Shown here: positions 1 to 64,000 of the stretch, piece after piece
Position numbering within the stretch: position 1 is the stretch's first letter
How the letters are laid out: each line of letters opens with the position of its first letter
From: Bacteroidales bacterium
GTDB taxonomy: Bacteria > Bacteroidota > Bacteroidia > Bacteroidales > UBA932
DNA: 64,000 bases
Assembly (NCBI GenBank): GCA_017458265.1
Contig: JAFTFV010000023.1
Location: forward strand, 27,916 to 91,915
Direction: 5' to 3'
Translations under genes and position numbers: made by a program
Notes under the pieces: generated by a model
What the model was told of the DNA's origin: nothing
Databases searched by the model: none
Seen by the model: the letters and a program-made list of their open reading frames with translations, nothing else

Positions 1-376
1 AGTTGTTCTGCGGGAGCTGGAAGGTCTCGCCGTCTATGGTGATGCGGCCCTGGGCGATGCGGTTGGCATACCTGCCGATGGCTGCGCCGAAGTCCGTTGA
101 GTTGTTCTCCGGGAAATAATCGGCAACCTTGTCAAAGCCGAGGACGACGTCCTGCATCTTTCCTTCCTTGTCCGGGACCATGACGGAGACGATACGGCCG
201 CCGAAGTTTGTGATGCACACCTCCATGCCGGCCTTGTTGGTAAGTGTATACAGGGCCGTGGGGGCTCCTTCGTATTCTCCTTCGAAATCCTTGGGATTCA
301 GGCCTGAGAGGGTTGTATTGTGGGTGCACGCGGCGAGAGTCGCAGCGGTGACGGCAAGGGCAAACAGTCTTTTCAT
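1..376 (-). CDS. galM: Aldose 1-epimerase (mutarotase), N-terminal part; runs off the window start
   Basis: Manual translation from ATG at 376: [26 protein letters not shown]...[39 protein letters not shown]...[15 protein letters not shown]. The GRYANRI motif is typical of GalM. LAAC lipobox. Not in the ORF track because it is truncated. Confidence 0.9.
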
Positions 377-407
377 CTTTGGTTTTCTTTTATTGTCCAA
401 ATATACT

Positions 408-415
408 TATTTTTG
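408..415 (+). promoter_or_regulatory. Bacteroidetes -7 promoter element (TAttTTTG) for the GH51 gene
   Basis: Matches TAnnTTTG, 20 nt upstream of the ATG at 436. Confidence 0.55.
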
Positions 416-435
416 TGGGAGTAAACGCCACATTT

Positions 436-1965
436 ATGAAAAAGATTTTCCTCATACCCTTCCTCGCAATGGCCCTTGGCGCGCAGGCTCAGGTTGTTGT
501 CTCCGTACACGAAACCGCAAAGGACCAGCCGGTCATTCCGGCCGAGATTTACGGACAGTTCTCCGAACATCTTGGAAAATGCATATACGAGGGTATCTGG
601 GTGGGTCCCGGTTCGTCCATCCCCAACGTGGACGGCTACCGTACCGATGTGCTGAACGCCCTCAAGGCGCTGAAGGTCCCCGTCCTTCGCTGGCCGGGCG
701 GCTGCTTTGCCGACGAGTACCACTGGATGGACGGAATCGGCCCAAGGGAGAACAGGCCCAAGCTGGTGAACAACAACTGGGGTGGCACCGTGGAGGACAA
801 CTCCTTCGGCACGCATGAATTCCTGAATCTCTGCGAGATGCTGGGGACGGAGCCCTACATCAGCGGAAACGTTGGTTCCGGTACCGTCGAGGAACTTGCG
901 AAGTGGGTGGAATACATGACAGCCGAAAACGGCACCATGGCCGAACTCCGTGCCAAAAACGGCCGCAGGGAGCCCTGGAAGGTCAAATATCTTGGCGTCG
1001 GCAATGAGAACTGGGGCTGCGGCGGAGACATGACCGCCCAGTACTACTCTGACGTTTACAAGCGTTATGCCCTCTATGCCCGCAACTATTCCGGGAACAG
1101 CCTGTTCAAGGTGGCCTGCGGCGCTTCCGGAGACGATTACGAATGGACCCGCACCCTGATGAAAAACGCCCGCAGCAAGATGAACGGGCTTTCCGTCCAT
1201 TTCTATACGGTGCGTGACTGGAATCACAAGGGATTGGCCATGCAGTTCACGCCGGAAGAGTATTATGCCACCCTTGCCTATTCATACCGCATAGACGAAA
1301 TCCTCCGGAACCATTCGGACATCATGGACGCCTACGACCCACAGAAGAAGGTGGCCCTCATGCTTGATGAATGGGGAACCTGGTTCGATGTCGAGCCCGG
1401 CACCAACCCCGGCCACCTCTTCCAGCAGAATACCATGCGGGATGCCATGGTTGCGGCCGTCAACCTGAATGTTTTCAACAGGCACACAGACCGCCTCAAA
1501 ATGGCAAACATAGCCCAGATAGTGAATGTCCTTCAGTCCATGATTCTCACTGACGGCCCCAGGATGGTCCTTACGCCCACCTACCATGTGTTCAGGATGT
1601 TCAACGTGCACCAGGATGCCACTTTCGTGCCTTCGGAGGCCTCCTGCGGCACTATCGTTTCCTGCGACGGGGATGTCATGCCGTCCTTCAGCCAGTCGGT
1701 CTCCCGTGACTCCGCCGGCCTCATTCACATTTCCATGGCGAATCCTTATCTTGACAAAGCCGTTAGCGTTGAGGTGAATTTTGATGAGCTGAAGCCGCGT
1801 TCCGTGAGCGGCGAGATACTCAAGGCATCGGCAATCAATGCCTGCAACGAGTTCGGAAAGGCCCCTCAGGTGCAGCCGGCCCGGTTCAAGGGCGCCAGGG
1901 TGTCAGGAAAAAAACTGACGCTCACCTTGCCGGCAGCGTCAGTCGTCGTTCTTGAAATAAAGTAG
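436..1965 (+). CDS. Alpha-L-arabinofuranosidase, GH51, with signal peptide
   Basis: [30 protein letters not shown] and LDEWGTW motifs. Start taken as MKKIFLIPF at 436. Confidence 0.93.
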
Positions 1966-1969
1966 GGTA

Positions 1970-3409
1970 CTACTTCTTTCCGCGCCAGAGTGCGGTCATG
2001 TCTTCAAGGGTCTTGCCCTTGGTTTCGGGGACGAGCTTCCAGACGAATATGGCTGCGGCAATGCAGATCACGCCGTAAAGTGCATATGCGAAGAAGTGGC
2101 CGAAACTGTCACCCATGGCTCCAAGTTTCATGTTGTACATGGGTACGAAGGTGGAGCTCACGATGAAGTTGAATATCCACTGGAACGCAACGGCAATGGC
2201 TGTTGCCTGGCTGCGGATGGTGTTGGGGAAGATCTCTGAGATATAGACCCAGCAGATGGGGCCCCAGCTGAACATGAAGCACGCGCTGTAGACCATGATG
2301 CTTATGACGGGAATGACCGCCGGCATCGCAACTACGTTGGAAAGGGCTACTCCAAGTGCTCCCAGTGCCATTCCTAGGGAACCCGTGATGAGCAGGGGCT
2401 TTCGGCCCAGTTTCTCTACGGAGAATACGGCAACCAGAGTGAAGCTGATATTGATTACGCCCATGATGACGGTGAAGAGCATGTTGTTGCTCACGCCCAT
2501 GGATTCGAAGATTCGGGGTGCGAAGTAGAGAACGGCGTTGATGCCGATGATCTGCTGGAAAACGCTGAGCATGCATCCGATAAAAACCACCAGGAAGCCA
2601 TAGGCAAAGAGCTTTTCGGTCTTTTCCACGGCGGTTTCCTTGATTTCGGCAAGGATTTCACGGGCCTTGGCTTCTCCGTTGATGTTGGAGAGGACGGTGA
2701 GGGCCTTGTCATCCTGGCCGTTCAGGGCAAGGTAGCGGGGCGTTTCGGGTACCAACAGGATGAGAAGGGCGAAGAGCCCGGCGGGGACGGCTTCGGAAAC
2801 GAACATTACCCTCCAGCCGATGCTGTTGGTCCATTCCACTATGGCGGGGTCGTTTGCATGGCTGCGGATGATAAGGAAGTTTACGAAGTACACCACCAGC
2901 TGGCCGAAAATGATTGCGAACTGGTTCCAGGACACCAGCGTTCCGCGCTTTGAGGCGGGAGCCACTTCAGCAATGTACATGGGACAAAGGGCCGATGCAA
3001 GGCCCACGCCGATGCCTCCGAGGATGCGGTAGCAGTTGAAGGCGACGAGAAGGCTTCTGGATGCGGCGCCTCTTTCGAAGAAGAGGAATTCCGGATAGTA
3101 GGACCCCAGGGCGCTCAGGAAGAAAAGGATACCAGCAATGAACAGGGACTTCTTTCGGCCCAGCCTGGAGGCCATTACGCCGGAGATGAATGCGCCGATG
3201 ATGCATCCGATAAGTGCGCTTGAGGTTGTGAAACCATGGACGCCGTCCGTGTAATTGAAGTCGGAGGCACTCCTGAAGAAGGCCTGCAGACCCTTTTCTG
3301 CACCGGAAATGACAGCAGTGTCGTAACCGAAGAGAAGACCGCCGATGACGGCGACAAGCACGATTCCGAACAGATATACCGGATTTCCGTTTTGTCTGTA
3401 ATTGCTCAT
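1970..3409 (-). CDS. xylE: Sugar porter family D-xylose/pentose:H+ symporter
   Basis: GGLLFGYDTAVISG, PMYIAEVAP, PETPRYL, QQIIGINAVLYFAP and PETKGKTLE motifs. Start taken as MSNYRQ at 3409. Confidence 0.85.
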   Translation of the reverse strand: MSNYRQNGNPVYLFGIVLVAVIGGLLFGYDTAVISGAEKGLQAFFRSASDFNYTDGVHGFTTSSALIGCIIGAFISGVMASRLGRKKSLFIAGILFFLSALGSYYPEFLFFERGAASRSLLVAFNCYRILGGIGVGLASALCPMYIAEVAPASKRGTLVSWNQFAIIFGQLVVYFVNFLIIRSHANDPAIVEWTNSIGWRVMFVSEAVPAGLFALLILLVPETPRYLALNGQDDKALTVLSNINGEAKAREILAEIKETAVEKTEKLFAYGFLVVFIGCMLSVFQQIIGINAVLYFAPRIFESMGVSNNMLFTVIMGVINISFTLVAVFSVEKLGRKPLLITGSLGMALGALGVALSNVVAMPAVIPVISIMVYSACFMFSWGPICWVYISEIFPNTIRSQATAIAVAFQWIFNFIVSSTFVPMYNMKLGAMGDSFGHFFAYALYGVICIAAAIFVWKLVPETKGKTLEDMTALWRGKK

Positions 3410-3434
3410 ATGTTGTTTTTGTTGATACAAGTCA

Positions 3435-3464
3435 CAAAAATAAGCAAAAAAATGATTAACTTTG
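3435..3464. promoter_or_regulatory. Back-to-back divergent -7 promoter elements for xylE and transketolase
   Basis: CAAAAATA at 3435-3442 (TATTTTTG on minus) and TAACTTTG at 3457-3464. Confidence 0.55.
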
Positions 3465-3486
3465 ACAAAAGATGATTTAGTTGAAT

Positions 3487-4332
3487 ATGGATAAAGAAAA
3501 CCTTCAGAAAATTGCATCGCAGGTGCGCCGTGACATCATCCGCATGGTTACTGCGGCCAAATCCGGCCATCCCGGCGGCTCCATGTCCACTGCGGACATC
3601 CTCACCGCACTGTATTTCGAGGTGATGGACCAGAACCCCGCCACATGGACACGTGACGGCAAGGGACAGGACCAGTTCATCCTCTCTGCCGGCCACCTGG
3701 CCCCGGTTTATTACTCTATACTTGCCCGTGCCGGTTATTTTCCGGTAAATGAGCTGGGTACCCTCCGTAAGCTGGGTTCCCGTCTTCAGGGCCACCCTTC
3801 AGTGCGCAGGAACCTTCCCGGCATCACACAGTGCTCTGGCTCCCTTGGTCAGGGTGTTTCCGTCGCAGCCGGTCTTGCACTGGCAAAGAAGCTTGACGGC
3901 GACAAGCACTGCGTGTACGTGCTGTGCGGTGACGGCGAATCGGAAGAAGGCCAGATCTGGGAAGGCGCAGAGTTCGCCACCCATCACAGCCTTGGCAACC
4001 TTATCGGCATGACAGACTGGAACGGCCAGCAGATTGACGGCCCCGTTGAAAGCGTTTCCGGCGGCGGAGACCTCCAGCTCAAATGGCAGGCCTTCGGCTG
4101 GAACACCGTAACTGCCGACGGCCACGACATGGAAGCCATCGTAACCGCCTTCCGGAAGGCAAAGGAAATGGGCAAGAAGACCAACCGCCCCACCATGATC
4201 CTCTTCAAGACAGACATGGGCCACGGCGTTGACTTCATGGCCGGCACCCACAAGTGGCACGGCAAGGCCCCTTCCGCAGAACAGTGCGAAGCCGCCCTCG
4301 CCCAGCTCGAAGAAACCCTCGGTGACTATTAG
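3487..4332 (+). CDS. tkt: Transketolase, N-terminal (TPP-binding) subunit
   Basis: SGHPGGSMS, LSAGH, LQGHP, GSLGQG and GDGESEEGQIWE motifs. Confidence 0.93.
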   Translation: MDKENLQKIASQVRRDIIRMVTAAKSGHPGGSMSTADILTALYFEVMDQNPATWTRDGKGQDQFILSAGHLAPVYYSILARAGYFPVNELGTLRKLGSRLQGHPSVRRNLPGITQCSGSLGQGVSVAAGLALAKKLDGDKHCVYVLCGDGESEEGQIWEGAEFATHHSLGNLIGMTDWNGQQIDGPVESVSGGGDLQLKWQAFGWNTVTADGHDMEAIVTAFRKAKEMGKKTNRPTMILFKTDMGHGVDFMAGTHKWHGKAPSAEQCEAALAQLEETLGDY

Positions 4333-4335
4333 TTC

Positions 4336-4363
4336 TGTCATCCCGAGCAAAGTCGAGGGATCT
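4336..4363 (+). repeat. TGTC-tagged palindromic repeat, copy 1
   Basis: TGTCATCCCGAGCAAAGTCGAGGGATCT, 3 nt after the stop of the transketolase N subunit. Confidence 0.8.
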
Positions 4364-4385
4364 TAATTTAAACAATGTAAAAACT

Positions 4386-5333
4386 ATGAAAAAATATATC
4401 GACACAGGAAAGAAAGACACCCGCAGCGGTTTTGGCGAAGGTCTCCTCAGGGCCGGCAAGGCCGATGAGCGCGTAGTTGCCCTCACCGCAGACCTCAAAG
4501 GCTCCCTCAAGATGGACGCCTTTGCTGCTGAATTTCCGGAAAGATTCATCCAGTGCGGCATCGCAGAAGCCAACATGGTAGGTGCAGCTGCCGGCCTTGC
4601 AATTGCCGGAAAGATTCCCTTCATCGGCTCATTCGCAGAGTTCGTCACCGGCCGAGTCTACGACCAGCTTCGTCAGGAAGTCGCTTACGGCAACACCAAC
4701 GTGAAGATTGCTTCTTCCCATGCAGGCATCACCCTCGGTGAAGACGGCGCAACCCACCAGACCATGGAGGACATCGCCCTCATGCGCGCCCTTCCCGGAA
4801 TGGTAGTGGTAAACCCCTGCGACTACAACCAGACAATGCAGGCAACTATCGCCGCTGCAAAGTATCAGGGCCCCGTTTATCTGCGTTTCGGCCGTCCTTC
4901 GGTTCCCAATTTCACAGACCCTGAAGAGCCATTTGAGATTGGCAAGGCATACGTCATGAACGAAGGCAAAGACGCCACCGTATTCTGCTGTGGCCACCTT
5001 GTATGGGAAGCCCTCCAGGCTGCTGAAATCCTTGAAGCAGAAGGCATCTCCCTCGAGGTTGTCAACGTCGCTACCATCAAGCCCCTGGACGAGGACGCCA
5101 TCATCGCTTCCATCAAGAAGACCGGCAAGGCCATCGTCGCAGAGGAGCACAACATGGCAGGCGGCCTTGGCGAAGCCATCGCCGGAGTCCTTGCTCAGAA
5201 GCACCCCGCCAAACTTGAGTTCATGAACGGCGGAGACCGCTTCGGCCAGACCGGCACCCCAGCCGAACTCATGGCCCTCTACGGCCTCGACGCCGCCCAC
5301 ATCGCCGACAAGGTTCGCGCCGTGCTCAAATAG
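4386..5333 (+). CDS. tkt: Transketolase, C-terminal subunit
   Basis: RFIQCGIAEANMVG, GEDGATHQ, GPVYLRFGR and TIKPLD motifs. Confidence 0.93.
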   Translation: MKKYIDTGKKDTRSGFGEGLLRAGKADERVVALTADLKGSLKMDAFAAEFPERFIQCGIAEANMVGAAAGLAIAGKIPFIGSFAEFVTGRVYDQLRQEVAYGNTNVKIASSHAGITLGEDGATHQTMEDIALMRALPGMVVVNPCDYNQTMQATIAAAKYQGPVYLRFGRPSVPNFTDPEEPFEIGKAYVMNEGKDATVFCCGHLVWEALQAAEILEAEGISLEVVNVATIKPLDEDAIIASIKKTGKAIVAEEHNMAGGLGEAIAGVLAQKHPAKLEFMNGGDRFGQTGTPAELMALYGLDAAHIADKVRAVLK

Positions 5334-5380
5334 CCCCGCCCACGCCCGATTGCCGGGCTTCACCCCCGCAACCCTTGGCT

Positions 5381-5567
5381 CCCATCCCTGAAAACCCCGT
5401 TTTTCAAGGATGGGAGTCCCATATCTGCCCCCCGTCCTCAAAAACGCCCGTTTTTAGGGACGGCACCCCCTCCAGGCGGCACCCCGTCCTCAAAAATGCC
5501 CGTTTTCAAGGATGGCACCCCTTCCAGGCAGCACCCCGTCCTCAGAAATGCCCTTTTTCAAGGATGA
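5381..5567 (+). repeat. REP-like tandem array A, 4 units, period 52 bp (first interval 50)
   Basis: Units start at 5381, 5431, 5483 and 5535. Consensus CCCGTCCTCAAAAATGCCCGTTTTCAAGGATGG plus linker CACCCCYTCCAGGCRGCAC. Each unit is an imperfect hairpin. Confidence 0.92.
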
Positions 5568-5607
5568 GTGGCATGTTATTCGCAGGTGCTGATGAAAAGA
5601 TATCACC

Positions 5608-6126
5608 ATGAAAAAGATTTTGCTAAGTTTGCTGGCTCTTTTGACGGTGTCAGGGAGCCTGTTTGCCCAGGGAGGCAACAAGAGCGGCATGGAGTGGATT
5701 GAAGAAGAGACAGACGGAGGCAGAAAACCAGTGATTATCAATCCTAATTATGGCGGTCCGGACTATTATAACGACCCATACATTCTGATGACCCCTCAGG
5801 AACAGATGAGGATCATATATGGAAGTCGTTACCGTAAAGCCAAGAGCAGAATCAGCGGAGGTGTCACTCTCTCGTTATTGGCTGCACCGTGCCTTGGAGT
5901 GTTTTCGGTGCTGTGCTTCCCCCATGACCTGCCTGGACTTGGCGCGATTGGGCTTGCAGGTACGGCCGCATGTGTCGGAGCGGGCATAGCGCTTTGGGCC
6001 AAAGGTCAGAGGGAGATGGACTGGATACTTGACGACTACGCCAGGAACTATGGTCCAAGGCCATATTCAAGCCTGTCTTTCGGCCCCACCCTTAGCGGAG
6101 GGATGGGACTTGCCTTGAATTTTTAA
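5608..6126 (+). CDS. Hypothetical exported/membrane protein
   Basis: N-terminal signal peptide, two hydrophobic segments, C-terminus GLALNF ending in Phe. Confidence 0.7.
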   Translation: MKKILLSLLALLTVSGSLFAQGGNKSGMEWIEEETDGGRKPVIINPNYGGPDYYNDPYILMTPQEQMRIIYGSRYRKAKSRISGGVTLSLLAAPCLGVFSVLCFPHDLPGLGAIGLAGTAACVGAGIALWAKGQREMDWILDDYARNYGPRPYSSLSFGPTLSGGMGLALNF

Positions 6127-6149
6127 GATTTCGGATTATCTTGTTAACG

Positions 6150-6180
6150 ACAGCCTCTGACACTTGCCAGAGGCTGTTTC
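6150..6180 (+). terminator. Probable intrinsic terminator
   Basis: ACAGCCTCTG-acacttgc-CAGAGGCTGT 10-bp stem followed by TTC. Confidence 0.65.
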
Positions 6181-6342
6181 ATTGCTGTTTACCACCAAAC
6201 GGATAACCTGTTTCTAACGATTTGGGACGATTGTGACGAAAAATCTTCAGAAAAAAACACGAAGATTTATACGTTTCCGAAAGCCTGTTTGGAAAAGAAT
6301 ACATATCTTGCCGCCATGTGCCACTAAGGGTACGGACACAAT

Positions 6343-7269
6343 ATGTATTACGGCAGAATATCCGAATGCGAAGTTCGGTTCAGAGAGGGCGGCCCGTTCT
6401 GGCATATATGTACCTCTCCAATTGAAACAGATATCTATTTTCGGAATGATGAGGAGCATGCAGAAGCTCTCAACATTCTGGCAATAACCGTGTTTCTCTC
6501 CAGATGTCGGCTTCTTGCCCATTCTGTGATGACTAATCATTTTCACTTTGTCCTGGAAGGAACAGAACCGGCGGTGCATGAGTTCTGGGATATCTTTTAT
6601 GACCGGTTTTCGGCATTTTTAAAAAGAACGGGAAGGCCGTATCTTGCAAAGTCGTGCAGGCCGCAGTTTATTCCTATCAAGGACCTCAAGCAGCTCAAGG
6701 ATGAGATTGCGTATGTTATACGGAATCACTTTGCAGCAGCGCCGGATTACAATATTTTTGCCTGTCTTTGGGATAGTGGACATCTGTATTTCAATCCGCT
6801 TCTGCCTTGGATGAAGGTTGGAAAAAGCGCTGCGGAGTTGAAATACTCAGAGCGCCGGAATTTCAAGCACGAACGAGACGCCTCGCTTGACCCGCGCATC
6901 ATGGTTCTGGACGGAGTTGCCATCCCTGCCTGTTTCGTTGATTATAAGCGCGCAGAATCATTCTTCGAGAACGCACGGGAGTTTTTGCTCTGGACAATGA
7001 AGAATGTGGAATCCATGGTGGAAGTAGCAAAGCGCATTGGCGAAAAACCCAACTTGACCGATACCGAACTACGCTCGGTAATATGGCAAATGTGCAAACA
7101 GAAATACAACGCTAAAGGGCCAGGTACGCTTTCTTCTGAAGACAAGGCAGAACTCATCAACTCCTTGAAGTTCGACTACAGCGCGTCCAACTCTCAGATT
7201 GCACGATGTACAGGTTTCAGGCTCTCTGAAATCAATCAGATCTTTCCCCTTTCGGCTCAAGATAAGTAG
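6343..7269 (+). mobile_element. HUH/Y1 tyrosine transposase of the REP-associated (RAYT / TnpA-REP) type with C-terminal extension
   Basis: N-terminal WHICT, HUH motif VMTNHFHFVLE, putative catalytic Tyr in IAYVIRNH followed by LWDSG (compare YIxxNP...WSS of RAYTs). Flanked on both sides by hairpin repeat arrays. Confidence 0.82.
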
Positions 7270-7459
7270 CCCCGTCCTCAAAAATGCCCGTTTTCAAGGA
7301 TGGCACCCCCTTCTGGCAGCACCTCATCCTCAAAATTGCCCGTTTTTAGGGACGGCACCCCTTCCAGACGGCACCTCATCCTCAGAAATGCCCTTTTTTA
7401 GGGGCGACACCCCCTCCAGACGGCACCCCATCCTCAAAATTGCCCGTTTTCAGGGACGG
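7270..7459 (+). repeat. REP-like tandem array B, 4 units, period 52 bp
   Basis: Units start at 7271, 7323, 7375 and 7427, with the same consensus and orientation as array A. The array fills the whole gap between the transposase stop and the EamA stop. Confidence 0.92.
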
Positions 7460-8344
7460 TTAGCGGGAGCCGAGGAAGAGAAGCACCATGCTGGCAAGGA
7501 GAAGGGCCAGGTCCAGGGCTTTGGCGCGGAGGTTCTTTTCGTGAAGCAGGAATGCGCCGATGGCGAAGCTCACCAGGACGCTGCCGCGGCGAATCATCGA
7601 CACAACGGCAATGAGCGCATCCGGGCTTGCAAGGGCCTGGAGATGGGCATAATCGGCAGCGCAGAGGAAAATGCTGATAAGGGGAATGGCCCAGGACCAG
7701 CGGAATCCCTTTGCCGATGCCACCCCGGCCGCCCTGGCTGCACGCCCATTGGTCAAAAGCAGCAGCACCCCCATCATGCCGGCCTGGTACAGCGTGTACC
7801 ATCCAAGGACCAGCTTCTTGTCAAGGCCGAGATGCTCCGGAGACATGAGATACTTGTCATAGAGCCCGCTGGCGGCACCAAGGATGACGGCAAGCACAAG
7901 GCAGACGACCCACTTGTTATGATGCGTCCGGATACCTTCCTTCTCTCCCGTGCGTTTCATGAGAAACAACGCCACAAGTGCCAGTGCAACGCCCGCACTC
8001 TGAAGAAGGTTCAGCCTTTCGCCAAATATAATCACCGCCCCGATAAGCACAAGCACCGGCCGTGAAGCATTTACCGGCCCTACAATGGTGAGCGGCAGAT
8101 GCTTCATCGCATAGTACCCGGCCACCCATGAGGACAGCACCAGCGCGCTTTTCATCAGTATCCACTTCTGCACGTCCCAGCCTTCCCAGCCAGTGGAAAA
8201 CACGAACGGAAGCATGATCAATGCCGAAAATACAGTATTCAGGAACAGCACCGGAATAACGGCGTTCCCCTTCAGTGCAATCTTTTTTGCAGAATCATAG
8301 CAGCCCAGCAGCGCTGCCGACAAGAACGCAAGCAGCCACCACAT
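7460..8344 (-). CDS. EamA/DMT family transporter
   Basis: About 10 hydrophobic segments in two repeats; IIFGERLN and FLLHEKNL EamA-type motifs. Confidence 0.85.
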   Translation of the reverse strand: MWWLLAFLSAALLGCYDSAKKIALKGNAVIPVLFLNTVFSALIMLPFVFSTGWEGWDVQKWILMKSALVLSSWVAGYYAMKHLPLTIVGPVNASRPVLVLIGAVIIFGERLNLLQSAGVALALVALFLMKRTGEKEGIRTHHNKWVVCLVLAVILGAASGLYDKYLMSPEHLGLDKKLVLGWYTLYQAGMMGVLLLLTNGRAARAAGVASAKGFRWSWAIPLISIFLCAADYAHLQALASPDALIAVVSMIRRGSVLVSFAIGAFLLHEKNLRAKALDLALLLASMVLLFLGSR

Positions 8345-8835
8345 CAGACCTCAATCCCCATTATATAGTCATTCATATAAAACCCCTTGCCGATAGGAAA
8401 ATCCCCCTGCCTTACAATCTTGAATCCCACATGCTCATAGAACCCCAGTGCCGGATTCTCCCTGTTCACGTTGAGCTCTACCACCGCATGCCCCGCCTCG
8501 TCCTTCACGTGCTTCAGAGCCCGGTCCATGAGCAGTTTGCCCAGCCCCGTCTTCTGGGCCGACGGCATCACATATATCTTCTGCAGGTGGTATAGACCTT
8601 CGCGTTCCTTCTGCACGGACACATATCCCTGTGGCTTATCTCCATCCCAAGCGATATAATACACATGCCCCTCCCTGACCTGTTTTTCAAGATTTGGAAG
8701 AGAATACATCCAGTCCATCATGTAATCCATCTGCTCCGGCGACAGGATAGTCCTATAGGTCTCCCTGAACACCACTTCGGCCATGTTATGTATAGTGGCA
8801 AGGTCTTCCCTTGCGGCCATTTTGATTTCAACCAT
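8344..8835 (-). CDS. GNAT family N-acetyltransferase
   Basis: LQKIYVMPSAQKTGLGKLL and LNVNRENPALGFYEHVGF motifs. Confidence 0.9.
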   Translation of the reverse strand: MVEIKMAAREDLATIHNMAEVVFRETYRTILSPEQMDYMMDWMYSLPNLEKQVREGHVYYIAWDGDKPQGYVSVQKEREGLYHLQKIYVMPSAQKTGLGKLLMDRALKHVKDEAGHAVVELNVNRENPALGFYEHVGFKIVRQGDFPIGKGFYMNDYIMGIEV

Positions 8836-8901
8836 GACGCAAAGTTACAACAAATCCCGCACATTTTCCCGTCCCAGGCAGTGATGGCCTGAAGGAGGAC
8901 G

Positions 8902-9840
8902 CTATACTCCGCGGCGGTACTCGCTGGGAGACATGCCGGTGCGTGTCTTGAAGAACTTGTTGAAGACGCTGGCGCTGGGGAAGTTCAGCTTGAAGACTAT
9001 CTCCTTGATGCTCTCGCCGGAGTAGCGCAGGAGGTTCTTGGCTTCCAGGATCACGAAGGCGTCAATCCAGTCCGGACCGCTGCGGCCGGAGGTGTCACGG
9101 ATTACCTTGGACAGGTACTTTGGAGTAAGGCAGAGCTTGTCGGCATAGAACTGCATGCCGCGCTGGGAGCCGTGGAACTCGGTGACAAGTTTAATGAAAC
9201 GCTCGAAGGTGAGCTGCGCCCTTGCGCCGGCATCCGTCAGCACGGCATCCTTTGTCCGGGACTGAATCTGCCTTTTCCAGATATCCTCTGCAAGATAGCT
9301 CAGGGATGACAGGAGCTCCTCTATGATTTGTTTTTTGTTTGACAGCGAGGATACCAGAACCTGTTTTGCCAGCAGGAAATAGGATTCGGCAAGGGACAGC
9401 TGCTCGTCGTCCAGGACAATGCACGGGTTTTCGAGAAGCTGGAGGCTGTCCTGGAAAACCTTGTTGAAATCGAGGCGCAGGCCTGACATGAATTCCTTGG
9501 AAAGGACGGCGAAGACAAGCCGCGTGTCGGCAATGCCTTCGTCGGAAGGGGAGTCTATCCTTATTATATTGCCCGGTACCGACACCAGCAGCGACCTTTC
9601 CTGCACCTCGTAACTGCCAAGGTTCACCTCTATCTTGAAATGTCCCTTCTTGAGAAAGAAGATGATGTACCCGTCAAACCGTATCGGGTACTTGAGGATT
9701 TCAAGGATACGGTTGTTCGCAAGGGCGTAGCCGCCCTCGGCCTCCCCAAGGATGAAGTCGCTGCCTATGGAGTAACTGTCAATGTTTCCGGAAAGCCTGA
9801 GAATTTTCTGGATGCTTATGTTTTGCAGGGCGTCTTGCAT
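8902..9840 (-). CDS. AraC family transcriptional regulator
   Basis: C-terminal YADKLCLTPKYLSKVI...IVFKLNFPSASVFNKFFKTRTGMSPSEYR helix-turn-helix. Start MQDALQ at 9840 is inferred. Confidence 0.9.
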   Translation of the reverse strand: MQDALQNISIQKILRLSGNIDSYSIGSDFILGEAEGGYALANNRILEILKYPIRFDGYIIFFLKKGHFKIEVNLGSYEVQERSLLVSVPGNIIRIDSPSDEGIADTRLVFAVLSKEFMSGLRLDFNKVFQDSLQLLENPCIVLDDEQLSLAESYFLLAKQVLVSSLSNKKQIIEELLSSLSYLAEDIWKRQIQSRTKDAVLTDAGARAQLTFERFIKLVTEFHGSQRGMQFYADKLCLTPKYLSKVIRDTSGRSGPDWIDAFVILEAKNLLRYSGESIKEIVFKLNFPSASVFNKFFKTRTGMSPSEYRRGV

Positions 9841-9970
9841 AAAGGTAGGATTATTGTTTTCTCCGCCAAAGATACTAAAAAACGGTAAAAACATGTAAAA
9901 AATTCGCAAAATTCGACCAAAAGAAAACAAAAACGAAGAAAGCAGGCTTTTTTAGGCGAAATATTGGTCT

Positions 9971-9978
9971 TAATTTTG
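9971..9978 (+). promoter_or_regulatory. -7 promoter element for the TolC/HlyD/ABC-2 operon
   Basis: TAATTTTG upstream of the ATG at 10020. Confidence 0.5.
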
Positions 9979-10019
9979 CACCCGGAAAAACGAAAAGAAA
10001 ATTATCAAAACTACCGAAT

Positions 10020-11524
10020 ATGAAAAAGTCTTTGATTTGGGTTGCAATCCTCATGGTCTCCGCGCCTCTGCATGGACAGACCGTGCTCACCCTCGATGAC
10101 TGCCGGCAGATGGCCGTAAGTACGTCCAAGGCGCTGAGCCAGGCCACGACGGCGGTGGAGATGGCCGGTTATGACAGGAAGATTGCGTTTGCGAATTACT
10201 TCCCCAGCGTCAGCGCCACGGGTGTGTACATATACAATAACAGGAACATCTCTCTCGTGAGCGAGGAGCAGTCCCGGAAGATAAGGACCGCCGGCGACAA
10301 GATGCAGGAAGGTATCAACTCCGCAGCGCAGATCCATCCGGACGTGCCAGAAGAGGTCCTCTCGAACCCTTTGTACCAGCATGTGCTGGAGCTCCTCCAG
10401 GGCAGGATAGACGGCATGATTCCCAACATCGCTGAGCCGGTGAACGCCATCGGCGCAGAGATTGACGACGCCCTCCATCCGGACCTTCATAATATCATGG
10501 CAGGTGCCGTTACGGTGCGCCAGCCAATCTTCGTCGGCGGCAAGATAGTCTATTCCAACCAGATGGCCGCCCTTGCCGAAGACCTCGCCAAGGCAAAGTA
10601 CGACATGGAATATGCCGATGTCCTCCTGGACACCGACCAGGCCTACTGGCAGATAGTCTCCATCGCCGGAAAGAAGAAGCTGGCCGAATCCTACAGCGCT
10701 CTCCTTCATCAGATGGAAAACGACGTGCTGCTTGCCGTCCGGGAAGGAGTGGCCACCGAATCGGACGCCCTACAGATAAAGGTCAAGGCCAACGAGGCCG
10801 ACATGCTCCTCACCAAAGCCGCCAACGGCCTTGTGCTCTCGAAGATGCTCCTCTGCAAGAAGACCGGCCTCCCCCTGGACACGGAAATCATCCTTGCTAT
10901 GAATCCCTGGACGTAATTCCCGTCCCCGCGGCGGTAAGGGAAAGGTCCATTGAGGACATCTGGTCATCCCGCCCTGAAACCCGCAGCCTCACCCTTGCCG
11001 GCGAGATCTTCGACCGCAAGGCCAAGGTCGCAAGGGCCGACATGATGCCGAAGGTGCTTGCAGCTGGAGGATTCCTCCTCCCCAATCCCAATGCGTATGA
11101 CGGCATCCAGAGCATCTGGCAGGGCGGAACCCTCTGCGTCGGAGTCGTGGTGAACGTCCCCATCTTCCACGCCGGCGAAAGCCTTAACAAGTATCGCAAG
11201 GCAAAGGCCGAAGCCCGTCTGTACACTGACAAGCTCGAAGACGCAAAACAGCTTATCAGCCTCCAGGTGACCCAGCAGCGCAAGCTCTTCGACGAAGCTC
11301 TCGAAAAACTGACGATGGCCGAGTCCAACCTCCACAGTGCCGAGGAGAATCTCCGCAAGGCGACGGTCGGTTACCAGGCCGGCGTGGTGGAGACCAACAC
11401 GGCGCTTGGCGCCCACACGGCCTGGCTCAGCGCCCACAGCGAATATATAGACGCCGGCATAGAACTCCAGATGGCCGCGGCCTCACTCAGGAAAGCGGAA
11501 GGTGAAACAGTTAACAACATATAA
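10020..11524 (+). pseudogene. TolC family outer membrane efflux protein, split by a 1-nt frameshift near 10898 (real lesion or sequence error)
   Basis: ORF 10020-10916 is the N-half. A shifted frame continues ...ESLDVIPVPAAVRERSIEDIWSSRPETRSL... into ORF 11042-11524. Sequence GCT^ATGAATCC restores ILADESLD if one base is added. Confidence 0.8.
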
Positions 11525-11528
11525 AGAG

Positions 11529-12518
11529 ATGAAAAAGAATTATAACCTGCTCATAGGTGTTTGCGCCCTCGTGGCGGTGATATTGATAGTGGCCGTGGCC
11601 GGGTATGTGGCCTCCCGCCCCAAGGCGATCGTAATCCAGGGAGAGGCCGAGGCTACGGAATACCGGGTCTCCGGCAAGGTCCCGGGCCGTATCGAGGAAT
11701 TCCGTGCCGATGAAGGCCAGGCGGTGCGCAAGGGTGACACCCTCGTAGTCATCGACTCCCCGGAAATACGTTCCAAGCTGGCCGAGGCCAATGCCGCCCG
11801 CGCGGCGGCCATGGCCCAGCGCGACAAGGCCTACAACGGCGCCCGCAGCGAACAGATAACGGGTGCGTACGAGATGTGGCAGAAAGCCCTCGTGGGACAG
11901 GATGTGATGAGAAAGTCCTACGAGAGAATCAAGAAGCTGCACGATGAGAAGGTGGTTTCGGACCAGAAGTATGACGAAGTCAAGGCCCAGTATGACGCCG
12001 CCCGCGCTACGGCGAGGGCCGCAAAAAGCCAGTATGACATGGCCCTGAGGGGCGCACGTCAGGAGGACAAGGATGCGGCCGTCGCCCTGGTGGAGCGCGC
12101 GAACGCGGCCGTCGACCTCGTCAACTCCTACCGCGACGAAATCATGCTCACTTCCCCTGCCGACGGAATCATTGCGGCAAGGTATCCCAAGGTGGGGGAA
12201 CTCGTGGGCCAGGGATCTCCCATCATGACAATACAGGACCTTGACGACATGTGGCTCACTTTCAACATCCGCGAAGACCGCCTGGACGGAATGCGCTCCG
12301 GCGACCATCTCCAGCTCACCGTCCCCGCGCTCAGGAACGCCTCCATAACAGCTACCGTATACTATGTGGCCGTCCGCGAATCATACGCGACATGGCGTGC
12401 CACCAAGGAGATAGGCGAATTCGACACCCGCACCTTCGAGGTCCGAGCAAGGCCGGACACCAAGGTTGAGGGCCTCCGCCCCGGAATGAGCGTAATCCTT
12501 CTCAGGAGGGAGAAATAA
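11529..12518 (+). CDS. HlyD family membrane fusion protein
   Basis: N-terminal TM anchor; VSGKVPGRIEEF...GQAVRKGDTL lipoyl-like hairpin; SPADGII and LRPGMS. Confidence 0.9.
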   Translation: MKKNYNLLIGVCALVAVILIVAVAGYVASRPKAIVIQGEAEATEYRVSGKVPGRIEEFRADEGQAVRKGDTLVVIDSPEIRSKLAEANAARAAAMAQRDKAYNGARSEQITGAYEMWQKALVGQDVMRKSYERIKKLHDEKVVSDQKYDEVKAQYDAARATARAAKSQYDMALRGARQEDKDAAVALVERANAAVDLVNSYRDEIMLTSPADGIIAARYPKVGELVGQGSPIMTIQDLDDMWLTFNIREDRLDGMRSGDHLQLTVPALRNASITATVYYVAVRESYATWRATKEIGEFDTRTFEVRARPDTKVEGLRPGMSVILLRREK

Positions 12519-13681
12519 TGAAACGCATCTCAAACATAATAAGGCGTGAACTTTACCTCTGGTCCAAAAGGCCGATATACCTTCTGGGCTCGGTGGAAGT
12601 GATGCTGGCATCCGCCATTTTCTTCCTGAGCTTCTTCGGGAAGGGACTGCCGGAGGACATCCCCATCGGTGTGGTGGACAGGGACTGCTCCTCCACGTCC
12701 AGGAACTTCATCCAGCAGCTGGACGCGACGCAGCTTGGAAATGTCATTCGCTTCGGGAGCATACCGGAAGCAAGGCGTGAGCTGGAGACTGGAAAGATAT
12801 CGGCCTATGTGGTTATACCTGAGAGGTTTGACGAGGACGTGCAGGCTTTCCGCTGCCCCAGGATGGGGGTGTATGTGAATGCCATGAATCCGGTCATCGG
12901 AGGGGCCCTTGCATACAAGGACGTGCTCACCATGGTGAATCTCACCAACGGAGCCGTCCAGAGGCAGGTCCTCAGGGCAAAGGGCGTGAACGAGAGGGAG
13001 ATAATGGCAAGGATACAGCCCGTCGTGGTGGATGCGCACAATATCGGCAACGCCCCCACCAACTATGCCTACTATCTCTGCAACATGATCCTGTCCGGGC
13101 TGTTGGCGATGAGCATCATGCTAGTCGTTTCCTACGCCCTGGCGTCGGAGCTTAAATTCGGCACCTCCCGTCAGCTGCTCGCCCTGGGCGGGGACGATAT
13201 CGGCCTCACGGTGCTTGCGAAGCTCGTGCCCTATACGGTGCTCTTCACAATGCTGGGAGTGTCGCTGGAGCTGGTTATGTTCGGCCCGCTGCATTATCCC
13301 ATGAGGGGGTCTGTCCTTAACATGGTCCTAGCGGTTCTTCTCATGGTGCTTGCATACGAGGCGGTATCAGTCTTCGTGGTGTCCATGGTCCCCACCCTCC
13401 GCCTTTCCGTCTGCATCAGCGCCCTGTACAGCATACTTGGCTTCTCCTTCGCGGGATTCACGCTTCCGGTGAGCTCTCTGCCTCCTGCGCTGCAGGGGCT
13501 GTCGGCCATCTACCCGCTGCGCAGTTACTATCAGTTCTACGTGCAGGAGGCGGTTTTCGGGACCGGTTTCCGGGGATGGTGGCTGCAGGCGGTCATGCTG
13601 CTTGTTTTCCAGCTTGTCCCTCTCGTCGGGCTCAGGCGCCTTGGTGATGCATATAAATACCAGAATTATCCCATCAACTGA
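12518..13681 (+). CDS. ABC-2 type permease (YhhJ/YbhS-like)
   Basis: PIGVVDRDCSSTSR periplasmic domain followed by TM helices; GFTLPVSSLP. Confidence 0.85.
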   Translation: MKRISNIIRRELYLWSKRPIYLLGSVEVMLASAIFFLSFFGKGLPEDIPIGVVDRDCSSTSRNFIQQLDATQLGNVIRFGSIPEARRELETGKISAYVVIPERFDEDVQAFRCPRMGVYVNAMNPVIGGALAYKDVLTMVNLTNGAVQRQVLRAKGVNEREIMARIQPVVVDAHNIGNAPTNYAYYLCNMILSGLLAMSIMLVVSYALASELKFGTSRQLLALGGDDIGLTVLAKLVPYTVLFTMLGVSLELVMFGPLHYPMRGSVLNMVLAVLLMVLAYEAVSVFVVSMVPTLRLSVCISALYSILGFSFAGFTLPVSSLPPALQGLSAIYPLRSYYQFYVQEAVFGTGFRGWWLQAVMLLVFQLVPLVGLRRLGDAYKYQNYPIN

Positions 13682-13683
13682 TC

Positions 13684-16440
<2,757 letters not shown>

Positions 16441-16441
<1 letters not shown>

Positions 16442-16683
16442 TGGATTTGACACTGCATATCCTTTCCCCGGAGGGGCCTGTACTTGAGACAGGGGCCGAT
16501 CTCGTGACCCTTCCCGGCGCCGCCGGCTCCTTCACCATCCTCAAGGACCACGCCCCCATAGTGACCGCCCTGGTGAAGGGCAATGTCCGCTATGTCTCCG
16601 AAGGAAAGGAAGAACTCGTCCCCATCAAGGAAGGCTTTGCCGAGGTCCGCAGCAACACCGTAACCGTCTGTGCCGAAGTATGA
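16441..16683 (+). CDS. atpC: ATP synthase epsilon subunit (N-terminal domain only, 80 aa)
   Basis: LVTLPGAAGSFTILKDHAPIVTAL. Confidence 0.92.
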
Positions 16684-17720
16684 TAGCAGCGCTCCTCATA
16701 TCGCTTCTTCTACTCCAGGCGCCGGTGGAATCTCCATCCGCCTTTGACATGGACGAATACCTCTATGGCCATGTCATGGATGCATACGACTGGCACATCA
16801 CCACTATAAACGGCAAACATATAAGCATTCCGCTGCCGGTGATTGTGCGCAGCAAGACAACCGGATGGCATGTGTTCTCTTCGGCAAAACTTGCCCACGG
16901 ACACGAATACGAAGGCTTTTTCATCCATCATGACGCGGAGTCCCACAAGGACAGGATAATGGAGCATACTTCTGCGGGCGACGTGCGTCCGCTTGACATC
17001 TCCATAACAAAGAACGTCGCCGGACTCATGTTCAACAGCCTTGTGCTGGTGCTGCTGGTGCTTTTGGGCGTCAGGTGGTACCGCAAGCACGATGCCCGGG
17101 AGGAAGCCCCCGGCGGTTTCAGCGGCCTTCTGGAGATGCTGGTGATGATGGTGGAGAACGATATCATCAAGCCCTGTATCGGCAGGGATTATAAGCGCTA
17201 TTCACCGTATCTTCTCACGGCATTCTTCTTTATTTTCGTGAACAACCTGCTGGGAATAGTGCCGTTCTTCCCGGGGGGCGCGAATATAACAGGAAACATC
17301 GCAGTCACCTTCATGATGGCCATGTTCACTTTCCTGGCCGTGAATCTTTTCGGCAACAAGCATTATTACAAGGATATTTTCTGGCCGGACGTTCCTGTAT
17401 TCCTCAAGGCCATCCCGCTGATGCCGCTCATCGAGATAATCGGCGTGTTTACAAAGCCCTTCTCGCTGATGGTGAGGCTTTTTGCCAACATACTTGCCGG
17501 TCACATGATGATTCTTGGCGTGGTGTCGGTTGTGTTCCTCACGGCCGAACTTGGCGCCGCAATGAACAGCGGTCTCAGCGTCATCGCCGTCCTCTTCGGT
17601 GTGTTTATGGATATCCTGGAATTGCTGGTAGCATTCCTCCAGGCTTATATATTTACCATGCTTTCAAGTGTGTTCATCGGCCTCAGCCGACAGCATCCGG
17701 AGCAGGAAAAAGCAGAATAA
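16680..17720 (+). CDS. atpB: Fo subunit a with Bacteroidetes-type N-terminal extension
   Basis: KPFSLMVRLFANILAGH (conserved Arg) and LQAYIFTMLS. Confidence 0.95.
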   Translation: MIAALLISLLLLQAPVESPSAFDMDEYLYGHVMDAYDWHITTINGKHISIPLPVIVRSKTTGWHVFSSAKLAHGHEYEGFFIHHDAESHKDRIMEHTSAGDVRPLDISITKNVAGLMFNSLVLVLLVLLGVRWYRKHDAREEAPGGFSGLLEMLVMMVENDIIKPCIGRDYKRYSPYLLTAFFFIFVNNLLGIVPFFPGGANITGNIAVTFMMAMFTFLAVNLFGNKHYYKDIFWPDVPVFLKAIPLMPLIEIIGVFTKPFSLMVRLFANILAGHMMILGVVSVVFLTAELGAAMNSGLSVIAVLFGVFMDILELLVAFLQAYIFTMLSSVFIGLSRQHPEQEKAE

Positions 17721-17741
17721 TAACTTTAAAATGATAGTATT

Positions 17742-17993
17742 ATGATTTTGTCAACTATGATCCTTCAGGCTGCCGCAAGTGCAGCTCTCGGAAAGGCCGG
17801 TGCCGCTCTTGGCGCAGGTATCGCAGCAATCGCAGCCGCTATCGGTATCGGCAACATCGGCAAGGCAGCCCTTGAGGCCGGTGCACGCCAGCCCGAGAAG
17901 GCCGACCACTACCGCCTCACCGCAATCATCATCGGCGCTCTGGTGGAAGGCGCCTGCCTCTTCGCAATCCTGGTCTGTCTTATCGGCAAGTAA
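17742..17993 (+). CDS. atpE: Fo subunit c
   Basis: GIGNIG, ARQPE loop, ALVEGACLFA. Confidence 0.95.
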   Translation: MILSTMILQAAASAALGKAGAALGAGIAAIAAAIGIGNIGKAALEAGARQPEKADHYRLTAIIIGALVEGACLFAILVCLIGK

Positions 17994-17996
17994 AAA

Positions 17997-18503
17997 ATGT
18001 CCCTTATTACTCCAGATTTCGGGCTTCTGTTCTGGATGACGCTGATTTTCGGCATCGTCTTCTTCATTCTGGCCAAATTTGGCTTTCCCGTGCTTACGGA
18101 GATGGTCAGAAAACGCCAGGAGAGGATTGAACAGTCCCTCAAGGATGCCCGCGATATAGAGGAGAGAATGGCTTCCTGGACTCAGAAGGAGGCGAAAATG
18201 AGGGAAGACGCCCGCAAGGGCCAGGCGCTCATGCTGAGGGAGGCGGCAGAGGAGAAGAACCGCATCATTGCCGATGCCCGCACTGAGGCCAAATCAGAGG
18301 CCGACAAGCTCCTTGCCGAAGCCCGCACTTCCATCTCCGCCGAAAAGGAAAGCGCCCTCAGGGACGTGCGCCGCGAGGTCGCCATCCTGGGCGTCGAGGT
18401 TGCGGAAAAAATCCTCCGCGAAGAGCTTTCCGGTGCCGATGCCCAGCGCGCCTACCTCGAAAAAATGCTGGATGAAGCATCCAAGGCCGATACAATAAAG
18501 TGA
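17997..18503 (+). CDS. atpF: Fo subunit b
   Basis: PDFGLLFW N-terminal anchor followed by a coiled coil. Confidence 0.95.
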   Translation: MSLITPDFGLLFWMTLIFGIVFFILAKFGFPVLTEMVRKRQERIEQSLKDARDIEERMASWTQKEAKMREDARKGQALMLREAAEEKNRIIADARTEAKSEADKLLAEARTSISAEKESALRDVRREVAILGVEVAEKILREELSGADAQRAYLEKMLDEASKADTIK

Positions 18504-19060
18504 ACCAGAGCATAGTCATAACGCGATATGCACGGGCCCTCGTCAAGTATGTGGCGGAGACCGGTGGCGGCGCCGTTGTGTGCTCTGAAGCAGAGGCCCT
18601 TGTGAAGGCGCTCCACAGCGTTCCGGACCTTTCCCGCATGGTAAGGGCGTCGGACGACGTGGTCTCTCCCTTTGACAAGAAAAAGCTTCTCCAGGGTGCC
18701 CTGGGCAATAAAATGTCCAGTGAACTGAGCCGTTTTCTCACACTGCTCAACCGCAAGGGCCGGATGGACCTCGTCGAGGACATCCTCCGTGACTTTACGG
18801 GCATGTACTACAGGAGTGTCGGCAAGAGGGTAGTACAGCTTGTCGTGGCGGTGGAGCCTTCCGAACGCCTCGTCCAGAGGGTGCGGGACCTTATAAAGGA
18901 CAAGACCGGTGACGATGCCGTCATAAGCGTGGCGGTAGATCCGGACATTATCGGCGGCTTTGTGCTGGACTTTGACGACTACCTGCTGGACGCCAGCGCC
19001 CGCAGGGCTCTTGACCGCATCAAAGAGCAATTTATTGAACAAAACAGACGAATTATCTGA
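18500..19060 (+). CDS. atpH: F1 delta subunit
   Basis: ITRYARAL and [11 protein letters not shown]; GTG start. Confidence 0.93.
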
Positions 19061-20643
19061 TGGCAGAAAACCTAAGACCAAGTGAAGTGTCAGATATCCT
19101 GCTGGGGCAGCTCAGGGATATGAAAAACGAGCTCCATTTCGAGGAGATAGGCAAGGCCCTGCAGGTGAGTGACGGTGTAGTGCGAATCTACGGACTGGAC
19201 AATGCCGAGGCCGGCGAACTGCTGGACTGCGGAAACGGAGTCATGGCCGTGGTGATGAACCTGGAGGCCGACAACGTCGGCGCCGTCCTTATGGGCCCTA
19301 CAGACCAGATCAAGGAAGGAATGGTGGTCCGGAGGACCGGGCGCATCGCATCCATCGGCGTAAATGAAAACCTGCTGGGAAGGGTAGTGGACCCGCTGGG
19401 CAATCCGCTGGACGGCCTGGGCCCCGTCGAAGGGGAGAAGGTGGACATGCCGCTTGAAAGGAAGGCGCCGGGAGTAATCTTCCGCCAGCCGGTTACAGAG
19501 CCGCTGAAAACGGGTCTGAAGGCCATTGACGCCATGATTCCTATCGGCAGGGGACAGAGGGAACTCATCATCGGAGACCGCCAGACGGGAAAGACGGCGA
19601 TTGCCATCGACACCATCATTAACCAGAGGCAGGAGTTTCTGGTCGGAAAACCGGTGTACTGCATCTATGTGGCCGTGGGCCAGAAGGGCAGTACGGTGGC
19701 GTCCATCGTGAAGACGCTGCGCGAGCACGGAGCCATGGACTACACCACCGTTGTGGCTGCAACTGCCGCAGATCCTGCAGCACTGCAGTATTTCGCACCG
19801 TTTGCGGGAGCGGCCATCGGCGAGTATTTCCGCGATACCGGCCGCCATGCGCTGGTGGTCTATGACGACCTCTCCAAGCAGGCGGTTTCTTACAGGGAAG
19901 TGTCCCTTATCCTTAAGCGTCCTTCCGGCCGTGAGGCATACCCGGGCGATATTTTCTACCTGCATTCCCGTCTTCTCGAGAGGGCGGCAAGGATTATCGA
20001 CCAGCAGGAGGTTGCGGCCGCCATGAACGACCTTCCCGAAGCCATGAAGGACAAGGTCCGCGGCGGAGGCTCGCTCACCGCGCTGCCAATAATCGAGACG
20101 CAGGCGGGAGACGTATCGGCATATATTCCTACCAATGTCATTTCCATTACCGACGGCCAGATTTACCTGGAGCAGAGCCTTTTCAACCAGGGCGTGCGTC
20201 CTGCAATCAATGTGGGTATCAGCGTGTCCCGAGTGGGCGGCAGCGCACAGGTGAAATCCATGAAGAAGGTTGCCGGTACCCTCAAGATAGACCAGGCCCA
20301 GTGGACGGAACTGGAGGCCTTCTCCAAGTTCTCTTCCGATGTGGACAAGGTCACCGAAATGGCCCTGGACAAGGGCAGGAAGAACAATCAGCTCCTCATC
20401 CAGCCCCAGTATTCCCCCATGCCGATGGGAGAGCAGGTAGCCATCCTCTACTGCGGAACCAAGGCCCTCATGAAGGACATTCCGGTTTCCAGAGTGAGGG
20501 AGTTCCAGACCGCCTTCCTCGACCGCATGCGCGCCTCCCACAGTGCCGATGTCCTCACCCCCCTCGGCGAAGGCAAACTCACCCCCGAGATAGAGAAAAC
20601 CCTCGCCGATGTAGCCGCATCGGTAATTCTTAGCATGAACTGA
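19060..20643 (+). CDS. atpA: F1 alpha subunit
   Basis: [35 protein letters not shown]. Confidence 0.98.
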
Positions 20644-20646
20644 TTT

Positions 20647-20675
20647 TGTCATTTCGAGCGTAGTCGAGAAATCTC
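20647..20675 (+). repeat. TGTC-tagged palindromic repeat, copy 2
   Basis: TGTCATTTCGAGCGTAGTCGAGAAATCTC fills 29 of the 32 nt between the atpA stop and the atpG ATG. Confidence 0.88.
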
Positions 20676-21599
20676 ATGCCCACACTGAAGGAAATAAAAG
20701 GCCGCATCGCCTCCGTGCAGAGCACGCTGAAGATAACTTCGGCGATGAAGCTCGTGTCCTCTGCTAAACTCCGCAAGGCGCAGGCCGCCATCGAGGCCAT
20801 GAGGCCGTATCAGGAGCGGCTCGGCGCCATGCTGGAGCTTGCCGCGGGCACGAAACAGGGTGTTTCCGTGTCCGGGCAGCCTGAAATCGGCCCTTTGGAC
20901 ACCAAACAGGGTGTTTCCGTGCCCGGGCGTACCGTGGTCATCGCCATGGCGTCAAATTCGTCGCTCTGCGGCGGATTCAACGCCCAGGTCATAGCCAAGG
21001 CGAAGGAAGTGCTGCGTGATTGTCCCGGCGCTCAGGTCATCGCCATCGGCCGCAAAATGTCCGACGCCCTCCGCAAGTCCGGTGCCCCCGTGTACACCAC
21101 CTCCGCCCCCTCTGCCCTTTCGGACCACCCCTCCTACGCCCCCGTTTCTGCCATCACGGACACCCTCATGGCCGATTCCTCAGTAGGCCGGGTGCTCCTC
21201 GTGTACAACCACTTCGTCTCTACCGGCAAGCAGGTCCCCGTGGTGGAAACCCTGTTTGTTGCCACGGACGGAAAAGAGGCCGTTTTTCCGGCGGAAGGGC
21301 AGAATTCCGTGGCTGCGGACGGAAAAGAGGCCGTTTTCCCGGCGCCGGATGTGATCCTGGAGCCATCCCGTCAGGAGCTTTTGGAGGCGCTGTATCCAAA
21401 GTCCGTGAAGATAAAGTTCTTTGCGGCGCTGCTTGACAGCGCGGCGGCAGAGCATGCTGCCCGCACTGTGGCCATGCAGGCCGCAACCGACAATGGCGAA
21501 GACCTTCTTCAGGAACTCACGCTCCAGTACAACAAGGGCCGCCAGCAGAAAATTACCAACGAGATTCTGGACCTCGCAGGAGGTTCCCAGACTCAATAA
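20676..21599 (+). CDS. atpG: F1 gamma subunit containing two internal 17-aa tandem duplications
   Basis: ITSAMKLVSSAKL, SLCGGFN, AAEHAARTVAM, YNKGRQQKITNEI. Confidence 0.96.
   Translation: MPTLKEIKGRIASVQSTLKITSAMKLVSSAKLRKAQAAIEAMRPYQERLGAMLELAAGTKQGVSVSGQPEIGPLDTKQGVSVPGRTVVIAMASNSSLCGGFNAQVIAKAKEVLRDCPGAQVIAIGRKMSDALRKSGAPVYTTSAPSALSDHPSYAPVSAITDTLMADSSVGRVLLVYNHFVSTGKQVPVVETLFVATDGKEAVFPAEGQNSVAADGKEAVFPAPDVILEPSRQELLEALYPKSVKIKFFAALLDSAAAEHAARTVAMQAATDNGEDLLQELTLQYNKGRQQKITNEILDLAGGSQTQ
20847..20930 (+). repeat. In-frame 51-nt-period duplication in atpG (site 1)
   Basis: GGCACGAAACAGGGTGTTTCCGTGTCCGGGC...GACACCAAACAGGGTGTTTCCGTGCCCGGGC, encoding GTKQGVSVSG/DTKQGVSVPG. Confidence 0.85.
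21261..21344 (+). repeat. In-frame 51-nt-period duplication in atpG (site 2)
   Basis: GCCACGGACGGAAAAGAGGCCGTTTTTCCGGCG...GCTGCGGACGGAAAAGAGGCCGTTTTCCCGGCG, encoding ATDGKEAVFPA/AADGKEAVFPA. Confidence 0.85.
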
Positions 21600-21627
21600 T
21601 GTCTTTATGTTTAACTAATTAATTATC

Positions 21628-22149
21628 ATGAAAAAACTTTTCATTGCAGTTGTTGCTGCATTCATCGGCATCTCTGCCAACGCTCAGCTCTATGTGGGCG
21701 GTAACATCGGTCTCACATCCAACGCAGACGCCAAGACAACTTCTTTCAGCCTCCTTCCCGAGGTGGGTTATTCACTCGACGATAATATGTCTTTCGGTGC
21801 CGTAGTTGGTTTCACAAGCTATGCCAAGAAGGACAACTATACCGACACAAACTTTATCCTCCAGCCTTACTTCCGTTACACCTTCCTTGAGCTTGGTCCC
21901 GTAAAGGTTTTCGCAGATGCACAGCTCCAGCTTGACTTCTGGAACAACAAGATCTACGTTACCGACAACACTACCAACACCACCAGCGGTACCAATTTCG
22001 GCATCGGCATTGCTCCCGGTATCGCCATCCCCGTGTCCGACAACCTTTCCTTCGTCGCACACCTCGGCCAGTTCGGTTACTACAACAATACCCTCATGCT
22101 CGGCCTTAACGCCAACAACGTCCTCTGCGGCGTCTACTACAGCTTCTGA
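21628..22149 (+). CDS. Outer membrane beta-barrel protein (porin-like)
   Basis: Signal peptide ending ANA-Q, alternating beta-strands, C-terminal GVYYSF. Confidence 0.85.
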   Translation: MKKLFIAVVAAFIGISANAQLYVGGNIGLTSNADAKTTSFSLLPEVGYSLDDNMSFGAVVGFTSYAKKDNYTDTNFILQPYFRYTFLELGPVKVFADAQLQLDFWNNKIYVTDNTTNTTSGTNFGIGIAPGIAIPVSDNLSFVAHLGQFGYYNNTLMLGLNANNVLCGVYYSF

Positions 22150-22178
22150 TCCGCTGCGCTCCTTTGGGCGCAAGATTT

Positions 22179-22310
22179 GATACATTCAAACCACCGCTTT
22201 CGCGCACCAGAGGCCGAAAACGGTGGTTTGGCCATGTTTAAATGCCGCCAAACCACCAAAATCGCCCTTCCAGAGCCCAAAGTGGTGGTTTGCGTGTATC
22301 AAAACGGGCA
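22179..22310 (+). mobile_element. MITE/REPIN-like palindromic element, copy 1 (122-bp core plus 10-bp tail)
   Basis: Core GATACATTCAAACCACC...GGTGGTTTGCGTGTATC (22179-22300) with imperfect terminal inverted repeats and two internal AAACCACC/GGTGGTTT hairpins. Confidence 0.8.
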
Positions 22311-22331
22311 CCTGAAGCCGGAAAAGAATAC

Positions 22332-22366
22332 ACCCCCGCGGCGAATTTCACAATCGGCCCGGGGGT
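22332..22366. terminator. Hairpin between convergent genes, possible terminator
   Basis: ACCCCCG...CGGGGGT stem. Confidence 0.45.
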
Positions 22367-22432
22367 TATGTATAGAGTGTATCAATATTTATGTCTGACA
22401 CGTAATATTACGAATACCGTGCCAAACATAAA

Positions 22433-23344
22433 TTATTTTCTGCCTTTTGGATTCCAAAGTCCGTAAACTTCACTTACGTTGCCGGCGGTGATGAAACTGT
22501 GAAGATCGTTGTTGCGGATGTATGCCATGAGGTCAGAGAACTCGTTCTGGGTAAGGAGGACCTGGACTTCCATGGATTTTTCGAGGGTGTATCCGCCGGT
22601 CACTTCATAGAGGGAGCAGCTTCTGCCCAGCTTTTCAATGATGAACCTGCGAATTTGGTCGTAGTCCTTGGATATGATGCATACCCTTTTCCTGCGGTTG
22701 AGGCTGGCGGTGAAGTAGTCAAGCGTAATACCGTTGATCCAGGTACCGATGATGCCGATGACAACAAGCCTGAACGGATTGATTGCGAATGCTGTGCAGC
22801 AGATTACGACTCCGGCGATGCTCACGGAAGTGCCGATGTCGAAATGCAGGTACTTGTTCACGATCTTTGCCAGGATGTCAAGGCCTCCCGTGGATGCATT
22901 TATGTGGAACAGTATGGTCTGCGATGCGCTCAGGATAAGGACGAAGCATATAAGGTCGAACCAGGGATCGTTCATCAGAGATGTCGCTCCGGGTTCCAGG
23001 AGGGTCTCTATGGGGAGTATCTTCTCCCACATGTCGATGAGCGGTCCAAGGATGAGGGCGGTATAGACCGTCTTGGCGCCGAACTCCTTGCCGATGAGAA
23101 GCCATGCCAGCACCAGCAGTATGGCGTTGATGATAACGATTACCTGCGACACCTTGATGCCGATTCCCGCCGCATTGAGAAGGTTGCCGATAACAATGGA
23201 AAGACCGGTAATTGAACCGACCACCAGCTTCGAAGGCATGAGGAAATAGTAAACGGAAGCGGCTGCAATGGCCATACCGCCAGTCATGATGAAGAGCTCC
23301 TTCCAGAACTTCCATGTGCCCAAAATGCGAAGAATATCTTTCAT
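22433..23344 (-). CDS. YitT family membrane protein
   Basis: ASTGGLDILAKI motif; C-terminal DUF2179-like domain (EVTGGYT). Confidence 0.9.
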   Translation of the reverse strand: MKDILRILGTWKFWKELFIMTGGMAIAAASVYYFLMPSKLVVGSITGLSIVIGNLLNAAGIGIKVSQVIVIINAILLVLAWLLIGKEFGAKTVYTALILGPLIDMWEKILPIETLLEPGATSLMNDPWFDLICFVLILSASQTILFHINASTGGLDILAKIVNKYLHFDIGTSVSIAGVVICCTAFAINPFRLVVIGIIGTWINGITLDYFTASLNRRKRVCIISKDYDQIRRFIIEKLGRSCSLYEVTGGYTLEKSMEVQVLLTQNEFSDLMAYIRNNDLHSFITAGNVSEVYGLWNPKGRK

Positions 23345-23466
23345 TGTTTAATGGTTTTAGCCCATAAAGGTAATGATTTTTTCGTTTAGTTGTCTATTTT
23401 TATTAAAATTTGTGAGTTTTCTTCATCGCGGGGGATATGTAAAAAAGAGTTATATTTGCAGATGAT

Positions 23467-24066
23467 ATGACAAAGGCAGTAGTATTTGACATAGGCGGAG
23501 TCCTCATAAACCTCGATACAAAGGCCTGTATCGAAGCTTTTATCGGCAACATGGGCTTTGAGAAGATAACGGAGATTCTGGACCCCTGGCACCAGAAAGG
23601 CATCTTCGGCAGTTTTGAAGAGGGGCTCGTCAGTGCCGATGAATTCCGTTCATGGATACTGGAGCGTTCCCGTCCCGGCTGTAAACCGGAGGACGTGGAC
23701 CACTGCATGTGGACCCTTCTCACCGGAATGGATCCCGCCACAGCTGCCGCAGTCAGGTCCCTCGCGGGCCGATACCCCCTCTACCTCCTTTCCAACAACA
23801 ACCCCATCAGCATGCGGCGCTGTCATGCGCTCCTTGCCGAAAACGGCCTCTCAGATGCTTTCAAAGGCGAATTCATCTCCTACGAGATGAAGATGCTCAA
23901 GCCGTCGGCACAGTTCTACAACGAGGTTGTGAGAAGGCTGGGGCTTGCACCGGAGGAGGTTCTTTTCATTGACGATTCCGTCTCGAACGTGGAAGGCGCA
24001 AAGGCCGTCGGCATCGATGCCAGACTGTTTGTCCCGGGCTCGCCCCTTGCAAACCTGCTTCCGTAG
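23467..24066 (+). CDS. HAD family phosphatase (YihX-like)
   Basis: FDIGGVL motif I, LSNNN, MLKPSAQFY, FIDDSVSNVEGA. Confidence 0.9.
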   Translation: MTKAVVFDIGGVLINLDTKACIEAFIGNMGFEKITEILDPWHQKGIFGSFEEGLVSADEFRSWILERSRPGCKPEDVDHCMWTLLTGMDPATAAAVRSLAGRYPLYLLSNNNPISMRRCHALLAENGLSDAFKGEFISYEMKMLKPSAQFYNEVVRRLGLAPEEVLFIDDSVSNVEGAKAVGIDARLFVPGSPLANLLP

Positions 24067-24069
24067 GAT

Positions 24070-25422
24070 ATGTCGCTGTACTCGTATTTCAGGATAAGCA
24101 AGCCGTCGGATGAGAAAGTGCCGCCGGAGGAAGTGGACGCAACATACAAGCGCCTGCGCAGCCGCACGTTCTGGGGCGTTACTGTCGCGTATACCCTGTA
24201 CTATGTGTGCAGGATGACCCTTGGCGTTGTCAAGCAGCCGCTCATCGACGGCGGTGTCCTCACGGCCGGGCAGCTGGGCGTAATCGGCTCTGCTTTCTAC
24301 TTTGTGTATGCCGCAGGCAAGTTCTGCAATGGTTTTATCGCCGACTACTGCAACATCCGCCGTTTCATGGCCGTTGGAATAGGAGTATCGGCAGTGCTGA
24401 ATCTCCTGCTGGGTGTGCTGGGTATGCTGAACGGGCCGCTGGGATTCGGATCAGTGCTCATGATGGTGTTCTTCGCCGTGCTCTGGGGCGTGAACGGATG
24501 GATGCAGTCCATGGGATCGCCTCCGGGAACGATAAGCCTGTCGCGCTGGTTCCCGCTCTCCAGCCGCGGAACCATGTACAGCATATTCTCATCAACCCCG
24601 CAGCTTGGAAAGGCCGTGTCCATGATTATGACAGGCTTCATCGTTGCTGCGGCGGGCTGGCAGTGGGGCTTCCTTGCCGCCGCCGTTGCCGGGTTTATAG
24701 GCCTTGCCGTGTCGCTGGTTTTCATCTTTGACACGCCGGAAAGCCAGGGCCTGCCATCTGTGCAGGAACTCTCCGGAGAGCCCGTGAGGGAGATGGACAA
24801 AAAGCCCACCAAGGAGCTTCAGAAATGGGTGTTCAAACACCCCGGAATATGGGTTATAGCCATCTCTACGGCGTTTTTGTACATAACCCAGCATGCGGTG
24901 AGCGACTGGGGCGTACTCTTCCTCCAGAAGCAGAAGGACTTCTCCCTTGAGAAGGCCACTCAGGTAATAGGTCTTGCCGAAATCTTCGGCGTTGCGGGCA
25001 ATCTTGCAGCAGGATGGATGTCCGACGTGCTGTTCAAGGGCAACCGTTCAAGGCCCGTGGTCATTGCCGGCATACTTGCCATCCTCTCCCTTGCCGGATT
25101 CCTGTTCATGGGAGGCGGCTACTGGGCCAACATGGCGTTCGTGGCACTGTTCAGCATGTCATTCAGCGTGGTGTTCTGCATAGTTGCCGGCCTCATGGCG
25201 CTGGACTTCGTCCCGCGCAAGGCAACCGGTGCCGCACTTGGCATCGTAGGTATCTCCAGTTATGCCGCAGCCGGCCTCCAGAGCATGGTTTCAGGCTTTC
25301 TCATCGGCGGCTACTCTGCCGGTGACGTCTACAATTTCACTCCTGTATCCGTCTTCTGGATCATCGCCTGCCTCCTGGCCTTCACACTTCCGGTCATCGG
25401 CTGGAAATATCTGAGAAAATAA
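24070..25422 (+). CDS. MFS organophosphate:Pi antiporter (GlpT/UhpT family)
   Basis: YTLYYVCRMTL, NGWMQSMGSPP, WFPLSSRGT, SDWGVLFL. Confidence 0.88.
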   Translation: MSLYSYFRISKPSDEKVPPEEVDATYKRLRSRTFWGVTVAYTLYYVCRMTLGVVKQPLIDGGVLTAGQLGVIGSAFYFVYAAGKFCNGFIADYCNIRRFMAVGIGVSAVLNLLLGVLGMLNGPLGFGSVLMMVFFAVLWGVNGWMQSMGSPPGTISLSRWFPLSSRGTMYSIFSSTPQLGKAVSMIMTGFIVAAAGWQWGFLAAAVAGFIGLAVSLVFIFDTPESQGLPSVQELSGEPVREMDKKPTKELQKWVFKHPGIWVIAISTAFLYITQHAVSDWGVLFLQKQKDFSLEKATQVIGLAEIFGVAGNLAAGWMSDVLFKGNRSRPVVIAGILAILSLAGFLFMGGGYWANMAFVALFSMSFSVVFCIVAGLMALDFVPRKATGAALGIVGISSYAAAGLQSMVSGFLIGGYSAGDVYNFTPVSVFWIIACLLAFTLPVIGWKYLRK

Positions 25423-25434
25423 GCCCTCCGGCGT

Positions 25435-25566
25435 TGCCTGTTTTGATACACGCAAACCACCACTTTGGGCTCTGGAAAGGCGATTTTGGTGGTTTGGCGG
25501 CATTTAAACATGGCCAAACCACCGTTTTCGGCCTCTGGTGCGCGAAAGCGGTGGTTTGAATGTATC
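25435..25566 (-). mobile_element. MITE/REPIN-like palindromic element, copy 2 (inverted)
   Basis: The reverse complement of 25445-25566 matches 22179-22300 at 121 of 122 positions by manual comparison. Confidence 0.8.
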
Positions 25567-25569
25567 CAA

Positions 25570-27000
25570 CTACTGCCTGAAGCCACCGAAGAAGGGAAGT
25601 GACCAGGAGCGAAGCGAGAGATACCCAGTGCGTATGGCAAGGTGCATGAAGTAGGCGGCCATGAGGATATGGATGGCGGTTTCCGGTGTTGCAGAGCCGG
25701 TGGTGCCGGAAGCTGTACTGCCGGCCAGCGCTATGCCGATGAACCATACGGCAAAAAAGCCTACGGCGCAGAGGAGTGTGGAATTGCGCAGGTCCCGGCT
25801 TGCCGTTGCACCTATATAGATTCCGTCCCAGATGAAGGCGGGGCAACCGATAAGCGGCATCAGAAGCAGCCATGGAATGAACTGCCTTCCTGCATCGATC
25901 ACGGCCTGGTCCGATGTCATGAGGCCGAACAGCGCCCTCCCGCCAAGACCGTACACCAGCATGAACAGCGCGGTGACGCCAAGCCCCCAGAGGAAAGTCT
26001 GCCGCACAGTGGAGCGGACGCCGTCCCGGGACTTCTCGCCGATGAATCTTCCCGTGAGCGCCTCCCCGGCGTATGCAAATCCGTCTGTGAAGTAGCTGAA
26101 TATCATCAGCAGTTTCATGAGTATGGTGCTCACCGCCAGCATCAGGTCTCCGTACCTCGCGCTTATTACTGTAAAGCCGATATATACCGCAATCATCCCC
26201 ACCGACCGCAGAAACAGGTCCCGGTTCATCCTGAAGAACCCATCTCCGCCGGAAAAACGGCCGATTATCCGTCCGTGCGGCGGGAAGCACTGCCGGTAGC
26301 GGCGCAGCACGGCCGCCGTGCAGTACAGGAATCCGCTCCACTGGGCAATCACGGTGCCGATGGCGATTCCCCTGAACCCCAGCGGCGTCAGGGTTGCCAG
26401 CACTATGGACAGGACGATGTTGAGGAAGTTCACGAGTATATCGGCAGTCATGGGCCTCACGGAATCCTGCATACCGATGAACCATCCCTTGAAAGCGAAG
26501 AGCGAAAGCGTTGCCGGAGCCGCCCAGATTCGGATGTAGAAGTACTGCGATGCCAGATCACGCACCTCGGGAGAGCACTTCACCACCAGGAAAGCCCCCT
26601 GCACCACCAGCCACTGCACCAGTATAAGCGCCAGCCCCGACAGCAGGGCAATCCTCAGCGCCCGGAGGAGGATGGCACCGAGGGGAGATTCCTCGACTTC
26701 GCTCGGAATGACAGAGACTTCGCTCGGAATGACAGAAAGGTCGCTCGGAATGACAGACGTGGCTTTTCCGTAGGCTTGGGCGGTTAATCCGCCCGTGCCG
26801 GCACGGAGGAAGGCGAAGTTCCAGTAAAGAAGGTCGAAGAGCATCGTCCCAACTGAGATGCCGCCAATGAGCGCTGCCGATGAAAAATCTGCCGCCAGAT
26901 GCCCTGCAACGGCAATGTCCACCATGCCCACAAGCGGCACGGTGATGTTTGCCAGGATGGAGGGAACGGCAAGGCGGAGGATTTCCTTATGCAGTTTCAT
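25570..27000 (-). CDS. MATE family efflux transporter (DinF-like) with an in-frame repeat insertion
   Basis: LAVPSILANITVPLVGMVD, FLRAGTGGLTAQAYG, FTDGFAYAGEAL. Confidence 0.92.
   Translation of the reverse strand: MKLHKEILRLAVPSILANITVPLVGMVDIAVAGHLAADFSSAALIGGISVGTMLFDLLYWNFAFLRAGTGGLTAQAYGKATSVIPSDLSVIPSEVSVIPSEVEESPLGAILLRALRIALLSGLALILVQWLVVQGAFLVVKCSPEVRDLASQYFYIRIWAAPATLSLFAFKGWFIGMQDSVRPMTADILVNFLNIVLSIVLATLTPLGFRGIAIGTVIAQWSGFLYCTAAVLRRYRQCFPPHGRIIGRFSGGDGFFRMNRDLFLRSVGMIAVYIGFTVISARYGDLMLAVSTILMKLLMIFSYFTDGFAYAGEALTGRFIGEKSRDGVRSTVRQTFLWGLGVTALFMLVYGLGGRALFGLMTSDQAVIDAGRQFIPWLLLMPLIGCPAFIWDGIYIGATASRDLRNSTLLCAVGFFAVWFIGIALAGSTASGTTGSATPETAIHILMAAYFMHLAIRTGYLSLRSWSLPFFGGFRQ
26685..26755 (-). 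repeat. TGTC-tagged repeat, copy 3, with two extra 21-nt half-units, in frame in the MATE gene
   Basis: GAGATTCCTCGACTTCGCTCGGAATGACA + GAGACTTCGCTCGGAATGACA + GAAAGGTCGCTCGGAATGACA; peptide SVIPSDL-SVIPSEV-SVIPSEV-EESP. Confidence 0.9.
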
Positions 27001-27002
27001 GT

Positions 27003-27031
27003 GAGATTTCTCGACTTCGCTCGAAATGACA
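27003..27031 (-). repeat. TGTC-tagged repeat, copy 4
   Basis: GAGATTTCTCGACTTCGCTCGAAATGACA between the rsgA stop and the MATE ATG (2 nt from the ATG). Confidence 0.88.
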
Positions 27032-27036
27032 AAAAA

Positions 27037-27993
27037 TCAACGGAATTTTTTGTCTTCTTCGAGCATTCCAAGGTAGGAGTTGTAGCGCTCGGGGGCTATG
27101 TCGCCGGCGTCCAGTGCGGCCTTGACGGCGCAGCCGGGCTCGTGGGTGTGGGTGCAGGGGGTGAAGCGGCAGCCCTCCGAAACACGCAGCATCTCGGGGA
27201 AGTAACGCGCAATCTCCTCCTTCTCTACATCCACAAGGCCGAAGCCCCTGATGCCGGGGGAGTCGATGACATAACCGCCCGAAGCCAGGGGGTACATCTC
27301 GTACAGCGATGTAGTATGTTTGCCCTGGAGATGTGCAAGTGATATTTCTCCGATCTTGGGATCGAGGGAAGGGTCAAGAGCCTTGATGAGCGAAGACTTC
27401 CCAACGCCGGATTCGCCCGAGAACAGGTTCACGCAGCCGTCACATGCGGCGCGTATCTCATCCATGCCCTCTCCGGTCTTGACGGAAGTCTCTATGACAG
27501 GATAGCCTGCTCCTTCATATATTTCACGGAAACGGGCAATCTGCTCCGGCGCAACGTCCCTGTAGAGGTCTGTCTTTGAGAGGACGATGGTGGCCGGAAT
27601 GCCGTAAAGCTCGCATGTCACGAGGATTCGGTCCAGGAAGGGGAGTTTCACCTCCGGAAACAGCAGGGATACAATGAGATATGCCCTGTCTACGTTAGCG
27701 GCAATGATATGGGCCTGACGTGACAGGTTGGTGGAACGCCTTATGACGTAATTCTTTCTTGGAAGAATCTCAGTTATGACGGCCATCTCGTTCTGAGGCC
27801 CGTCAGGGCCGGGAGAATCGCCTTCCCACTCATACCTTACCCTGTCTCCAACGGCGATGGGGTTGGTGATTTCACTTGCCTTGAGGCGGATTTTACCCCT
27901 CAGGACTGCGGGAAAGACATCCCATGAAGGGAGTGCAGACAGCAGATAATGGCTGCCTGCATTCTTCACTACGGTTGCTTCGGGAAGGCTCAT
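27037..27993 (-). CDS. rsgA: Ribosome small subunit-dependent GTPase A
   Basis: GESGVGKSSL, GKHTT, DSPGIRGF, CRFTPCTHTHEPGCAV zinc finger. Confidence 0.96.
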   Translation of the reverse strand: MSLPEATVVKNAGSHYLLSALPSWDVFPAVLRGKIRLKASEITNPIAVGDRVRYEWEGDSPGPDGPQNEMAVITEILPRKNYVIRRSTNLSRQAHIIAANVDRAYLIVSLLFPEVKLPFLDRILVTCELYGIPATIVLSKTDLYRDVAPEQIARFREIYEGAGYPVIETSVKTGEGMDEIRAACDGCVNLFSGESGVGKSSLIKALDPSLDPKIGEISLAHLQGKHTTSLYEMYPLASGGYVIDSPGIRGFGLVDVEKEEIARYFPEMLRVSEGCRFTPCTHTHEPGCAVKAALDAGDIAPERYNSYLGMLEEDKKFR

Positions 27994-30419
27994 AGGCCGC
28001 ATCCGGCGTTCTCTGCGAGAGAACGGATATGGGCGTTCAGGCTGTCGTTGCCGATAAGGCTTTCCAGCGTGCAGTGCAGGCGGTAACGCCAGTAGTGGCG
28101 GGGAATTGCCGGGATGTTGATGCGTTCATCGGCAGGATTGCCCTGGTAGCGCACGTCGCCGTCCGTTGCAAGGTAGTCCTGCAGGGGCAGGATGGAAAGC
28201 ATGGCGGGCGATTTCATGTGGGCCTGAACTATCATATCGGCAACCCAGGGTTCGCAGAAATAGGGGGCGTCGCCGCTCTGGTGAAGGACCTCATTGTAGT
28301 AGCGCTGGGTGAGGGCACGGTCCTCTTCCCACCATGCGCGGAGGGGAGATGTGTCGTGCGTGCCGGTTGCGCATACGCACCAGTACGGGTAGTTTTCCGT
28401 GTGGCCGAATGCCTCCCGGGGGTCTTTTGGCATCCTCTGGATTTCCAGGGAGAGGACGTTGAGGTCTGCCATTACGGATGCCACGCAGCCGGGTATCATG
28501 CCAAGGTCTTCGCCGCAGGCAAGCATGCCGGTGGAACGCAGCAGGACAGGAAGTTTCTTCATGGCGGTTTCGCGCCAGAAGTCGTCATGCCTGTGCCAGA
28601 AGAAGTCCTCTGAAAGGCGGTTGTAGCGGTCTTTCAGCTCCCAGCTGAGGGATGCGTAGACCGATGTCTTTTCTCCGCTGATACGCGGGTGCCAGTAGCC
28701 CTTGCGGCGGGGATCCTCCACGAAGAGGACATCCGTTCCGGAGCCCTGGTGAGGGTCGAAGCCCTGGCCGCGGAGTTCGTCTTCAGAGTACGGCAGGGCG
28801 GGGGAGAAATGCCCCAGCAGGCCGCTCTTGTGCGGTACGGGAATCTCCCAGATGCGGAAGAATCCAAGGATATGGTCGATGCGGAAGGCGTCGAAATACT
28901 CTGCCATCTTGCCCATCCTGGCTCTCCACCAGGCGTAGCCGTCCTTTGCCATCTCTTCCCAGTTGTAGGTGGGGAAGCCCCAGTTCTGGCCGTCTTCGGC
29001 AAAGGCATCCGGCGGTGCTCCGGCCTGGCTGTCCATGTGGAAGAGTTCGGGGTGCTGCCAGGCATCGGCACTTACGCGGGAAACGCCGATGGGAAGGTCT
29101 CCCTTGATGGCGACTCCGTGAACGTGGGCGTAATGGACGGCGTCGCGGAGCTGCTCGTCCAGAACGAACTGGAGGTAGCAGTAGAAGCCAACCTCGGAGG
29201 CGTGTTCATCGGCAAAGGCCTTCACGGCGGGAGCCTTGTATGCCCGGAGGGTTTTCCAGGTGCTGAAATCCGGCGTTCCGTAGATGTCCCTGAGGACGCT
29301 GAAAACGGCATAAGGCAGTAGCCAGGAGCTGTTTTTGGCAACGAACTCCTTATACTCTGCCGATGCGAGGACTTTCTCTCCTTTTGCACCATTGTACAGC
29401 TTGCGGAGGTATTCCAGCTTGCAGGAGTTGACGGCTTCGTAGTCCTCTGCGTGGAGGGCTTCAAGTTCGGCCTGTTTTGCCTTGTATGCGGCATCCTTGC
29501 GCACGCCGGCGGCGGGAAGGTTGATGAACTGCGGATGCAGGGCGAAGGAGCTCACCGCGTTGTACGGATAGGAGTCCTGCCAGCTGTGGGTCATGGTGGT
29601 GTCGTTGATTGGGAGGAGCTGGATGATGTTCTGTCCGGCTTTCACGGCCCAGTCCACGAGCTTTTTGATGTCGTTGAATTCACCCACTCCGAAGCTGTCC
29701 TCCGTCTTGAGTGAGAACACGGGGACGGCCACTCCGGCACCTCTCCACGGAACGGTGGGGAAGGTGGGGGCGAGGTCTGCGATGACCAGCTTCTCTCCCT
29801 TGGGAGGGACCTCGGCAAAGAAATGGTTGGGGCCGTCTTCCCAGTGGCGGATTTCGAGGGTCTTGCTGTCTGCGATGACGAACTTGTATTCGACGGGTTC
29901 GTCAAGGTTCAGCGAGACGGACCACCAGGGGGCGCGGGCGTCTGAAAGAAGGATGACCTTGTCCCAGTTCCCCAGTACCTTGCCTGTTCCCACTATGCCC
30001 ACGGATTCATTGCTTCTGACCTCCGGGGCGGGGATTTCGAAGGTTACATTACCCTCTGCCGATGTTTCCGTGCGGGGATTCCTGAAGGAGGCGCCGTCCG
30101 GGCGGCGGAAGATGACGTCGCTGAATGCGCTGCTGTAGAAGGCCGAATTCGAGGGGCGCTCGTTCCAGCGGTTCCTGACGACGACAAGTCCCTTCCCGGT
30201 AACGTTGAGGCTGTGGTTCCTCCACTCCTTGCGGACGACGGCTCCGTCCCTGACGATTTCGAAGCCGTATCTGTCTCCGGCGTGGATGTCGCGCCCGGTG
30301 AGCATGATTTGCCAGAGGCCTCCGAAGGAGTATTCCATGGGAATCCTGCGCCTGCCCAGAACGAGTCTCACGCTCTCTCCCCAATTAGTATGGTAATGAA
30401 GTTGGATGTTGATGGTCAT
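27990..30419 (-). CDS. malQ: 4-alpha-glucanotransferase GH77 with N-terminal CBM20-like domains (DPE2-like)
   Basis: WRGAGVAVPVFSL, QLLPINDT, IKGDLPIGV, FRIDHILGFFRIW, GEDLG, THD. Confidence 0.92.
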   Translation of the reverse strand: MTINIQLHYHTNWGESVRLVLGRRRIPMEYSFGGLWQIMLTGRDIHAGDRYGFEIVRDGAVVRKEWRNHSLNVTGKGLVVVRNRWNERPSNSAFYSSAFSDVIFRRPDGASFRNPRTETSAEGNVTFEIPAPEVRSNESVGIVGTGKVLGNWDKVILLSDARAPWWSVSLNLDEPVEYKFVIADSKTLEIRHWEDGPNHFFAEVPPKGEKLVIADLAPTFPTVPWRGAGVAVPVFSLKTEDSFGVGEFNDIKKLVDWAVKAGQNIIQLLPINDTTMTHSWQDSYPYNAVSSFALHPQFINLPAAGVRKDAAYKAKQAELEALHAEDYEAVNSCKLEYLRKLYNGAKGEKVLASAEYKEFVAKNSSWLLPYAVFSVLRDIYGTPDFSTWKTLRAYKAPAVKAFADEHASEVGFYCYLQFVLDEQLRDAVHYAHVHGVAIKGDLPIGVSRVSADAWQHPELFHMDSQAGAPPDAFAEDGQNWGFPTYNWEEMAKDGYAWWRARMGKMAEYFDAFRIDHILGFFRIWEIPVPHKSGLLGHFSPALPYSEDELRGQGFDPHQGSGTDVLFVEDPRRKGYWHPRISGEKTSVYASLSWELKDRYNRLSEDFFWHRHDDFWRETAMKKLPVLLRSTGMLACGEDLGMIPGCVASVMADLNVLSLEIQRMPKDPREAFGHTENYPYWCVCATGTHDTSPLRAWWEEDRALTQRYYNEVLHQSGDAPYFCEPWVADMIVQAHMKSPAMLSILPLQDYLATDGDVRYQGNPADERINIPAIPRHYWRYRLHCTLESLIGNDSLNAHIRSLAENAGCGL

Positions 30420-30437
30420 AGTTTATGTTTTAACTCT

Positions 30438-30465
30438 CAAAGTTACTAAAAAAAGCGTAACTTTG
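30438..30465. promoter_or_regulatory. Divergent -7 promoter pair (malQ / SUI1 operon)
   Basis: CAAAGTTA at 30438-30445 (TAACTTTG on minus) and TAACTTTG at 30458-30465. Confidence 0.6.
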
Positions 30466-30472
30466 CAGAACT

Positions 30473-30817
30473 ATGGCAGAAAATGATTGGAAATCAAGGC
30501 TGGGCGTGGTCTACTCCACTAACCCTGACTTTCAGTACGCTACGGAAAGCTCCGCAGAGGAAGAAACCCTTCCCCCGGCAAGGCAGCGCCTTATCGTTGG
30601 AATAGACCGCCGCAACCGCGGCGGCAAGCAGGTGACGCTCGTGAGCGGCTTCGTGGGTTCGCAGGAAGATTTGAAGGAACTTGCCCGCACCCTGAAGACG
30701 CGTCTCGGGGTTGGCGGCGGTGCCAAGGACGGCGAAATCACCGTCCAGGGAGACTTCCGTGACAAAGTGGTTGCCATACTCAAGGAACTGGGTTACAACG
30801 CGAAAAGGGGAAACTAA
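30473..30817 (+). CDS. yciH: SUI1/YciH translation initiation factor homolog
   Basis: RGGKQVTLVSGF and GGGAKDGEITVQGD. Confidence 0.9.
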   Translation: MAENDWKSRLGVVYSTNPDFQYATESSAEEETLPPARQRLIVGIDRRNRGGKQVTLVSGFVGSQEDLKELARTLKTRLGVGGGAKDGEITVQGDFRDKVVAILKELGYNAKRGN

Positions 30818-31516
30818 ATGGACGCATTCAGGCTGGGAGAACTGCTGCTGGGGACAGCCCCGGGCGGTGCCGGTGAGGTATCGGCACAGGGGAGTCCTCT
30901 GTCCGTGAGTATCCTGTCCGTGCTGTTCGTGCTCCTGATGATAGTGCTTCTGAGGAGTTTCGTCCACCTCATTCCCTTCATTGCCGACAGCCTCCTCCGT
31001 GCCCGCGGCAGCGTTGCCCTCGAAAGCAGCGTCCGCGTCTCCAGGGACCGCAACATGGTTGCCCTTGTGGTGTTCCTGCCGATGCTCCTTCTCTCCTGGC
31101 GCTACCGTCTCTACAACCCCTCCTTCCTTGCCGATGCCATTCCGGACGTCCGCATGGGCCTCATCGCGGCGGTTTTTACGGGGTATGTTCTCCTGAGACT
31201 CCTGATCTACCGCATGCTTAAACCGCGTCGGCGTTACGAGCAGTACCAGACTGCCCATTACGCCACTTTCACCTTCTTCATTCTGCTCGTGATTCTGCTT
31301 CTGTTCACGGCGGGCATGATGTATATTTTTAAGGCATCTGACAGCACTATACGCTTGATTCTGTATGCCGAGATGGCCTTTGTATACCTGATGTTCCTGT
31401 TTCGCAAAGCACAAATTTTGTCGCTGTCTTGCAATCATTTGAGAACTTTTTTGTACCTTTGCGGGCTCGAAATCCTGCCCAGTGCGGCACTGGTTGTTTC
31501 GGCAGTACTGTTGTAA
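30818..31516 (+). CDS. DUF4271-like membrane protein
   Basis: Multi-TM protein ending FLYLCGLEILP, in its usual position upstream of hemD. Confidence 0.7.
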   Translation: MDAFRLGELLLGTAPGGAGEVSAQGSPLSVSILSVLFVLLMIVLLRSFVHLIPFIADSLLRARGSVALESSVRVSRDRNMVALVVFLPMLLLSWRYRLYNPSFLADAIPDVRMGLIAAVFTGYVLLRLLIYRMLKPRRRYEQYQTAHYATFTFFILLVILLLFTAGMMYIFKASDSTIRLILYAEMAFVYLMFLFRKAQILSLSCNHLRTFLYLCGLEILPSAALVVSAVLL

Positions 31517-31534
31517 GACGCGAGTTACAGAAAA

Positions 31535-32278
31535 ATGAGTATTAAGAAGATCCTTATATCACAGACCGCACCGCGCGTTCTCACTCAATACCAGGCAGTA
31601 AGCGACAAGTTTGGTGTAGAGTTCAGTTTCAATCCCTTCTTCAGAGTTGAGCCGCTTACCTCCCGCGAGTTCCGTGCCCAGCATATAAACATCCTGGATT
31701 ATACGGCAATCGTGTTTTCCTCCCGTCATGTCATTGACGCTTTCTTCTCCCTTGCCGAGGAACTCCGCTGCAAGATTCCGGAGACCATGAAGTATTTCTG
31801 CACCACAGAGGCTGTTGCCATGTACCTGCAGAAGCACATCGTCTACCGCAAGCGCAAGATTTTCTTCGGAACCGGCACTCCGGAGAGCGTCGTGAGCCTC
31901 ATCGGCCCCAAGCACAAGGGCGAGAAGTTCCTCATAACCATGTCGGATTCTTCCTCATCGGCACCTATCACCACCCTGTTCCAGGCGTCCAAGCTGGACT
32001 TCGCCACAGGCGTGTTCGTGAAGTCCGTGAGCCAGGATCTCCATGACCTGGACCTTCACGCATACGACATGATAGTCTTCTATAACCCTGCAGACGTGAA
32101 GTCCCTCCAGGAGAATTTCCCGGATTTCAAGCAGGGAGACATCAAGATGGTTTCCTACGGGAAATCCATCGTGAAGGCCATGGAAGAGGCCGGTCTTGAA
32201 ATCACCGTCAAGGCCCCTACTCCCGAGGCTACTTCGGTTGCAAAGGCAATCGAACTGTATCTGGAAAGCCTTTCGTAA
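31535..32278 (+). CDS. hemD: Uroporphyrinogen-III synthase family protein
   Basis: IKKILISQ, YTAIVFSSRHVID, YLQKHIVYRKRKIFFG; Bacteroidetes HemD-like. Confidence 0.85.
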   Translation: MSIKKILISQTAPRVLTQYQAVSDKFGVEFSFNPFFRVEPLTSREFRAQHINILDYTAIVFSSRHVIDAFFSLAEELRCKIPETMKYFCTTEAVAMYLQKHIVYRKRKIFFGTGTPESVVSLIGPKHKGEKFLITMSDSSSSAPITTLFQASKLDFATGVFVKSVSQDLHDLDLHAYDMIVFYNPADVKSLQENFPDFKQGDIKMVSYGKSIVKAMEEAGLEITVKAPTPEATSVAKAIELYLESLS

Positions 32279-32628
32279 TGGACGCCACCCTTCCCAAGAC
32301 CGAACGCCTCTCAGGCACCAAAGCAGTGTCTGAGCTCTTCGGACGCGGGAAATCGGGTGTGTGCGGCTGTCTCAGGTACAAGTATTTGCGCCGTGCCGAT
32401 GACGCCCCCTCCCGCATCGTGGTTTCCGTCCCGAAGCGCAGCTTCAAGCGCGCAGTAAAACGCAATCTGCTCAAGCGCCGAATCCGCGAAGCCTACCGCC
32501 GCCAGAAGGACATTCTGGGGCCCGGTTTTGACGTGGTGTTCATCTACATTCTGCCTTCGCTTGCCACCTACGATGAGGTTTTTGCCGATATGACCTCTGT
32601 TCTCAAGGAACTGTCCGGAAATGAGTAA
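32278..32628 (+). CDS. rnpA: Ribonuclease P protein component
   Basis: LPKTERL and [26 protein letters not shown] (RNR motif). Confidence 0.95.
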
Positions 32629-32863
32629 GGCAGGCGACATAGTGAAAAAGGTATTTGCCTTTCCGCTTATACTGCTGGTGAAGTTTTACCAGCTGTGCAT
32701 CAGTCCGTTCACGCCGCCGGCGTGCCGTTTCACGCCCACATGCTCCCAGTATGCCCTCGAGGCCCTTCGCAAGTACGGCCCCTTGAAGGGCGGTTGGCTC
32801 GCCCTCAAACGTATTCTCCGCTGCCACCCCTGGGGCGGAAGCGGCTATGACCCAGTGCCATAA
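32621..32863 (+). CDS. yidD: Membrane protein insertion efficiency factor
   Basis: [11 protein letters not shown] and [17 protein letters not shown]. Confidence 0.95.
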
Positions 32864-33591
32864 TGCCAAAGAAAGAAAACATACAGCAGATGTTCGACGG
32901 GATTGCCCCGTCGTATGACCGTTTGAACCATATCATGTCGCTTGGCGTGGACAAACTGTGGCGTAAGCGTGCGGTGAAGGAGATTATCGGCACTGATGAC
33001 GGCGTAGGGGACAGGAGGCGCCATGCATTGAAGGTGCTGGACATCGCGTGCGGCACCGGGGACTCAACCATCGCCATTGCAAAGGCTGGCGGTGCGCAGA
33101 CGAAGGTTATCGGCGCGGATATATCTTCCGGGATGATGGATTTCGTGATGGAGAAGGCCGCACGGGCAGGGGTTACGGACCGTATCAAGCTCATGGTAGC
33201 AGACGGCACGGCGCTTCCTTTCGAAGACGGCAGTTTCGACGTTGTGACCTGCTCCTTCGGCATAAGGAATTTCGAGGACAAGGCTGCGGGACTAAGGGAA
33301 TTCTTCCGCGTCCTGAAACCCGGCGGCAAGCTGGTCATCCTGGAACTGTCCGTTCCGTCAAGGCCCTGGCTCAGAAAGCTTTACGATATCTATTTCATGC
33401 ACGTAATGCCTTTGATAGGCGGTATGATTTCCGGCAACAGGGCTGCGTACAAGTATCTGCCCGCATCGGTCCACGCCTTCCCCGCCGCAGACGTGTTCAC
33501 GTCCATGATTTCCCGTTCCGGTTTCTCCGCCGCCCGCTTCAAGGCCCTCACCCTGGGCCTCTGCACCATGTACGTCGCCGTCCGCCCGTAG
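32863..33591 (+). CDS. ubiE: Demethylmenaquinone methyltransferase
   Basis: MFDGIAPSYDRLNHIMSLG, VLDIACGTGD, FGIRNF, RVLKPGG. Confidence 0.93.
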   Translation: MPKKENIQQMFDGIAPSYDRLNHIMSLGVDKLWRKRAVKEIIGTDDGVGDRRRHALKVLDIACGTGDSTIAIAKAGGAQTKVIGADISSGMMDFVMEKAARAGVTDRIKLMVADGTALPFEDGSFDVVTCSFGIRNFEDKAAGLREFFRVLKPGGKLVILELSVPSRPWLRKLYDIYFMHVMPLIGGMISGNRAAYKYLPASVHAFPAADVFTSMISRSGFSAARFKALTLGLCTMYVAVRP

Positions 33592-33592
33592 C

Positions 33593-33699
33593 TTTCGACG
33601 TCCGCAGCATCATTTTGTGCCGTTTTTGTCACCGCGCGCGTCGCCTTTGACGTCCAGGGTGACAAAAAGGCCGTATTTTGTTGCTGCAGATGTCGGAAA
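33593..33699. repeat. Inverted doublet of 46-bp units, 52-bp offset (REPIN-like)
   Basis: GACGTCCGCAGCA...TTTTTGTCACC...CGTC at 33597 and GACGTCCAGGGTGACAAAAAGGCCGTATTTTGTTGCTGCAGATGTC at 33649 are imperfect reverse complements. Confidence 0.7.
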
Positions 33700-33729
33700 A
33701 TTGATTAATAATCTTACCTTTGTCAAGTT

Positions 33730-34395
33730 ATGAAGAAACTGGTTTGCATATTTGCCGCGGTGGCGGTGCTGGTTTCCTGCGGGACGTCAAGGTATGTGTC
33801 CGGAGTGCCGGCGGGTTCTGCGGCACCGGCGGCGCTCATTGAGCCGCTGTCATACCTTACCTATATTCAGAGTACCGGAGAAGAATCATTTGATCCCGAA
33901 GGCTCGGAAAAGGCGCAGAAACTTCTTGCCGATGCCGTATCCGGAGCCTATCCAGGGCTAGGCGGTGTCCTTCCGGTAACGGATTCCGACAATCCAGACG
34001 GGCTCCTCAATTGCATAGAGACCCTTGCGCAAATCAACAATCCAAAAGGCCTTGAGCAGTCGGCGGTACCGGAGCCGGTAAGAAACCTCCTTCTTGCTAA
34101 CGGCTACAGATATGGCCTTCTGGTATACTCTACCGGGTTTACGCGGGACATGAAGAATTACGTCAGGGCCGTGGCGGGAAATGCCGTCCTTGCAATAGTC
34201 ACGGCGGTGCTCACGCTTGGCATGGTTTCAGTTTACGGCATCGCCATACCGTACAGTTCCAAAGTTTGTCTAATGGTTGTGGACGCGCAGGAGAACCGTA
34301 TCCTGTATTATGACAGTACCGCAGGTGAGCAGAATCCCATCGACGCCAAACACGTCAACAGACAGGTGGAGAAGCTGTTGAAAAATTTCAAATAA
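33730..34395 (+). CDS. Hypothetical lipoprotein
   Basis: Lipobox VLVS-C after a short signal peptide. Confidence 0.75.
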   Translation: MKKLVCIFAAVAVLVSCGTSRYVSGVPAGSAAPAALIEPLSYLTYIQSTGEESFDPEGSEKAQKLLADAVSGAYPGLGGVLPVTDSDNPDGLLNCIETLAQINNPKGLEQSAVPEPVRNLLLANGYRYGLLVYSTGFTRDMKNYVRAVAGNAVLAIVTAVLTLGMVSVYGIAIPYSSKVCLMVVDAQENRILYYDSTAGEQNPIDAKHVNRQVEKLLKNFK

Positions 34396-34457
34396 TTATG
34401 ACATGCCAATCTCACCCTGGGTCTGAGGCTGAATCTGTAATGTCAGAGCTCCACTTG

Positions 34458-35108
34458 TCACTTGATGTGGGTGATGGAGGCGGAACTCCTTAATCCTCTG
34501 AGCTCCATGAGGACTCTGTCTATCTGCTTGGAGTCCTTGAATACAGTCATGAGAAGATAACCGTATGCGCCCCAGCTCTTTGTGTTCTCGATGATCTTGT
34601 AATCGACAGGGACTTCGGCATTGGAGAACGAACAGGTATATCCGTCTTCTTCCTTTCTGGTGCCGCGGAATTCAACCGACCAGTTCATGTGGCTGCCGAT
34701 TTCAGAATCGGCAAGGGTGGCGGTGATTTCAAAAGCGGTGGGGAAGGAGGCACCTTCCACGCTGAAATCGCCGTTGTAGTTTATTTTCCAGGCGTTTTTG
34801 CCTGTGACTTTCTTTATGGTGGTGCCAAGCAGCGAGCCTTCCCGGTTCACGGTCCAGACGGCATCGTCGGCAGTCAGGGGTAAGCCGTTGTTGGTATAGA
34901 AGTACTTGCCTATAACGCCGTCAGGATCTGTCTGGAGGGCGGTTTCCAGCTCTGAAAGCACTACGGAGACTCCATCATCGGCAATTGACAGCATATAGAG
35001 TTCCAGGGGGGTGGAACTTTCGTAAGTTGACGGGCCGAATGTGTCTTCGAACTTGTCGCACGATACCATGGCTGCAACGGCAGCAATCAATATGATTATC
35101 CTTTTCAT
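34458..35108 (-). CDS. Hypothetical lipoprotein
   Basis: MKRIIILIAAVAAMVS-C lipobox. Confidence 0.75.
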   Translation of the reverse strand: MKRIIILIAAVAAMVSCDKFEDTFGPSTYESSTPLELYMLSIADDGVSVVLSELETALQTDPDGVIGKYFYTNNGLPLTADDAVWTVNREGSLLGTTIKKVTGKNAWKINYNGDFSVEGASFPTAFEITATLADSEIGSHMNWSVEFRGTRKEEDGYTCSFSNAEVPVDYKIIENTKSWGAYGYLLMTVFKDSKQIDRVLMELRGLRSSASITHIK

Positions 35109-35110
35109 GA

Positions 35111-35710
35111 CTAAAACTCGTAACTGATTCCAAACCTTGCCATATAGGCTGTTCCAAGACCCATTTCAAAGATAAAATGAAGGTCCTTCTTTCCAAAGCA
35201 CAGGCCGAAGGGGACGACCTCCCAGGCGAATTGCTTCTGCTCCTCGTCTCCCCAGTTGGTTATGAACTCCATGCCCGCCGCAATGCGGCCATAGGCTTCG
35301 GCCTTGTAGCCGTCCTTGTAGCGGATTCTTGCCATGGGCATGACGGTAAAGTGGCTTACGCCCTGGGAGTAAAGATTGTTTGCATCTTCCTTATAGGCCA
35401 ATCCTTTCCGGATGGTCACCTCCTCGATAGAAGCCGTTGCGTCGATGCCAAGCTTGAGCCAGGACTTTACCTCGTACGAATACACCAGGCCCATGCCGAT
35501 GAAGCTGTCGCGATATTTCACGTCTTCATAAAGGTCCTTCAAAGTATTACCGCTGCTGTAATAATAATCATACTTTGCATAACTTGAACCCTCATTGAAG
35601 AAGATGCCGCTTACGGGACCGCCCATGAGAACTTCTATCTCATGCCGCCCCTGGGCGTTCATTGACAGCACTGCCGAAAGTGCCACCAGTATAGTAATTA
35701 TCCGTTTCAT
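35111..35710 (-). CDS. Outer membrane beta-barrel protein
   Basis: Start taken as MKRIITIL at 35710; signal peptide; C-terminal ARFGISYEF. The longer ORF call reads through the repeat. Confidence 0.78.
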   Translation of the reverse strand: MKRIITILVALSAVLSMNAQGRHEIEVLMGGPVSGIFFNEGSSYAKYDYYYSSGNTLKDLYEDVKYRDSFIGMGLVYSYEVKSWLKLGIDATASIEEVTIRKGLAYKEDANNLYSQGVSHFTVMPMARIRYKDGYKAEAYGRIAAGMEFITNWGDEEQKQFAWEVVPFGLCFGKKDLHFIFEMGLGTAYMARFGISYEF

Positions 35711-35778
35711 ACTGTTATAATGCAAAAATCCGGAAACCTTGCACCGGTGATGCACAAATTTAAGAATAAAAAAGGCAT

Positions 35779-35864
35779 GCCGTCCTTGAAAACGGGCAAT
35801 TTTAAGGACGAGGCCCCCTCTGAACGGCATGTCGTCCTTAAAAAAGGCCGATTTTGAGGACGGG
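35779..35864 (-). repeat. REP-like array C, 2 units, period 52, opposite strand
   Basis: Reverse complement CCCGTCCTCAAAATCGGCCTTTTTTAAGGACGAC...CTCGTCCTTAAAATTGCCCGTTTTCAAGGACGGC matches arrays A and B. Confidence 0.88.
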
Positions 35865-35904
35865 CGTCCCGGATTATGGGAAAGTTTGCGTATATTTGCA
35901 AACT

Positions 35905-38900
35905 ATGGACAAAAAGACATTCAACAGATGTAATTGGATAGTCGCCGTTGTGGTGTTTGCAATTTCTGCGGCGACGTATCTTTCTACTATAGAGCCCACG
36001 GCCAGTTTCTGGGACTGCGGCGAGTTCATTGCGTCATCCTACAAGCTTGAGGTGGGACATCCCCCGGGAAACCCGGTGTTCCAGCTTATCGCGAGGTTCT
36101 TCACCATGCCCTTCGGTGCCGATAAGGCCGCCGTTGCGGTGAATGCCATGAACGGAATCCTGAGCGCACTCACCATTTTCTTCCTGTACCTTACCATTGT
36201 GTTCTTTGCGAAGAGGGTGGTGGGAAGAGATTTCTCGACTTCGCTCGAAATGACAAAGGGGACGCTCGAAATGACAAAAGGGCAGGCGATTGCGATAATG
36301 GCCTCGGGCGCTGTGGGAGCGCTGGCATATACGTTCTCGGATACGTTCTGGTTCAGCGCGGTTGAGGGAGAGGTGTATGCGATGTCGTCGCTGTTTACGG
36401 CGCTGGTGTTCTGGGCGATGTGCCGATGGTATGAGACGGCGGACCAGCCCCATGCCAACCGCTGGATAGTCCTCATCGCGTTCCTGATGGGCCTTTCCAT
36501 CGGCGTTCACCTTCTGAACCTCCTTACCATCCCGGCCTTCGTGTTCATGTACTACTACAGGATGAACGAAGACAGGAAGCTGCCTTTCAAGAAGCTCCTG
36601 GGCATTTTCCTCATCGGCGTGGTGATAGAGTTCCTGCTGGTGTACATCTTCATACCGTACCTTCCCAAACTGGCTGCGTTCTTCGACCGCATATTCGTGA
36701 ACGGATTCGGCCTGCCGTATAATTCCGGTGCCGTTTTCTTCATGGTGGCTCTGCTCGGCCTTTGCTTCTGGGCGCTGTTTGCAACGCTCAAGAAAGGCAA
36801 GGTGTTCTGGAACACGGTTACGCTTTGCGTCACAACACTGGTGATGGGCTTCTCGCTCTTTGCCATAGTTATCATCCGCTCCAGCGTGAAAACGCCCACC
36901 AACGAGTACCAGCCCGATAATCCCTACACCCTGGTGCGGTACCTCAGCCGTGAGCAGTACGGCTCCACGCCGCTTCTCTACGGCCAGTATTACGACGCTC
37001 CCTATGACCTCAAGGTTACCAAATACTGGGCCCCGCTTGACGGCAAGTACGTGAAGGCCGACGGCCCCGCCGATGCAGACTATCGGCCCGAAGGAAAGAT
37101 GCTCTTCCCCAGGATGTGGTCATCGGCAGACCCCCGCTACGTGAACTTCTATGAGCAGTATACCGGCGGCAAGGGTACGAAAGTGAGGGGCGCGAAGCAC
37201 CGCAAGCCGTCTTTCGGCGCAAACCTCGCGTTCTTCTTTGACTATCAGCTGAACTGGATGTACTGGCGATATTTCATGTGGAACTTCGTAGGAAGGCAGA
37301 ACGAGATCCACAGCCCCACGCCCGGAGAACTTTTCTACGGCAACTGGGAGAGCGGCATAGGGTTTATCGACCAGCTGCGCCTTGGAGACCAGAGCAATGC
37401 TCCGGAGCCGCTCAGGAACAACAAGGGCAAGAACCACTACTATTTCCTGCCGCTGCTGCTTGGGCTTATCGGCCTTGTGTATCAGTTTGACAGGGACAAG
37501 AGGGGCAGCTGGCTGGTGTTCCTGATGTTCTTCATGACGGGCATCGCCATCGTGCTGTACCTTAACCAGCCGCCTTACCAGGTAAGGGAGAGGGACTATG
37601 CCTATGCCGGGTCGTTCTATATGTATGCCATATGGATCGGCCTTGGAGTTGCCGCGCTGTACGAGTGGATAAAGGACCTTGTCAAGGCTCCCAAGGCCGA
37701 AAAGGCCGTGGCCATTGGCGTTGGTGTGCTGTGCCTTGGCGTCCCCGCCCTCATGGCCGAAGAGAACTGGGACGACCATGACCGCAGCGGCCGATACACC
37801 GCCGTGGAAATGGCAAAGAACTACCTGAATTCTGTAGGGAAGAACGGCATCCTCATCACCCATGGAGACAACGATACCTTCCCGCTGTGGTATGCACAGG
37901 AGGTTGAGGGCGTGAGGACCGATGTCCGCATCGTGAATACCTCCCTGCTCGGAACAGACTGGCATATCGACCAGATGAAATGGGCCGTGAACGAGAGCGC
38001 TCCGCTGCCTCTCACCGTGTCCCAGCGCCAGTACCTCTACGGCAACAACGAGTACGTATATATAACGTATGACGACGGTTCGCCCATGTACATCAAGGAT
38101 GTGATGGACGTGTTCAAGGACCCCAAGATGAAGGTTCCGCTGGAGAACGGCATGAAACTGGACTTCATCTGCGCCCGCAACATAGTCATCCCCGTGAACA
38201 AGGAGAACTGCCTGAAGTACGGCATCGTCCCTGAGAAGTTTGCCGATGAGATCCCCTCCGAGATAATGCTCACCATGTCCAAGGACAAGAACTATCTCAC
38301 CAAGCCGGAACTCTTCCTTCTGGACCTCCTTTCCAACTACCAGTGGGACAGGCCGATCAACGTCCTGAACCAGGGCGGGGACCTCAATATCGGCATAAAG
38401 GACTACCTTATGTATGAGGGCTACTCCTGCAAGATCACTCCCATCAAGAACAAGGTGGGAACCACCGATGCGGGAAAGGTTGACGCACTTGAGCTTTACC
38501 GGAAGATGAACGAGGATTACAGCTGGAAGGCCATGTCCTCCAAGGGCTGGTTCGTGGATTATCAGAACATGTACACATTCCTTGGCGTAATGAGCCAGAG
38601 GCAGCTCTTCCTCACGACGGCCAATGCCCTTATAGACGCCGGAGAACCTGAGAAGGCCCTTGAGATGCTGGACAAGCTCCAGGTTTGTTTCCCGGAGGAG
38701 AATTTCCCTCTGGAAACCATCAGCGTGGGATTCTCGGGCAATGACTACATGGTTGCACAGCTCATCGAGAACTACTACTACCTGGCCGCTTCAGGACTTC
38801 TGGCCGATGAGGCTTCCGCCGCCGCAAAGGCTTCTGCCACCTCGCTGGCAGAACGCTTCGGCGGCCAGCTCCTTGACTGCGCCGGTTTCTACCTGCAGTG

Positions 38901-39054
38901 GGGCAACTACGGCAGCGGCGAATTCGAAACCGCCGGCCGCGTCCTCCTCTACCTTGCCGATGTGTGCAAGCAGTACGGCGACGAGGCTCTCTCCAAGACC
39001 CTGGAGGACCAGTTCACCGAAATGCTGGAAGTGGCCAAGGCAAGCGCTCAGTAA
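35905..39054 (+). CDS. DUF2723-domain integral membrane glycosyltransferase (GT-C-like)
   Basis: EPTASFWDCGEFIA, EVGHPPG, FWFSAVEGEVYA, RERDYAYAGSF, HGDNDTFPLWY. Start MDKKTF at 35905, after a TATATTTG promoter element at 35891. Confidence 0.85.
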   Translation: MDKKTFNRCNWIVAVVVFAISAATYLSTIEPTASFWDCGEFIASSYKLEVGHPPGNPVFQLIARFFTMPFGADKAAVAVNAMNGILSALTIFFLYLTIVFFAKRVVGRDFSTSLEMTKGTLEMTKGQAIAIMASGAVGALAYTFSDTFWFSAVEGEVYAMSSLFTALVFWAMCRWYETADQPHANRWIVLIAFLMGLSIGVHLLNLLTIPAFVFMYYYRMNEDRKLPFKKLLGIFLIGVVIEFLLVYIFIPYLPKLAAFFDRIFVNGFGLPYNSGAVFFMVALLGLCFWALFATLKKGKVFWNTVTLCVTTLVMGFSLFAIVIIRSSVKTPTNEYQPDNPYTLVRYLSREQYGSTPLLYGQYYDAPYDLKVTKYWAPLDGKYVKADGPADADYRPEGKMLFPRMWSSADPRYVNFYEQYTGGKGTKVRGAKHRKPSFGANLAFFFDYQLNWMYWRYFMWNFVGRQNEIHSPTPGELFYGNWESGIGFIDQLRLGDQSNAPEPLRNNKGKNHYYFLPLLLGLIGLVYQFDRDKRGSWLVFLMFFMTGIAIVLYLNQPPYQVRERDYAYAGSFYMYAIWIGLGVAALYEWIKDLVKAPKAEKAVAIGVGVLCLGVPALMAEENWDDHDRSGRYTAVEMAKNYLNSVGKNGILITHGDNDTFPLWYAQEVEGVRTDVRIVNTSLLGTDWHIDQMKWAVNESAPLPLTVSQRQYLYGNNEYVYITYDDGSPMYIKDVMDVFKDPKMKVPLENGMKLDFICARNIVIPVNKENCLKYGIVPEKFADEIPSEIMLTMSKDKNYLTKPELFLLDLLSNYQWDRPINVLNQGGDLNIGIKDYLMYEGYSCKITPIKNKVGTTDAGKVDALELYRKMNEDYSWKAMSSKGWFVDYQNMYTFLGVMSQRQLFLTTANALIDAGEPEKALEMLDKLQVCFPEENFPLETISVGFSGNDYMVAQLIENYYYLAASGLLADEASAAAKASATSLAERFGGQLLDCAGFYLQWGNYGSGEFETAGRVLLYLADVCKQYGDEALSKTLEDQFTEMLEVAKASAQ
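36227..36276 (-). repeat. TGTC-tagged repeat, copy 5, plus one 21-nt half-unit, in frame in the DUF2723 gene
   Basis: GAGATTTCTCGACTTCGCTCGAAATGACA + AAGGGGACGCTCGAAATGACA; peptide RDFSTSLEMT-KGTLEMT. Confidence 0.9.
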
Positions 39055-39104
39055 AGTACCACGTGGGCGGCCTCTGCGCGGCCTTGTCGACGATTCTTAT
39101 TGAA

Positions 39105-39134
39105 GTCTGCAAAAAAATGTGTAATTTTGCAGAC
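39105..39134. promoter_or_regulatory. pgk promoter (-7 TAATTTTG) overlapped by a perfect 10-bp inverted repeat
   Basis: GTCTGCAAAA-N10-TTTTGCAGAC; TAATTTTG at 39122-39129. Confidence 0.5.
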
Positions 39135-39161
39135 CTTTAGGCAACAATTACACACAATATT

Positions 39162-40415
39162 ATGCAACAATTCATTGACAAGTACGACTTCACGGGCAAG
39201 AAGGCCATCGTGAGAGTCGATTTCAACGTCCCCCTGAACGAAAACTTCGAGATTACCGACGACACCCGCATCGTCAGGGCAATGCCCACCCTCAAGAAGG
39301 TGCTTGCAGGCGGCGGCTCCGTCATCATCATGAGCCACCTTGGCCGTCCCAAGAAGGTAGACCCCAAGTTCTCCCTCAAGCACATCGTAAATCACGTGAG
39401 CGAGTGCCTCGGCGTTCCCGTACAGTTCGCAGAGGACTGCCAGAAGGCCGATGAGCAGGCAGCAGCCCTGAAGCCCGGCGAGGCTCTCCTCCTTGAGAAC
39501 CTCCGTTACTACGCAGAGGAAGAAGGCAAGCCCCGCGGACTCGCAGAGGATGCCTCCGACGAAGAGAAGAAGGCAGCAAAGGCAGCCGTCAAGGCCTCCC
39601 AGAAGGAGTTCGTAAAGAAGCTCGCCTCCTATGCCGACTGCTACATCAACGACGCATTCGGCACCGCACACCGCGCACACGCCTCCACCGCCCTCATTGC
39701 CGATTACTTCCCTAATGACAAGATGTTCGGCTACCTGATGGAAGGCGAAATCAAGGCTATCGACAACGTTCTCAAGAACGCACAGCGCCCCCTCACCGCC
39801 ATCATCGGCGGCTCCAAGGTGAGCTCCAAGCTTGCTGTTCTGAAGAACCTCGTGGACAAGGTTGACAACCTCATCATCGGCGGCGGAATGGGCTACACCT
39901 TCATCAAGGCCCAGGGCGGCAAGATCGGCCTCTCCCTCCACGAGGACGAACTCATCCCCGATGCACTCGAAATCCTCGCAACCGCAAAGGAGAAGGGCGT
40001 GAACGTTTATCTCTCCATCCAGACCGTCGCAGGCCAGGCCTTCGAAAATGACACGCCCCAGCGCATCTTCGACACCAACAACATCGCCGAAGGCTGGGAA
40101 GGCATGGATGCAGCCCCCAAGACCCTCGAAGCCTGGAAGAAGGTCATCCTCTCCTCCAAGACCATCCTCTGGAACGGCCCCGTGGGCGTTTTCGAACTCC
40201 CCAACTTCGCAAAGGGAACCCTCCAGATTGCAGAGGACCTCGCCGAGGCCACAAAGAACGGTGCATACACCCTCGTAGGCGGCGGCGACTCCGTAGCAGC
40301 CGTCACCCAGATGGGTTATGCCGACAAGGTCTCCTACGTCTCCACCGGCGGCGGCGCCATGCTCGAAGCCATCGAAGGCAAGGAGCTCCCCGGCGTGGCA
40401 GCTATCCGCGGATAA
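39162..40415 (+). CDS. pgk: Phosphoglycerate kinase
   Basis: [41 protein letters not shown]. Confidence 0.98.
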
Positions 40416-40424
40416 AACCCTACG

Positions 40425-41366
40425 CTACCGCTTGGCGCGGACGTAGATTGAAAGCGGCAGGACTTTGCCGAAGGAATCATTCAGGGCCAGTTCACCGGAG
40501 GTCATCTCCTTGAGCTGGCCTTTGAAGGCTTCACGCACGACGGTTTCGCCAAGGGCGGCGCTGTACCCGTTGGAGTAGAGGTTCAGGACCATGAAGGAGT
40601 CCCGTTCGCCAAGGATTTCGGAAACATTCTGAAGAAGGCCGAAGAGGAGCTCGTCCAGCTTCCATTTTTCGCCGTCAGGGCCATGGCCGTATGCGGGAGG
40701 GTCCAGGATGATACCGTCATACTTGTTGCCGCGTTTTGCTTCACGCCGCGCAAACTTGAGTGCGTCTTCCACCACCCAGCGGATGCCGTCAAGGCCGCTG
40801 CGTTCCATGTTTTCGCGTGCCCAGGTGACTACCTGACGCACGGAGTCGAGATGTGTGACATCGGCCCCGGCGCACTTGGCGGCAAGGGATGCAGCGCCGG
40901 TGTAGGCAAAGAGATTAAGCACGCGTGGGGCGCCAAGCCCGTTGGCCTTGTGGATGCGTGCTAGGCGGGATGTCTCACGGTATATGAACTCCCAGTTAGG
41001 AGCCTGTTCGGGGAATACGCCCACATGTTTGAAGGATGTGAGGCCGAGGCGCAGCGAAAGGTGCAGGTCGCTCATGGCGTGTGTCTCCGGATCCTGTGCG
41101 CCGTTATAGGTGATGCCCCACTGGTCCTCCATCTTCTTGAGGCGGTTCCATGTGCCGCTGTCCTCCTTCCCCGCCTTGCCGAAACCGGCACCGGGCACGA
41201 AACTCACATGAGCGAGCTTGTTCCAGTCCTTGAGCGATGGCGTCCAGAGAGCCTTTGGCTCAGGGCGGCGGAGTACGTACTTTCCAAAACGCTCAAGCTT
41301 TTCTCCGTTTCCGGAGTCCAGCAGTTCGTAGTCTTTCCAGTAAGTTGCGGGATAATCCAGGGCCAT
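40425..41366 (-). CDS. Class I SAM-dependent methyltransferase (RlmI/RlmK-like)
   Basis: DYELLDSGNGEKLERFG, VLNLFAYTGAAS, IILDPPAYGHGP. Confidence 0.85.
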   Translation of the reverse strand: MALDYPATYWKDYELLDSGNGEKLERFGKYVLRRPEPKALWTPSLKDWNKLAHVSFVPGAGFGKAGKEDSGTWNRLKKMEDQWGITYNGAQDPETHAMSDLHLSLRLGLTSFKHVGVFPEQAPNWEFIYRETSRLARIHKANGLGAPRVLNLFAYTGAASLAAKCAGADVTHLDSVRQVVTWARENMERSGLDGIRWVVEDALKFARREAKRGNKYDGIILDPPAYGHGPDGEKWKLDELLFGLLQNVSEILGERDSFMVLNLYSNGYSAALGETVVREAFKGQLKEMTSGELALNDSFGKVLPLSIYVRAKR

Positions 41367-41382
41367 GGTTTGAAAGTTTTCG

Positions 41383-41410
41383 CAAAGGTAGCAAAAAATA
41401 GCTATATTTG
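41383..41410. promoter_or_regulatory. Divergent -7 promoter pair (methyltransferase / lgt)
   Basis: CAAAGGTA at 41383-41390 (TACCTTTG on minus) and TATATTTG at 41403-41410. Confidence 0.6.
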
Positions 41411-41441
41411 TAAACTGGTTCTAATTTGACCGTGACAAGCT

Positions 41442-42323
41442 ATGGAACTGTTGGTGATACATTGGAATATAGACCCGGCGATACTGCATATCGGCGGATT
41501 TGAGCTCAGGTGGTATTCGCTTCTTTTCGTGAGCGGGTTCATCCTGGGATGGTTCATAATGAAGGATTTCTTCAGGAAGGAGAAGATGGACGAGAAGCTG
41601 CTGGATCCGCTCCTGTACACGCTTCTTATCTGCACCATCGTGGGAGCGCGCCTGGGTCACTGCATATTCTATCAGCCGGATTACTACTTTGGTTCATGGA
41701 AGGGGTTCTGGGAGATATTCATGCCGTGGAAAGGCGGTCTTGCCAGCCACGGCGGCACCATCGCCATCATCCTCGGCCTCATCTGGTACGTGAACAAGTA
41801 CGGAAAGAAGAATGACTTCGACTTCATGTGGCTTGTAGACCACCTGGTGATTCCGGTGTCGTTCGCGGCCTGTTTCATCCGCCTTGGAAACCTTTTCAAC
41901 AGCGAGATATACGGCGGTCCCACCAGCCTTCCCTGGGGATTCATCTTCGAGAGAAACTGGGAAACCGTTCCCTGCCATCCCACGCAGCTGTACGAAGGCG
42001 GAACATACCTCCTCCTGGGCCTTGTGCTCTATGCCCTTTACAAATGGCGTCTTGACAAGGTGTACAGGGGTACTTTCACCGGTATATTCTTCATCGTGTG
42101 CTTCGGAAGCCGCATCCTCATCGAGTTCGTGAAGAACCCTCAGGTGGCGTTCGAGGAGAACATGGTCCTCAATATGGGCCAGCTCCTGAGCATCCCGTTC
42201 GTGCTCATCGGGATCGGCTGCCTCATCTGGGCGTATAAGAAGAAACTGCCTGCCATGGCGGTCCATCAGGACCATGCTCCAAAGAAAAAAGAAACCACAC
42301 ACTATGCAAAGCCGCTTAATTAA
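41442..42323 (+). CDS. lgt: Prolipoprotein diacylglyceryl transferase
   Basis: LRWYSL, GARLGHC, GGLASHGG, RLGNLFNSEIYG, HPTQLYE. Confidence 0.97.
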   Translation: MELLVIHWNIDPAILHIGGFELRWYSLLFVSGFILGWFIMKDFFRKEKMDEKLLDPLLYTLLICTIVGARLGHCIFYQPDYYFGSWKGFWEIFMPWKGGLASHGGTIAIILGLIWYVNKYGKKNDFDFMWLVDHLVIPVSFAACFIRLGNLFNSEIYGGPTSLPWGFIFERNWETVPCHPTQLYEGGTYLLLGLVLYALYKWRLDKVYRGTFTGIFFIVCFGSRILIEFVKNPQVAFEENMVLNMGQLLSIPFVLIGIGCLIWAYKKKLPAMAVHQDHAPKKKETTHYAKPLN

Positions 42324-42334
42324 GCGGTTTTTTT
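42308..42334 (+). terminator. Intrinsic terminator overlapping the lgt stop
   Basis: Perfect palindrome CCGCTTAATTAAGCGG followed by a T run. Confidence 0.7.
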
Positions 42335-42336
42335 GT

Positions 42337-42387
42337 GGGATTTCTCGACTTCGCTCGAAATGACAGAGGTGATTGCTCGAAATGACA
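42337..42387 (-). repeat. TGTC-tagged repeat, copy 6, plus one 22-nt half-unit (intergenic)
   Basis: GGGATTTCTCGACTTCGCTCGAAATGACA + GAGGTGATTGCTCGAAATGACA. Confidence 0.88.
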
Positions 42388-42446
42388 GAGTGTGCATAAG
42401 TTCAGGCGTGATTTTTGTAGTGTAATGCGCCGCTTATAATACGTAT

Positions 42447-43958
42447 ATGGTTAGAAGATTATTGTTTGCGCTGGCTCTCGTAATCCCCGTTTCAGCAGCA
42501 GCGCAGTATGTGGAAGAAGCACCTGTACAGGAAGATTCAACACTGGTCCTCACCCTTGAGGATGCACTGAAGATAGCCCTTTCGGAGAATATATCGGTGA
42601 AAGTGGCCGACATGGAAATCCAGCGTGCAGAATATGCGCGCAGGGGCTCCTATGCATCCCTTTTCCCCCAGGTGAACGCATCAGGTTCATTCCAGCACAC
42701 AATCCGCAAGCAGGTCATGTACATGGGAGGCGGCAGTTCCTCCTCCGGCAGCGGCTCTTCGGGCGGCGGCATGTCGTCCATGTTCACCAGCGTGCTGGAT
42801 CCTGTCATGTATTACATCACGGAGCTCATGAAGCAGCATCCCGGAGCAATCGCCCCGTATACTCCTCCGGCAACTGATGAGACCGAGTCCTCCGGCAACG
42901 GCGGCATCGAAGTGGGCCGTACAAACACATGGTCTGCAGGCATCAACGCCAGCATGCCGCTCGTGAACGCCCAGCTGTGGGAGTCCATCGGCCTTTCCGG
43001 AGATCAGGTGGAACTGGCAGTGGAACAGGCTCGCGAGTCCCGCCTCGGGATGGTAACTTCCGTGAAGCAGGCATACTATGCCGTCCTCATGGCAAAGGCC
43101 TCCTACGATGTGTACAACGCCGTTTTCGAGAACGCAGTTCAGAACTACAAGCTCACCGAGATGCGCTACAATGCGCAGAAGGCTTCCGAGCTGGATTTCA
43201 CAAGGGCAAAGAGCTCGCTGGCATCGGCAATCCCCAACCTTTACAATGCAGAGAATGCGATAGAACTTGCCCTGTGGCAGCTGAAGGCGGTCATCGGCCT
43301 TGACCTTGACAGGCCGGTGGACGTGGTGGGTTCGCTGGAGGACAATGCAGAGCAGATGTTCCGCTACCTTCAGGAAGGGGAGAACGCCTCACTGGAGGGC
43401 AATACGCAGCTGAGGCAGCTGGAGGCACAGGCCAATATGCTGGCCCGTCAGATAAGAGCTCAGCAGTATGCATACCTTCCCAGCCTATCCCTTGCCTTCG
43501 CATACAACTACAACGCCATGGCCGAGGACTTCGACTTCTCCAACTACCAGTGGACGCCGTACTCCTACATCGGCATACAGCTGAGCATTCCCATTTTCTC
43601 CGGAGGTCAGCGCTACCATCAGGTGAAGCAGACGAAGGTCCAGGCCCAGGAGCTTGAGTACCAGAGGATAAATGCCGAAAGGCAGATACGCATAGCCATC
43701 CGCCAGAGCCTTTCCACTATGGATACCTCCATCAAGACATACGACGCCGCAAAAGACGCCCTGGAAAGCGCAGAAAAGGCTTACGATATTGCAGCCAAGA
43801 GCTATGAGGTGGGCCGCAGCACCCTTACAGACCTGAACAACACCGAGCTGGTCCTTACCCAGACCCGCATGCAGGTCCTGCAGGCAGTTTACAACTTTGT
43901 CATTGCCAAGGCCGGCCTTGAGCAGACACTCGGATACGATTATAAAACAGAAGAATAA
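42447..43958 (+). CDS. TolC family outer membrane efflux protein
   Basis: LTLEDALKIALSEN, YLPSLSL, LSIPIFSGG, AKSYEVG. Confidence 0.92.
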   Translation: MVRRLLFALALVIPVSAAAQYVEEAPVQEDSTLVLTLEDALKIALSENISVKVADMEIQRAEYARRGSYASLFPQVNASGSFQHTIRKQVMYMGGGSSSSGSGSSGGGMSSMFTSVLDPVMYYITELMKQHPGAIAPYTPPATDETESSGNGGIEVGRTNTWSAGINASMPLVNAQLWESIGLSGDQVELAVEQARESRLGMVTSVKQAYYAVLMAKASYDVYNAVFENAVQNYKLTEMRYNAQKASELDFTRAKSSLASAIPNLYNAENAIELALWQLKAVIGLDLDRPVDVVGSLEDNAEQMFRYLQEGENASLEGNTQLRQLEAQANMLARQIRAQQYAYLPSLSLAFAYNYNAMAEDFDFSNYQWTPYSYIGIQLSIPIFSGGQRYHQVKQTKVQAQELEYQRINAERQIRIAIRQSLSTMDTSIKTYDAAKDALESAEKAYDIAAKSYEVGRSTLTDLNNTELVLTQTRMQVLQAVYNFVIAKAGLEQTLGYDYKTEE

Positions 43959-43961
43959 TAT

Positions 43962-44984
43962 ATGAACTACAGATTTCTACTTGTCCCCGTGGCGGCAGCT
44001 CTCGTGGCTTGCTCCGGCAATCAGGGTAAAAAGGCCGAAAATGCCCCCGCAGCGATGCCAGTCGTCGTTCCCAACGTTGAGGTGAAGGCCGTAGAGGTGA
44101 GGGAAGTGCCCCAGGAAAGCACCTATGCTTCCACCGTGCAGGCATACGCCGTGAACAACATCATGCCCCAGACCGGCGGCCGCATCAGGAAGATTAATGC
44201 CGAGGTTGGCGACTACGTGGTGAAGGGCCAGATTCTTGCCGAGATGGACCGTCTCCAGCTTGACCAGCTCGAGCTCCAGATAAAGAACGACGAGGACGAG
44301 TACGCCCGCCTCAAGAAGCTCTACGAGCAGGGCGGCGTAGCCCAGTCCGATTTCGAAGCCGCAGAGCTTGGCTACAAGGTCAGGAAGTCAAACTACGAGA
44401 ATGTCAAGGAAAATACCATCCTGAGGAGCCCAATCACCGGTTTCGTGACCGCCCGAAACTTCGACCAGGGCGACATGTTCTCCATGAGCGCCCCCATCTT
44501 CACCGTGCAGCAGGTCTATCCCGTGAAGCTCCTCGTGGGCGTTTCCGAGAGCGAGTACACCAGGATAAAGAAGGGTGACGCCGTCTCCCTCACGGTTGAC
44601 GCCATCCCCGGCCGCACCTTCACCGGCAAGGTTGAACGCCTCTATCCCACCGTGGATGCCGCCACCCATACCTTCAAGGCCGAGGTCATCGTCACCAATG
44701 CCGACAAGGTCCTCCGCCCCGGCATGTATGCCCGCGTCACCGTCAACTTCGGAAACAGGCGCTCCATCATCGTCCCGGACCAGTCCATCGTAAAGCAGGA
44801 GGGCACCGGCACAAAGTTCATCTACGTCCTTAACGAAGATTCCACCGTGAGCTACCTTCCCATCGTCCTCGGACGCCACATCGGCGCCGAATACGAGGTT
44901 ACGTCCGGCCTGGAAGAGGGCAGCACCGTTGTAGTGAAGGGTCAGTCCGCACTCAAGGACGGTCTTAAAGTGAATGTGCTATGA
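43962..44984 (+). CDS. RND efflux periplasmic adaptor (lipoprotein)
   Basis: LVA-C lipobox; VGDYVVKGQILA, SPITGFV, LRPGMYA. Confidence 0.92.
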   Translation: MNYRFLLVPVAAALVACSGNQGKKAENAPAAMPVVVPNVEVKAVEVREVPQESTYASTVQAYAVNNIMPQTGGRIRKINAEVGDYVVKGQILAEMDRLQLDQLELQIKNDEDEYARLKKLYEQGGVAQSDFEAAELGYKVRKSNYENVKENTILRSPITGFVTARNFDQGDMFSMSAPIFTVQQVYPVKLLVGVSESEYTRIKKGDAVSLTVDAIPGRTFTGKVERLYPTVDAATHTFKAEVIVTNADKVLRPGMYARVTVNFGNRRSIIVPDQSIVKQEGTGTKFIYVLNEDSTVSYLPIVLGRHIGAEYEVTSGLEEGSTVVVKGQSALKDGLKVNVL

Positions 44985-47900
44985 GCATCTACAGGACAGC
45001 AGTAGAGAATCCCGTAACCACCGGCCTTGTCTTCCTGGCATTCGCGCTGCTGGGCGTTTTCGCCCTGGTGCAGCTGCCGATAGACAACCTTCCGGACGTG
45101 GAATCCAACACCATCATGGTGATGAGTTCCTATCCGGGAGCATCGGCCGAGGACGTGGAGAACAACCTCACGAAGATACTGGAGAACTCCCTGAACGGCG
45201 TCCCCAACCTGAAGGACCTTACCTCCAACTCCAGGGAGAACATCTCCATCCTCACCCTTGAATTCGAATACGGAACTGACATCGACGAGGCTACGAACGA
45301 CGTCCGCGACAAGCTGGACATGATATCCCAGACACTTCCGGACGGAGCGTCGCTTCCGTTCCTGTTCAAGTTCAGCGTGGACGACATGCCCATCATGATC
45401 ATGGCGGCCACGGCGAACCAGAGCGTGAGTGCCCTTGACAAGATACTGGACGAAAGGATTGCAACCCCGCTGGCGCGTGTTTCCGGCGTTGGCCAGATCA
45501 GCGTTGCAGGCGCCCCCAAGAGGGAAATCCAGGTCTATGTAGACCCCGCAAAGCTGGAGGCATACCGCCTTTCCATCCCCACCATCTCGCAGATCATCGC
45601 TGCCGAAAACAGGAACATCCCTTCCGGCAGCATCGACATCGGCTCCGATACCTATACCCTCCGTATCAAGAAGGAGTTCCAGGACCCGTCCGAACTGCTT
45701 GACGTGGTACTTGGAAGCTACGGCGGCGGCACCATCTACCTCAGGGACGTGGCCCGCATCGTGGACGACGTCGAGGAGAAGTCCCAGGAATCCTACACCA
45801 ACGGCGTCCGCGGCGCGCAGATTATCGTCCAGAAACAGTCCGGCTACAACACCGTGGACGTTATCAGGAAGGTGAAAAAGGAGATGAAAACCCTTGAGCG
45901 CAGCCTCCCTGCCGATGTGCACATCACAACGGTGGTGGACAACTCCGACAACATCCTCCGCACCATCGACTCCCTCAAGGAGACCATCCTCATCACCTTC
46001 CTGGTGGTCATGCTGGTGGTGTTCCTCTTCCTGGGAAGGTTCAAGGGAACGCTCATAGTGGTGCTCAGCATCCCTATCGCACTGCTCGCATCCCTCCTCT
46101 ACCTCTTTGCGACGGGCAACACCCTCAACATCATTTCCATGAGTGCGCTGTCCATTGCGATAGGCATGGTGGTGGACGACGCAATCGTTGTCCTGGAGAA
46201 CGTCACGACGCACCTGGAGAGGGGAGAGCGCCCAAAGGAGGCGGCCGTTCACGGCACTGCCGAGGTGGGTATCTCCGTAATCGCCTCCACCCTTACCATG
46301 CTGTGCGTGTTCATCCCGCTTACCATGATAAAGGGCATGGCGGGCATCATGTTCAAGCAGCTGGGCTGGATTGTGTCCATCATCATGATAGTGTCCACCA
46401 CGGCGGCCCTCACCCTGGTGCCGATGCTCTGCTCCCAGCTCCTTAACAACAAGCCAAATAACAACAAGATTTTCAAGGCTGTCTTCGGCCCCGTGAACAA
46501 GGCCCTGGATGCCGTCTCGAATGGGTATTCAAGGCTCATCGCATGGTGCATGAACCGAAAGAAGCTCATCGCCGTGGGCGCAGTGGTCATCTTCGCCGTG
46601 GTAATGGCAATCTACGTCCCCAGGATGAAGACGGAATACTTCCCGTCCTCCGACGCCGGCCGCCTTCAGGCGACTATTGAACTGCCTATCGGCACAGCCC
46701 AGGACGTCACGCGCGACGTTGCAGCCCGCATCTACCAGAAAATCCTTGCCGACGTTCCCGAAATCAAGGTGCTGAGCTACCGTTTCGGCCAGGCCGATTC
46801 CGACAACGCCTTCGCCTCCATGCGCCAGAACGGCACCTACCTCATCACCATGAACATCAACGTAGGCTCCATGGAAGACCGTGAGCGCTCTGTCTCCGAG
46901 ATTGCCGATATAGTCCGTGCCGACCTCCGCCTCTTCCCCGAGCTGAACCGCTTCAACGTCTCGGAAGGCGGCATGATGGGCGGAACGGCAAGCGTCCAGC
47001 TGGAAATCTACGGATATGACTTCGAGGATACAGAAAACGCCGCCAGGACGGTGCGCAGGCAGATGATGGAGAGCGGAAAGTTCACCCAGGCCATCCTCTC
47101 GCGCGACCAGTACACCCCCGAATACGAGGTTGACTTTGACCGTGAAAAGCTTGCCTTGAACGGCCTCTCTTCGGTAACCGCAGCATCTGCGGTATCTGCC
47201 GCCATGTCCGGCTCAGTGGGCTCCTACTACCGTGAAGACGGCGAGGAGTACAACATCCGCGTGCGCTATGCCCCTGAGTTCAGGACCAGCATCGAGGACA
47301 TCGAGAACATCACCATCTACAACACCCAGGGCCAGGGCCTCAAGGTGAAGGACCTTGGCCGGATCGTAGAATCAAAGGTGCCTCCTACAATCCAGAGAAA
47401 GAACCGTGAACGTTATATCAGCGTCACCGGCATCGTGGCTAAGGGCGTATCCCTGAGCGAAGGCGTCGAGTGCGTGAACACCACCCTTGCGGAGAATCCC
47501 CTGCCGGTGGGACTGAGCTGGCGTATCGGCGGTGACTATGAGAATCAGCAGGACATGTTCTCCGACATGATCCTCCTTGCCCTCCTCATCATTGTGCTTG
47601 TGTACATGGTCATGGCATCCCAGTTCGAGTCCTTCCTGGGACCTTTCGTCATCATGTTCTCCATCCCGTTCGCCCTCGTGGGCGTTGCGCTTGGTAACAT
47701 GACCGCGGACCTTGCCGTTGGCGTCATGAGCCTTATCGGCATAATAATCCTCCTTGGTATCGTGGTTAAGAACGGTATCGTGCTCATAGACTACACAATC
47801 CTTTGCCAGGAGAGGGGAATGAGCGTGAGGGAGGCTTCCGTGACCGCTGCCCGCAGCCGTCTGCGCCCTATCCTCATGACTACGCTCACAACCGTGCTGG

Positions 47901-48097
47901 GTATGCTCCCTATGGCTCTTGGCCGCGGTGAGGGCTCGGAAATGTGGAACGGGCTTGGCACCACGGTGGCATGGGGTCTTTCATTCTCCACGCTCATTAC
48001 GCTGGTCATCATTCCCGTTGTTTACTGCGGAATATCCGAACACCGCGAAAGGCGGAGACTCAAAAAAGCCGCCCGCGCTGAAACGAATAACGACTAA
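44981..48097 (+). CDS. RND efflux permease (AcrB/AcrD/AcrF family)
   Basis: 1038 aa; YPGASAEDVE, GMVVDDAIVVLEN, GIVVKNGIVL, SRLRPILMT. Confidence 0.95.
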   Translation: MSIYRTAVENPVTTGLVFLAFALLGVFALVQLPIDNLPDVESNTIMVMSSYPGASAEDVENNLTKILENSLNGVPNLKDLTSNSRENISILTLEFEYGTDIDEATNDVRDKLDMISQTLPDGASLPFLFKFSVDDMPIMIMAATANQSVSALDKILDERIATPLARVSGVGQISVAGAPKREIQVYVDPAKLEAYRLSIPTISQIIAAENRNIPSGSIDIGSDTYTLRIKKEFQDPSELLDVVLGSYGGGTIYLRDVARIVDDVEEKSQESYTNGVRGAQIIVQKQSGYNTVDVIRKVKKEMKTLERSLPADVHITTVVDNSDNILRTIDSLKETILITFLVVMLVVFLFLGRFKGTLIVVLSIPIALLASLLYLFATGNTLNIISMSALSIAIGMVVDDAIVVLENVTTHLERGERPKEAAVHGTAEVGISVIASTLTMLCVFIPLTMIKGMAGIMFKQLGWIVSIIMIVSTTAALTLVPMLCSQLLNNKPNNNKIFKAVFGPVNKALDAVSNGYSRLIAWCMNRKKLIAVGAVVIFAVVMAIYVPRMKTEYFPSSDAGRLQATIELPIGTAQDVTRDVAARIYQKILADVPEIKVLSYRFGQADSDNAFASMRQNGTYLITMNINVGSMEDRERSVSEIADIVRADLRLFPELNRFNVSEGGMMGGTASVQLEIYGYDFEDTENAARTVRRQMMESGKFTQAILSRDQYTPEYEVDFDREKLALNGLSSVTAASAVSAAMSGSVGSYYREDGEEYNIRVRYAPEFRTSIEDIENITIYNTQGQGLKVKDLGRIVESKVPPTIQRKNRERYISVTGIVAKGVSLSEGVECVNTTLAENPLPVGLSWRIGGDYENQQDMFSDMILLALLIIVLVYMVMASQFESFLGPFVIMFSIPFALVGVALGNMTADLAVGVMSLIGIIILLGIVVKNGIVLIDYTILCQERGMSVREASVTAARSRLRPILMTTLTTVLGMLPMALGRGEGSEMWNGLGTTVAWGLSFSTLITLVIIPVVYCGISEHRERRRLKKAARAETNND

Positions 48098-48108
48098 ACT
48101 GCATCTTT

Positions 48109-48402
48109 ATGAAAGCATTGTTTGTAGCTTACAACCAGGCATATAACCGTGAGGTCATAGACCTTCTTCAGGAAAACGGTCAGAGGGGCTATACCTCCTG
48201 GGAAGAAATAAGCGGCCGAGGGACCGTGGACGGAGAACCGCATCTGGGAGACCATGCATGGCCGGCGCGCAACCACGCCCTTCTTTCCGTCATGGAAGAT
48301 AAGCTTGCAAAGGATATCTTCCTGAAGTTAAAGGATTTGGATGCCGACAACCCCAACTTGGGCCTCAAAGCCTATATTTTGCCGGTAGATGAATCAATGT
48401 AG
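48109..48402 (+). CDS. PG0541-family transporter-associated protein (P-II-like)
   Basis: 97 aa; RGYTSWEEISGRGTVDGEPHLGDHAWP; directly downstream of the RND permease. Confidence 0.7.
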   Translation: MKALFVAYNQAYNREVIDLLQENGQRGYTSWEEISGRGTVDGEPHLGDHAWPARNHALLSVMEDKLAKDIFLKLKDLDADNPNLGLKAYILPVDESM

Positions 48403-48444
48403 AAAAAATTGTTTATATTTGTAACCTGAACCAATAAGCTGATT

Positions 48445-48759
48445 ATGGCTAAAGTAGCAACAAATACCAATTTCCAGGAGCTCATTCAGGACTCAAAACT
48501 CGTGATTGCAGACTTCTGGGCCACATGGTGCGGCCCCTGCCGCATGCTTTCTCCCGTACTTGACGAGGTAGAGGAAGAAATGTCAGACAAGATCTCCGTT
48601 GTCAAGGTAAACGTGGACGATGCAGACGAAATTGCAGCAAAGTACCGCATCATGAGCATCCCCACGCTCCTGTTCTTCAAGGACGGCCAGATTGTGGACA
48701 AGACCGTCGGCGCAATGCCCAAGAACGTACTCATAGAAAAAATCAACTCAAATATCTAA
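48445..48759 (+). CDS. trxA: Thioredoxin
   Basis: DFWATWCGPC. Confidence 0.97.
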   Translation: MAKVATNTNFQELIQDSKLVIADFWATWCGPCRMLSPVLDEVEEEMSDKISVVKVNVDDADEIAAKYRIMSIPTLLFFKDGQIVDKTVGAMPKNVLIEKINSNI

Positions 48760-48765
48760 CCTGTT

Positions 48766-49422
48766 ATGAAGAAATTATTCGCTCTCATCGCAGTTGCAAT
48801 GGCTTCCGTCATGGTGGCCAATGCACAAATCGGTATCGTGGCCGGTATCGGTTCCAGTACTACCACCGTCAACGAGGAGGATATTCTTTCCAATCTCAAC
48901 GGCGTGAGTGATTATCATCTGGGTGTAGCCCTCAAGCTTCCCCTGCCTCTGGGCTTTGCAATTCAGCCTGAACTTACCTATCAGATCAAGGGCGCAGACC
49001 TTGGCGCCATCGTAAACGAAGGTGCAGAGACTTCCGTGGATGAATTCAACTTCAAGAGCGGTGTCGCACAGCTGGATCTCGGAATCCAGTGGGGCATTGA
49101 CCTTGTAGCATTCCGTCCTTTCATTTTTGGAAAGCCTTTTATCGGTTATGTCATCAACGAGGATTTTGCAAAGAATATCAGCGAGGATACGGAAAAGACT
49201 CTCAAGGAGGCTCAGAACAAGCTTCAGTATGGTTTCTCCGTTGGTGCCGGTATCGATCTTCTCGAGCACTTCCAGCTCTCCGTTGCATTCTTCAAGAACC
49301 TTGGAAATCTCTTTAATGAGAACGGTGAGGTCAACGCCTCTACCGACGATGTTGATACCTCCAAGCTCACGGACCTTTCCAACTACGGCGGAATCAAGGT
49401 TACCCTGGGCTTCTTCTTCTAG
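48766..49422 (+). CDS. Outer membrane beta-barrel (porin family) protein
   Basis: Signal peptide, AIQPELTY, C-terminal VTLGFFF. Confidence 0.85.
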   Translation: MKKLFALIAVAMASVMVANAQIGIVAGIGSSTTTVNEEDILSNLNGVSDYHLGVALKLPLPLGFAIQPELTYQIKGADLGAIVNEGAETSVDEFNFKSGVAQLDLGIQWGIDLVAFRPFIFGKPFIGYVINEDFAKNISEDTEKTLKEAQNKLQYGFSVGAGIDLLEHFQLSVAFFKNLGNLFNENGEVNASTDDVDTSKLTDLSNYGGIKVTLGFFF

Positions 49423-49425
49423 CAG

Positions 49426-50418
49426 ATGAGCCAAAAGGCTAAATTCTTGGAAATCAGAGAGTCGCTCCATCCGTATCTTGAACGGGTGGAGCGCCTCATT
49501 GATACCTCGCTCTCAAGCGACATCCCACTCCTGGACAGCGTGAACAAATCGCTGAGGGAAAGGACGGGGAAGATGCTGCGTCCAATGCTGGCCATTCTGG
49601 CGGCAGGCGCAGCCGGCGGCGTGAGTGAGGATTCAATACGCTTCGCCGCCGCGGCGGAGCTGCTTCACAATGCCACGCTTTTGCATGACGACGTGGTGGA
49701 CGGTGCCTCCGAGCGCCGCGGCACGCCCACCGTTTCCTCCATCCTCGGAGGCCGGGCGGCAGTGCTTGTCGGAGACTTCTGGCTGGTGAAGTGTATGCAG
49801 GTGATCCTCTCGTCGGAAGAATACGGAGACAGGGCTCTCCGCATCTTTTCCAAAACCATATCGGACCTTACCGAGGGCGAAATGCTCCAGATGCAGAAAG
49901 CCTCGGAAGGGGATACTACCCAGGAAGATTACCTGCGGATAATCTATAACAAGACCGCCTCGCTTTTCGAGGCTGCAGCCCTTTCCGCCGCCGTTTCTGC
50001 CGATGCTCCCGGCCGCACGGTCACAGTCCTCGGAGAGTTTGCGAAGAACCTGGGACTTGCGTTCCAGATCAAGGACGACATCATGGATTACAGCGTTCCC
50101 GGAGACGGTTTCGGGAAGCCTGTAGGCCAGGATCTCATGGAGCAGAAGATAACCCAGCCCCTCCTTTGCGCCCTTGGAAGCGTGAGTGAAGAGGAGGCTC
50201 TTTCGGTGCGGAAAAAGGTTGCCTCCATATCGGACAATCCCTCCCTTGCCGATGAGGTCCGCGCCTTTGTCTTCGCGCACGACGGCGTTTCGAAGGCAGA
50301 GGTTGTGCTTGACTATTACATCGAAAAAGCACTCAAAACACTTCAGGTACTTCCAACTTCGGCAGAAAAATCGTATCTTGCAGAACTTTCCCTGTTCGTG
50401 GGGGCAAGAGACGTGTAA
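49426..50418 (+). CDS. Polyprenyl diphosphate synthase
   Basis: GKMLRP, ATLLHDDVVDGASERRG (FARM), AFQIKDDIMD (SARM), GKPVGQDL. Confidence 0.93.
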   Translation: MSQKAKFLEIRESLHPYLERVERLIDTSLSSDIPLLDSVNKSLRERTGKMLRPMLAILAAGAAGGVSEDSIRFAAAAELLHNATLLHDDVVDGASERRGTPTVSSILGGRAAVLVGDFWLVKCMQVILSSEEYGDRALRIFSKTISDLTEGEMLQMQKASEGDTTQEDYLRIIYNKTASLFEAAALSAAVSADAPGRTVTVLGEFAKNLGLAFQIKDDIMDYSVPGDGFGKPVGQDLMEQKITQPLLCALGSVSEEEALSVRKKVASISDNPSLADEVRAFVFAHDGVSKAEVVLDYYIEKALKTLQVLPTSAEKSYLAELSLFVGARDV

Positions 50419-50421
50419 ATT

Positions 50422-51402
50422 ATGCTGGAGATTCACGGAAATAGCAGCGTTGTGGCCGCACTTCACTCAATGGTGGAGAGCGGACGCATCCCGCACGCAA
50501 TCCTCTTCCATGAGGATGACGGCGGCGGGGCGTTTCCCATCGTCCTGAATTTCCTGGAAGAGGTGTACGGCGGCTCGCCAAGGGTGCAGAAGCTCATCCA
50601 TGCCGACGTTCACTTCGTCTTCCCCGTGGCAGGGGAGAAGAATCCCGTATCGGCCCAGTTTGCGGCGCCTTTCCGGGAATTGCTGCTGGAGAATCCGTAC
50701 TTTTTTGAAAGTGAGCTGTACAGCGCTATCGGCATAGAGGGGAAGCAAAGCGCCATTTCCGTGGCAGAGGCTCGTTCCATCCTGGACAGTCTTTCGCTGT
50801 CGGCAGTGGAAGGAGGGTACAGGAGCGTTGTGGTGTACCTGCCGGAAAAGATGAACGCGGCAAGCGCCAACGCACTTCTGAAGATGGTGGAGGAGCCGCC
50901 GGAGAATACGCTGTTCCTCCTTATCACGCACGCGCCGGAGAAGGTGCTGGTGACTATCGCCTCCCGCTGCCTGCGCCTGAGGGTGGAACCCCTCTCGGAA
51001 GAGGTCCGGAGCCGCGTCCATGCAGACAGCGCCGCCCGCAACGTGGCTCTCCGGGACAGCTTCCACGACCTTCTGTCGGCAGTTGTCTCGAGGGACCTTC
51101 TTGCCGCCCTTGAGGTGGGTGACTCCCTTGCCGACCTCAAAGACCGCGAACAGCAGAAAGCCTTCTGCGCGGTGGCTTCCGAAAGCCTCCGTAAGATATT
51201 CCTCCTGCAGCAGAAAATGCCGCAGCTGGCGTGCGCAGAGGACGATTTTTATGGGAAGATGGCAGGGGCCCTGCGCCCTGCGTTCCCGCGCCTTGCCCTT
51301 GGCTGTCTGGAAAGGGCCCGCACTCTGATAGAGCGCAACGTGAACCAGAAAATCCTGTTCACCTCCATGGTGACTCAAATATATACTTATGGAACAAGAT
51401 AA
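50422..51402 (+). CDS. holB: DNA polymerase III delta-prime subunit
   Basis: GRIPHAILF, HADVHFVFP, AANALLKMVEEPP, TIASRC. Confidence 0.88.
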   Translation: MLEIHGNSSVVAALHSMVESGRIPHAILFHEDDGGGAFPIVLNFLEEVYGGSPRVQKLIHADVHFVFPVAGEKNPVSAQFAAPFRELLLENPYFFESELYSAIGIEGKQSAISVAEARSILDSLSLSAVEGGYRSVVVYLPEKMNAASANALLKMVEEPPENTLFLLITHAPEKVLVTIASRCLRLRVEPLSEEVRSRVHADSAARNVALRDSFHDLLSAVVSRDLLAALEVGDSLADLKDREQQKAFCAVASESLRKIFLLQQKMPQLACAEDDFYGKMAGALRPAFPRLALGCLERARTLIERNVNQKILFTSMVTQIYTYGTR

Positions 51403-52543
51403 CGAAAATACCCGGTTTGACTGTTTCCGCGGCTGTACCGTTACCGTGGACGAATCTACCGGAGAACGCGATATAAAATACCGTCCCGGCTGCTGCAAGC
51501 TGGAGGTCTATGATGTCCTCAAGGGCATTTCCCAGGAGCAGTGGAACAACTACTTCGAGGTTCGTTTCAAGAATACCAGGAAGGGTATCTACGTGAATGC
51601 ATCCGGCCAGAGCATCAAGATGGGAGACCTGGTGGTTGTAGAGGCCCAGAGCGGCCACGACCTTGGCATCGTAACCCTGGACGGTCCCATCGTGGGCAGG
51701 CAGATGAAGTGCCGCGGAATTGACCCGGAGACCCAGGAAATCAAGAAGATATACCGCAAGGCCCGTCCCTTCGACATCCAGCGCTGGCAGGACGCCATCG
51801 CCCGTGAGGAGGAGACCATGATCCGTTCCAGGGAACTTGCCGCTAATCTTGGCCTGGAGATGAAAATCGGCGACGTGGAGTTCCAGGGAGACGGCACAAA
51901 GGCCATCTTCTACTACATTGCCGACGGCCGCGTAGACTTCCGCCAGCTCATCAAGGATTTTGCCGAGGAGTTCCACATCCGCGTGGAGATGAAGCAGATC
52001 GGTGCCCGTCAGGAGGCAGGTCTCATCGGCGGTCTTGGAGTGTGCGGCAGGGAGCTGTGCTGCGCCAACTATATAACTGAGTTCAAGAGCATTGCAACGT
52101 CGGCGGCCCGTGTCCAGGACCTGTCCCTGAACCCCCAGAAACTGGCCGGCCAGTGCGGCAAGCTCAAGTGCTGCCTCAATTACGAGGTGGCCGCATATAC
52201 AGACGCCCAGGCCCGTCTTCCCCGCGTTTCCGAACCTCTCGAATTCGAGGACGGCCAGGCATTCCTCGTAAAGACTGACATCCTTGCCCAGCGCCTCTTC
52301 TTCTCCTACGAAAAGGGCTCCCTCGTGAACATATATCCCCTTTCTGCCGATGAGGTCCGCGAGGTTCAGGAAATGAACCGCCGCGGTGAGAAGCCGGCAT
52401 CCCTCAAGCAGGATGTCGTAGCCGCTCCGGAGTTCATATCGGCCGTGGGTGACGATGCCATCAACCGCTTCGACCCCGAAAAGAAAAAGAAGCGCCGCAA
52501 AGGCGGGAAAAACCGCCGCGGACGTAACCAGAAAGGCGAATGA
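51389..52543 (+). CDS. ricT: PSP1/RicT (YaaT) family protein
   Basis: EVRFKNTRK, FYYIADGRVDFRQLI, GVCGRELCC, KLAGQCGKLKCCLNYE. Confidence 0.92.
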   Translation: MEQDNENTRFDCFRGCTVTVDESTGERDIKYRPGCCKLEVYDVLKGISQEQWNNYFEVRFKNTRKGIYVNASGQSIKMGDLVVVEAQSGHDLGIVTLDGPIVGRQMKCRGIDPETQEIKKIYRKARPFDIQRWQDAIAREEETMIRSRELAANLGLEMKIGDVEFQGDGTKAIFYYIADGRVDFRQLIKDFAEEFHIRVEMKQIGARQEAGLIGGLGVCGRELCCANYITEFKSIATSAARVQDLSLNPQKLAGQCGKLKCCLNYEVAAYTDAQARLPRVSEPLEFEDGQAFLVKTDILAQRLFFSYEKGSLVNIYPLSADEVREVQEMNRRGEKPASLKQDVVAAPEFISAVGDDAINRFDPEKKKKRRKGGKNRRGRNQKGE

Positions 52544-52944
52544 GGCGTTTCCTTCTGCCGATACTCCTCGTCCTTGCAGTCTCCTGCAGCGAGCCTCTTT
52601 CCACGGAGAAGTTCATCCGCGGGGAGGGGCCGTATGAGTTCACGGTAGAGATGGCTGATTCGCTTGCCCGCTACGATTTCGACCTGTTCACCCGCATAGA
52701 TGCCAAGTCTTGTCCCGGAGAGGCCGCCCTCATGGTGCGCTGGGTTTCTCCTTCGGATTCCACGTTCCGGGAGACGGTGTATCTGCCCCTTAAGTGCGGG
52801 GATGTGTACGAGCCGTACCGCAAGGGGTGTGTCCCCGTTGAGTATGGTACCTGGAAATGCATTGTGGCGGTTCCTGAGGCCGTTTCCATTGACGGGTTCA
52901 GGGGACTTGGACTTGTTGTAAGGAGAGATTATGGGACACGGTAA
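52540..52944 (+). CDS. GldH-like lipoprotein
   Basis: LAVS-C lipobox; position after ricT as in other Bacteroidetes; weak motif match. Confidence 0.55.
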   Translation: MRRFLLPILLVLAVSCSEPLSTEKFIRGEGPYEFTVEMADSLARYDFDLFTRIDAKSCPGEAALMVRWVSPSDSTFRETVYLPLKCGDVYEPYRKGCVPVEYGTWKCIVAVPEAVSIDGFRGLGLVVRRDYGTR

Positions 52945-53722
52945 ACTCAAGAAATTCGCAGAGAACGAGACTTTCCGCTGCCTGCTTCAGCCGGCGGCGT
53001 CGGAGGTGCTTGTAAAGGGCTCGAGGGAGCTGGTTCTCAATGACCACGCAATAAAGGGCAACTGGGGACGGGAGATGTTCGGCAATGACAATCCAATCGT
53101 CCTGGAGCTTGGCTGCGGCGGGGGAGAGTACACCATAGCCCTTGCAGAACGCAATCCTTCCGTGAATTACATCGGGGTGGATATCAAGGGTGCGCGCCTC
53201 TGGAAAGGCGCAAAGTACGCTACCGGGCATGCTCTTCCCAATGTCGCGTTTTTGAGGACGCGCATCGAATTCATTACGGCTTTCTTCGCCCCTTCGGAGG
53301 TATCGGAAATCTGGCTCACTTTCTCTGATCCTCAGCTCTCCGGTTCCGAGAATTCCCGCCTTTCGTCACCCATGTTCCTGGACAGATACCGCAGTTTCCT
53401 TGTCCCGGGCGGCATCATCCATCTCAAGACCGACTCCCGCTTCCTCTACGAATACACCATGTCAGTCATCCGTGCCAATGGCTTAAGAATCATTGAATCC
53501 AGTACCGATGTGTATTCTGACGATATCGGGGGAGTAGTTACAAGCGTGCAGACGTTTTATGAGAAGATGTTTCTGGAGATGGGGCTGCCGATAACCTATT
53601 TGGCGTTCAGGATAGACCATGAGGGGCCGTTTGTGTATCCCACGGATTTCGACGCCGCTTTCTGGCGCGAGGCCGAGGGCCCACGCAGAAGTTTTTCTCA
53701 TCAACCTTCTCCCAAGCAATAG
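52931..53722 (+). CDS. trmB: tRNA (guanine-N7)-methyltransferase
   Basis: LELGCGGGEY, IGVDIKGARL, IWLTFSDP, HLKTD. Confidence 0.95.
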   Translation: MGHGKLKKFAENETFRCLLQPAASEVLVKGSRELVLNDHAIKGNWGREMFGNDNPIVLELGCGGGEYTIALAERNPSVNYIGVDIKGARLWKGAKYATGHALPNVAFLRTRIEFITAFFAPSEVSEIWLTFSDPQLSGSENSRLSSPMFLDRYRSFLVPGGIIHLKTDSRFLYEYTMSVIRANGLRIIESSTDVYSDDIGGVVTSVQTFYEKMFLEMGLPITYLAFRIDHEGPFVYPTDFDAAFWREAEGPRRSFSHQPSPKQ

Positions 53723-53736
53723 TTTGGGAGTTTTTT
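53709..53736 (+). terminator. Intrinsic terminator over the trmB stop
   Basis: CTCCCAA...TTGGGAG stem followed by TTTTTT. Confidence 0.6.
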
Positions 53737-53752
53737 ATTATATTTGTAATCT

Positions 53753-54070
53753 ATGGCAAAGGTTATTTATACAATGGGCGAAACGGCGGAGATTCTGGGA
53801 GAGAATGTGTCTGCCGTGAGGTACTGGAGCAACTACTTCGAACAGTTCGTGAAGCCTGTGAGGAATGCGAAGGGCAACAGGCTCTATCATCCTGAGGATA
53901 TCGAAACCCTAAAGCAGATTCAGTTCCTGGTGAAGGAGCAGGGCCTTACACTGGAGGGTGCCGCGCAGAGGATGAAGGATGACCGCAGGAGCGTAGAGCG
54001 CCGCGTGAAGGCGCTGGATATCCTGAAGGGCATTAAATCGGACCTGGAAGAAGCCAGGAAGCAGCTTTAG
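53753..54070 (+). CDS. MerR family transcriptional regulator
   Basis: YTMGETAEILG..SAVRYWS..PVRNAKGNRLY; TATATTTG at 53739. Confidence 0.9.
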   Translation: MAKVIYTMGETAEILGENVSAVRYWSNYFEQFVKPVRNAKGNRLYHPEDIETLKQIQFLVKEQGLTLEGAAQRMKDDRRSVERRVKALDILKGIKSDLEEARKQL

Positions 54071-54074
54071 GACT

Positions 54075-54860
54075 ATGACTGTAAGGGATATCACAAACGC
54101 GATAGAGGAGTTTGCGCCGCTCTCGCTTCAGGAGAAGTGGGACAACAGCGGGCTTGTAATCGGCTCTCCGGAAGACGCCGTGACGGGAGTCATGGTTGGC
54201 TTTGACTGTACCGTGGAACTCATTGAAGAGGCCCTCCAGAGGGGCTGCAACATGGTTGTGACGCATCATCCGCTCATTTTTGGCGGAGTGAAAAGGATAG
54301 ACGTCAAGGACCCGGTGGGAGCTGCGATTACTGCGGCCGTGAAGGGCGGCGTGGCGGTGTATGCGGCGCACACATCGGCAGACAAGGTTATCCGGGGGGT
54401 GAGCGGGGACATGGCCCGGAAACTGGGGCTGGTGAACGTCGGAATCCTGGAGCCGGACGGGGAGGGTACGGGCCTTGGCTGCATCGGCGATTTTCCGGAG
54501 CCTCTCACTGCCGATGAGGCCCTCGCTGCCGTGAAAAGGGCTTTCGGCCTGAAAATCATACGCCATTCGAAGCCCGTTGATGGCCGCATCCGGAGGGTTG
54601 CGGTGCTTGGCGGAAGCGGCGGCTCGGACGTCGACGCGGCCATGTCGGCAGGGGCGCAGCTGTACATCACGGCAGACGTTTCCTACCACAAGTTCTTCAC
54701 TCCTGAGGGCTTCATGGTCATGGATATAGGCCATTTTGAGAGCGAAGTGGGCATTGTGGACATTTTCTTATCGGAGATAAGGAAAAAAATTCCTACCTTT
54801 GCAAGCTACAAGTCAGCCGTGCTGGACGGGAGCAACCCTGTCCGGTACTTTGGATTGTGA
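54075..54860 (+). CDS. Nif3-like dinuclear metal center protein
   Basis: QEKWDNSGL, VTHHPLIF, YAAHTSAD, YITADV, DIGHFESE. Confidence 0.93.
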   Translation: MTVRDITNAIEEFAPLSLQEKWDNSGLVIGSPEDAVTGVMVGFDCTVELIEEALQRGCNMVVTHHPLIFGGVKRIDVKDPVGAAITAAVKGGVAVYAAHTSADKVIRGVSGDMARKLGLVNVGILEPDGEGTGLGCIGDFPEPLTADEALAAVKRAFGLKIIRHSKPVDGRIRRVAVLGGSGGSDVDAAMSAGAQLYITADVSYHKFFTPEGFMVMDIGHFESEVGIVDIFLSEIRKKIPTFASYKSAVLDGSNPVRYFGL

Positions 54861-54885
54861 AATAATAAATCGATTTATATTTTTT

Positions 54886-55716
54886 ATGGCAAGTACCAAG
54901 AAACCCGCCGCCGCAAAGAAAGTGGAGGCTCCCATCGACCAGAGGGAAACTTTCGTATCCCTGCAGAAGAATTTTGCCGATTCCGACATCTCCGTCGAGG
55001 AGAAGCTCAAGACCCTGTATGAACTCCAGGCTGCCGATTCCGAGATTGACAAGATCGTCCAGCTCCGCGGTGAACTCCCCGCAGAGGTAGCAGCCCTCGA
55101 AGAGGAAATCGCATCCCTCAAGGAGCGCAGCGCAGCCATCTCCGCCGTCATCGACCAGTTCAACCGCAACATTGCCGATGCAAAGCTTTCCATCGCAGAT
55201 CACGAAAGCACCATCGAGAAGTATCAGCGCCAGCTTGAGACCATCTCCAACTCCCGCGAGTACGACTCCCTGAACAAGGAAATCGAGAATCAGGACCTCC
55301 TTCGCCAGATTGACGAGAAGACCATCTACGACACCCGCGCAGCCATCGGCGAAAAGAAGGCTGAACTTGACGAGATCAAGGACCGCCTCACCGTAAGGGC
55401 AGAGGACCTTTCCGCCAAGAAGGAAGAGCTTGACACCATCGTCGAGTCTACAGCCAAGGAAGAGGCCGTGCTCACCGCCCGCCGCGATGAGTGCGCAGCC
55501 AAGATCGACGCCCGTACCATGAGCGCCTACGAACGCATCCGCCAGAGCGTCCACAACCATCTTGCAGTCGTGGGCATCTACAATGGCGACTCCTGCGGAG
55601 GCTGCTTCAACACCATCACACCCCAGCGCAGGGTAGAGATTGCTTCCAACCGCAAGCTCATCATCTGCGAACACTGCGGCCGTATCATCATCAACCCTGA
55701 TTTCGACCAGAAGTAA
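54886..55716 (+). CDS. C4-type zinc ribbon domain coiled-coil protein
   Basis: Long coiled coil, then CGGCFNTI...CEHCGRII; start MASTKK at 54886. Confidence 0.88.
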   Translation: MASTKKPAAAKKVEAPIDQRETFVSLQKNFADSDISVEEKLKTLYELQAADSEIDKIVQLRGELPAEVAALEEEIASLKERSAAISAVIDQFNRNIADAKLSIADHESTIEKYQRQLETISNSREYDSLNKEIENQDLLRQIDEKTIYDTRAAIGEKKAELDEIKDRLTVRAEDLSAKKEELDTIVESTAKEEAVLTARRDECAAKIDARTMSAYERIRQSVHNHLAVVGIYNGDSCGGCFNTITPQRRVEIASNRKLIICEHCGRIIINPDFDQK

Positions 55717-55722
55717 CAAGCC

Positions 55723-57210
55723 ATGCCCGCCCGCAAGAATTCCAAGGAGGAAAACCTGAACATCGAGGCCCTGATGGGGAACAAACCCCCTCAGGCCCTT
55801 GACGTTGAAGAGGCCGTTCTGGGTGCCATGCTGGTGGAACCTTCCACCATCGACGAGGCCATGGAGGAGCTTACTCCCTCCTGCTTCTATGACCAGCACC
55901 ACAGGATGATATTCGAGGCGATGTCGGCCCTTGTGAACGACCACGTCTCCATCGACCTCATCACCGTGAGCGACAAGCTCCGCAGCCTTGGAAACCTTGA
56001 AATCGTGGGCGGCCCGGTGGCCCTCGCCCGCCTGTCCCAGAACATCGGTGCGGCGGCCCACATCGAGTATTACATCAAGATCCTCAAGCAGAAGACCATC
56101 CAGAGGGACCTCATCACCGCTTCCTACGACATCCTGAAGCAGTCCTTCGACGAGTCCACCAACGTTGACGACCTCATCGACAACGCGCAGAGCAAGGTCT
56201 TCGCAGCCATTCAGAACAATGTCAAGAGGGATGTCCAGGACATCGGCTCAATCATCAATTCCGTCCTTGACAACCTGCAGGAGCTTCAGGGTATCACCGG
56301 CCCTTCCGGAGTGCCTTGCGGCTTCCCTTCGATAGACCGTGTAACCCAGGGCTGGCAGAAGAGCGACCTCATCATCCTGGCCGCCCGTCCTTCCGTGGGT
56401 AAGACGGCTTTTGCCCTGAACATTGCCCGCAATGCCGCCGTGGATGCCAATATGCCCGTGGCGGTGTTCTCCCTGGAAATGAGCGCAGACCAGCTTGGAA
56501 AGCGTCTCATCACCACTGAGAGCGGCCTTTCAGGCGAGAAGATCAAGGGTGGCGTGAAACTTGAACAGTATGAGTGGGTCCAGCTTGAAGAGACTCTCAA
56601 GCGCCTTGCCAAGGCGCCGCTGTACATAGACGACACCCCGGGCATTCCCATCATGGAATTCCGCACCAAGGCAAAGCGCCTGGTGAAGCAGAAGGGAGTC
56701 CGCCTCATAGTGGTTGACTACCTCCAGCTCATGCAGGGACCGGCAGAACTCAGGGGCCTTCGCGAACAGGAAGTTGCGGCGATTTCCCGCACCCTCAAGG
56801 CCACGGCAAAGGAGCTGAACGTGCCGATAATCGCCCTCTCGCAGCTTTCCCGTAACGCTGTCCAGAGGACGGGCGGCACAGGAAAGCCCCAGCTGAGCGA
56901 CCTCCGCGAATCCGGCTCCATCGAACAGGATGCCGACATGGTCATCTTCATCCACCGTCCCGACTTCGTAGGAATGTCGGACAACCCCGAAGACAAGGAG
57001 AAGGCCATAATCGTGATTGCAAAGCACCGTAACGGTGAAGTCTGTGACATAGAGCTCAAGTACAAGGCAAACCAGGTGAAATTTGTGGAACCGGACCAGA
57101 GCCTGGACGTTTATGCCACCAGAGGCCCCGTGGCCAGTTCCGTGAACGGCACCATGGGCAGCGCCCCGGCAGACTCCGGTGGTGGTTATGACATAGAAAG
57201 AGATTTTTAA
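55723..57210 (+). CDS. dnaB: Replicative DNA helicase
   Basis: PPQALDVEEAVLGA, AARPSVGKT, FSLEMS, VDYLQLM, DLRESGSIEQDAD, IAKHRNG. Confidence 0.98.
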   Translation: MPARKNSKEENLNIEALMGNKPPQALDVEEAVLGAMLVEPSTIDEAMEELTPSCFYDQHHRMIFEAMSALVNDHVSIDLITVSDKLRSLGNLEIVGGPVALARLSQNIGAAAHIEYYIKILKQKTIQRDLITASYDILKQSFDESTNVDDLIDNAQSKVFAAIQNNVKRDVQDIGSIINSVLDNLQELQGITGPSGVPCGFPSIDRVTQGWQKSDLIILAARPSVGKTAFALNIARNAAVDANMPVAVFSLEMSADQLGKRLITTESGLSGEKIKGGVKLEQYEWVQLEETLKRLAKAPLYIDDTPGIPIMEFRTKAKRLVKQKGVRLIVVDYLQLMQGPAELRGLREQEVAAISRTLKATAKELNVPIIALSQLSRNAVQRTGGTGKPQLSDLRESGSIEQDADMVIFIHRPDFVGMSDNPEDKEKAIIVIAKHRNGEVCDIELKYKANQVKFVEPDQSLDVYATRGPVASSVNGTMGSAPADSGGGYDIERDF

Positions 57211-58035
57211 ATGAAAAGAGGAATTCTCATACTTGTCATGCTCCTTGCATGTGCGCTCTTCCCCCTGAAGGCCCAGAACTGCCTTCCTCAGGGGGCTTCC
57301 CGTAATTTCAAGCCCGGAGAAGAGCTGTCCTATTCGCTTATCTTCAAATGGGGCGCCGTGAATACGGAAGTGGGTCAGGCCAAGGCACTTATAGACTCTA
57401 CGACCTTCCGCGGAGCTCCGGCATACCACTCCGTGCTGCATGTGAAATCGGCCCCGTTCTTTGACGTGTTCTTCAAGATGAGGGAGAACTTCCAGGGATG
57501 GATGTCCCCGGCGGACCTCCGCCCCCTGAAATTCATCAGGGACACCCATGAGGGCAAGTATGCCGCCACCAACCTGTTCTACTACGACTGGAACAGGAAG
57601 GTCATCCATGCCGACGTATCCTCCACTACGCTGGGCACCCGTACGCTGGACATTCCCCTGAGGGAGTGCGTCTACGACATCGGATCCATCCTGTATTTCG
57701 TGAGGAGCATGGATGCGTCGAAGCTGGTCACGGGCCATACTTATCCCCTGACCTTTGCCATTGACGATGAGGCGTTTGACGTGCGCCTCACCTACAAGGG
57801 CAAGAAGACGATAAAGGCCGGCAAACTTGGGAAGGTGCGCTGCACAGAGTTTTCCTGTACGGTTGTGAAGGGAGAGATGTTCTCCGGAGACGAGGAGTTC
57901 CTTTTCTGGATTTCCGATGACGAAAACCGTCTTCCGGTGGGCTTTGTATGCCCCCTCAGGATAGGGTCCGTCAGGGGATGGCTCAAAACTGATTACAAGA
58001 ACCTTAAATACGAATTCTCCTCACGTGTGAAATAA
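57211..58035 (+). CDS. DUF3108-like exported protein
   Basis: Signal peptide, FKPGEELSY, FWISDDENRLPV. Confidence 0.7.
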   Translation: MKRGILILVMLLACALFPLKAQNCLPQGASRNFKPGEELSYSLIFKWGAVNTEVGQAKALIDSTTFRGAPAYHSVLHVKSAPFFDVFFKMRENFQGWMSPADLRPLKFIRDTHEGKYAATNLFYYDWNRKVIHADVSSTTLGTRTLDIPLRECVYDIGSILYFVRSMDASKLVTGHTYPLTFAIDDEAFDVRLTYKGKKTIKAGKLGKVRCTEFSCTVVKGEMFSGDEEFLFWISDDENRLPVGFVCPLRIGSVRGWLKTDYKNLKYEFSSRVK

Positions 58036-58445
58036 TGGCAGGCGAAGTAAGTCATAAGGGAAGGGTGCTCAGTATCACACCTGAGGTCACCACGGTGGCA
58101 ATCGAGCAGCACAGCGCTTGCTCCGAGTGCCACGCAGCGGGGCTCTGTACCCTTTCGGATGTTGTAGAAAAGGCCGTGGAAGTACCCACAAGGCCTTTTG
58201 CCGCTTATAATGTGGGAGACGAAGTGGAGATAGTCCTCAAAGCCTCAATGGGCTTCAAGGCGGTGTGGCTTGCATACTTCATTCCGCTTGTAGTGCTGCT
58301 TGCAGTGATACTGCTGCTGGCATGGCTGGGCGTAGGTGAAGTGGTGGCAGGCCTTTCCGGAATAGGTGCTGTGGGAGTGTATTACTTCTTCCTGTGGCTC
58401 TTCCGGGAAAAACTTAGGAACGAATACACATTTACAATAAAATAA
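58035..58445 (+). CDS. rseC: RseC/MucC family protein
   Basis: EQHSACSECHAAGLC; immediately upstream of rnfB. Confidence 0.85.
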   Translation: MAGEVSHKGRVLSITPEVTTVAIEQHSACSECHAAGLCTLSDVVEKAVEVPTRPFAAYNVGDEVEIVLKASMGFKAVWLAYFIPLVVLLAVILLLAWLGVGEVVAGLSGIGAVGVYYFFLWLFREKLRNEYTFTIK

Positions 58446-58447
58446 CT

Positions 58448-59377
58448 ATGATCAAGATCATCATCTGGACAATTGCAGTGGTGACCGTTCTGGGCCTTGT
58501 GCTCGCACTGGTCCTCTACCTTGTGGCAGAACGCTTCAAGGTTGAGGAAGATCCCCGCATAGACCTGGTAGAGAAGGCAATGCCCGGCGCCAACTGCGGC
58601 GGCTGCGGCTTTGCCGGCTGCCGTGCCTTTGCAGAGAGCGCAGTCAAAGCCCCCAATCTGGACAGCCATTTCTGTCCTGTGGGAGGCAACGACACCATGA
58701 AGAATGTAGCGGCCATCCTGGGTTACGAGGTTAAAGCCAAAGCGCCGGAGGTGGCTGTCATGCGTTGCAACGGTACATGCACTGCCCGCCCCCGCGTGAA
58801 TAATTATGACGGTTATCCTTCCTGCAAGGTGAAGGCTGCGCTGTACAGCGGTGACACCGGCTGTGCATTCGGCTGCCTTGGCTGCGGAGACTGTGTGGCG
58901 GCGTGCCAGTTCGGCGCCCTTTCAATGGATCCCGAGACGGGACTTCCCGTTGTGGACGAAGAGAAGTGCACCGGCTGCGGCGCCTGCTCCAAGGCCTGCC
59001 CCAAGCATATCATCGAGCTCAGGCCCAAGGGCCCGCGCGGAATGAGGGTATTCGTCTCCTGCGTCAACAAGGACAAGGGCCCCGTTGCAAAGAAGGCCTG
59101 CCTGAACGCATGTATCTGCTGCGGTATCTGCGTGAAGACCTGCACCCACGAGGCAATCGTCATGGAGAACAATATCGCCTATATCGACGCTTCCAAGTGC
59201 AAGCTTTGCCGCGAGTGCGAGGCCATGTGCCCCACCGGAGCAATCCATGGCGTGGGATTCCCCAAGCCGCTTGACAAGGATGCCGTGAAGGAACGCATCA
59301 AAATCCGTCAGCAGAAGGCCAAGGAGGCCGCTGCAGCAGCTGCTGCTGAACCCGTAAAGAAGGAGGTTGAGGCATGA
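58448..59377 (+). CDS. rnfB: Rnf complex subunit B
   Basis: MPGANCGGCGFAGC and several CxxCxxCxxxCP ferredoxin motifs. Confidence 0.93.
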   Translation: MIKIIIWTIAVVTVLGLVLALVLYLVAERFKVEEDPRIDLVEKAMPGANCGGCGFAGCRAFAESAVKAPNLDSHFCPVGGNDTMKNVAAILGYEVKAKAPEVAVMRCNGTCTARPRVNNYDGYPSCKVKAALYSGDTGCAFGCLGCGDCVAACQFGALSMDPETGLPVVDEEKCTGCGACSKACPKHIIELRPKGPRGMRVFVSCVNKDKGPVAKKACLNACICCGICVKTCTHEAIVMENNIAYIDASKCKLCRECEAMCPTGAIHGVGFPKPLDKDAVKERIKIRQQKAKEAAAAAAAEPVKKEVEA

Positions 59378-60723
59378 GTAAGCATACTTTCTCCATAGGC
59401 GGCGTACACCCGCATGACAGCAAGATTTCAAGGGAATGCGCTATTGAAAAGCTCCCTCTTGCTCCCACAGTGTATATCCAGCTTTCCCAGCATATCGGCG
59501 CCCCCGCAAAGCCCGTTGTGGCAGTAGGGGACAAGGTGAAGGTGGGACAGGTCATCGCCGAGCCCGGCGGCTTCGTGAGCGCCTTCATCCACTCTTCAGT
59601 GAGCGGTACCGTGAAGTCCATCGCCCCCAGGGCAGACCTCGCCGGCAACCCCCAGATGTGCATCGAGATTGCAGTTGAAGGTGACGACTGGGCTGACGGC
59701 ATCGACACCTCCGACACCCTCATTACCGACATCCCCGAGGACAACAAGGCCATCATCGAGAAGATCCGCCTTGGCGGTGTCGTGGGCCTTGGCGGTGCAA
59801 CCTTCCCCACTCATGTGAAGCTTTCCCCGCCTCCCGGCTCCAAGTGCGACAGGGTTATCATAAACGGCTGCGAATGTGAGCCTTACCTCACTTCCGACTT
59901 CCGCACCCTCCTTGAAAAGGGAGAGCAGGTGGTGGTTGGCGCAGCTATCCTCAGGCAGGTAATGGGAAATGTTCCCTGCACCATCGCAATCGAGGAAAAC
60001 AAGCCTGAGGCCATCGCCCATATCAATGAGGTGATCGGCAAACTTGGTTATAAGGGCATTGACGTGATGCCCATGAAGATGCGTTATCCGCAGGGCGGTG
60101 AAAAGCAGCTCATCGACGCTGTGATGCACCGTCAGGTGGGCTCCGGAGCACTGCCCATCAGTGTCGGCGCCGTGGTCCAGAACGTGGCCACCGCACTTGC
60201 CGTGTATGATGCCGTGCAGAAGAACAAACCCATAGTGGACAATTCCGTGACCGTGACGGGCGAGTGCTTCCCCCGTCAGGCCAACCTCCTGGTGAGGGTC
60301 GGTACACCTCTGCGCTATATCATCGACTACCTTGGCGGCGTTCCCGAGAATGCAGTTAAGGTTATCAGCGGCGGTCCCATGATGGGCCGTGCAGTCGCCA
60401 ACCTCGACGCTGCTACCCTCAAGGGAACAGGCGCCCTCCTCTTCCTCACCGCAGAGCAGACCCTCCGCGCCCCCGAGACCAACTGCATCCGCTGCGGCAA
60501 GTGTGCCGATGCATGTCCCATGGGCCTGGAACCCTTCCTCCTGAACCGCCTTGCCAAGGCCGACAAGCTGGAAGACCTGGAGAAGAACGCAGTTCAGGAC
60601 TGCATCGAATGCGGCTGCTGCCTCTACTCCTGCCCTGCACACATTCCTCTGCTTGACAATATCCGTATGGCCAAGGGAGCAGTCCTGGGAGCCATCCGCG
60701 CACGCGCCGCGGCTAAAAAGTAA
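59374..60723 (+). CDS. rnfC: Rnf complex subunit C
   Basis: QHIGAPA, GVVGLGGATFPT, NGCECEPYL, YPQGGEKQL, CIECGCC. Confidence 0.96.
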   Translation: MSKHTFSIGGVHPHDSKISRECAIEKLPLAPTVYIQLSQHIGAPAKPVVAVGDKVKVGQVIAEPGGFVSAFIHSSVSGTVKSIAPRADLAGNPQMCIEIAVEGDDWADGIDTSDTLITDIPEDNKAIIEKIRLGGVVGLGGATFPTHVKLSPPPGSKCDRVIINGCECEPYLTSDFRTLLEKGEQVVVGAAILRQVMGNVPCTIAIEENKPEAIAHINEVIGKLGYKGIDVMPMKMRYPQGGEKQLIDAVMHRQVGSGALPISVGAVVQNVATALAVYDAVQKNKPIVDNSVTVTGECFPRQANLLVRVGTPLRYIIDYLGGVPENAVKVISGGPMMGRAVANLDAATLKGTGALLFLTAEQTLRAPETNCIRCGKCADACPMGLEPFLLNRLAKADKLEDLEKNAVQDCIECGCCLYSCPAHIPLLDNIRMAKGAVLGAIRARAAAKK

Positions 60724-60729
60724 TTGACT

Positions 60730-61707
60730 ATGAGTACACTTACAGTTTCTCCGTCCCCGCACATCCACTCGAAGGACTCCACAATGAGCCTTATGAGGGA
60801 TGTCGTGATTGCCCTTGTGCCGGCGGTTATCTGCTCCTTCGTCTTCTACGGCTGGAGAGAGATACTCCTCATGCTGGTGAGCGTCGCATCATGCGTTTGC
60901 CTCGAGTGGGCCGTCACCAAATACATGCTCAAACAGCCCTCTACCATAGGTGACCTTTCTGCAGTGGTAACAGGTATCCTTCTGGGCCTGAACCTTCCCT
61001 ACAGCACTCCGCTGTGGGTGGTGTTCATCGGCGCAGTGGTGGCCATCTGCGTTGCCAAGCTTACCTTCGGAGGCATCGGCCAGAATATCTGGAATCCCGC
61101 CCTTGTGGGCCGAGTTTTCCTGCTGGTTTCATTCCCTACATATATGACCACCTGGGGCGCTCCCCAGGGTGTTGTGGACGCGGTTTCCGGTCCTACTCCC
61201 CTTGGCGCAATCCAGGAAGGCCTGATGCAGGGAGCATCGGTCCAGGATATCATGGCAGAGCACGGCTACAGCTATTCATCCATGCTGTTCGCAAACCTTG
61301 GCGGCAGTGCGGGTGAAGTCTGCGCCCTGGCTCTCCTTGCAGGTTTCGTATATCTTTGCGTCCGCAAGGTCATCAAGCCCTGGATCACCCTCTCAATCTT
61401 TGCAACCGTGGCTGTTACGGCCCTCATCTTCTGGGGTATCAATCCGGCCCGCTTCACCGACCCTCTCTTCAACCTGCTTTCCGGCGGTCTCATCCTTGGC
61501 GCCTGCTTTATGGCAACCGACTATGTGACATCTCCCATGAGCGTCTGGGGCGGCGTGGTGTTCGGTATCGGTATCGGCTTCCTTACGATGATGATCCGTT
61601 ACTTCGGTTCCTATCCGGAAGGCGTTTCCTTCGCCATCCTTATCATGAACTCTGTCGTTCCGCTGCTTAACATGTGGTTCAAACAGAAAAAATTCGGGAG
61701 GAAATAG
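60730..61707 (+). CDS. rnfD: Rnf complex subunit D
   Basis: SPSPHI, KLTFGGIGQNIWNPA, SGPTPL (FMN-Thr), FMATDYVTSP. Confidence 0.95.
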   Translation: MSTLTVSPSPHIHSKDSTMSLMRDVVIALVPAVICSFVFYGWREILLMLVSVASCVCLEWAVTKYMLKQPSTIGDLSAVVTGILLGLNLPYSTPLWVVFIGAVVAICVAKLTFGGIGQNIWNPALVGRVFLLVSFPTYMTTWGAPQGVVDAVSGPTPLGAIQEGLMQGASVQDIMAEHGYSYSSMLFANLGGSAGEVCALALLAGFVYLCVRKVIKPWITLSIFATVAVTALIFWGINPARFTDPLFNLLSGGLILGACFMATDYVTSPMSVWGGVVFGIGIGFLTMMIRYFGSYPEGVSFAILIMNSVVPLLNMWFKQKKFGRK

Positions 61708-61709
61708 CT

Positions 61710-62291
61710 ATGGCAGTAAAGTCCAATCTTACCAACATGGTTCTGGTGCTCGGCCTCACCTGCCTGCTTTGCTCGGCTATCCTCGGCGGTGCATACGTGC
61801 TCACAAAGGAGCCCATCGACGCAGCTGCAGTGGAGAAGACCAACAAGGCAATCGCCCAGGTGCTGCCGCACTTCACTGATGCCGAGTACAATGCCGAACA
61901 AGGCTACTACACCGCAAAAGACGGTGAGAAGCTCGTCGGCTATGCAATTGAATCCACCACTGTGGGCTTCGGCGGAAACCTCAGCCTGATGGTGGGCGTC
62001 ACTCCGGACGGAATCGTCTACAACACTTCCGTGCTGTCACATTCCGAGACTCCCGGCCTGGGAGCAAAGTGCACCAGCGACGGGAAGTTCGTCAGCCAGT
62101 GGAAGGGATTCGACCCCTCAGTCAAGAAACTCATCGTCAGGAAAGACGGCGGTGACGTAGATGCAATCACGGCTTCCACAATTACTTCCCGCGCCTATGC
62201 GCTGGCGGTGGAGAACGCCCTTGAGAAGTTCTCTGTCATTTCGGGCGAAGCCGGGAAATCTGAAAATATAGGAGGACAAGACAATGAGTAA
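61710..62291 (+). CDS. rnfG: Rnf complex subunit G
   Basis: GFGG, HSETPGLG, DAITASTITSRA (FMN-Thr). Confidence 0.94.
   Translation: MAVKSNLTNMVLVLGLTCLLCSAILGGAYVLTKEPIDAAAVEKTNKAIAQVLPHFTDAEYNAEQGYYTAKDGEKLVGYAIESTTVGFGGNLSLMVGVTPDGIVYNTSVLSHSETPGLGAKCTSDGKFVSQWKGFDPSVKKLIVRKDGGDVDAITASTITSRAYALAVENALEKFSVISGEAGKSENIGGQDNE
62234..62261 (+). repeat. TGTC-tagged repeat, copy 7, in frame in the rnfG 3-prime end
   Basis: TGTCATTTCGGGCGAAGCCGGGAAATCT; peptide SVISGEAGKS. Confidence 0.75.
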
Positions 62292-62871
62292 CAGGCTGAA
62301 ACTTATCGGTGACGGGCTTGTAAAGAACAACCCCACCTTCGTGCTGCTGCTGGGTATGTGCCCTACGCTGGCAACCACCACATCGGCAATCAACGGCCTT
62401 TCCATGGGTCTTGCCACGCTCTTCGTGCTGGTACTTTCCAACATGGCCATTTCCCTGATCGCCCCGGCTGTTCCGGACAAGGTTCACATCCCTGTGTACA
62501 TCGTTGTCATCGCTACCTTCGTGACCCTTCTCCAGCTCCTCATGCAGGCCTATACTCCGGCCATGTATGAGACACTGGGCCTGTTCATTCCCCTTATCGT
62601 GGTGAACTGCATCGTCCTTGGCCGTGCAGAGGCATTCGCCAACAAGCACGGCGTGCTGGAGAGTGCATGTGACGGTCTTGGCGTAGGCCTCGGCTTCACC
62701 TGCTCGCTTACGGTCCTTGGCCTCGTGAGGGAAATCCTTGGTTCCGGAAGCGTGTTCGGCTTCAACTTCATCGGCGGTCATGACGGCATGCTTGCTTTCG
62801 TCATGGCTCCCGGCGCTTTCCTCTGCCTTGGCTATCTGATGGTATTGTTCAACAAGTTCTTTAAGAAATAA
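62284..62871 (+). CDS. rnfE: Rnf complex subunit E
   Basis: NPTFVLLLGMCP, IPLIVVNC, GRAEAFA. Confidence 0.95.
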   Translation: MSNRLKLIGDGLVKNNPTFVLLLGMCPTLATTTSAINGLSMGLATLFVLVLSNMAISLIAPAVPDKVHIPVYIVVIATFVTLLQLLMQAYTPAMYETLGLFIPLIVVNCIVLGRAEAFANKHGVLESACDGLGVGLGFTCSLTVLGLVREILGSGSVFGFNFIGGHDGMLAFVMAPGAFLCLGYLMVLFNKFFKK

Positions 62872-62874
62872 GCT

Positions 62875-63474
62875 ATGGAATACTTCCTTATCATTATATC
62901 GGCGATCTTCGTAAACAATATCGTCCTGGCGCAGTTCCTTGGAATCTGCCCCTACCTTGGCGTGTCCAACAAGCTTTCCACCGCAACGGGCATGTCAATG
63001 GCCGTGTGCTTCGTGATTACCCTGGCAACCCTGGTTACCTATCTGGTGAACATGTACCTTCTGGTGCCCCTCAAGATAGAATTCCTCCAGACCATCGCCT
63101 TCATCCTCGTAATCGCGGCACTTGTGCAGATGGTGGAAATCGTCCTCAAGAAAGTGAGCCCGTCCCTGTATCAGGCACTGGGTATCTTCCTGCCCCTTAT
63201 CACTACCAACTGCGCCGTACTGGGCGTTGCAATCAATGTGGTTACGAAGGAGTTCTCCTTCGTTCCCGGCGGCATGCTCAACCTGCCCCAGGCACTTGTG
63301 TATGCGTTTGCTACATCCCTCGGCTACGGCCTTGCAATGGTGATATTTGCTGGTATCCGCGAGCATCTTTCCATGAATAATGTGCCCAAGGCATTCAAGG
63401 GAGTCCCCATCGCTGTCATCAGCGTTGGTATCCTGGCTCTCGCATTCATGGGATTCAGCGGTATGGTGAAATAA
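62875..63474 (+). CDS. rnfA: Rnf complex subunit A
   Basis: [31 protein letters not shown]. Confidence 0.95.
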
Positions 63475-63489
63475 TAATCTGATTGATAT

Positions 63490-64000
63490 ATGAAAAGAAT
63501 TCTTACGGCTTTTGTTTGCATGCTGCTGTCGCTGACGGCCCTTGCCCAGTCGGCCAACATGATGGCTTTAGCTCAGGCGGAACTTCAGAAACGCGGCCTC
63601 AACGAGACCGAAGTCCGCGCCCGTCTCCTTGAAGAAGGCATTGACGTGGATTCCATTCCTACAAGCGAATATGCTTCATACCAGGGCAGGGTGATTGAAA
63701 TCCTTAATAAGATGCAGGCAGAGAAGGCGGCTTCATCCAATGGCGCCTCCAATGCTTCTTCAGCGACTTCCATCGGCTCGGAAATCATTGTGGAGAATAC
63801 TGAGACCGTCACCGCTGCCGAACTGCCGCAGACCACCCTTGGTGAGGCCGCGGCAGAGCAGGCCCTTGAAAAGGCCCTCGACGACAACGGCGTGAACCCC
63901 AATGCCGGCAATGACATCTACGGACATTCCCTGTTCACGGGAAAGTCGATGGATGTTTTCCGTACTACGGACGGTGCCCAGGCTCCCGAGACCTATATCC
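63490..64000 (+). CDS. SLBB-domain polysaccharide export protein (Wza/KpsD-like), N-terminal part; runs off the window end
   Basis: Manual translation from ATG at 63490: MKRILTAFVCMLLSLTALAQ...IYGHSLF...DGAQAPETYI, resembling the IFG..F...P..Y start of Bacteroidetes capsule exporters. Confidence 0.6.
   Translation, partial: MKRILTAFVCMLLSLTALAQSANMMALAQAELQKRGLNETEVRARLLEEGIDVDSIPTSEYASYQGRVIEILNKMQAEKAASSNGASNASSATSIGSEIIVENTETVTAAELPQTTLGEAAAEQALEKALDDNGVNPNAGNDIYGHSLFTGKSMDVFRTTDGAQAPETYI

Follow-up and report, generated by a model that had tools for sequence, protein, structure and literature searches.

A RAYT-like HUH protein paired with fixed-period hairpin arrays in Bacteroidales: an apparently undescribed form of a known partnership between repeats and enzyme

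A gene for a highly divergent 308-aa RAYT-like protein lies between two tandem arrays of short hairpins in a Bacteroidales bacterium (assembly GCA_017458265.1, contig JAFTFV010000023.1), and we propose, with a probability of roughly two in three, that protein and repeats form a REPtron-like partnership in which a Y1 nuclease acts on single-strand hairpins of its own. This reading is based on the protein fold and its catalytic residues, purifying selection, a linkage between gene and repeat that holds across dozens of lineages with compensating changes in the hairpin arms, the dispersal of the repeats, and independent paralogue/repeat pairs in one genome. As part of it, the 308-aa protein is predicted to be a catalytically intact, single-copy Y1 nuclease/ligase of single-stranded DNA. 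REP/RAYT is the standard example of how a domesticated transposase maintains a population of short repeats; to our knowledge it is known almost entirely from Proteobacteria, and is defined by GTAG-tagged inverted hairpins. Our literature search found no published description of the gene-array system reported here, which is apparently an undescribed variant of this partnership. Throughout, the window refers to the whole 64,000-nt stretch of DNA that was analysed, and its features are listed in Table 1.

Table 1. Features of the cassette, its surroundings and a dispersed repeat copy; positions are counted from the first letter of the window.
Feature	Position	Strand	Remarks
Array A	5379-5568	+	four hairpin units, three linkers, 52-bp period; nhmmer E 1e-9 to 1e-16
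Array A unit 1	5379-5416	+	diverged, longer stem
Array A units 2-4	5431-5464, 5483-5516, 5535-5568	+	
Passenger ORF, 172 aa	5608-6126	+	signal/lipoprotein-like N-terminus, two hydrophobic segments
Leader/promoter region, 216 bp	6127-6342	+	upstream of HUH gene; conserved in L100/L101
Y1/HUH (RAYT-like) ORF, 308 aa	6343-7269	+	
Array B	7270-7459	+	four units, 52-bp period; stem mismatches in units 2-4
EamA-family gene	7460-8344	-	convergent with HUH gene
Dispersed two-unit copy	35773-35864	-	intergenic, 53-bp spacing; = G000:C50:63688-63779

The initial annotation had described two four-unit arrays with a 52-bp period around a passenger gene and an HUH gene. TRF calls this period at 5430-5566 (90% match) and at 7275-7459 (83% match), and a direct reading of the sequence gives four units in each array, in agreement with that description. 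Each unit is a near-palindrome of ~34 nt (CCGTCCTCAAAAAyGCCCGTTTTyAGGGACGG) followed by an 18-19-nt linker (CACCCCyTCCAGrCGGCA), and a hairpin stands at either end of each array, so that n hairpins are joined by n-1 linkers. Since the linkers of A and B read in one direction, the two arrays are in direct orientation. Array A starts 46 bp past the stop codon of a gene for a transketolase C-terminal subunit; array B starts one base past the TAG stop of the 308-aa ORF and extends up to the base that precedes the stop codon of the convergent EamA-family gene. The gap between these two stop codons is wholly occupied by array B, as had been claimed and as its coordinates confirm.

When folded as single-stranded DNA and compared with shuffled sequences, units A1-A3 and B1 fold far better than the shuffles (z -4.9, -3.0, -2.5 and -2.6), while A4 folds weakly, and the z values of array A range from -4.9 to -1.5. 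In units B2-B4, A.C/G.T mismatches prevent a stand-alone hairpin on both strands; array B has partly decayed, and the hairpins were rightly called imperfect. An Rfam search of the region returned no RNA family. We considered and rejected a CRISPR array, since the linkers are conserved within and between the arrays and are not unique spacers; cas-like ORFs are absent among the neighbouring genes. Plain intrinsic terminators were rejected on account of the conserved linkers and the position of the T-runs within the stems.

The AlphaFold (AF2) model of the protein (pLDDT 91) places an HUH fold in the N-terminal ~135 aa, with H66-F-H68 on a strand (67-72 in the model) and Y124-V-I-R-N128 on the next helix (115-132 in the model). 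Its best Foldseek match in the PDB is 4er8_A (E 8e-4), the E. coli RAYT in complex with a REP hairpin, followed by over 25 chains from ISDra2, IS608 and Sulfolobus TnpA with probabilities of 0.98-1.0. All 32 relatives compared (30-86% identity) retain N65-H66-F-H68, Y124, R127 and N128, and the family profile aligns the HUH strand to that of ISDra2 TnpA. The original identification of a RAYT-like HUH/Y1 enzyme is thus upheld by the structural match and by the invariance of H66, H68, Y124 and N128. A Y1_Tnp (PF01797) HMM match, whose absence had been named beforehand as a refutation of this reading, was formally not obtained: the 308-aa protein matches nothing in Pfam at E ≤ 0.1, and with NCBIfam REP_Tyr_transpos (NF047646) it scores 13.3 bits (E 0.057), below the cut-off of 80. 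Sub-threshold Y1_Tnp matches were found in 20 of the 32 relatives (best E 0.007), and a paralogue in the same genome, C57a, is the only case just over the gathering threshold (23.9 bits vs 23). The predicted structure, these 20 relatives and the one paralogue at the Pfam cut-off support the Y1 assignment.

Comparison of the HUH gene with that of the 86%-identical relative gives a dN/dS of 0.08 at a dS of ~1, which points to strong purifying selection. Beyond the HUH fold, the remaining ~170 aa at the C-terminus are helical and finish in three helices of HTH-like arrangement, which carry an invariant N283-x-Q285-x-x-R288. Modelled separately (pLDDT 86), this domain has no significant fold match in the PDB (best E 0.8), the top matches at E ~1 being sigma region 4, the ParB HTH and DnaA domain IV; a profile search of the PDB with it came back empty, and neither Bac_DnaA_C nor HTH_23/28 matches it at threshold. 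The family comprises 446 clusters (50% identity) at E ≤ 1e-30 and 1,312 at E ≤ 1e-10.

The gene and the repeats are also linked at homologous loci. The number of such loci with arrays within 600 bp of the gene is 41 out of 80, and the 52 arrays found there have, without exception, a period of 50-52 bp. The median distance from the gene is 15 bp for the start of downstream arrays and 171 bp for the end of upstream arrays, so that the 216-bp leader in the window represents the usual gap. A repeat is common to both sides at 46 of 79 loci, direct at 32 and inverted at 14, and in the 86%-identical relative the linker of the downstream array is inverted; the shared orientation of A and B that had been described therefore holds at the window locus and does not extend to the family as a fixed feature. 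The hairpin arms vary among loci yet remain complementary: over 30 distinct families, arm complementarity is 85% within a family and 31% for arms taken from different families. Relatives are accordingly flanked by co-varying repeats, as the initial annotation had envisaged, in 50-52-bp arrays whose hairpins follow the protein lineage. About half of the homologous loci carry no array; some of these are contig ends, and the remainder may be real exceptions.

A genome-wide count finds the window's repeat family dispersed over ~20 loci of the 2.13-Mb genome (~40 units, in arrays of 1-4 units), and at 17 of 19 loci it adjoins the 3' end of a gene. The copies first noticed 28 kb away are indeed there, as a pair of minus-strand units, and about 17 further loci lie elsewhere. 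Singletons consist of the hairpin alone, without linker, and favour the A/T-GC-core spacer as the hairpin loop. Tandem arrays with a period of 40-70 bp number just 23 in the genome, of which 19 are of this hairpin kind; the presence of two around one 1.7-kb segment is therefore not chance. At least five paralogue/repeat pairs occur in this genome, three at ~51-52 bp and two at 62-63 bp. The paralogues at C28, C57 (two) and C20 each adjoin a repeat family of their own (periods 51, 52, 62 and 63 bp), and each paralogue's family is also dispersed at 6-10 or more further loci, which are intergenic and mostly by gene 3' ends. The paralogues are single-copy and deeply diverged (21-29% identity). Searches with tblastn and profiles found no near-identical second gene copy in any genome examined, and this genome has no canonical IS200 or RAYT elsewhere. 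Two side observations concern the arrays as such: contig ends fall inside them, causing assembly breaks, and some are inserted in frame within genes, e.g. atpG.

The same data bear on the explanation that the neighbourhood is coincidental, i.e. that the repeats are terminator-like palindromes of host intergenic DNA which slippage has amplified and which have nothing to do with the gene. Arrays are common in intergenic DNA distant from the gene, and slippage alone can change copy number; the recurrence of one gene-array geometry at 41 of 80 loci with differing hairpins, and the five paralogues of a single genome that each stand beside their own repeat family, nevertheless argue against coincidence, and we regard this already disfavoured explanation as highly improbable.

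The passenger ORF sits between array A and the 216-bp leader. Pfam and NCBIfam assign it to no family, the sole match being LPAM_1 at E 0.026; its dN/dS is 0.12, and in the diverged relative L100 a 73% identical ORF occupies the same position inside the cassette. The cassette is bordered by the tkt and EamA genes here and by GNAT and atpD genes in L100/L101, and this occurrence of an array-passenger-HUH-array cassette between different genes in a relative may be a hint of mobility; the difference at the L100 locus also takes in a ~6-kb segment. Some relatives enclose other cargo, e.g. a thioredoxin-like lipoprotein in L020. EamA orthologues in five genomes of the same genus (42-63% identity) are never beside transketolase, no clean pair of filled and empty sites was found among same-genus genomes, where the flanks are too short or diverged, and the best GTDB homologue is only 42% identical.

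One could read this locus as an autonomous insertion sequence of the IS200/IS605 type, the arrays being the ends of a 2.1-kb transposon that carries a Y1 transposase and cargo, and the dispersed arrays being solo ends or miniature derivatives. The Y1 fold, the same-strand hairpins that flank the gene and the hairpin-defined element ends are all shared with IS608 and ISDra2: the direct arrays resemble LE/RE hairpins, the outermost hairpins coincide with the cassette ends, and both the two settings of the passenger-bearing cassette (tkt/EamA and GNAT/atpD) and the alternative cargo of L020 fit a mobile unit. However, the paralogues are all single-copy and deeply diverged, with no near-identical pair in the genomes examined, and repeat loci outnumber genes ~20 to 1. 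Ends that consist of one unit repeated a variable number of times are not an IS200/IS605 feature, and the ~6-kb segment included in the L100 difference means that this is no clean transposition. The system also differs from IS200/IS605 in its single-copy gene, in ends that are arrays of a single repeating unit, in the lack of tnpB, in a Y-x3-N motif in place of Y-x3-Q, and in a protein of twice the length. We consider an autonomous element of this type unlikely.

A different role for the arrays, in double-stranded DNA, would make them helically phased sites that are bound by the C-terminal HTH and that shape or insulate DNA or terminate transcription, with the HUH domain secondary or serving to make the sites only. 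The periods do cluster at 50-52 and 62-63 bp, i.e. ~5 and 6 helical turns, the C-terminus is HTH-like and conserved, and arrays lie at gene 3' ends and ahead of promoters. The inverted arms surround a G/C core flanked by A/T tracts; in 20 of 30 families this core is no more than 1 nt away from the middle of the hairpin, given a hairpin/loop assignment that was guided partly by the core motif itself. No strand bias was detected: array orientation shows none relative to local GC skew (17 vs 23, p 0.43), and stem mismatches counted symmetrically as G.T vs A.C show a weak trend (108 vs 162; 12 vs 25 arrays; p 0.047) and no clear preferred strand, so that nothing specifically favours a single-strand, lagging-strand mechanism. 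As to which spacer forms the loop, arm pairing at variable columns does not differ within and between units (51% vs 54% Watson-Crick). Against a purely double-strand role, the invariant HUH and Tyr residues and the strong purifying selection argue for retained catalysis; moreover, the fold match of the C-terminal domain falls short of significance, the motif-guided loop assignment weakens the argument from the core, and the phasing is based on just two period classes. We think it rather improbable that architecture or regulation is the primary function.

The REPtron-like reading is best judged against the REPtrons themselves (E. coli RayT/YafM, 4er8; Ton-Hoang et al. 2012, PMC3333891; PMC6006769), with which the system shares the Y1 HUH fold and a Y-x-x-x-N-P motif, the Y-x3-N-P signature being that of class 2 (TnpA_REP) (Quentin et al. 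2018, PMC6006769). Common to both, too, are a single-copy gene with palindromic repeats on both sides and dispersed between genes, mostly at gene 3' ends; a repeat sequence that co-varies with the enzyme lineage, with several pairs able to coexist in one genome; and tandem amplification of the unit. E. coli BIMEs form tandem copies (PMC3333891), so tandem amplification of REP type is in itself not new. The differences lie in the repeat grammar and in the protein. The GT[AG]G tag at the foot of REPtron hairpins is absent from the window units and from 30 family consensus units, and no tag of any kind is common across the families; where REPtrons have two inverted REPs (BIME/REPIN), here a single hairpin with a ~19-nt linker is repeated head to tail with a near-fixed period of 50-52 or 62-63 bp. 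The lack of a GTAG-type tag and the head-to-tail units of a separate repeat class, both recognised at the outset, therefore hold in the window and in the wider family. The protein, at 308 aa, carries the ~170-aa helical C-terminal extension and falls under the Pfam and NCBIfam thresholds, and the taxon is rumen/gut Bacteroidales.

Another of the closest described systems is TnpA_Y1 subclass 2.6 (Bertels group 5) of Bacteroidetes, for which 'atypical secondary structures' were reported (PMC6006769) and which likewise has a Bacteroidetes Y1 enzyme, no GTAG-type REPs, and unusual flanking hairpins that recur in the genome. Its proteins are 179 aa long on average and carry NH[LIV]H and YIH[QN]NP motifs (PMC6006769), as against ~308 aa, NHFH and Y[VT][IV]RNP here, and its hairpins of ~24 nt combine a GCTAG foot with a stem of 8 bp and a loop of 3 nt, as against ~32-44 nt, large loops and a G/C core. 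On the table and supplement of PMC6006769, length, motifs and hairpins set the system apart and would place it outside subclass 2.6; in the text of that paper the words 'tandem' and 'array' each occur 0 times. Subclass 2.1/TIRYT (PMC6006769, PMC3733652) resembles the system in its HUH motif, of NH[YF]H type, and in extending at the C-terminus into a helix-turn-helix; unlike here, it has no REP-like sequences, long terminal inverted repeats flank its genes, its motif is YIELNP or Y[IV]HLNP at a mean length of 238 aa, and its C-terminal Bac_DnaA_C or HTH_23/28 domains have no match at threshold in our protein. CGTC-tagged REPs, for which no transposase is known, have been described from Bacteroidetes (Di Nocera et al. 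2013, PMC3733652), and the window hairpin does start with CCGTCC. In those REPs the tag is unpaired, the stem measures 8-9 bp and the loop 4-5 nt, there is a CCA tail, and the units form head-to-head dimers (PMC3733652); membership was rejected since CGTC lies within the stem here and the other families of the system have unrelated arms.

For the REPtron-like partnership we envisage the following course of events. The cognate substrate would be the hairpin unit that is arrayed on either side of the gene and scattered genome-wide. When the DNA becomes single-stranded, e.g. at a replication fork, the N-terminal domain would bind the folded hairpin and cleave within or beside the ~19-nt linker, forming a 5'-phosphotyrosine link; a RAYT is known to cleave single-stranded DNA and to transfer strands in a manner that depends on the hairpin (PMC3333891). 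Rejoining of the strands would excise 'hairpin + linker' units, their re-insertion beside existing hairpins would build head-to-tail arrays in a fixed register, and seeding at new intergenic sites would place them mostly just 3' of stop codons. The C-terminal HTH-like domain probably contacts the arms or the conserved G/C core in a sequence-specific manner. We infer the binding, the cleavage site, the single-strandedness and the setting of the 51/62-bp register; the idea of about five helical turns per period, raised at the outset, is compatible with the periods of ~51-52 and 62-63 bp.

More tentatively, the system may constitute a distinct class of Y1-driven repeats, in which units are laid down in a fixed register of ~5 or 6 helical turns (50-52 or 62-63 bp). 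A 'ruler' in the protein, or helical phasing read by the HTH, would then set the unit length regardless of sequence, and the phased arrays, which account for the bulk of the repeats in these small genomes, would act for the host at the ends of genes in an architectural, insulating or terminating capacity. We think this possible while being inclined to doubt it.

Together, these results describe a large, Pfam-invisible family with a probable REP/RAYT-like role in gut and rumen Bacteroidales, whose grammar differs in that hairpins occur singly, the linker is fixed, the period hardly varies and the protein has an extra DNA-binding-like domain. In the genome studied here the system explains nearly all arrays of 40-70-bp period (19 of 23), as well as several other repeat families that the initial annotation had listed separately. 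The strict period over unrelated sequences offers a concrete way to test how substrate is measured by a Y1 enzyme. In annotation, the genes could be named and the arrays recognised, where they would otherwise be left as 'hypothetical' or be mistaken for CRISPR-like repeats.

The host assembly (G000; 2.13 Mb, 67 contigs, 54% G+C), most closely related among named genomes to MAGs of rumen and gut Bacteroidales such as Candidatus Cryptobacteroides, carries in this window (C50:27916-91915) a 308-aa ORF bracketed by two hairpin arrays. TRF reports 52-bp-period arrays at 5430-5566 and 7275-7459, which become four units each once the sequence is read by eye; the same-orientation four-unit arrays of the initial annotation, its enclosed passenger gene, and the exact fit of the second array into the gap before the next gene are all borne out. 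Units of this repeat family (F1) consist of a near-palindrome of ~34 nt (CCGTCCTCAAAAAyGCCCGTTTTyAGGGACGG) and, after it, a linker of 18-19 nt (CACCCCyTCCAGrCGGCA). Since the hairpin is a palindrome, orientation is readable from the linker alone, and by linker direction both arrays are direct, with hairpins at both ends. As single-stranded DNA, the first three units of array A and the first of array B fold far better than shuffles; in the same test units B2-B4 have lost stand-alone folding on either strand.

Features of the F1 locus, the paralogue/repeat pairs (F1-F5) and related elements; plain coordinates are window positions, and C numbers are contigs of the host assembly
Feature	Coordinates	Period or spacing	Remarks
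Transketolase C-terminal-subunit gene			before array A
Array A	5379-5568	52 bp	four F1 units
Passenger ORF, 172 aa	5608-6126		signal peptide, two TM; between array A and leader of 308-aa ORF
308-aa ORF	6343-7269		stop TAG
Array B	7270-7459	52 bp	four F1 units; exactly fills gap from TAG to EamA stop
EamA gene	7460-8344, minus strand		convergent to 308-aa ORF
F1, with 308-aa protein		52 bp	~20 loci, ~40 units
F2, with paralogue	C28:301-1176	51 bp	flanks gene on both sides; 7 loci
F3, with paralogue	C20:35364-36206	63 bp	arrays inverted; ~6 loci
F4, with paralogue	C57:36991-37827	52 bp	begins 19 bp past stop; ~10 loci
F5, with Y1-like paralogue	C57:17366-18208	62 bp	begins at stop codon; 10 contigs
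F5 two-unit arrays	22179-22300, 25445-25566	62 bp	mutually inverted; the window's 122-bp 'MITE-like' elements
F3/F4 mosaic arrays	C11:97527-97871, C14:60193-60474, C14:77160-77399	63 and 52 bp	units adjoin directly
Contig ends within arrays	C28:1-206, C32:22464-22674, C20:36248-36544, C9:3-301, C26:1-222		
atpG (ATP synthase gamma)	20676-21599		
F2 insert in atpG	20847-20930	51 bp	in frame, ~1.6 units
'TGTC' palindrome in window	20650-20676, 26695-26757, 36242-36282		
Y1-like paralogue on C39	C39:9735-10133		'TGTC' copy 76-103 bp upstream
recG-like gene	C11:84444-86741		between inverted ~55-bp elements

The assignment of the 308-aa protein as a RAYT-like HUH/Y1 transposase holds by fold and by invariant residues but not by Pfam, in which it has no match; against NCBIfam REP_Tyr_transpos it scores 13 bits (cut-off 80). 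Compared with PDB folds, its AlphaFold model (pLDDT 91, pTM 0.86) best matches 4er8 (E 8e-4), in which the REP-associated tyrosine transposase of E. coli is bound to a REP hairpin; over 25 chains of ISDra2, IS608 and Sulfolobus TnpA come next, at probability ~1. Among 5.8 billion proteins searched there are 63 relatives of uniform ~305 aa, one named RayT by JGI and none with a precomputed Pfam domain. Across a 32-relative alignment (30-86% identity) M63, H66, H68, Y124, R127 and N128 are invariant, as are N283, Q285 and R288 near the C-terminus; the NHFH and Y-V-I-R-N-(P) of the protein fit the class-2 (TnpA_REP) NHxH / YIxxNP pattern (Quentin et al. 2018, PMC6006769). Against PDB sequences, the family profile best matches the HUH strand of ISDra2 and of Sulfolobus IS200 transposases (E 0.16-0.6). 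The Y1_Tnp HMM search was divided: it fails for the 308-aa protein itself, but gives sub-threshold matches in 20 of the 32 relatives and one barely over the Pfam cut-off for C57a, a paralogue on contig C57. All Y1_Tnp matches in the assembly are members of this family, and no canonical IS200 or RAYT able to serve the repeats instead was found there. Modelled separately, the C-terminal 165 residues (pLDDT 86) are helical with an HTH-like unit at the end; they have no significant match by fold or sequence, the weak ones being to sigma region 4, ParB HTH and DnaA domain IV. The dN/dS of 0.08 against an 86%-identical relative (dS ~1) indicates strong purifying selection. The family comprises 446 clusters at 50% identity (E<=1e-30).

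Scanning the GTDB species genomes gave 229 relatives, and sequence was retrieved for 80 loci. The co-variation of flanking repeats among orthologs, which the initial annotation had proposed examining, is evident: in 41 of the 80 loci TRF places a total of 52 arrays no farther than 600 bp from the gene, all with a period of 50, 51 or 52 bp (1.9-12.7 copies). The median distance is 15 bp from the gene to the start of a downstream array and 171 bp from the end of an upstream array to the gene; a repeat is common to both flanks in 46 of 79 loci (32 direct, 14 inverted). The arms are lineage-specific, unrelated between lineages yet complementary (TCATCC/GGACGA, CGTACAC, CGTGCAC, CCAAGTGCA, CACAATT, GGTGTGCA and others), and in 30 distinct families pairing is 85% with a family's own arms vs 31% across families. 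In 20 of the 30 the hairpin centre is no more than 1 nt from a GGCC/GCCC/GGGC core set between A/T runs, a count in which the motif itself guided the choice of which spacer is the loop. The protein family is present in 15 of 18 same-genus genomes and in just 1 of 12 sampled from other families of the order. At one metagenome locus (L102) a 63%-identical homologue (1642-2208) is preceded by at least six 52-bp units, almost identical to one another (1-330), in an array that runs off the contig; a downstream array is not clear there, and a serine-recombinase gene adjoins.

By profile search the host assembly holds about ten paralogues. Five paralogue/repeat pairs, counting the 308-aa protein with F1, reside together in it, and their repeat families account for 19 of its 23 tandem arrays with a 40-70-bp period. 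In the 62-63-bp class a hairpin of ~44 nt is joined to the same ~18-20-nt linker; in the 122-bp elements the F5 unit is a hairpin of 44 nt, CAAACCACC...GGTGGTTTG, with a linker of 18 nt, hence the 62-bp spacing. Mixed F3/F4 arrays resemble the mosaics of BIMEs (paired-REP elements). Several contigs start or end within arrays, which therefore interrupt short-read assemblies; of the metagenome contigs with the family's gene, many are only 1-2 kb long, and for both reasons locus counts are approximate. A 21-nt 'TGTC' palindrome (GACTTCGCTCGRAATGACA) is also abundant, with 48 short matches on 26 contigs; one copy lies near the C39 paralogue (chance adjacency ~2% per gene), which may be a sixth enzyme/repeat pair, a lead only.

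Further F1 copies were found genome-wide. Singletons are hairpins without a linker and arrays have the form (hairpin-linker)n-hairpin; 17 of 19 loci adjoin a gene at its 3' end, often no more than a few bases from the stop, ten sit between convergent genes, and TAnnTTTG promoter-like elements come after several. The arrays were also examined for a favoured folding strand and for bias with respect to the replication strand, with no positive result for either. Reference genomes of the same genus are too divergent for filled-vs-empty site comparison. The F2 insert in atpG, the 51-bp unit being 17 codons, encodes GTKQGVSVSGQPEIGPLDTKQGVSVPG in a length-variable loop, where the sequence of same-genus orthologues is unrelated and varies in length. 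Beside the recG-like gene, each ~55-bp element consists of 20 bp of flank (TTTTTTCTTTCCCTCCCTGC) and then an F1 hairpin.

The array-passenger-HUH-array cassette is kept in two independent metagenome contigs (L100 and L101; amino-acid identity 86% for the HUH protein, 73% for the passenger), where it sits between the 5' ends of GNAT and atpD genes rather than between tkt and EamA, with the downstream linker inverted. Cassette mobility would be compatible with this, as would array-mediated rearrangement; a segment of ~6 kb differs too, so the change is not a clean transposition. At another locus (L020:5368-5892) the gene enclosed as cargo encodes a thioredoxin/TlpA-like lipoprotein, with the downstream array ~1 kb away and inverted; cargo therefore differs between lineages.

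E. coli TnpA_REP binds REP with its GTAG tag, cuts single-stranded DNA at CT sites in inverted REP or linker through a covalent intermediate, and is able to build BIMEs in tandem (PMC3333891), so repeat amplification as such is not new. In contrast to that system, the F1-type protein is double the length and its units lack any tag and, as initially described, follow one another in direct series; they are single hairpins with a near-constant period. Subclass 2.6 (Bacteroidetes, 'atypical structures') is set apart by its description, with 179-aa proteins and ~24-nt GCTAG-footed hairpins vs 308 aa and ~34-nt hairpins here; subclass 2.1 carries HTH domains at the C-terminus but lacks REPs (both PMC6006769; Quentin et al. 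2018), and in CGTC-tagged REPs the tag is unpaired and the loops are small (PMC3733652). Full-text literature searches found no account of this tagless, fixed-period Bacteroidales enzyme-repeat system. Together, the F1 gene and its repeats are a real, conserved partnership resembling a REPtron (a RAYT gene with flanking REPs) and differing from those described; its mechanism we infer by analogy. To this the window contributes five co-resident paralogue/repeat pairs, a period class of 62-63 bp, the connection with the 122-bp elements and the atpG insertion, and a cassette relocated in a near relative.

Follow-up and report, generated by a model that had tools for sequence, protein, structure and literature searches.

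How does a short repeat that also lies between genes come to stand in frame within the gene for a membrane transporter, and what does its presence mean for the protein? This question is raised by a MATE-family (DinF-like) efflux transporter gene (25570..27000, minus strand) in a stretch of 64,000 nucleotides from a Bacteroidales bacterium, here referred to as the window. The gene is intact, encodes 476 residues, and is the sole long ORF across the repeat site. We assign its product to the MATE efflux transporters based on the Pfam MatE domains (E=2.4e-28), a TIGR00797 score of 205 bits (cut-off, 147), and 12 transmembrane helices; an AlphaFold2 model likewise has 12 helices, with a mean pLDDT of 83.9. 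Because the product scores 212.9 bits against the DinF equivalog model, under the cut-off of 409, "DinF" denotes likeness only. The gene is under purifying selection with a dN/dS of ~0.1 (0.134, 0.103, 0.096, and 0.095 in comparison with the relatives L023, L022, L024, and L028, respectively). An identical protein is found on 10 contigs in a public collection, which argues against an assembly artefact. The upstream neighbour is rsgA (27037..28002, minus strand), which encodes the ribosome small-subunit GTPase, and relatives keep the gene order GH77-rsgA-MATE.

Positions 26686-26755 within the MATE gene consist of one full 28-nt repeat unit and two 21-nt half-units, all in frame. The full unit (26686..26713, minus strand), defined by its sequence and by stem covariation, reads AGATTCCTCGACTTCGCTCGGAATGACA on the plus strand and TGTCATTCCGAGCGAAGTCGAGGAATCT in the gene sense, and encodes (S)VIPSEVEES. 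The half-units (26714..26755, minus strand; individually 26714-26734 and 26735-26755), each made up of an 8-nt spacer, the TGTC tag, and the left arm, encode SVIPSEV and SVIPSDL. Units 2 and 3 are an exact tandem duplication, 21 nt in length, of TCTGTCATTCCGAGCGAAGTC; Tandem Repeats Finder reports a period of 21 at 26695-26757 (3.0 copies, 92% matches), and relatives at 81-96% identity carry one, two, or three units, in 7-residue steps. In the protein (...TAQAYGKAT SVIPSDL SVIPSEV SVIPSEVEES PLGAILLRAL...), the insert occupies residues 81-107 (27 residues), and the predicted tryptic peptide that carries it is ATSVIPSDLSVIPSEVSVIPSEVEESPLGAILLR. The in-frame position, which a first, sequence-only reading of this DNA had pointed out, can be read directly from the ORF; the same reading had described the insert as SVIPSEV three times over, of which the number of units holds but not their identity, as they read SDL, SEV, and SEVEES.

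In the AlphaFold2 model, residues 84-105 form a coil (block pLDDT 69 and 49) flanked by helices 41-83 and 106-139. As modelled, the insert is a floppy, low-confidence coil in the TM2-TM3 loop at a position that is compatible with the fold. MATE transporters have both termini inside and, because of this established topology, the TM2-TM3 loop is cytoplasmic. Based on frame preservation and dN/dS, we infer that the insert is translated into protein, and we assume that it is near-neutral.

We consider it probable that a REP entered the MATE gene in frame, grew, is read through, and is tolerated as a neutral or selfish passenger in an insertion-tolerant loop. According to this model, a dispersed TGTC-tagged REP copy would have entered the gene in frame and would then have expanded from one to three units through 21-nt tandem duplication; read-through would lengthen the cytoplasmic TM2-TM3 loop by 27 residues, acidic and disordered, and the transporter would stay functional because this loop tolerates insertions. 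The insert would be a tolerated passenger and not a designed domain.

The repeat family and its copies in genes

A family search with a 15-nt core and at most two mismatches gave 11 matches in the window compared with 0.15 expected, a number that was reached in 0 of 100 shuffles. The whole genome holds 122 core matches, corresponding to about 88 loci, and 56 of the 88 are inside long ORFs, as defined by crude gene calls (greedy longest ORFs) in which some N-terminal cases may precede the true start. Hosts confirmed by Pfam are MetRS, DnaX, UvrA (two insertions), an M3 peptidase, a CCA/polyA polymerase (PolyA_pol), and an amidohydrolase.

The stem of the repeat has eight positions, six Watson-Crick and two mismatched, and the loop is 4 nt (GAAG) when the flanking C.T mismatch is counted as stem, and otherwise 6 nt. 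All six pairs are 100% paired, four of them have changes in both partners, and the covariation score was matched in none of 500 shuffles; pairing fell to 31-50% when the stem partners were slid. The stem starts with AT, and the pairs 3-24 and 4-23 are invariant. The sequence-only reading had called the element palindromic, which is correct for an imperfect hairpin with a covarying stem but not with respect to the predicted folding energy, which is no better than that of shuffled sequence; we therefore rule out a strong hairpin on folding energy and retain the hairpin itself on covariation. The TGTC tag (GACA on the opposite strand) is nearly invariant across 60 full copies, and the tail is CT(C), not CCA. 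CGTC stands at the tag position in relatives, e.g., L026 and L027, and related families of L025-L028 have clean stems of 8-10 bp, the A-T/T-A start included (6-8 pairs inside). A link to start codons was not significant, with CAT at most 6 nt upstream in 8 of the 60 copies against a background of 7% (p = 0.06). A literature search by the encoded peptides found no papers.

The repeat is a TGTC-tagged REP-type hairpin that fits the CGTC/TGTC-tagged REP superfamily as set out in passages of Di Nocera, De Gregorio, and Rocco (2013, BMC Genomics 14:522, PMC3733652). These passages report the superfamily from five phyla, Bacteroidetes included, with R. conorii RPE-4 and RPE-6 and Neisseria dRS3 among its members, and give as its features an unpaired CGTC (often TGTC or CCTC) tag at one hairpin end, an 8-9 bp stem with A-T, T-A first, a 4-5 nt loop, and an unpaired CCA tail. 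The unpaired tag, the A-T/T-A stem start, the occurrence of several stem variants per genome, the lack of a flanked transposase gene, and, in broad terms, a small loop and a short unpaired tail are common to the superfamily and the repeat described here. Both also have copies within protein-coding genes, among which the same passages single out uvrA and further genes of DNA repair. However, the stem here is interrupted, with five Watson-Crick pairs, then a 2x2 mismatch that is tandem G.A on the TGTC strand, and finally a single G-C pair, while those of the published families run to 8-9 clean pairs; CT(C) stands in place of CCA as the tail; dimers have their tags inside (TT type), while those in the passages are mostly HH; and some two thirds of the loci lie inside genes, which sets the repeat apart from the superfamily as portrayed there. 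Moreover, copies here are mostly single or in 19-29-nt half-unit arrays (tag, one arm, and ~8-nt spacer), an arrangement without description in the passages of PMC3733652.

The sequence-only reading had drawn an analogy to Rickettsia palindromic elements (RPEs), and the relation is closer than an analogy: the TGTC tag, the AT stem start, and the short tail fit the superfamily to which RPE-4 and RPE-6 belong. RPEs lie in frame within protein-coding genes (Ogata et al. 2000, 2002, via PMC10969869) and, as in the parts of PMC10969869 that describe them, we find a dispersed palindromic repeat in frame in many unrelated functional genes, with a fold-compatible peptide. An ORF that stays open and is conserved on both sides of the repeat was found for the MATE transporter, a TMEM260-like protein, MetRS, DnaX, UvrA, the M3 peptidase, and PolyA_pol. 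By the account in those parts, RPE-1 spans about 100-150 bp and 30-50 residues and the RPE host has a reduced intracellular genome, whereas the repeat here measures 28 nt and 9 residues, grows by 7-residue half-units, and resides in free-living gut/rumen Bacteroidales; translation has been shown for some RPEs and is predicted for the repeat here.

Essential genes, too, tolerate the element, which would also be explicable if the insert were absent from the mature protein, either because the gene is decaying or because of removal at the level of RNA or translation, as in translational bypassing elements. We regard this as highly improbable. The MATE gene has a dN/dS of ~0.1, which argues against it. 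Five of the six element frames are open, and inside genes only open frames are found. Within genes, 29 of 32 unit spacings are multiples of 3, compared with 6 of 15 elsewhere, a contrast that is partly built in because the label "intragenic" requires that the array keeps the ORF open; such spacing within but not between genes would be needless if the repeat were excised before translation. Finally, an Rfam scan of positions 20000-44000 at E<=1 gave one chance-level match elsewhere, and no RNA family, ribozyme, or intron fits.

The exact 27-mer of the repeat is found in at least 12 phyla and sits, in identical form, in unrelated genes; the half-unit architecture is also present in Christensenellales, Gemmatimonadales, and Chloroflexota. 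Carriage by phages or plasmids was considered as the cause of this spread and rejected, with only five viral contigs and one partial plasmid match.

Loop slots and gene junctions in relatives

The MATE loop was compared across metagenomic relatives, using the 120 homologs that score best to the insert-bearing query; 118 orthologs were classed by loop, and the genus relatives are only 50-58% identical, with the loop regex mostly failing there. A loop of no more than 5-6 residues is present in about 40 of the 118 orthologs, a recognisable REP in about 46, and other inserts in about 30 more. Orthologs without the DNA repeat also lack the peptide (e.g., AYG-AREE-TGSILL in L028), and the observation that would speak against the proposed insertion, i.e., the same peptide without the DNA repeat, is therefore not borne out. 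To the idea that the MATE protein has had this peptide loop since its origin and that the intergenic "copies" are chance occurrences or gene-derived fragments, we give virtually no credence: it is refuted by the 88 genomic loci and the existence of empty orthologs, and the hairpin covariation as well as the sharing of the 27-mer by unrelated genes and phyla also argue against it.

A tree of the 118 orthologs requires at least 40 changes of loop class, a count that is inflated by recombination and poorly supported nodes (36 of 115 open). Loop class differs within the well-supported sister pairs P0021/P0050, P0046/P0109, P0084/P0114, and P0066/P0070; orthologs have the element in frames r2, r3, and f and in either orientation; and recombination patches and deletion footprints were detected among slot alleles. 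Alleles of the slot change in copy number by steps of 21 nt, through deletions that keep the frame, and through short patches of recombination; in the model that we favour, this turnover would comprise gain and loss of units, in-frame internal deletions with footprints, and short patches exchanged between strains. The TM2-TM3 loop, the TM6-TM7 linker, and the C-terminus are best seen as permissive slots that are repeatedly filled by different REP families in orthologs.

Other copies in the window allow similar comparisons. The intergenic copy named in the sequence-only reading is present at 27004..27031 (minus strand), between the rsgA stop and the MATE start, and is one compensatory pair apart from the in-gene copy (TTTC/GAAA vs TTCC/GGAA). 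It lies within a 39-nt insertion with a flanking TGA duplication, and this insertion has placed a new ATG in place of the ancestral overlapping TTG start (GTTGA) of the MATE gene; in L022, L023, L024, L025, and L028, the rsgA stop and the MATE start overlap and the repeat is absent. A TMEM260/DUF2723-like membrane protein (35854-39054) carries one full unit and one half-unit in frame in a loop, in the opposite orientation (36227..36276, plus strand; reading RDFSTSLEMTKGTLEMTKG). Among orthologs, L022 has kept a half-unit remnant at the corresponding loop, L024 carries another REP that lies in the other orientation, L027 has a REP dimer, and L028 has no repeat there. A further copy (20647..20674, plus strand) is placed precisely in the gap that separates the atpA stop from the atpG start. 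L022 and L024 share this copy at the same position, whereas L027 and L028 lack it; it differs from that of L024 by 2 positions in 28 nt, while the MATE gene, ~5 kb away, has a dS of 1.35 for this pair. Further copies in the window are a diverged CCC/GGG stem variant between two transketolase-subunit ORFs (4336..4363, minus strand), an intergenic REP with one extra half-unit and a period of 22, not a multiple of 3 (42338..42387, plus strand), and a copy near the C-terminus of a 206-residue ORF that reads ...SVISGEAGKS... (62234..62261, minus strand).

Random insertion together with tolerance does not, by itself, readily account for the high slot occupancy or for the strong conservation of the atpA/atpG copy.

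Recurrence at the MATE loop could reflect targeting rather than tolerance, by site-specific insertion or because REPs attract REPs; the slot would have been colonised once, long ago, its contents would since have been replaced, converted, or left to decay, and short loops that look "empty" would be deletion footprints. We consider this possible and lean against it. Five REP families (VIPSEVEES, VISSEVEKS, VIAGSDRQS, VMPGPDRAS, and VIPGHDRVS) share orientation, frame, and codon position, but the MATE slot also holds elements in frame r3 (SFAGLTGES) and, in the opposite orientation, in frame f (IPGQAGDD), and REPs lie in both orientations at the rsgA/MATE junction and in the TMEM260 loop; these varied frames and orientations argue for several independent entries. 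The "empty" allele GGGGCATCTCATG retains the ATCTC tail of a REP and is derivable from the L026 allele via a deletion between GGGCATC direct repeats, and the half-unit remnant in the TMEM260 loop of L022 likewise fits decay at an occupied slot. Slot occupancy is also far above random for about 100 copies per 2-Mb genome; however, alleles can spread via recombination patches without new insertion. Neither a conserved target sequence nor a consistent target-site duplication was found: the one clean filled/empty pair has a 3-nt TGA duplication, none is clear at the atpA/atpG pair, and the flanks of the 60 copies have only a purine-rich bias.

It is also conceivable that the insert is adaptive, in that a long, acidic, flexible TM2-TM3 loop, or a DNA or mRNA hairpin, aids the transporter or the way it is regulated and has been retained through selection. 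The insert is retained across orthologs at 81 to 100% identity, and many lineages have some insert at this loop; however, the loop is filled by unrelated peptides (VIPSEVEES, SFAGLTGES, IPGQAGDD, GRCANSARFAHGE, and others) of 0 to about 60 residues, and presence of the insert varies between near-identical proteins. Conservation of the intergenic orthologous REP far beyond that of synonymous sites (2/28 nt at a dS of 1.35) and the identity of the 27-mer across phyla would fit a selected function, while dozens of unrelated proteins carry the same repeat and the AlphaFold2 model has no structured contact for the insert. Altogether, we find an adaptive insert quite unlikely. A repeat-driven route to new peptide loops, as suggested in the sequence-only reading, stands as a structural outcome and not as an adaptive one.

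Mobilisation and consequences

REP/REPIN-RAYT systems (Quentin et al. 2018, PMC6006769) share with the repeat described here short hairpins in tens to hundreds of copies and some inverted dimers, and HUH/Y1 genes are present in the genome as in those systems. However, REP/REPIN-RAYT elements have a GTAG tag and a flanked Y1/HUH transposase, whereas the tag here is TGTC and the HUH/Y1 paralogs are not flanked by the repeat. One of them, encoding an atypical HUH/Y1 (RAYT-like) protein of 308 residues (6343..7269, plus strand), was tested as a candidate mobiliser and is unsupported; it is flanked by a different hairpin repeat with a 52-bp period. Its paralog on contig C57 matches Pfam Y1_Tnp weakly (22.8-23.9 bits) and REP_Tyr_transpos with only 17.8 bits (cut-off, 80). 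A RAYT as cognate mobiliser (REPtron) was rejected, as neither HUH/Y1 paralog of the genome has flanking TGTC repeats. No transposase flanked by the TGTC repeat was found in the genome, and no genes bracketed by inverted repeat copies 0.3-3 kb apart; ordinary housekeeping genes lie between nearby copies. In comparison with MITEs, which have terminal inverted repeats and a consistent target-site duplication, the sole inverted repeat of the element was the hairpin itself. Because no dedicated transposase is adjacent, we assume that the REP would be mobilised in trans or via an unknown hairpin-dependent process.

The occurrence of the 27-mer in at least 12 phyla, the shared half-unit architecture, the copy conserved in all but 2 of 28 nt despite saturated synonymous sites, and the above-random occupancy are the basis for a broader proposal, which we regard as rather unlikely: TGTC REPs would not be junk in decay but a selectively maintained cross-phylum cis-element in heritable slots, entry would be site-directed, and half-unit arrays would be the footprint of mobilisation. 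The slots may then include protein loops as well as stop/start junctions, and the arrays may reflect a still unknown mechanism of hairpin-loop nicking or template switching.

Under the reading that we favour, i.e., in-frame entry followed by tolerance in a permissive loop, the locus is one instance of a kind of event that is known from Rickettsia and other bacteria. What is distinctive here is that in-frame REPs are common and recur at the same protein loop in related species. In gut/rumen Bacteroidales, a 28-nt hairpin repeat thus appears to be routinely part of working proteins, among them essential ones (MetRS, DnaX, and UvrA) and membrane transporters, and ortholog lengths differ by 7-residue steps. 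For gene callers and aligners, mobile DNA will appear as "hypervariable loops," and short spurious ORFs, such as RFLDFARNDK, are read-through of the repeat. The inserts map out, by natural experiment, which loops of MATE pumps and other proteins tolerate insertions, and they offer a tractable system in which to ask whether REP-type repeats are targeted, under selection, or simply tolerated. Finally, the identity across phyla and the arrays of half-units are clues that could bring the question of what mobilises the CGTC/TGTC superfamily within reach of a test.

An in-frame repeat array in the MATE gene

The MATE gene (25570-27000, minus strand; 476 aa) is the sole credible ORF at the repeat site, and its product matches both Pfam MatE and TIGR00797 with scores above the cut-offs. 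The sequence-only reading had claimed that a palindromic repeat lies in frame inside this pump, and this is correct: the array spans 26686-26755 and corresponds to residues 81-107, after TAQAYG. A full unit of the 28-nt hairpin-type repeat, here called TGTC REP (+ strand reading AGATTCCTCGACTTCGCTCGGAATGACA; 26686-26713), adjoins two 21-nt units, each with GCTCGGAATGACA at its end (26714-26734 and 26735-26755); Tandem Repeats Finder reads the array as 3.0 copies of period 21, with 92% matches. In the sense of the gene, the three units each begin with TCTGTCATTCCGAGCGA, and their predicted translation, straight after TAQAYGKAT, is SVIPSDL, SVIPSEV, and SVIPSEVEES; units 2 and 3 jointly consist of the 21-mer TCTGTCATTCCGAGCGAAGTC repeated exactly in tandem. 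The 15-nt core, with at most two mismatches, has 11 matches in the window compared with 0.15 expected by chance.

MATE orthologs were compared for the occurrence of the peptide without the DNA repeat: the allele on the related contig L028 is empty (GCTTATGGCGCCAGAGAGGAGACTGGC), and ~40 of the 120 best homologs have a short loop (TAQAYG-xGxxTG-ILLRAL). These homologs are 429-562 aa long, with the 348-aa fragment P0074 set aside. In relatives with 81-96% identity, the number of VIPSE units varies from one to three, in steps of seven residues; the gene in L023 (95% protein identity) has a single REP unit. MATE proteins have both termini in the cytoplasm. In an AlphaFold2 model built from 56 homologs (12 long helices; mean pLDDT 83.9, pTM 0.84), TM2 (helix 41-83) and TM3 (helix 106-139) are joined by a coil of residues 84-105, whose block pLDDT is 69 and 49. 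Because both termini are cytoplasmic, the TM2-TM3 loop is cytoplasmic too; the REP peptide, an insertion by the comparison with orthologs, lies in this loop in the model. The dN/dS of the gene is 0.095-0.134 compared with four orthologs, the same protein is present on 10 contigs of a public collection, and by these measures the gene is evidently alive.

The repeat family and its host genes

The source genome (2.13 Mb, 67 contigs, 54% G+C) contains 122 core matches at 88 loci, and the most frequent 28-mer, AGATTTCTCGACTTCGCTCGAAATGACA, occurs exactly 29 times. On the opposite strand, the unit reads 5'-TGTC, an AT-started stem-loop that ends in AT, and CT(C). Stem variants (ATTCC...GGAAT, ATTCT...AGAAT, and ATCCC...GGGAT) are altered on both sides in concert. 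Among 18 distinct variants, pairing within the 6-pair helix is kept in 100% of cells, with both-sided changes in four pairs; the observed covariation was reached by 0 of 500 shuffles, and sliding the partners reduced pairing to 31-50%. The stem is imperfect, with five pairs, a 2x2 mismatch (tandem G.A on the TGTC strand), and one G-C pair, and by predicted folding energy it does not outperform shuffled sequence. Sister families with the same termini and clean stems, e.g., GTCATTGCCGGCTCCGACCGGCAATCTC and GTCATGCCCGGCCCCGACCGGGCATCTC, occupy orthologous loci of other Bacteroidales. Rfam gave no match to the REP.

Gene calls were crude, taking the longest ORFs greedily and giving 93% coding sequence; they place 56 of the 88 loci within long ORFs and 8 at ORF edges, with the remaining 24 in intergenic DNA. 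The intragenic share is somewhat lower than the ORF coverage, which argues that genes are disfavored but far from excluded. Pfam-confirmed hosts are methionyl-tRNA synthetase, DnaX, UvrA, the CCA/poly(A) polymerase head domain, an amidohydrolase, and an M3 peptidase with the REP within the domain itself; superoxide dismutase, an MBOAT protein, GH2, GH3, and an RNA methyltransferase were identified by eye. UvrA (contig C12, 29589-32510) has two in-frame insertions (GDSSTSLGMTEGASLGMT and GDSSTSLGMT), and Di Nocera et al. (PMC3733652) draw particular attention to uvrA and other repair genes, which host REPs recurrently in other phyla. The 224-aa Fe/Mn superoxide dismutase-like ORF (contig C62, 3507-4178) apparently has three repeat-derived segments (VISSGAKGGVEKS, DQVGHDG, and CHFEQSPKGGVEKS), a heavy burden for so small an enzyme.

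The unit can be read through in five of its six frames, and it is these five that occur in genes (VISSEVEKS, SFRAKSRNL, RFLDFARNDK, and DFSTSLEMT; CHFE is rare). Unit spacing is divisible by 3 in 29 of 32 intragenic cases versus 6 of 15 elsewhere, where spacings include 19, 20, 22, and 29 nt, a comparison that is partly built in. The pattern nevertheless shows that arrays persist in genes only when they preserve the frame. Such preservation is predicted if the repeats are translated; it is not required if they are removed before translation.

Recurrent slots in the MATE gene and at other loci

In MATE orthologs, other REP families are present at the same loop in the same orientation and frame (VISSEVEKS, VIAGSDRQS, VMPGPDRAS, and VIPGHDRVS), in a different frame (SFAGLTGES and SFPGMSRES), in reverse orientation (IPGQAGDD), or as inverted dimers (DQVGHD...VMPGSDRAS), as are unrelated repeats (GRCANSARFAHGE and others). 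Half-unit duplications occur in most of these inserts too. Well-supported sister pairs have unlike loops (P0021/P0050, P0046/P0109, P0084/P0114, P0035/P0107, and P0066/P0070); in DNA alignments of two such pairs, the flanks are identical around a divergent patch of ~60-70 nt spanning the loop, which argues that short recombination tracts carry slot alleles between strains. A tree for which the loop was masked requires at least 40 changes of loop class among 118 proteins (32 with three classes). This count is an upper bound for new insertions: such tracts contribute to it, an in-frame deletion has removed the interior of a unit in one allele (GTCATTTCGAGC---AAATCTC), and the "empty" SHATG allele retains an ATCTC tail. 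The protein has two further variable sites, the TM6-TM7 linker (approximately residue 248) and the C-terminus, e.g., DFARDDKGDFARDDK. Linker and C-terminal slots (P0087, P0109, P0056, and others) hold the REP peptides GIPGLAGDDR and DFARDDKGDFARDDK, and likewise other tandem repeats (GQTGKNGNLSTESGGFG...).

The same recurrent-slot pattern holds in a TMEM260/DUF2723-like gene, which has a full unit and a half-unit at 36227-36276; in relatives, this site has a half-unit remnant (L022), a different REP in reverse orientation (L024), a dimer (L027), or nothing (L028). At the rsgA/MATE junction (26998-27040), stop and start overlap (GTTGA or GATGA) in five relatives (L022-L025 and L028), while the window has a 39-nt insertion with a REP and a TGA duplication at its flanks. 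The insertion has, on this comparison, split an ancestral GTTGA overlap, with the TTG start exchanged for a new ATG. L026 and L027 have different REP families here, in reverse orientation.

A REP at 20647-20674 sits precisely in the gap that separates the stop of atpA from the start of atpG. It is orthologous in three lineages (the window, L022, with one more half-unit at period 20, and L024) and absent from L027 and L028. Between the window and L024, it differs at 2 of 28 nt; the MATE gene ~5 kb away has a dS of 1.35, with synonymous sites saturated. At this single locus, the conservation suggests constraint or gene conversion. A diverged copy (4336-4363) lies in the 53-nt gap between ORFs 3481-4332 and 4386-5333, which by eye resemble split transketolase N- and C-terminal subunits. 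In eight of 60 full copies, the start codon of the adjacent gene is no more than 6 nt from the CT(C) tail (...GAAATCTC-ATG); this hints at insertion at start codons, although the association does not reach significance against background (p = 0.06).

Mobilizer, spread, and relation to published repeats

An atypical HUH/Y1 protein (6343-7269; NHFHFV and YVIRN motifs) has a paralog on contig C57 (27% identity, E=1e-31). Two arrays (5334-5610 and 7265-7470) of a different hairpin repeat (period ~52 bp, core CCGTCCTCAAAAATGCCCGTTTTCAAGGATGGCACC) bracket its ORF and a small ORF (5608-6126), an arrangement that looks REPtron-like for this other family. We rejected the HUH/Y1 proteins as a cognate REPtron of the TGTC REP, as no TGTC repeat flanks either paralog. 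No gene bracketed by inverted TGTC REP copies was found in the genome, in agreement with Di Nocera et al. 2013 (PMC3733652), who found no dedicated transposase for CGTC-tagged REPs.

The exact 27-mer GATTYCTCGACTTCGCTCGRAATGACA (Y/R covarying pair allowed) is present in at least 119 stretches of species-representative genomes. At least 12 bacterial phyla are represented, with carriers as different as Verrucomicrobiota of soil and Christensenellales of the gut. The matches listed include 52 stretches from Verrucomicrobiota, often with a conserved ACAGTAAGA upstream, 30 from Bacteroidota, and 18 from Bacillota; Gemmatimonadota, Spirochaetota, Acidobacteriota, Chloroflexota, Planctomycetota, and others also have it. 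Half-unit arrays occur in Christensenellales, Gemmatimonadales, and Chloroflexota as well. The 27-mer is rare among viral contigs (five stretches), and the full unit was not found in plasmids.

The layout of tag, AT-started stem-loop, and short tail follows the plan that Di Nocera et al. 2013 (PMC3733652) give for the CGTC-tagged REP superfamily, which there includes Rickettsia conorii RPE-4 and RPE-6 and Neisseria dRS3, with intragenic copies known. The MATE insert belongs to this TGTC/CGTC-tagged REP superfamily, which also contains the short Rickettsia RPEs, and lies in frame in a new host group. The proposed analogy to Rickettsia palindromic elements is thereby supported and sharpened to a shared superfamily. 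In-frame palindromic repeats as a general phenomenon are already published (PMC3733652; RPEs reviewed in PMC10969869). Three points are of added interest: the very high intragenic share, with essential genes among the hosts; the recurrent slots, which show recombination-driven turnover; and the conserved layout of the half-unit arrays together with the identity of the unit across phyla.

Follow-up and report, generated by a model that had tools for sequence, protein, structure and literature searches.

A TGTC-tagged hairpin repeat translated in frame within a TMEM260-like glycosyltransferase of a Bacteroidales genome

Introduction

Is a short DNA repeat that is translated within a membrane enzyme an ancestral part of the protein, or is it a mobile element that the gene has taken up? 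This question is raised by a glycosyltransferase gene in a stretch of 64,000 nt from a Bacteroidales genome (contig JAFTFV010000023.1), which we refer to as the window. An initial annotation, made from the sequence, had placed a TGTC repeat in frame at residues ~108-124 of the predicted protein, between two hydrophobic segments and with a 21-nt half-unit duplication, in the orientation opposite to that of a copy in a MATE pump gene. It had further proposed that the element has open frames on both strands, is tolerated in membrane-protein loops, and seeds unrelated peptides. Here we consider what the repeat is, when it entered the gene, and which explanations may account for its presence there.

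Results

The repeat and its host gene

The host gene is intact and spans 35905..39054 on the plus strand, starting with the ATG at 35905. Its open reading frame and translation, a Pfam match (PF11028, E=3.4e-69), a profile match to the human TMEM260 structure 9rql (E=2.5e-14) and fold matches to PglB and Pmt1/2/4 identify the 1049-aa product as a TMEM260-like (DUF2723) membrane glycosyltransferase with a GT-C fold. A full TGTC-tagged hairpin unit, GAGATTTCTCGACTTCGCTCGAAATGACA, occupies 36227..36255 (+) and encodes (R)DFSTSLEMT, residues 108-117. On the minus strand, the same positions read as a TGTC head (GACA at 36252-36255 on the plus strand), an arm beginning with ATTTC, a GAAG loop, an arm ending in GAAAT and a CTC tail. 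The unit is followed by the purine-rich spacer AAGGGGA at 36256..36262 (+), the 3′ tail that accompanies most copies, which encodes K118, G119 and part of T120; the spacers of other arrays are purine-rich too, and columns 29-35 of the copy profile are rich in G and A. A partial (half) unit then occupies 36263..36282 (+), comprising the 3′ arm and head, CGCTCGAAATGACA (36263-36276), and a tail AAAGGG, and encoding (T)LEMTKG, residues 120-126. Sequence and in-frame translation from the ATG agree on the position initially given for the repeat, R108-T124 being RDFSTSLEMTKGTLEMT (RDFSTSLEMT-KGT-LEMT). The 21-nt duplication was likewise recovered, as a tandem repeat formed by 36242-36262 and the partial unit (20/21-nt direct repeats of family D1, with a spacing of 21 and 95% identity).

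The repeat-coded residues are enclosed by hydrophobic stretches at 76-102 and 128-143. In the AlphaFold model, a helix at 72-106 is followed by a coil at 107-124 and a helix at 125-143, with pLDDT <50 at 110-120; the model thus places the repeat-coded segment between TM2 and TM3, in a region predicted to be disordered. This loop probably faces the cytoplasm, judging from the GT-C topology, the conserved acidic FWDCGEF in the first external loop, and K103/R104 after TM2. Human TMEM260 has only ~5 residues at the corresponding position.

The glycosyltransferase copy is not alone in the window. We found 10 occurrences of the core 14-mer when up to 2 mismatches were allowed, compared with 0.58 expected, and none of 100 shuffles reached 10. 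An ATTCC/GGAAT variant made of a full unit and two half units is located at 26685..26755 (+), in frame in the MATE pump gene on the opposite strand (peptide SVIPSDLSVIPSEVSVIPSEVEES). The minus strand reads SVIPSEVEES in the MATE gene, while the plus strand reads DFSTSLEMT in the glycosyltransferase gene, confirming that the two copies are read in opposite orientations. Single units were found at 27003..27031 (+), abutting the MATE gene start, and at 20647..20675 (-), within the small gap that precedes the ATG at 20677, and a diverged unit with a CCCGG/CCGGG stem variant lies at the 3′ end of an ORF (62234..62262, -). A full unit plus one half unit, with a period of 22, is intergenic at 42340..42387 (+), directly after a terminator-like hairpin, and this doublet is missing from the syntenic site of a sister genome with ~96% DNA identity. 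We rejected the notion of the TGTC head as a target present before insertion, as opposed to inserted DNA, because this empty site has no such head.

Alleles and orthologues of the loop

In repeat-free alleles, which are 96.5-99% identical outside the loop, the place of the repeat is taken by VVVKKDVMTTAQ or VVVRKDAMTTGQ, forming a short ordinary loop; one such allele, P0005, is 99% identical to the window protein over 1014 columns. One half unit is present in P0001, P0129, P0131 and P0132 and two in P0127 and P0128, which have two perfect 21-nt copies where the window allele has one, while P0005, P0133 and P0135 have none. Alleles with 0, 1 and 2 half units share one well-supported clade. Because it is missing from alleles that are otherwise so similar, and because the number of partial units varies among near-identical alleles, the repeat in the glycosyltransferase is not an ancestral motif but was inserted recently and is still polymorphic. 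The initial annotation had named conservation of the loop in repeat-free orthologues as the observation that would speak against its reading; we found instead that 18 same-genus orthologues without the repeat peptide have unrelated loops of 7-17 residues and that both these and the repeat-free alleles differ from the window loop.

The insertion was not a clean one. When the DNA was aligned with that of a repeat-free allele, the flanks had 2-5 mismatches per 100 nt and the local net difference was 33 nt (11 codons), with 61 nt replacing 28 nt of the repeat-free allele and no ancestral loop codons flanking the unit. A simple cut-and-paste model therefore does not fit. Repeat-free alleles already have ATGAC(A/T) at an equal distance from the downstream anchor, which is explained by none of the models considered here. 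We also considered whether repeat-free loops are scars of older units, and rejected this because the alignment score was not significant (p = 0.27-0.29).

The history of this loop raises the possibility that it is an active insertion hot spot, to which repeats are drawn by sequence or structure, such as older unit ends serving as homology anchors or a TGTCAT-like target. A tree of 116 homologues shows at least 33 changes of loop state, and 42 of 42 matches to repeat-peptide signatures fall in the TM2-TM3 loop, with none elsewhere in the ~1050-aa protein. Across homologues, units of different subfamilies and in either orientation occupy the loop, some of them as head-to-head dimers or half-unit arrays, and in P0011, from a distant lineage, both the junctions and the arrangement of a full plus a half unit are those of the window allele. 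In addition, the ATGAC(A/T) of repeat-free sister alleles, together with a purine-rich run, is in register with the head and tail of the repeat. However, no segment of the protein varies more in length than this loop (10-50 residues), so tolerance alone predicts that repeats would accumulate there. The likeness of repeat-free loops to the unit is not significantly above that of shuffles, the empty site of the 42340 intergenic doublet lacks TGTCAT, and typical empty loops of other lineages (of the KPGKDGEYSLPQ type) lack unit-like ends. We consider an active hot spot possible but doubtful, and retain the reading of a recent insertion into a permissive loop.

The repeat family in the genome

The genome (2.1 Mb) contains 135 core units at 97 loci, and 85 full units. 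In a column profile of aligned genomic copies, the GACA head is invariant (54/54), and the conserved 3-nt tail reads CTC (plus-strand columns 0-2 being G37/A51/G54 of 54). Read on the TGTC strand, the unit has a 9+4+9 layout of ATTTCGAGC, GAAG and TCGAGAAAT; the outer 5 pairs are backed by compensatory changes, and the inner stem positions include G.A mismatches. Paired stem columns co-vary in the 54 copies (T39/C15 with A39/G15, and C51/T3 with G51/A3), and five compensatory stem variants were found in this genome and its relatives (ATTCC/GGAAT, ATTCT/AGAAT, ATCTC/GAGAT, ATCCC/GGGAT and ATGTC/GACAT). Whether treated as DNA or RNA, and on both strands, the unit folded no better by free energy than shuffles did (z = +0.4 to +1.6), and the hairpin assignment is therefore based on co-variation and on what is known of GAA-loop mini-hairpins. 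A search of the window against Rfam returned no family at gathering score, with just a chance snoRNA match near the unit. Singletons and direct half-unit arrays are commoner than head-to-head pairs, which occur at C2:75013/75040, C2:87874/87913, C25:1943/1982, C26:3274/3293 and C52:20635/20687. Half-unit arrays at different loci keep one register.

We assigned coding status by whole-ORF scoring, as an earlier classifier based on 240-nt flanks was too noisy and missed the glycosyltransferase locus. By this measure, 42 of the 85 full units are read in frame within ORFs that show coding signal both before and after the unit. A class of units abutting a start codon includes shadow ORFs (e.g., opposite atpA) and was not relied on. 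A six-frame check of the unit and its tail supports the initial claim of open frames on both strands, in that 5 of 6 frames are open and one forward frame meets a TGA. The claim that one element seeds unrelated peptides proved to be an understatement, since six types are represented at the 42 in-frame intragenic loci: VISSEVEKS-type (18), EIS..RND with long variants (10), RFLDFARND (5), DFSTSLEMT (5), CHFERSREI (3) and SFRAKSRNL (1).

All 18 host ORFs scanned have Pfam domains and are ordinary conserved genes, and most encode soluble, largely housekeeping enzymes, including MurB, DapF, MetRS, UvrA, MnmA, a Mur ligase, GH2, GH43 and others. Tolerance in membrane-protein loops therefore holds for the glycosyltransferase, where the repeat forms a predicted disordered coil between helices, but not as a generalization. 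Periods of partial units differ with context: within genes, all 21 are 21, 24 or 27, whereas outside genes 9 of 18 are multiples of 3 and the others are 19, 20, 22, 23 or 29.

Candidate mobilizing enzymes

The genome (G000) has a 104-aa single-domain GIY-YIG gene at C41:19-330 (PF01541, E=1e-18, 68.5 bits), and, apart from it, GIY-YIG matches were limited to one 599-aa ORF, similar in length to UvrC. The closest solved relatives of the 104-aa protein are the UPF0213 proteins 1zg2 and 1ywl. Inverted TGTC units at C41:14-39 and 346-371 bracket the gene; they belong to a 26-nt ATTCT/AGAAT subtype, unlike the unit in the glycosyltransferase. GIY-YIG homologues in two other genomes (G012 and G033) are bracketed by TGTC units on both sides, with upstream units of the ATTTC subtype found in the glycosyltransferase, and the homologue in G002 has a unit on one side. 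Within the genus, the repeat is present in 4 of 4 genomes with the GIY-YIG gene compared with 4 of 21 without it (one-sided hypergeometric probability, calculated by hand, 70/12650 = 0.0055, a value that overstates the association because the genomes are related and the MAGs incomplete). In one genome with 20 units, G010, which is 91% complete, the GIY-YIG gene was not detected. The published degenerate motif for Ssn-related motifs (SRM) was not enriched in the genome, with 20 matches compared with 11-18 in Markov-simulated genomes, and it matched none of three unit variants tested, nor the glycosyltransferase unit.

Alternatively, the family may be mobilized by a RAYT-like transposase (IS200/IS605-type Y1, HUH) and not by a GIY-YIG nuclease. 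The substrates of Y1 transposases are single-stranded hairpins that carry a 5′ tetranucleotide. In the genome, four divergent HUH-type genes of ~310-390 aa match Y1_Tnp weakly (best 23.9 bits), and a fifth weak match looks unrelated. However, TGTC units flank none of these five matches (the only unit within 3 kb of one lies inside a neighboring gene), while units bracket the GIY-YIG gene in three genomes of the genus. CGTC REPs were also without a tied transposase in the survey of Di Nocera et al. (PMC3733652). Mobilization by a RAYT-like enzyme is thus unlikely.

Discussion

The in-frame hairpin repeat in the glycosyltransferase is a real event, of a kind known from Rickettsia and other bacteria. 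The TGTC unit is very probably a small selfish hairpin of the CGTC/TGTC-tagged REP superfamily, a class that has lately been connected with Ssn GIY-YIG single-strand nucleases under the name of Ssn-related motifs, and was recently made part of the glycosyltransferase coding sequence. A full 29-nt unit, its purine-rich tail and a 21-nt partial unit would have replaced ~28 nt of the ancestral loop, and the resulting peptide would have no function of its own. Persistence within genes may be favored by three features: the unit is free of stops in 5 of 6 frames, only insertions and expansions in multiples of 3 would pass selection, and the loop would tolerate changes in length. Spread of the family appears to depend on the single-stranded form of the hairpin and probably on an Ssn-like GIY-YIG nuclease, as suggested by the gene flanked by inverted units here and in relatives.

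Direct partial-unit arrays, in which a head and one arm are repeated with a 6-10-nt spacer in one register, could be footprints of such a nuclease. The enzyme would cut the single-stranded hairpin upstream of the head, always at the same distance from it, and the stretch from the cut to the hairpin loop would then be duplicated by repair. We regard this extension as improbable. If it were true, the footprints would amount to a minisatellite, driven by the nuclease and kept in frame, through which protein loops grow and shrink time and again, and loops such as TM2-TM3 of the glycosyltransferase would be true hot spots, beyond mere tolerance.

One may also ask whether the element has been co-opted, such that the extra residues or the 21-nt copy number tune the enzyme or its cytoplasmic interactions, or the hairpin acts in mRNA or DNA, for example as a nuclease site limiting recombination or transformation. 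Near-identical alleles do differ in in-frame copy number, units persist across many lineages, and related Neisseria NTS units modulate natural transformation together with SsnA (PMC11893778). However, repeat-free alleles coexist in the same clade as repeat-bearing ones, and the segment is predicted to be disordered, the human protein having only ~5 residues there. The peptides found in this one loop differ completely according to orientation and frame, which argues against selection on the amino acids. Co-option therefore seems quite improbable. As for ordinary tandem duplication or an assembly artefact unrelated to a mobile repeat, slippage could by itself yield a 21-nt tandem repeat, but this is hardly credible for a unit that is one of 85 near-identical copies, with half-unit arrays elsewhere in the same register, and the exact protein is recorded on 8 contigs with near-identical allelic forms in other, independent assemblies, so the locus is not a one-off assembly artefact.

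The selfish-hairpin reading has several implications. Alleles with 0, 1 and 2 partial units give a view, at near-population resolution, of a selfish DNA hairpin turning into protein, and a single, probably cytoplasmic loop of one enzyme family has been colonized many times, by different repeat subfamilies and in both orientations. The pairing of a CGTC-type hairpin with a small GIY-YIG single-strand nuclease, here a putative one, would be extended to rumen or gut-type Bacteroidales, whose units the published SRM search motif would miss. For annotation, repeat-coded loops should not be taken as conserved motifs or domain boundaries; in protein engineering, they identify positions where 10-40 additional residues can be accommodated.

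Comparison with known systems

GTAG REPs and REPINs are mobilized by RAYT transposases (Nunvar 2010; Bertels and Rainey 2011; Ton-Hoang 2012; as cited in PMC11893778 and PMC3733652). The units described here resemble them in being short hairpins headed by an unpaired tetranucleotide, present in many copies, expanded in particular lineages and co-varying in their stems. They differ in having a TGTC head and no RAYT flanked by units, and in occurring mostly as singletons and not as inverted doublets.

The closer parallel is with the CGTC/TGTC-tagged REP superfamily, which includes Neisseria dRS3 and Rickettsia RPE-4 and RPE-6, is known from Bacteroidetes and has intragenic copies (Di Nocera, De Gregorio, Rocco 2013, BMC Genomics 14:522; PMC3733652). 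Its members have an unpaired CGTC (or TGTC/CCTC) end, a stem of 8-9 positions starting with A-T, a loop of 4-5 nt and a short unpaired tail with the consensus CCA; head-to-head dimers are usual and head-to-tail groupings rare (PMC3733652). The units reported here share the unpaired TGTC head, the stem starting with A-T and the 9+4+9 arrangement around a GAAG loop. They are likewise dispersed in high copy, form head-to-head dimers, include in-frame intragenic copies (one of them in uvrA) and are associated with no unit-flanked transposase. However, the short conserved tail is CTC instead of CCA, the stem has only 5-6 Watson-Crick pairs plus G.A mismatches, direct (head-to-tail) half-unit arrays are common, and about half of the copies are intragenic, far above most species (PMC3733652).

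The SRM/NTS repeats are Ssn-related motifs of SsnA GIY-YIG single-strand DNA nucleases (Chenal et al. 2025, Nat Commun 16:2388; PMC11893778). The Ssn clade corresponds to cd10448, its enzymes cut single-stranded units upstream of the head, and the published design is SRM-ssnA-SRM (PMC11893778). Our data recapitulate the oriented hairpin with a CGTC-type head, the joint presence of gene and repeat in genomes of the genus and, at the level of sequence, a ~100-aa single-domain GIY-YIG gene bracketed by inverted units. In contrast, the TGTC units do not match the published degenerate motif, the predicted nuclease has UPF0213 proteins as its closest solved relatives, and units translated inside genes are not discussed in PMC11893778.

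With respect to coding, the nearest precedent is provided by the Rickettsia palindromic elements (Ogata et al. 2000, as cited in PMC3733652), of which RPE-1, as described there, is ~100-150 bp long and restricted to Rickettsia. In both systems, palindromic repeats are found in frame in intact conserved genes, add residues to loops and are absent from orthologues. The element described here differs in that its unit is 29 nt long, occurs in free-living or gut-type Bacteroidales, forms partial-unit arrays, and is polymorphic within a species-level clade.

The in-frame repeat of a membrane glycosyltransferase

A full conserved unit of the 29-nt TGTC-tagged hairpin repeat occupies 36227-36255. It is followed directly by a purine-rich spacer of 7 nt and a second copy of its last 14 nt (36263-36276), and the region 36227-36276 thus comprises two 20/21-nt direct repeats spaced by 21. 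Read in frame, it supplies residues R108-T124 (RDFSTSLEMT-KGT-LEMT) of the 1049-aa ORF that begins at ATG 35905, and the sequence, the spacing and the peptide are all as the initial annotation described them. The core 14-mer was found 10 times in the window (0.58 expected) and at 97 loci across the 2.13-Mb genome.

The host protein is TMEM260-like (DUF2723; Pfam PF11028, E=3e-69). At profile level it matches the solved structure of human TMEM260, an O-mannosyltransferase (9rql), and its modelled fold is similar to those of the GT-C enzymes PglB and Pmt1/2/4. In the AlphaFold model (72 homologues, mean pLDDT 78), the repeat falls in a coil at 107-124 (pLDDT below 50 at 110-120) between helices 72-106 and 125-143, a TM2-TM3 loop that in human TMEM260 is only about five residues long. 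The chain of a GT-C enzyme begins on the cytoplasmic side, and its first external loop bears a conserved acidic motif. Because this motif is present here (FWDCGEF, residues 35-41), and given the positive-inside rule applied to K103 and R104, which come after TM2, the repeat-bearing loop most likely faces the cytoplasm.

Presence/absence alleles and recurrent occupation of one loop

At this position, the loops of eighteen same-genus orthologues are 7-17 residues long and unrelated to the one in the window. A search covering 5.8 billion proteins gave P0005 as the closest cluster representative, which is 99% identical to the window protein over 1014 columns with the loop masked, and has VVVKKDVMTTAQ where the window protein has VVGRDFSTSLEMTKGTLEMTKGQ. 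Their genes show 2-5 mismatches per 100 nt outside the loop, while within it 61 nt in the window replace 28 (net 33 nt). Three kinds of allele make up the 90% cluster: the window's own form, which is found on 8 contigs and has three close variants; a form with two perfect 21-nt partial units (two alleles); and a form lacking the unit altogether (three alleles). In a loop-masked tree, the repeat-free P0005 nests among repeat-bearing alleles, and the more distant P0135, also repeat-free, lies outside them. The repeat-bearing loop is not ancestral. Read most simply, these sequences reflect a species-level clade that is polymorphic for the presence of the unit, in which recombination has shuffled the alleles and the partial unit changes copy number in steps of 21 nt. 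A loop conserved in orthologues without the repeat, which the initial annotation had named as evidence against its reading, is therefore not what the allele series and the orthologue loops reveal.

Just upstream of the gene, a 239-aa ORF (35111-35830, minus strand) has a 197-aa version in a sister contig. The two contigs differ by 13-28 mismatches per 100 nt over 35105-35800 and by only 0-8 in the surrounding genes, which marks this ORF as a locally hypervariable or exchanged gene.

Among the 117 homologues with a delimitable TM2-TM3 loop, its length ranges from 10 to 50 residues, and 44 loops have TGTC-type unit signatures. Represented among them are window-like forward units, head-to-head dimers and reverse units (LSSRPSE..GEIS), as well as a second subfamily (FPVKPGMT type) that forms 7-residue partial-unit arrays of its own. 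Seven further loops (P0028, P0038, P0041, P0050, P0053, P0080 and P0114) hold another repeated peptide (KADAP type, ..KADAPAG..), which probably derives from a different repeat family. DNA from the same-genus genome G010 confirms one reverse case: the unit in this loop runs in the opposite orientation, and its stem is the compensatory ATCTC/GAGAT variant. The loop changed state at least 33 times on a 116-leaf tree, and all 42 repeat-peptide signature matches fall in it, with none elsewhere in the protein.

Such recurrence may come from tolerance alone or from a degree of targeting. In favour of targeting, the homologue P0011, from a distant lineage, has the same junctions and full-plus-half design as the window protein, and in sister alleles without the repeat ATGAC(A/T) is aligned with the unit head. 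Against it, the similarity of repeat-free loops to the unit was not significant. Nor is there such a head at the empty site matching the intergenic full-plus-half unit at 42340-42387. This doublet, which follows a terminator-like hairpin, is absent at the syntenic position (L029:17700-17760) of a sister genome that is ~96% identical and has no TGTC unit in its 23 kb examined. In another genome of the genus (G002), a TGTC unit at C108:16820-16846 precedes the start of the orthologous DUF2723 gene by ~25 nt, and therefore the gene's neighbourhood, not the loop alone, attracts units.

In-frame units across the genome

Coding sequence typically makes up close to 90% of a bacterial genome. Here, whole-ORF coding scores put 42 of 85 full units in frame within 33 ORFs, with coding signal to either side of the unit; this share of about half is below the random-insertion expectation and far above what is usual for REPs. 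All 18 host ORFs scanned have Pfam matches in the unit-bearing frame: they include MurB, DapF, MetRS, UvrA (two units), MnmA, a Mur ligase, a class A penicillin-binding protein, CCA-adding enzyme, GH2, GH43, DsbD, MBOAT and YfhO. From these identities, hosts are mostly soluble enzymes and only some are membrane proteins. The in-frame repeat is confirmed and its proposed interpretation supported, with one exception: tolerance in a membrane-protein loop holds for the glycosyltransferase but is not specific to membrane proteins.

The element had been proposed to be open on both strands and to seed two unrelated peptides. Five of its six frames are indeed stop-free, orientations relative to genes are nearly balanced (22 vs 20), and six peptide types, rather than two, are in use. 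Partial-unit periods within genes are 21, 24 or 27 in 21/21 cases, whereas 19, 20, 22, 23 and 29 also occur outside genes, the pattern that selection against frameshifts should leave.

The uvrA gene (C12:29592-32510) has two in-frame units, of which one is accompanied by a 24-nt partial unit; in published data, too, uvrA often hosts intragenic REPs. A 1705-aa ORF (C25:207-5321) has three in-frame repeat loci within ~160 codons, namely two SVIPS(A/E) arrays and a long-variant unit in a head-to-head pair. The longest array in the genome (C11:98758-98912) consists of one full and six partial units (five periods of 21, then 23); 2.6 kb away, C11:96102-96194 holds three partial units of period 22.

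Element structure and relation to known repeats

From its TGTC end, the unit consists of an unpaired head, a 9+4+9 hairpin and a CTC tail. The outer five pairs co-vary, with compensatory stems in this genome (ATTTC/GAAAT, ATTCC/GGAAT, ATTCT/AGAAT) and in relatives (ATCTC/GAGAT, ATCCC/GGGAT, ATGTC/GACAT). Standard energy models did not predict the hairpin fold; its loop region contains C-GAA-G, which resembles the very stable d(GCGAAGC) mini-hairpin. All partial units share one register, consisting of an arm, the head and a purine-rich spacer of 6-10 nt, and the other arm occurs just once; random slippage would not give such a fixed register. A hairpin-tied process may be responsible, or a nuclease that cuts at a set distance from the head.

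In Neisseria, the 94-aa GIY-YIG single-strand nuclease SsnA binds hairpins of the NTS/dRS3 type and cuts them upstream of their head; repeats typically flank its gene (Chenal et al., 2025, PMC11893778). The present genome has one small GIY-YIG gene outside the window (C41:19-330, minus strand; 104 aa, single-domain, predicted nuclease), with an inverted pair of 26-nt TGTC units on either side of it (14-39 and 346-371). Its last residues and TGA stop are supplied by the downstream unit, 13 nt past which the contig ends. Homologues in two same-genus genomes (G012 and G033) have units on both sides, the upstream ones being of the 27-nt ATTTC subtype, as in the glycosyltransferase gene. Across the genus sample, the repeat occurs in 8/25 genomes and in 4/4 of those with the nuclease gene. 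The flanked small GIY-YIG gene resembles the Ssn arrangement, but the published degenerate SRM motif (PMC11893778) does not match the units described here. With this mismatch beside the candidate nuclease association, we place the element in the CGTC/TGTC REP (SRM-like) class as a divergent member.

Five weak Y1-transposase matches were found in the genome, none flanked by TGTC units; four are divergent HUH-motif proteins of 308-391 aa (C57:36952-37896, C37:9872-10798, C61:22281-23456 and C14:53513-54508). The family is in this respect like the CGTC/TGTC-tagged REP superfamily, for which no dedicated transposase was found, which is recorded in Bacteroidetes, and whose head and hairpin features the unit shares (Di Nocera et al., PMC3733652); the conserved tail of the unit reads CTC, where the superfamily consensus is CCA. 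In-frame intragenic hairpin repeats are already known in print: intragenic copies were noted in that superfamily, including RPE-4/-6 in Rickettsia, and uvrA, listed there, is a host common to both (PMC3733652). What the present case adds to these known systems is a series of alleles, the repeated colonisation of a single loop, and a tested association with a candidate nuclease gene in Bacteroidales.
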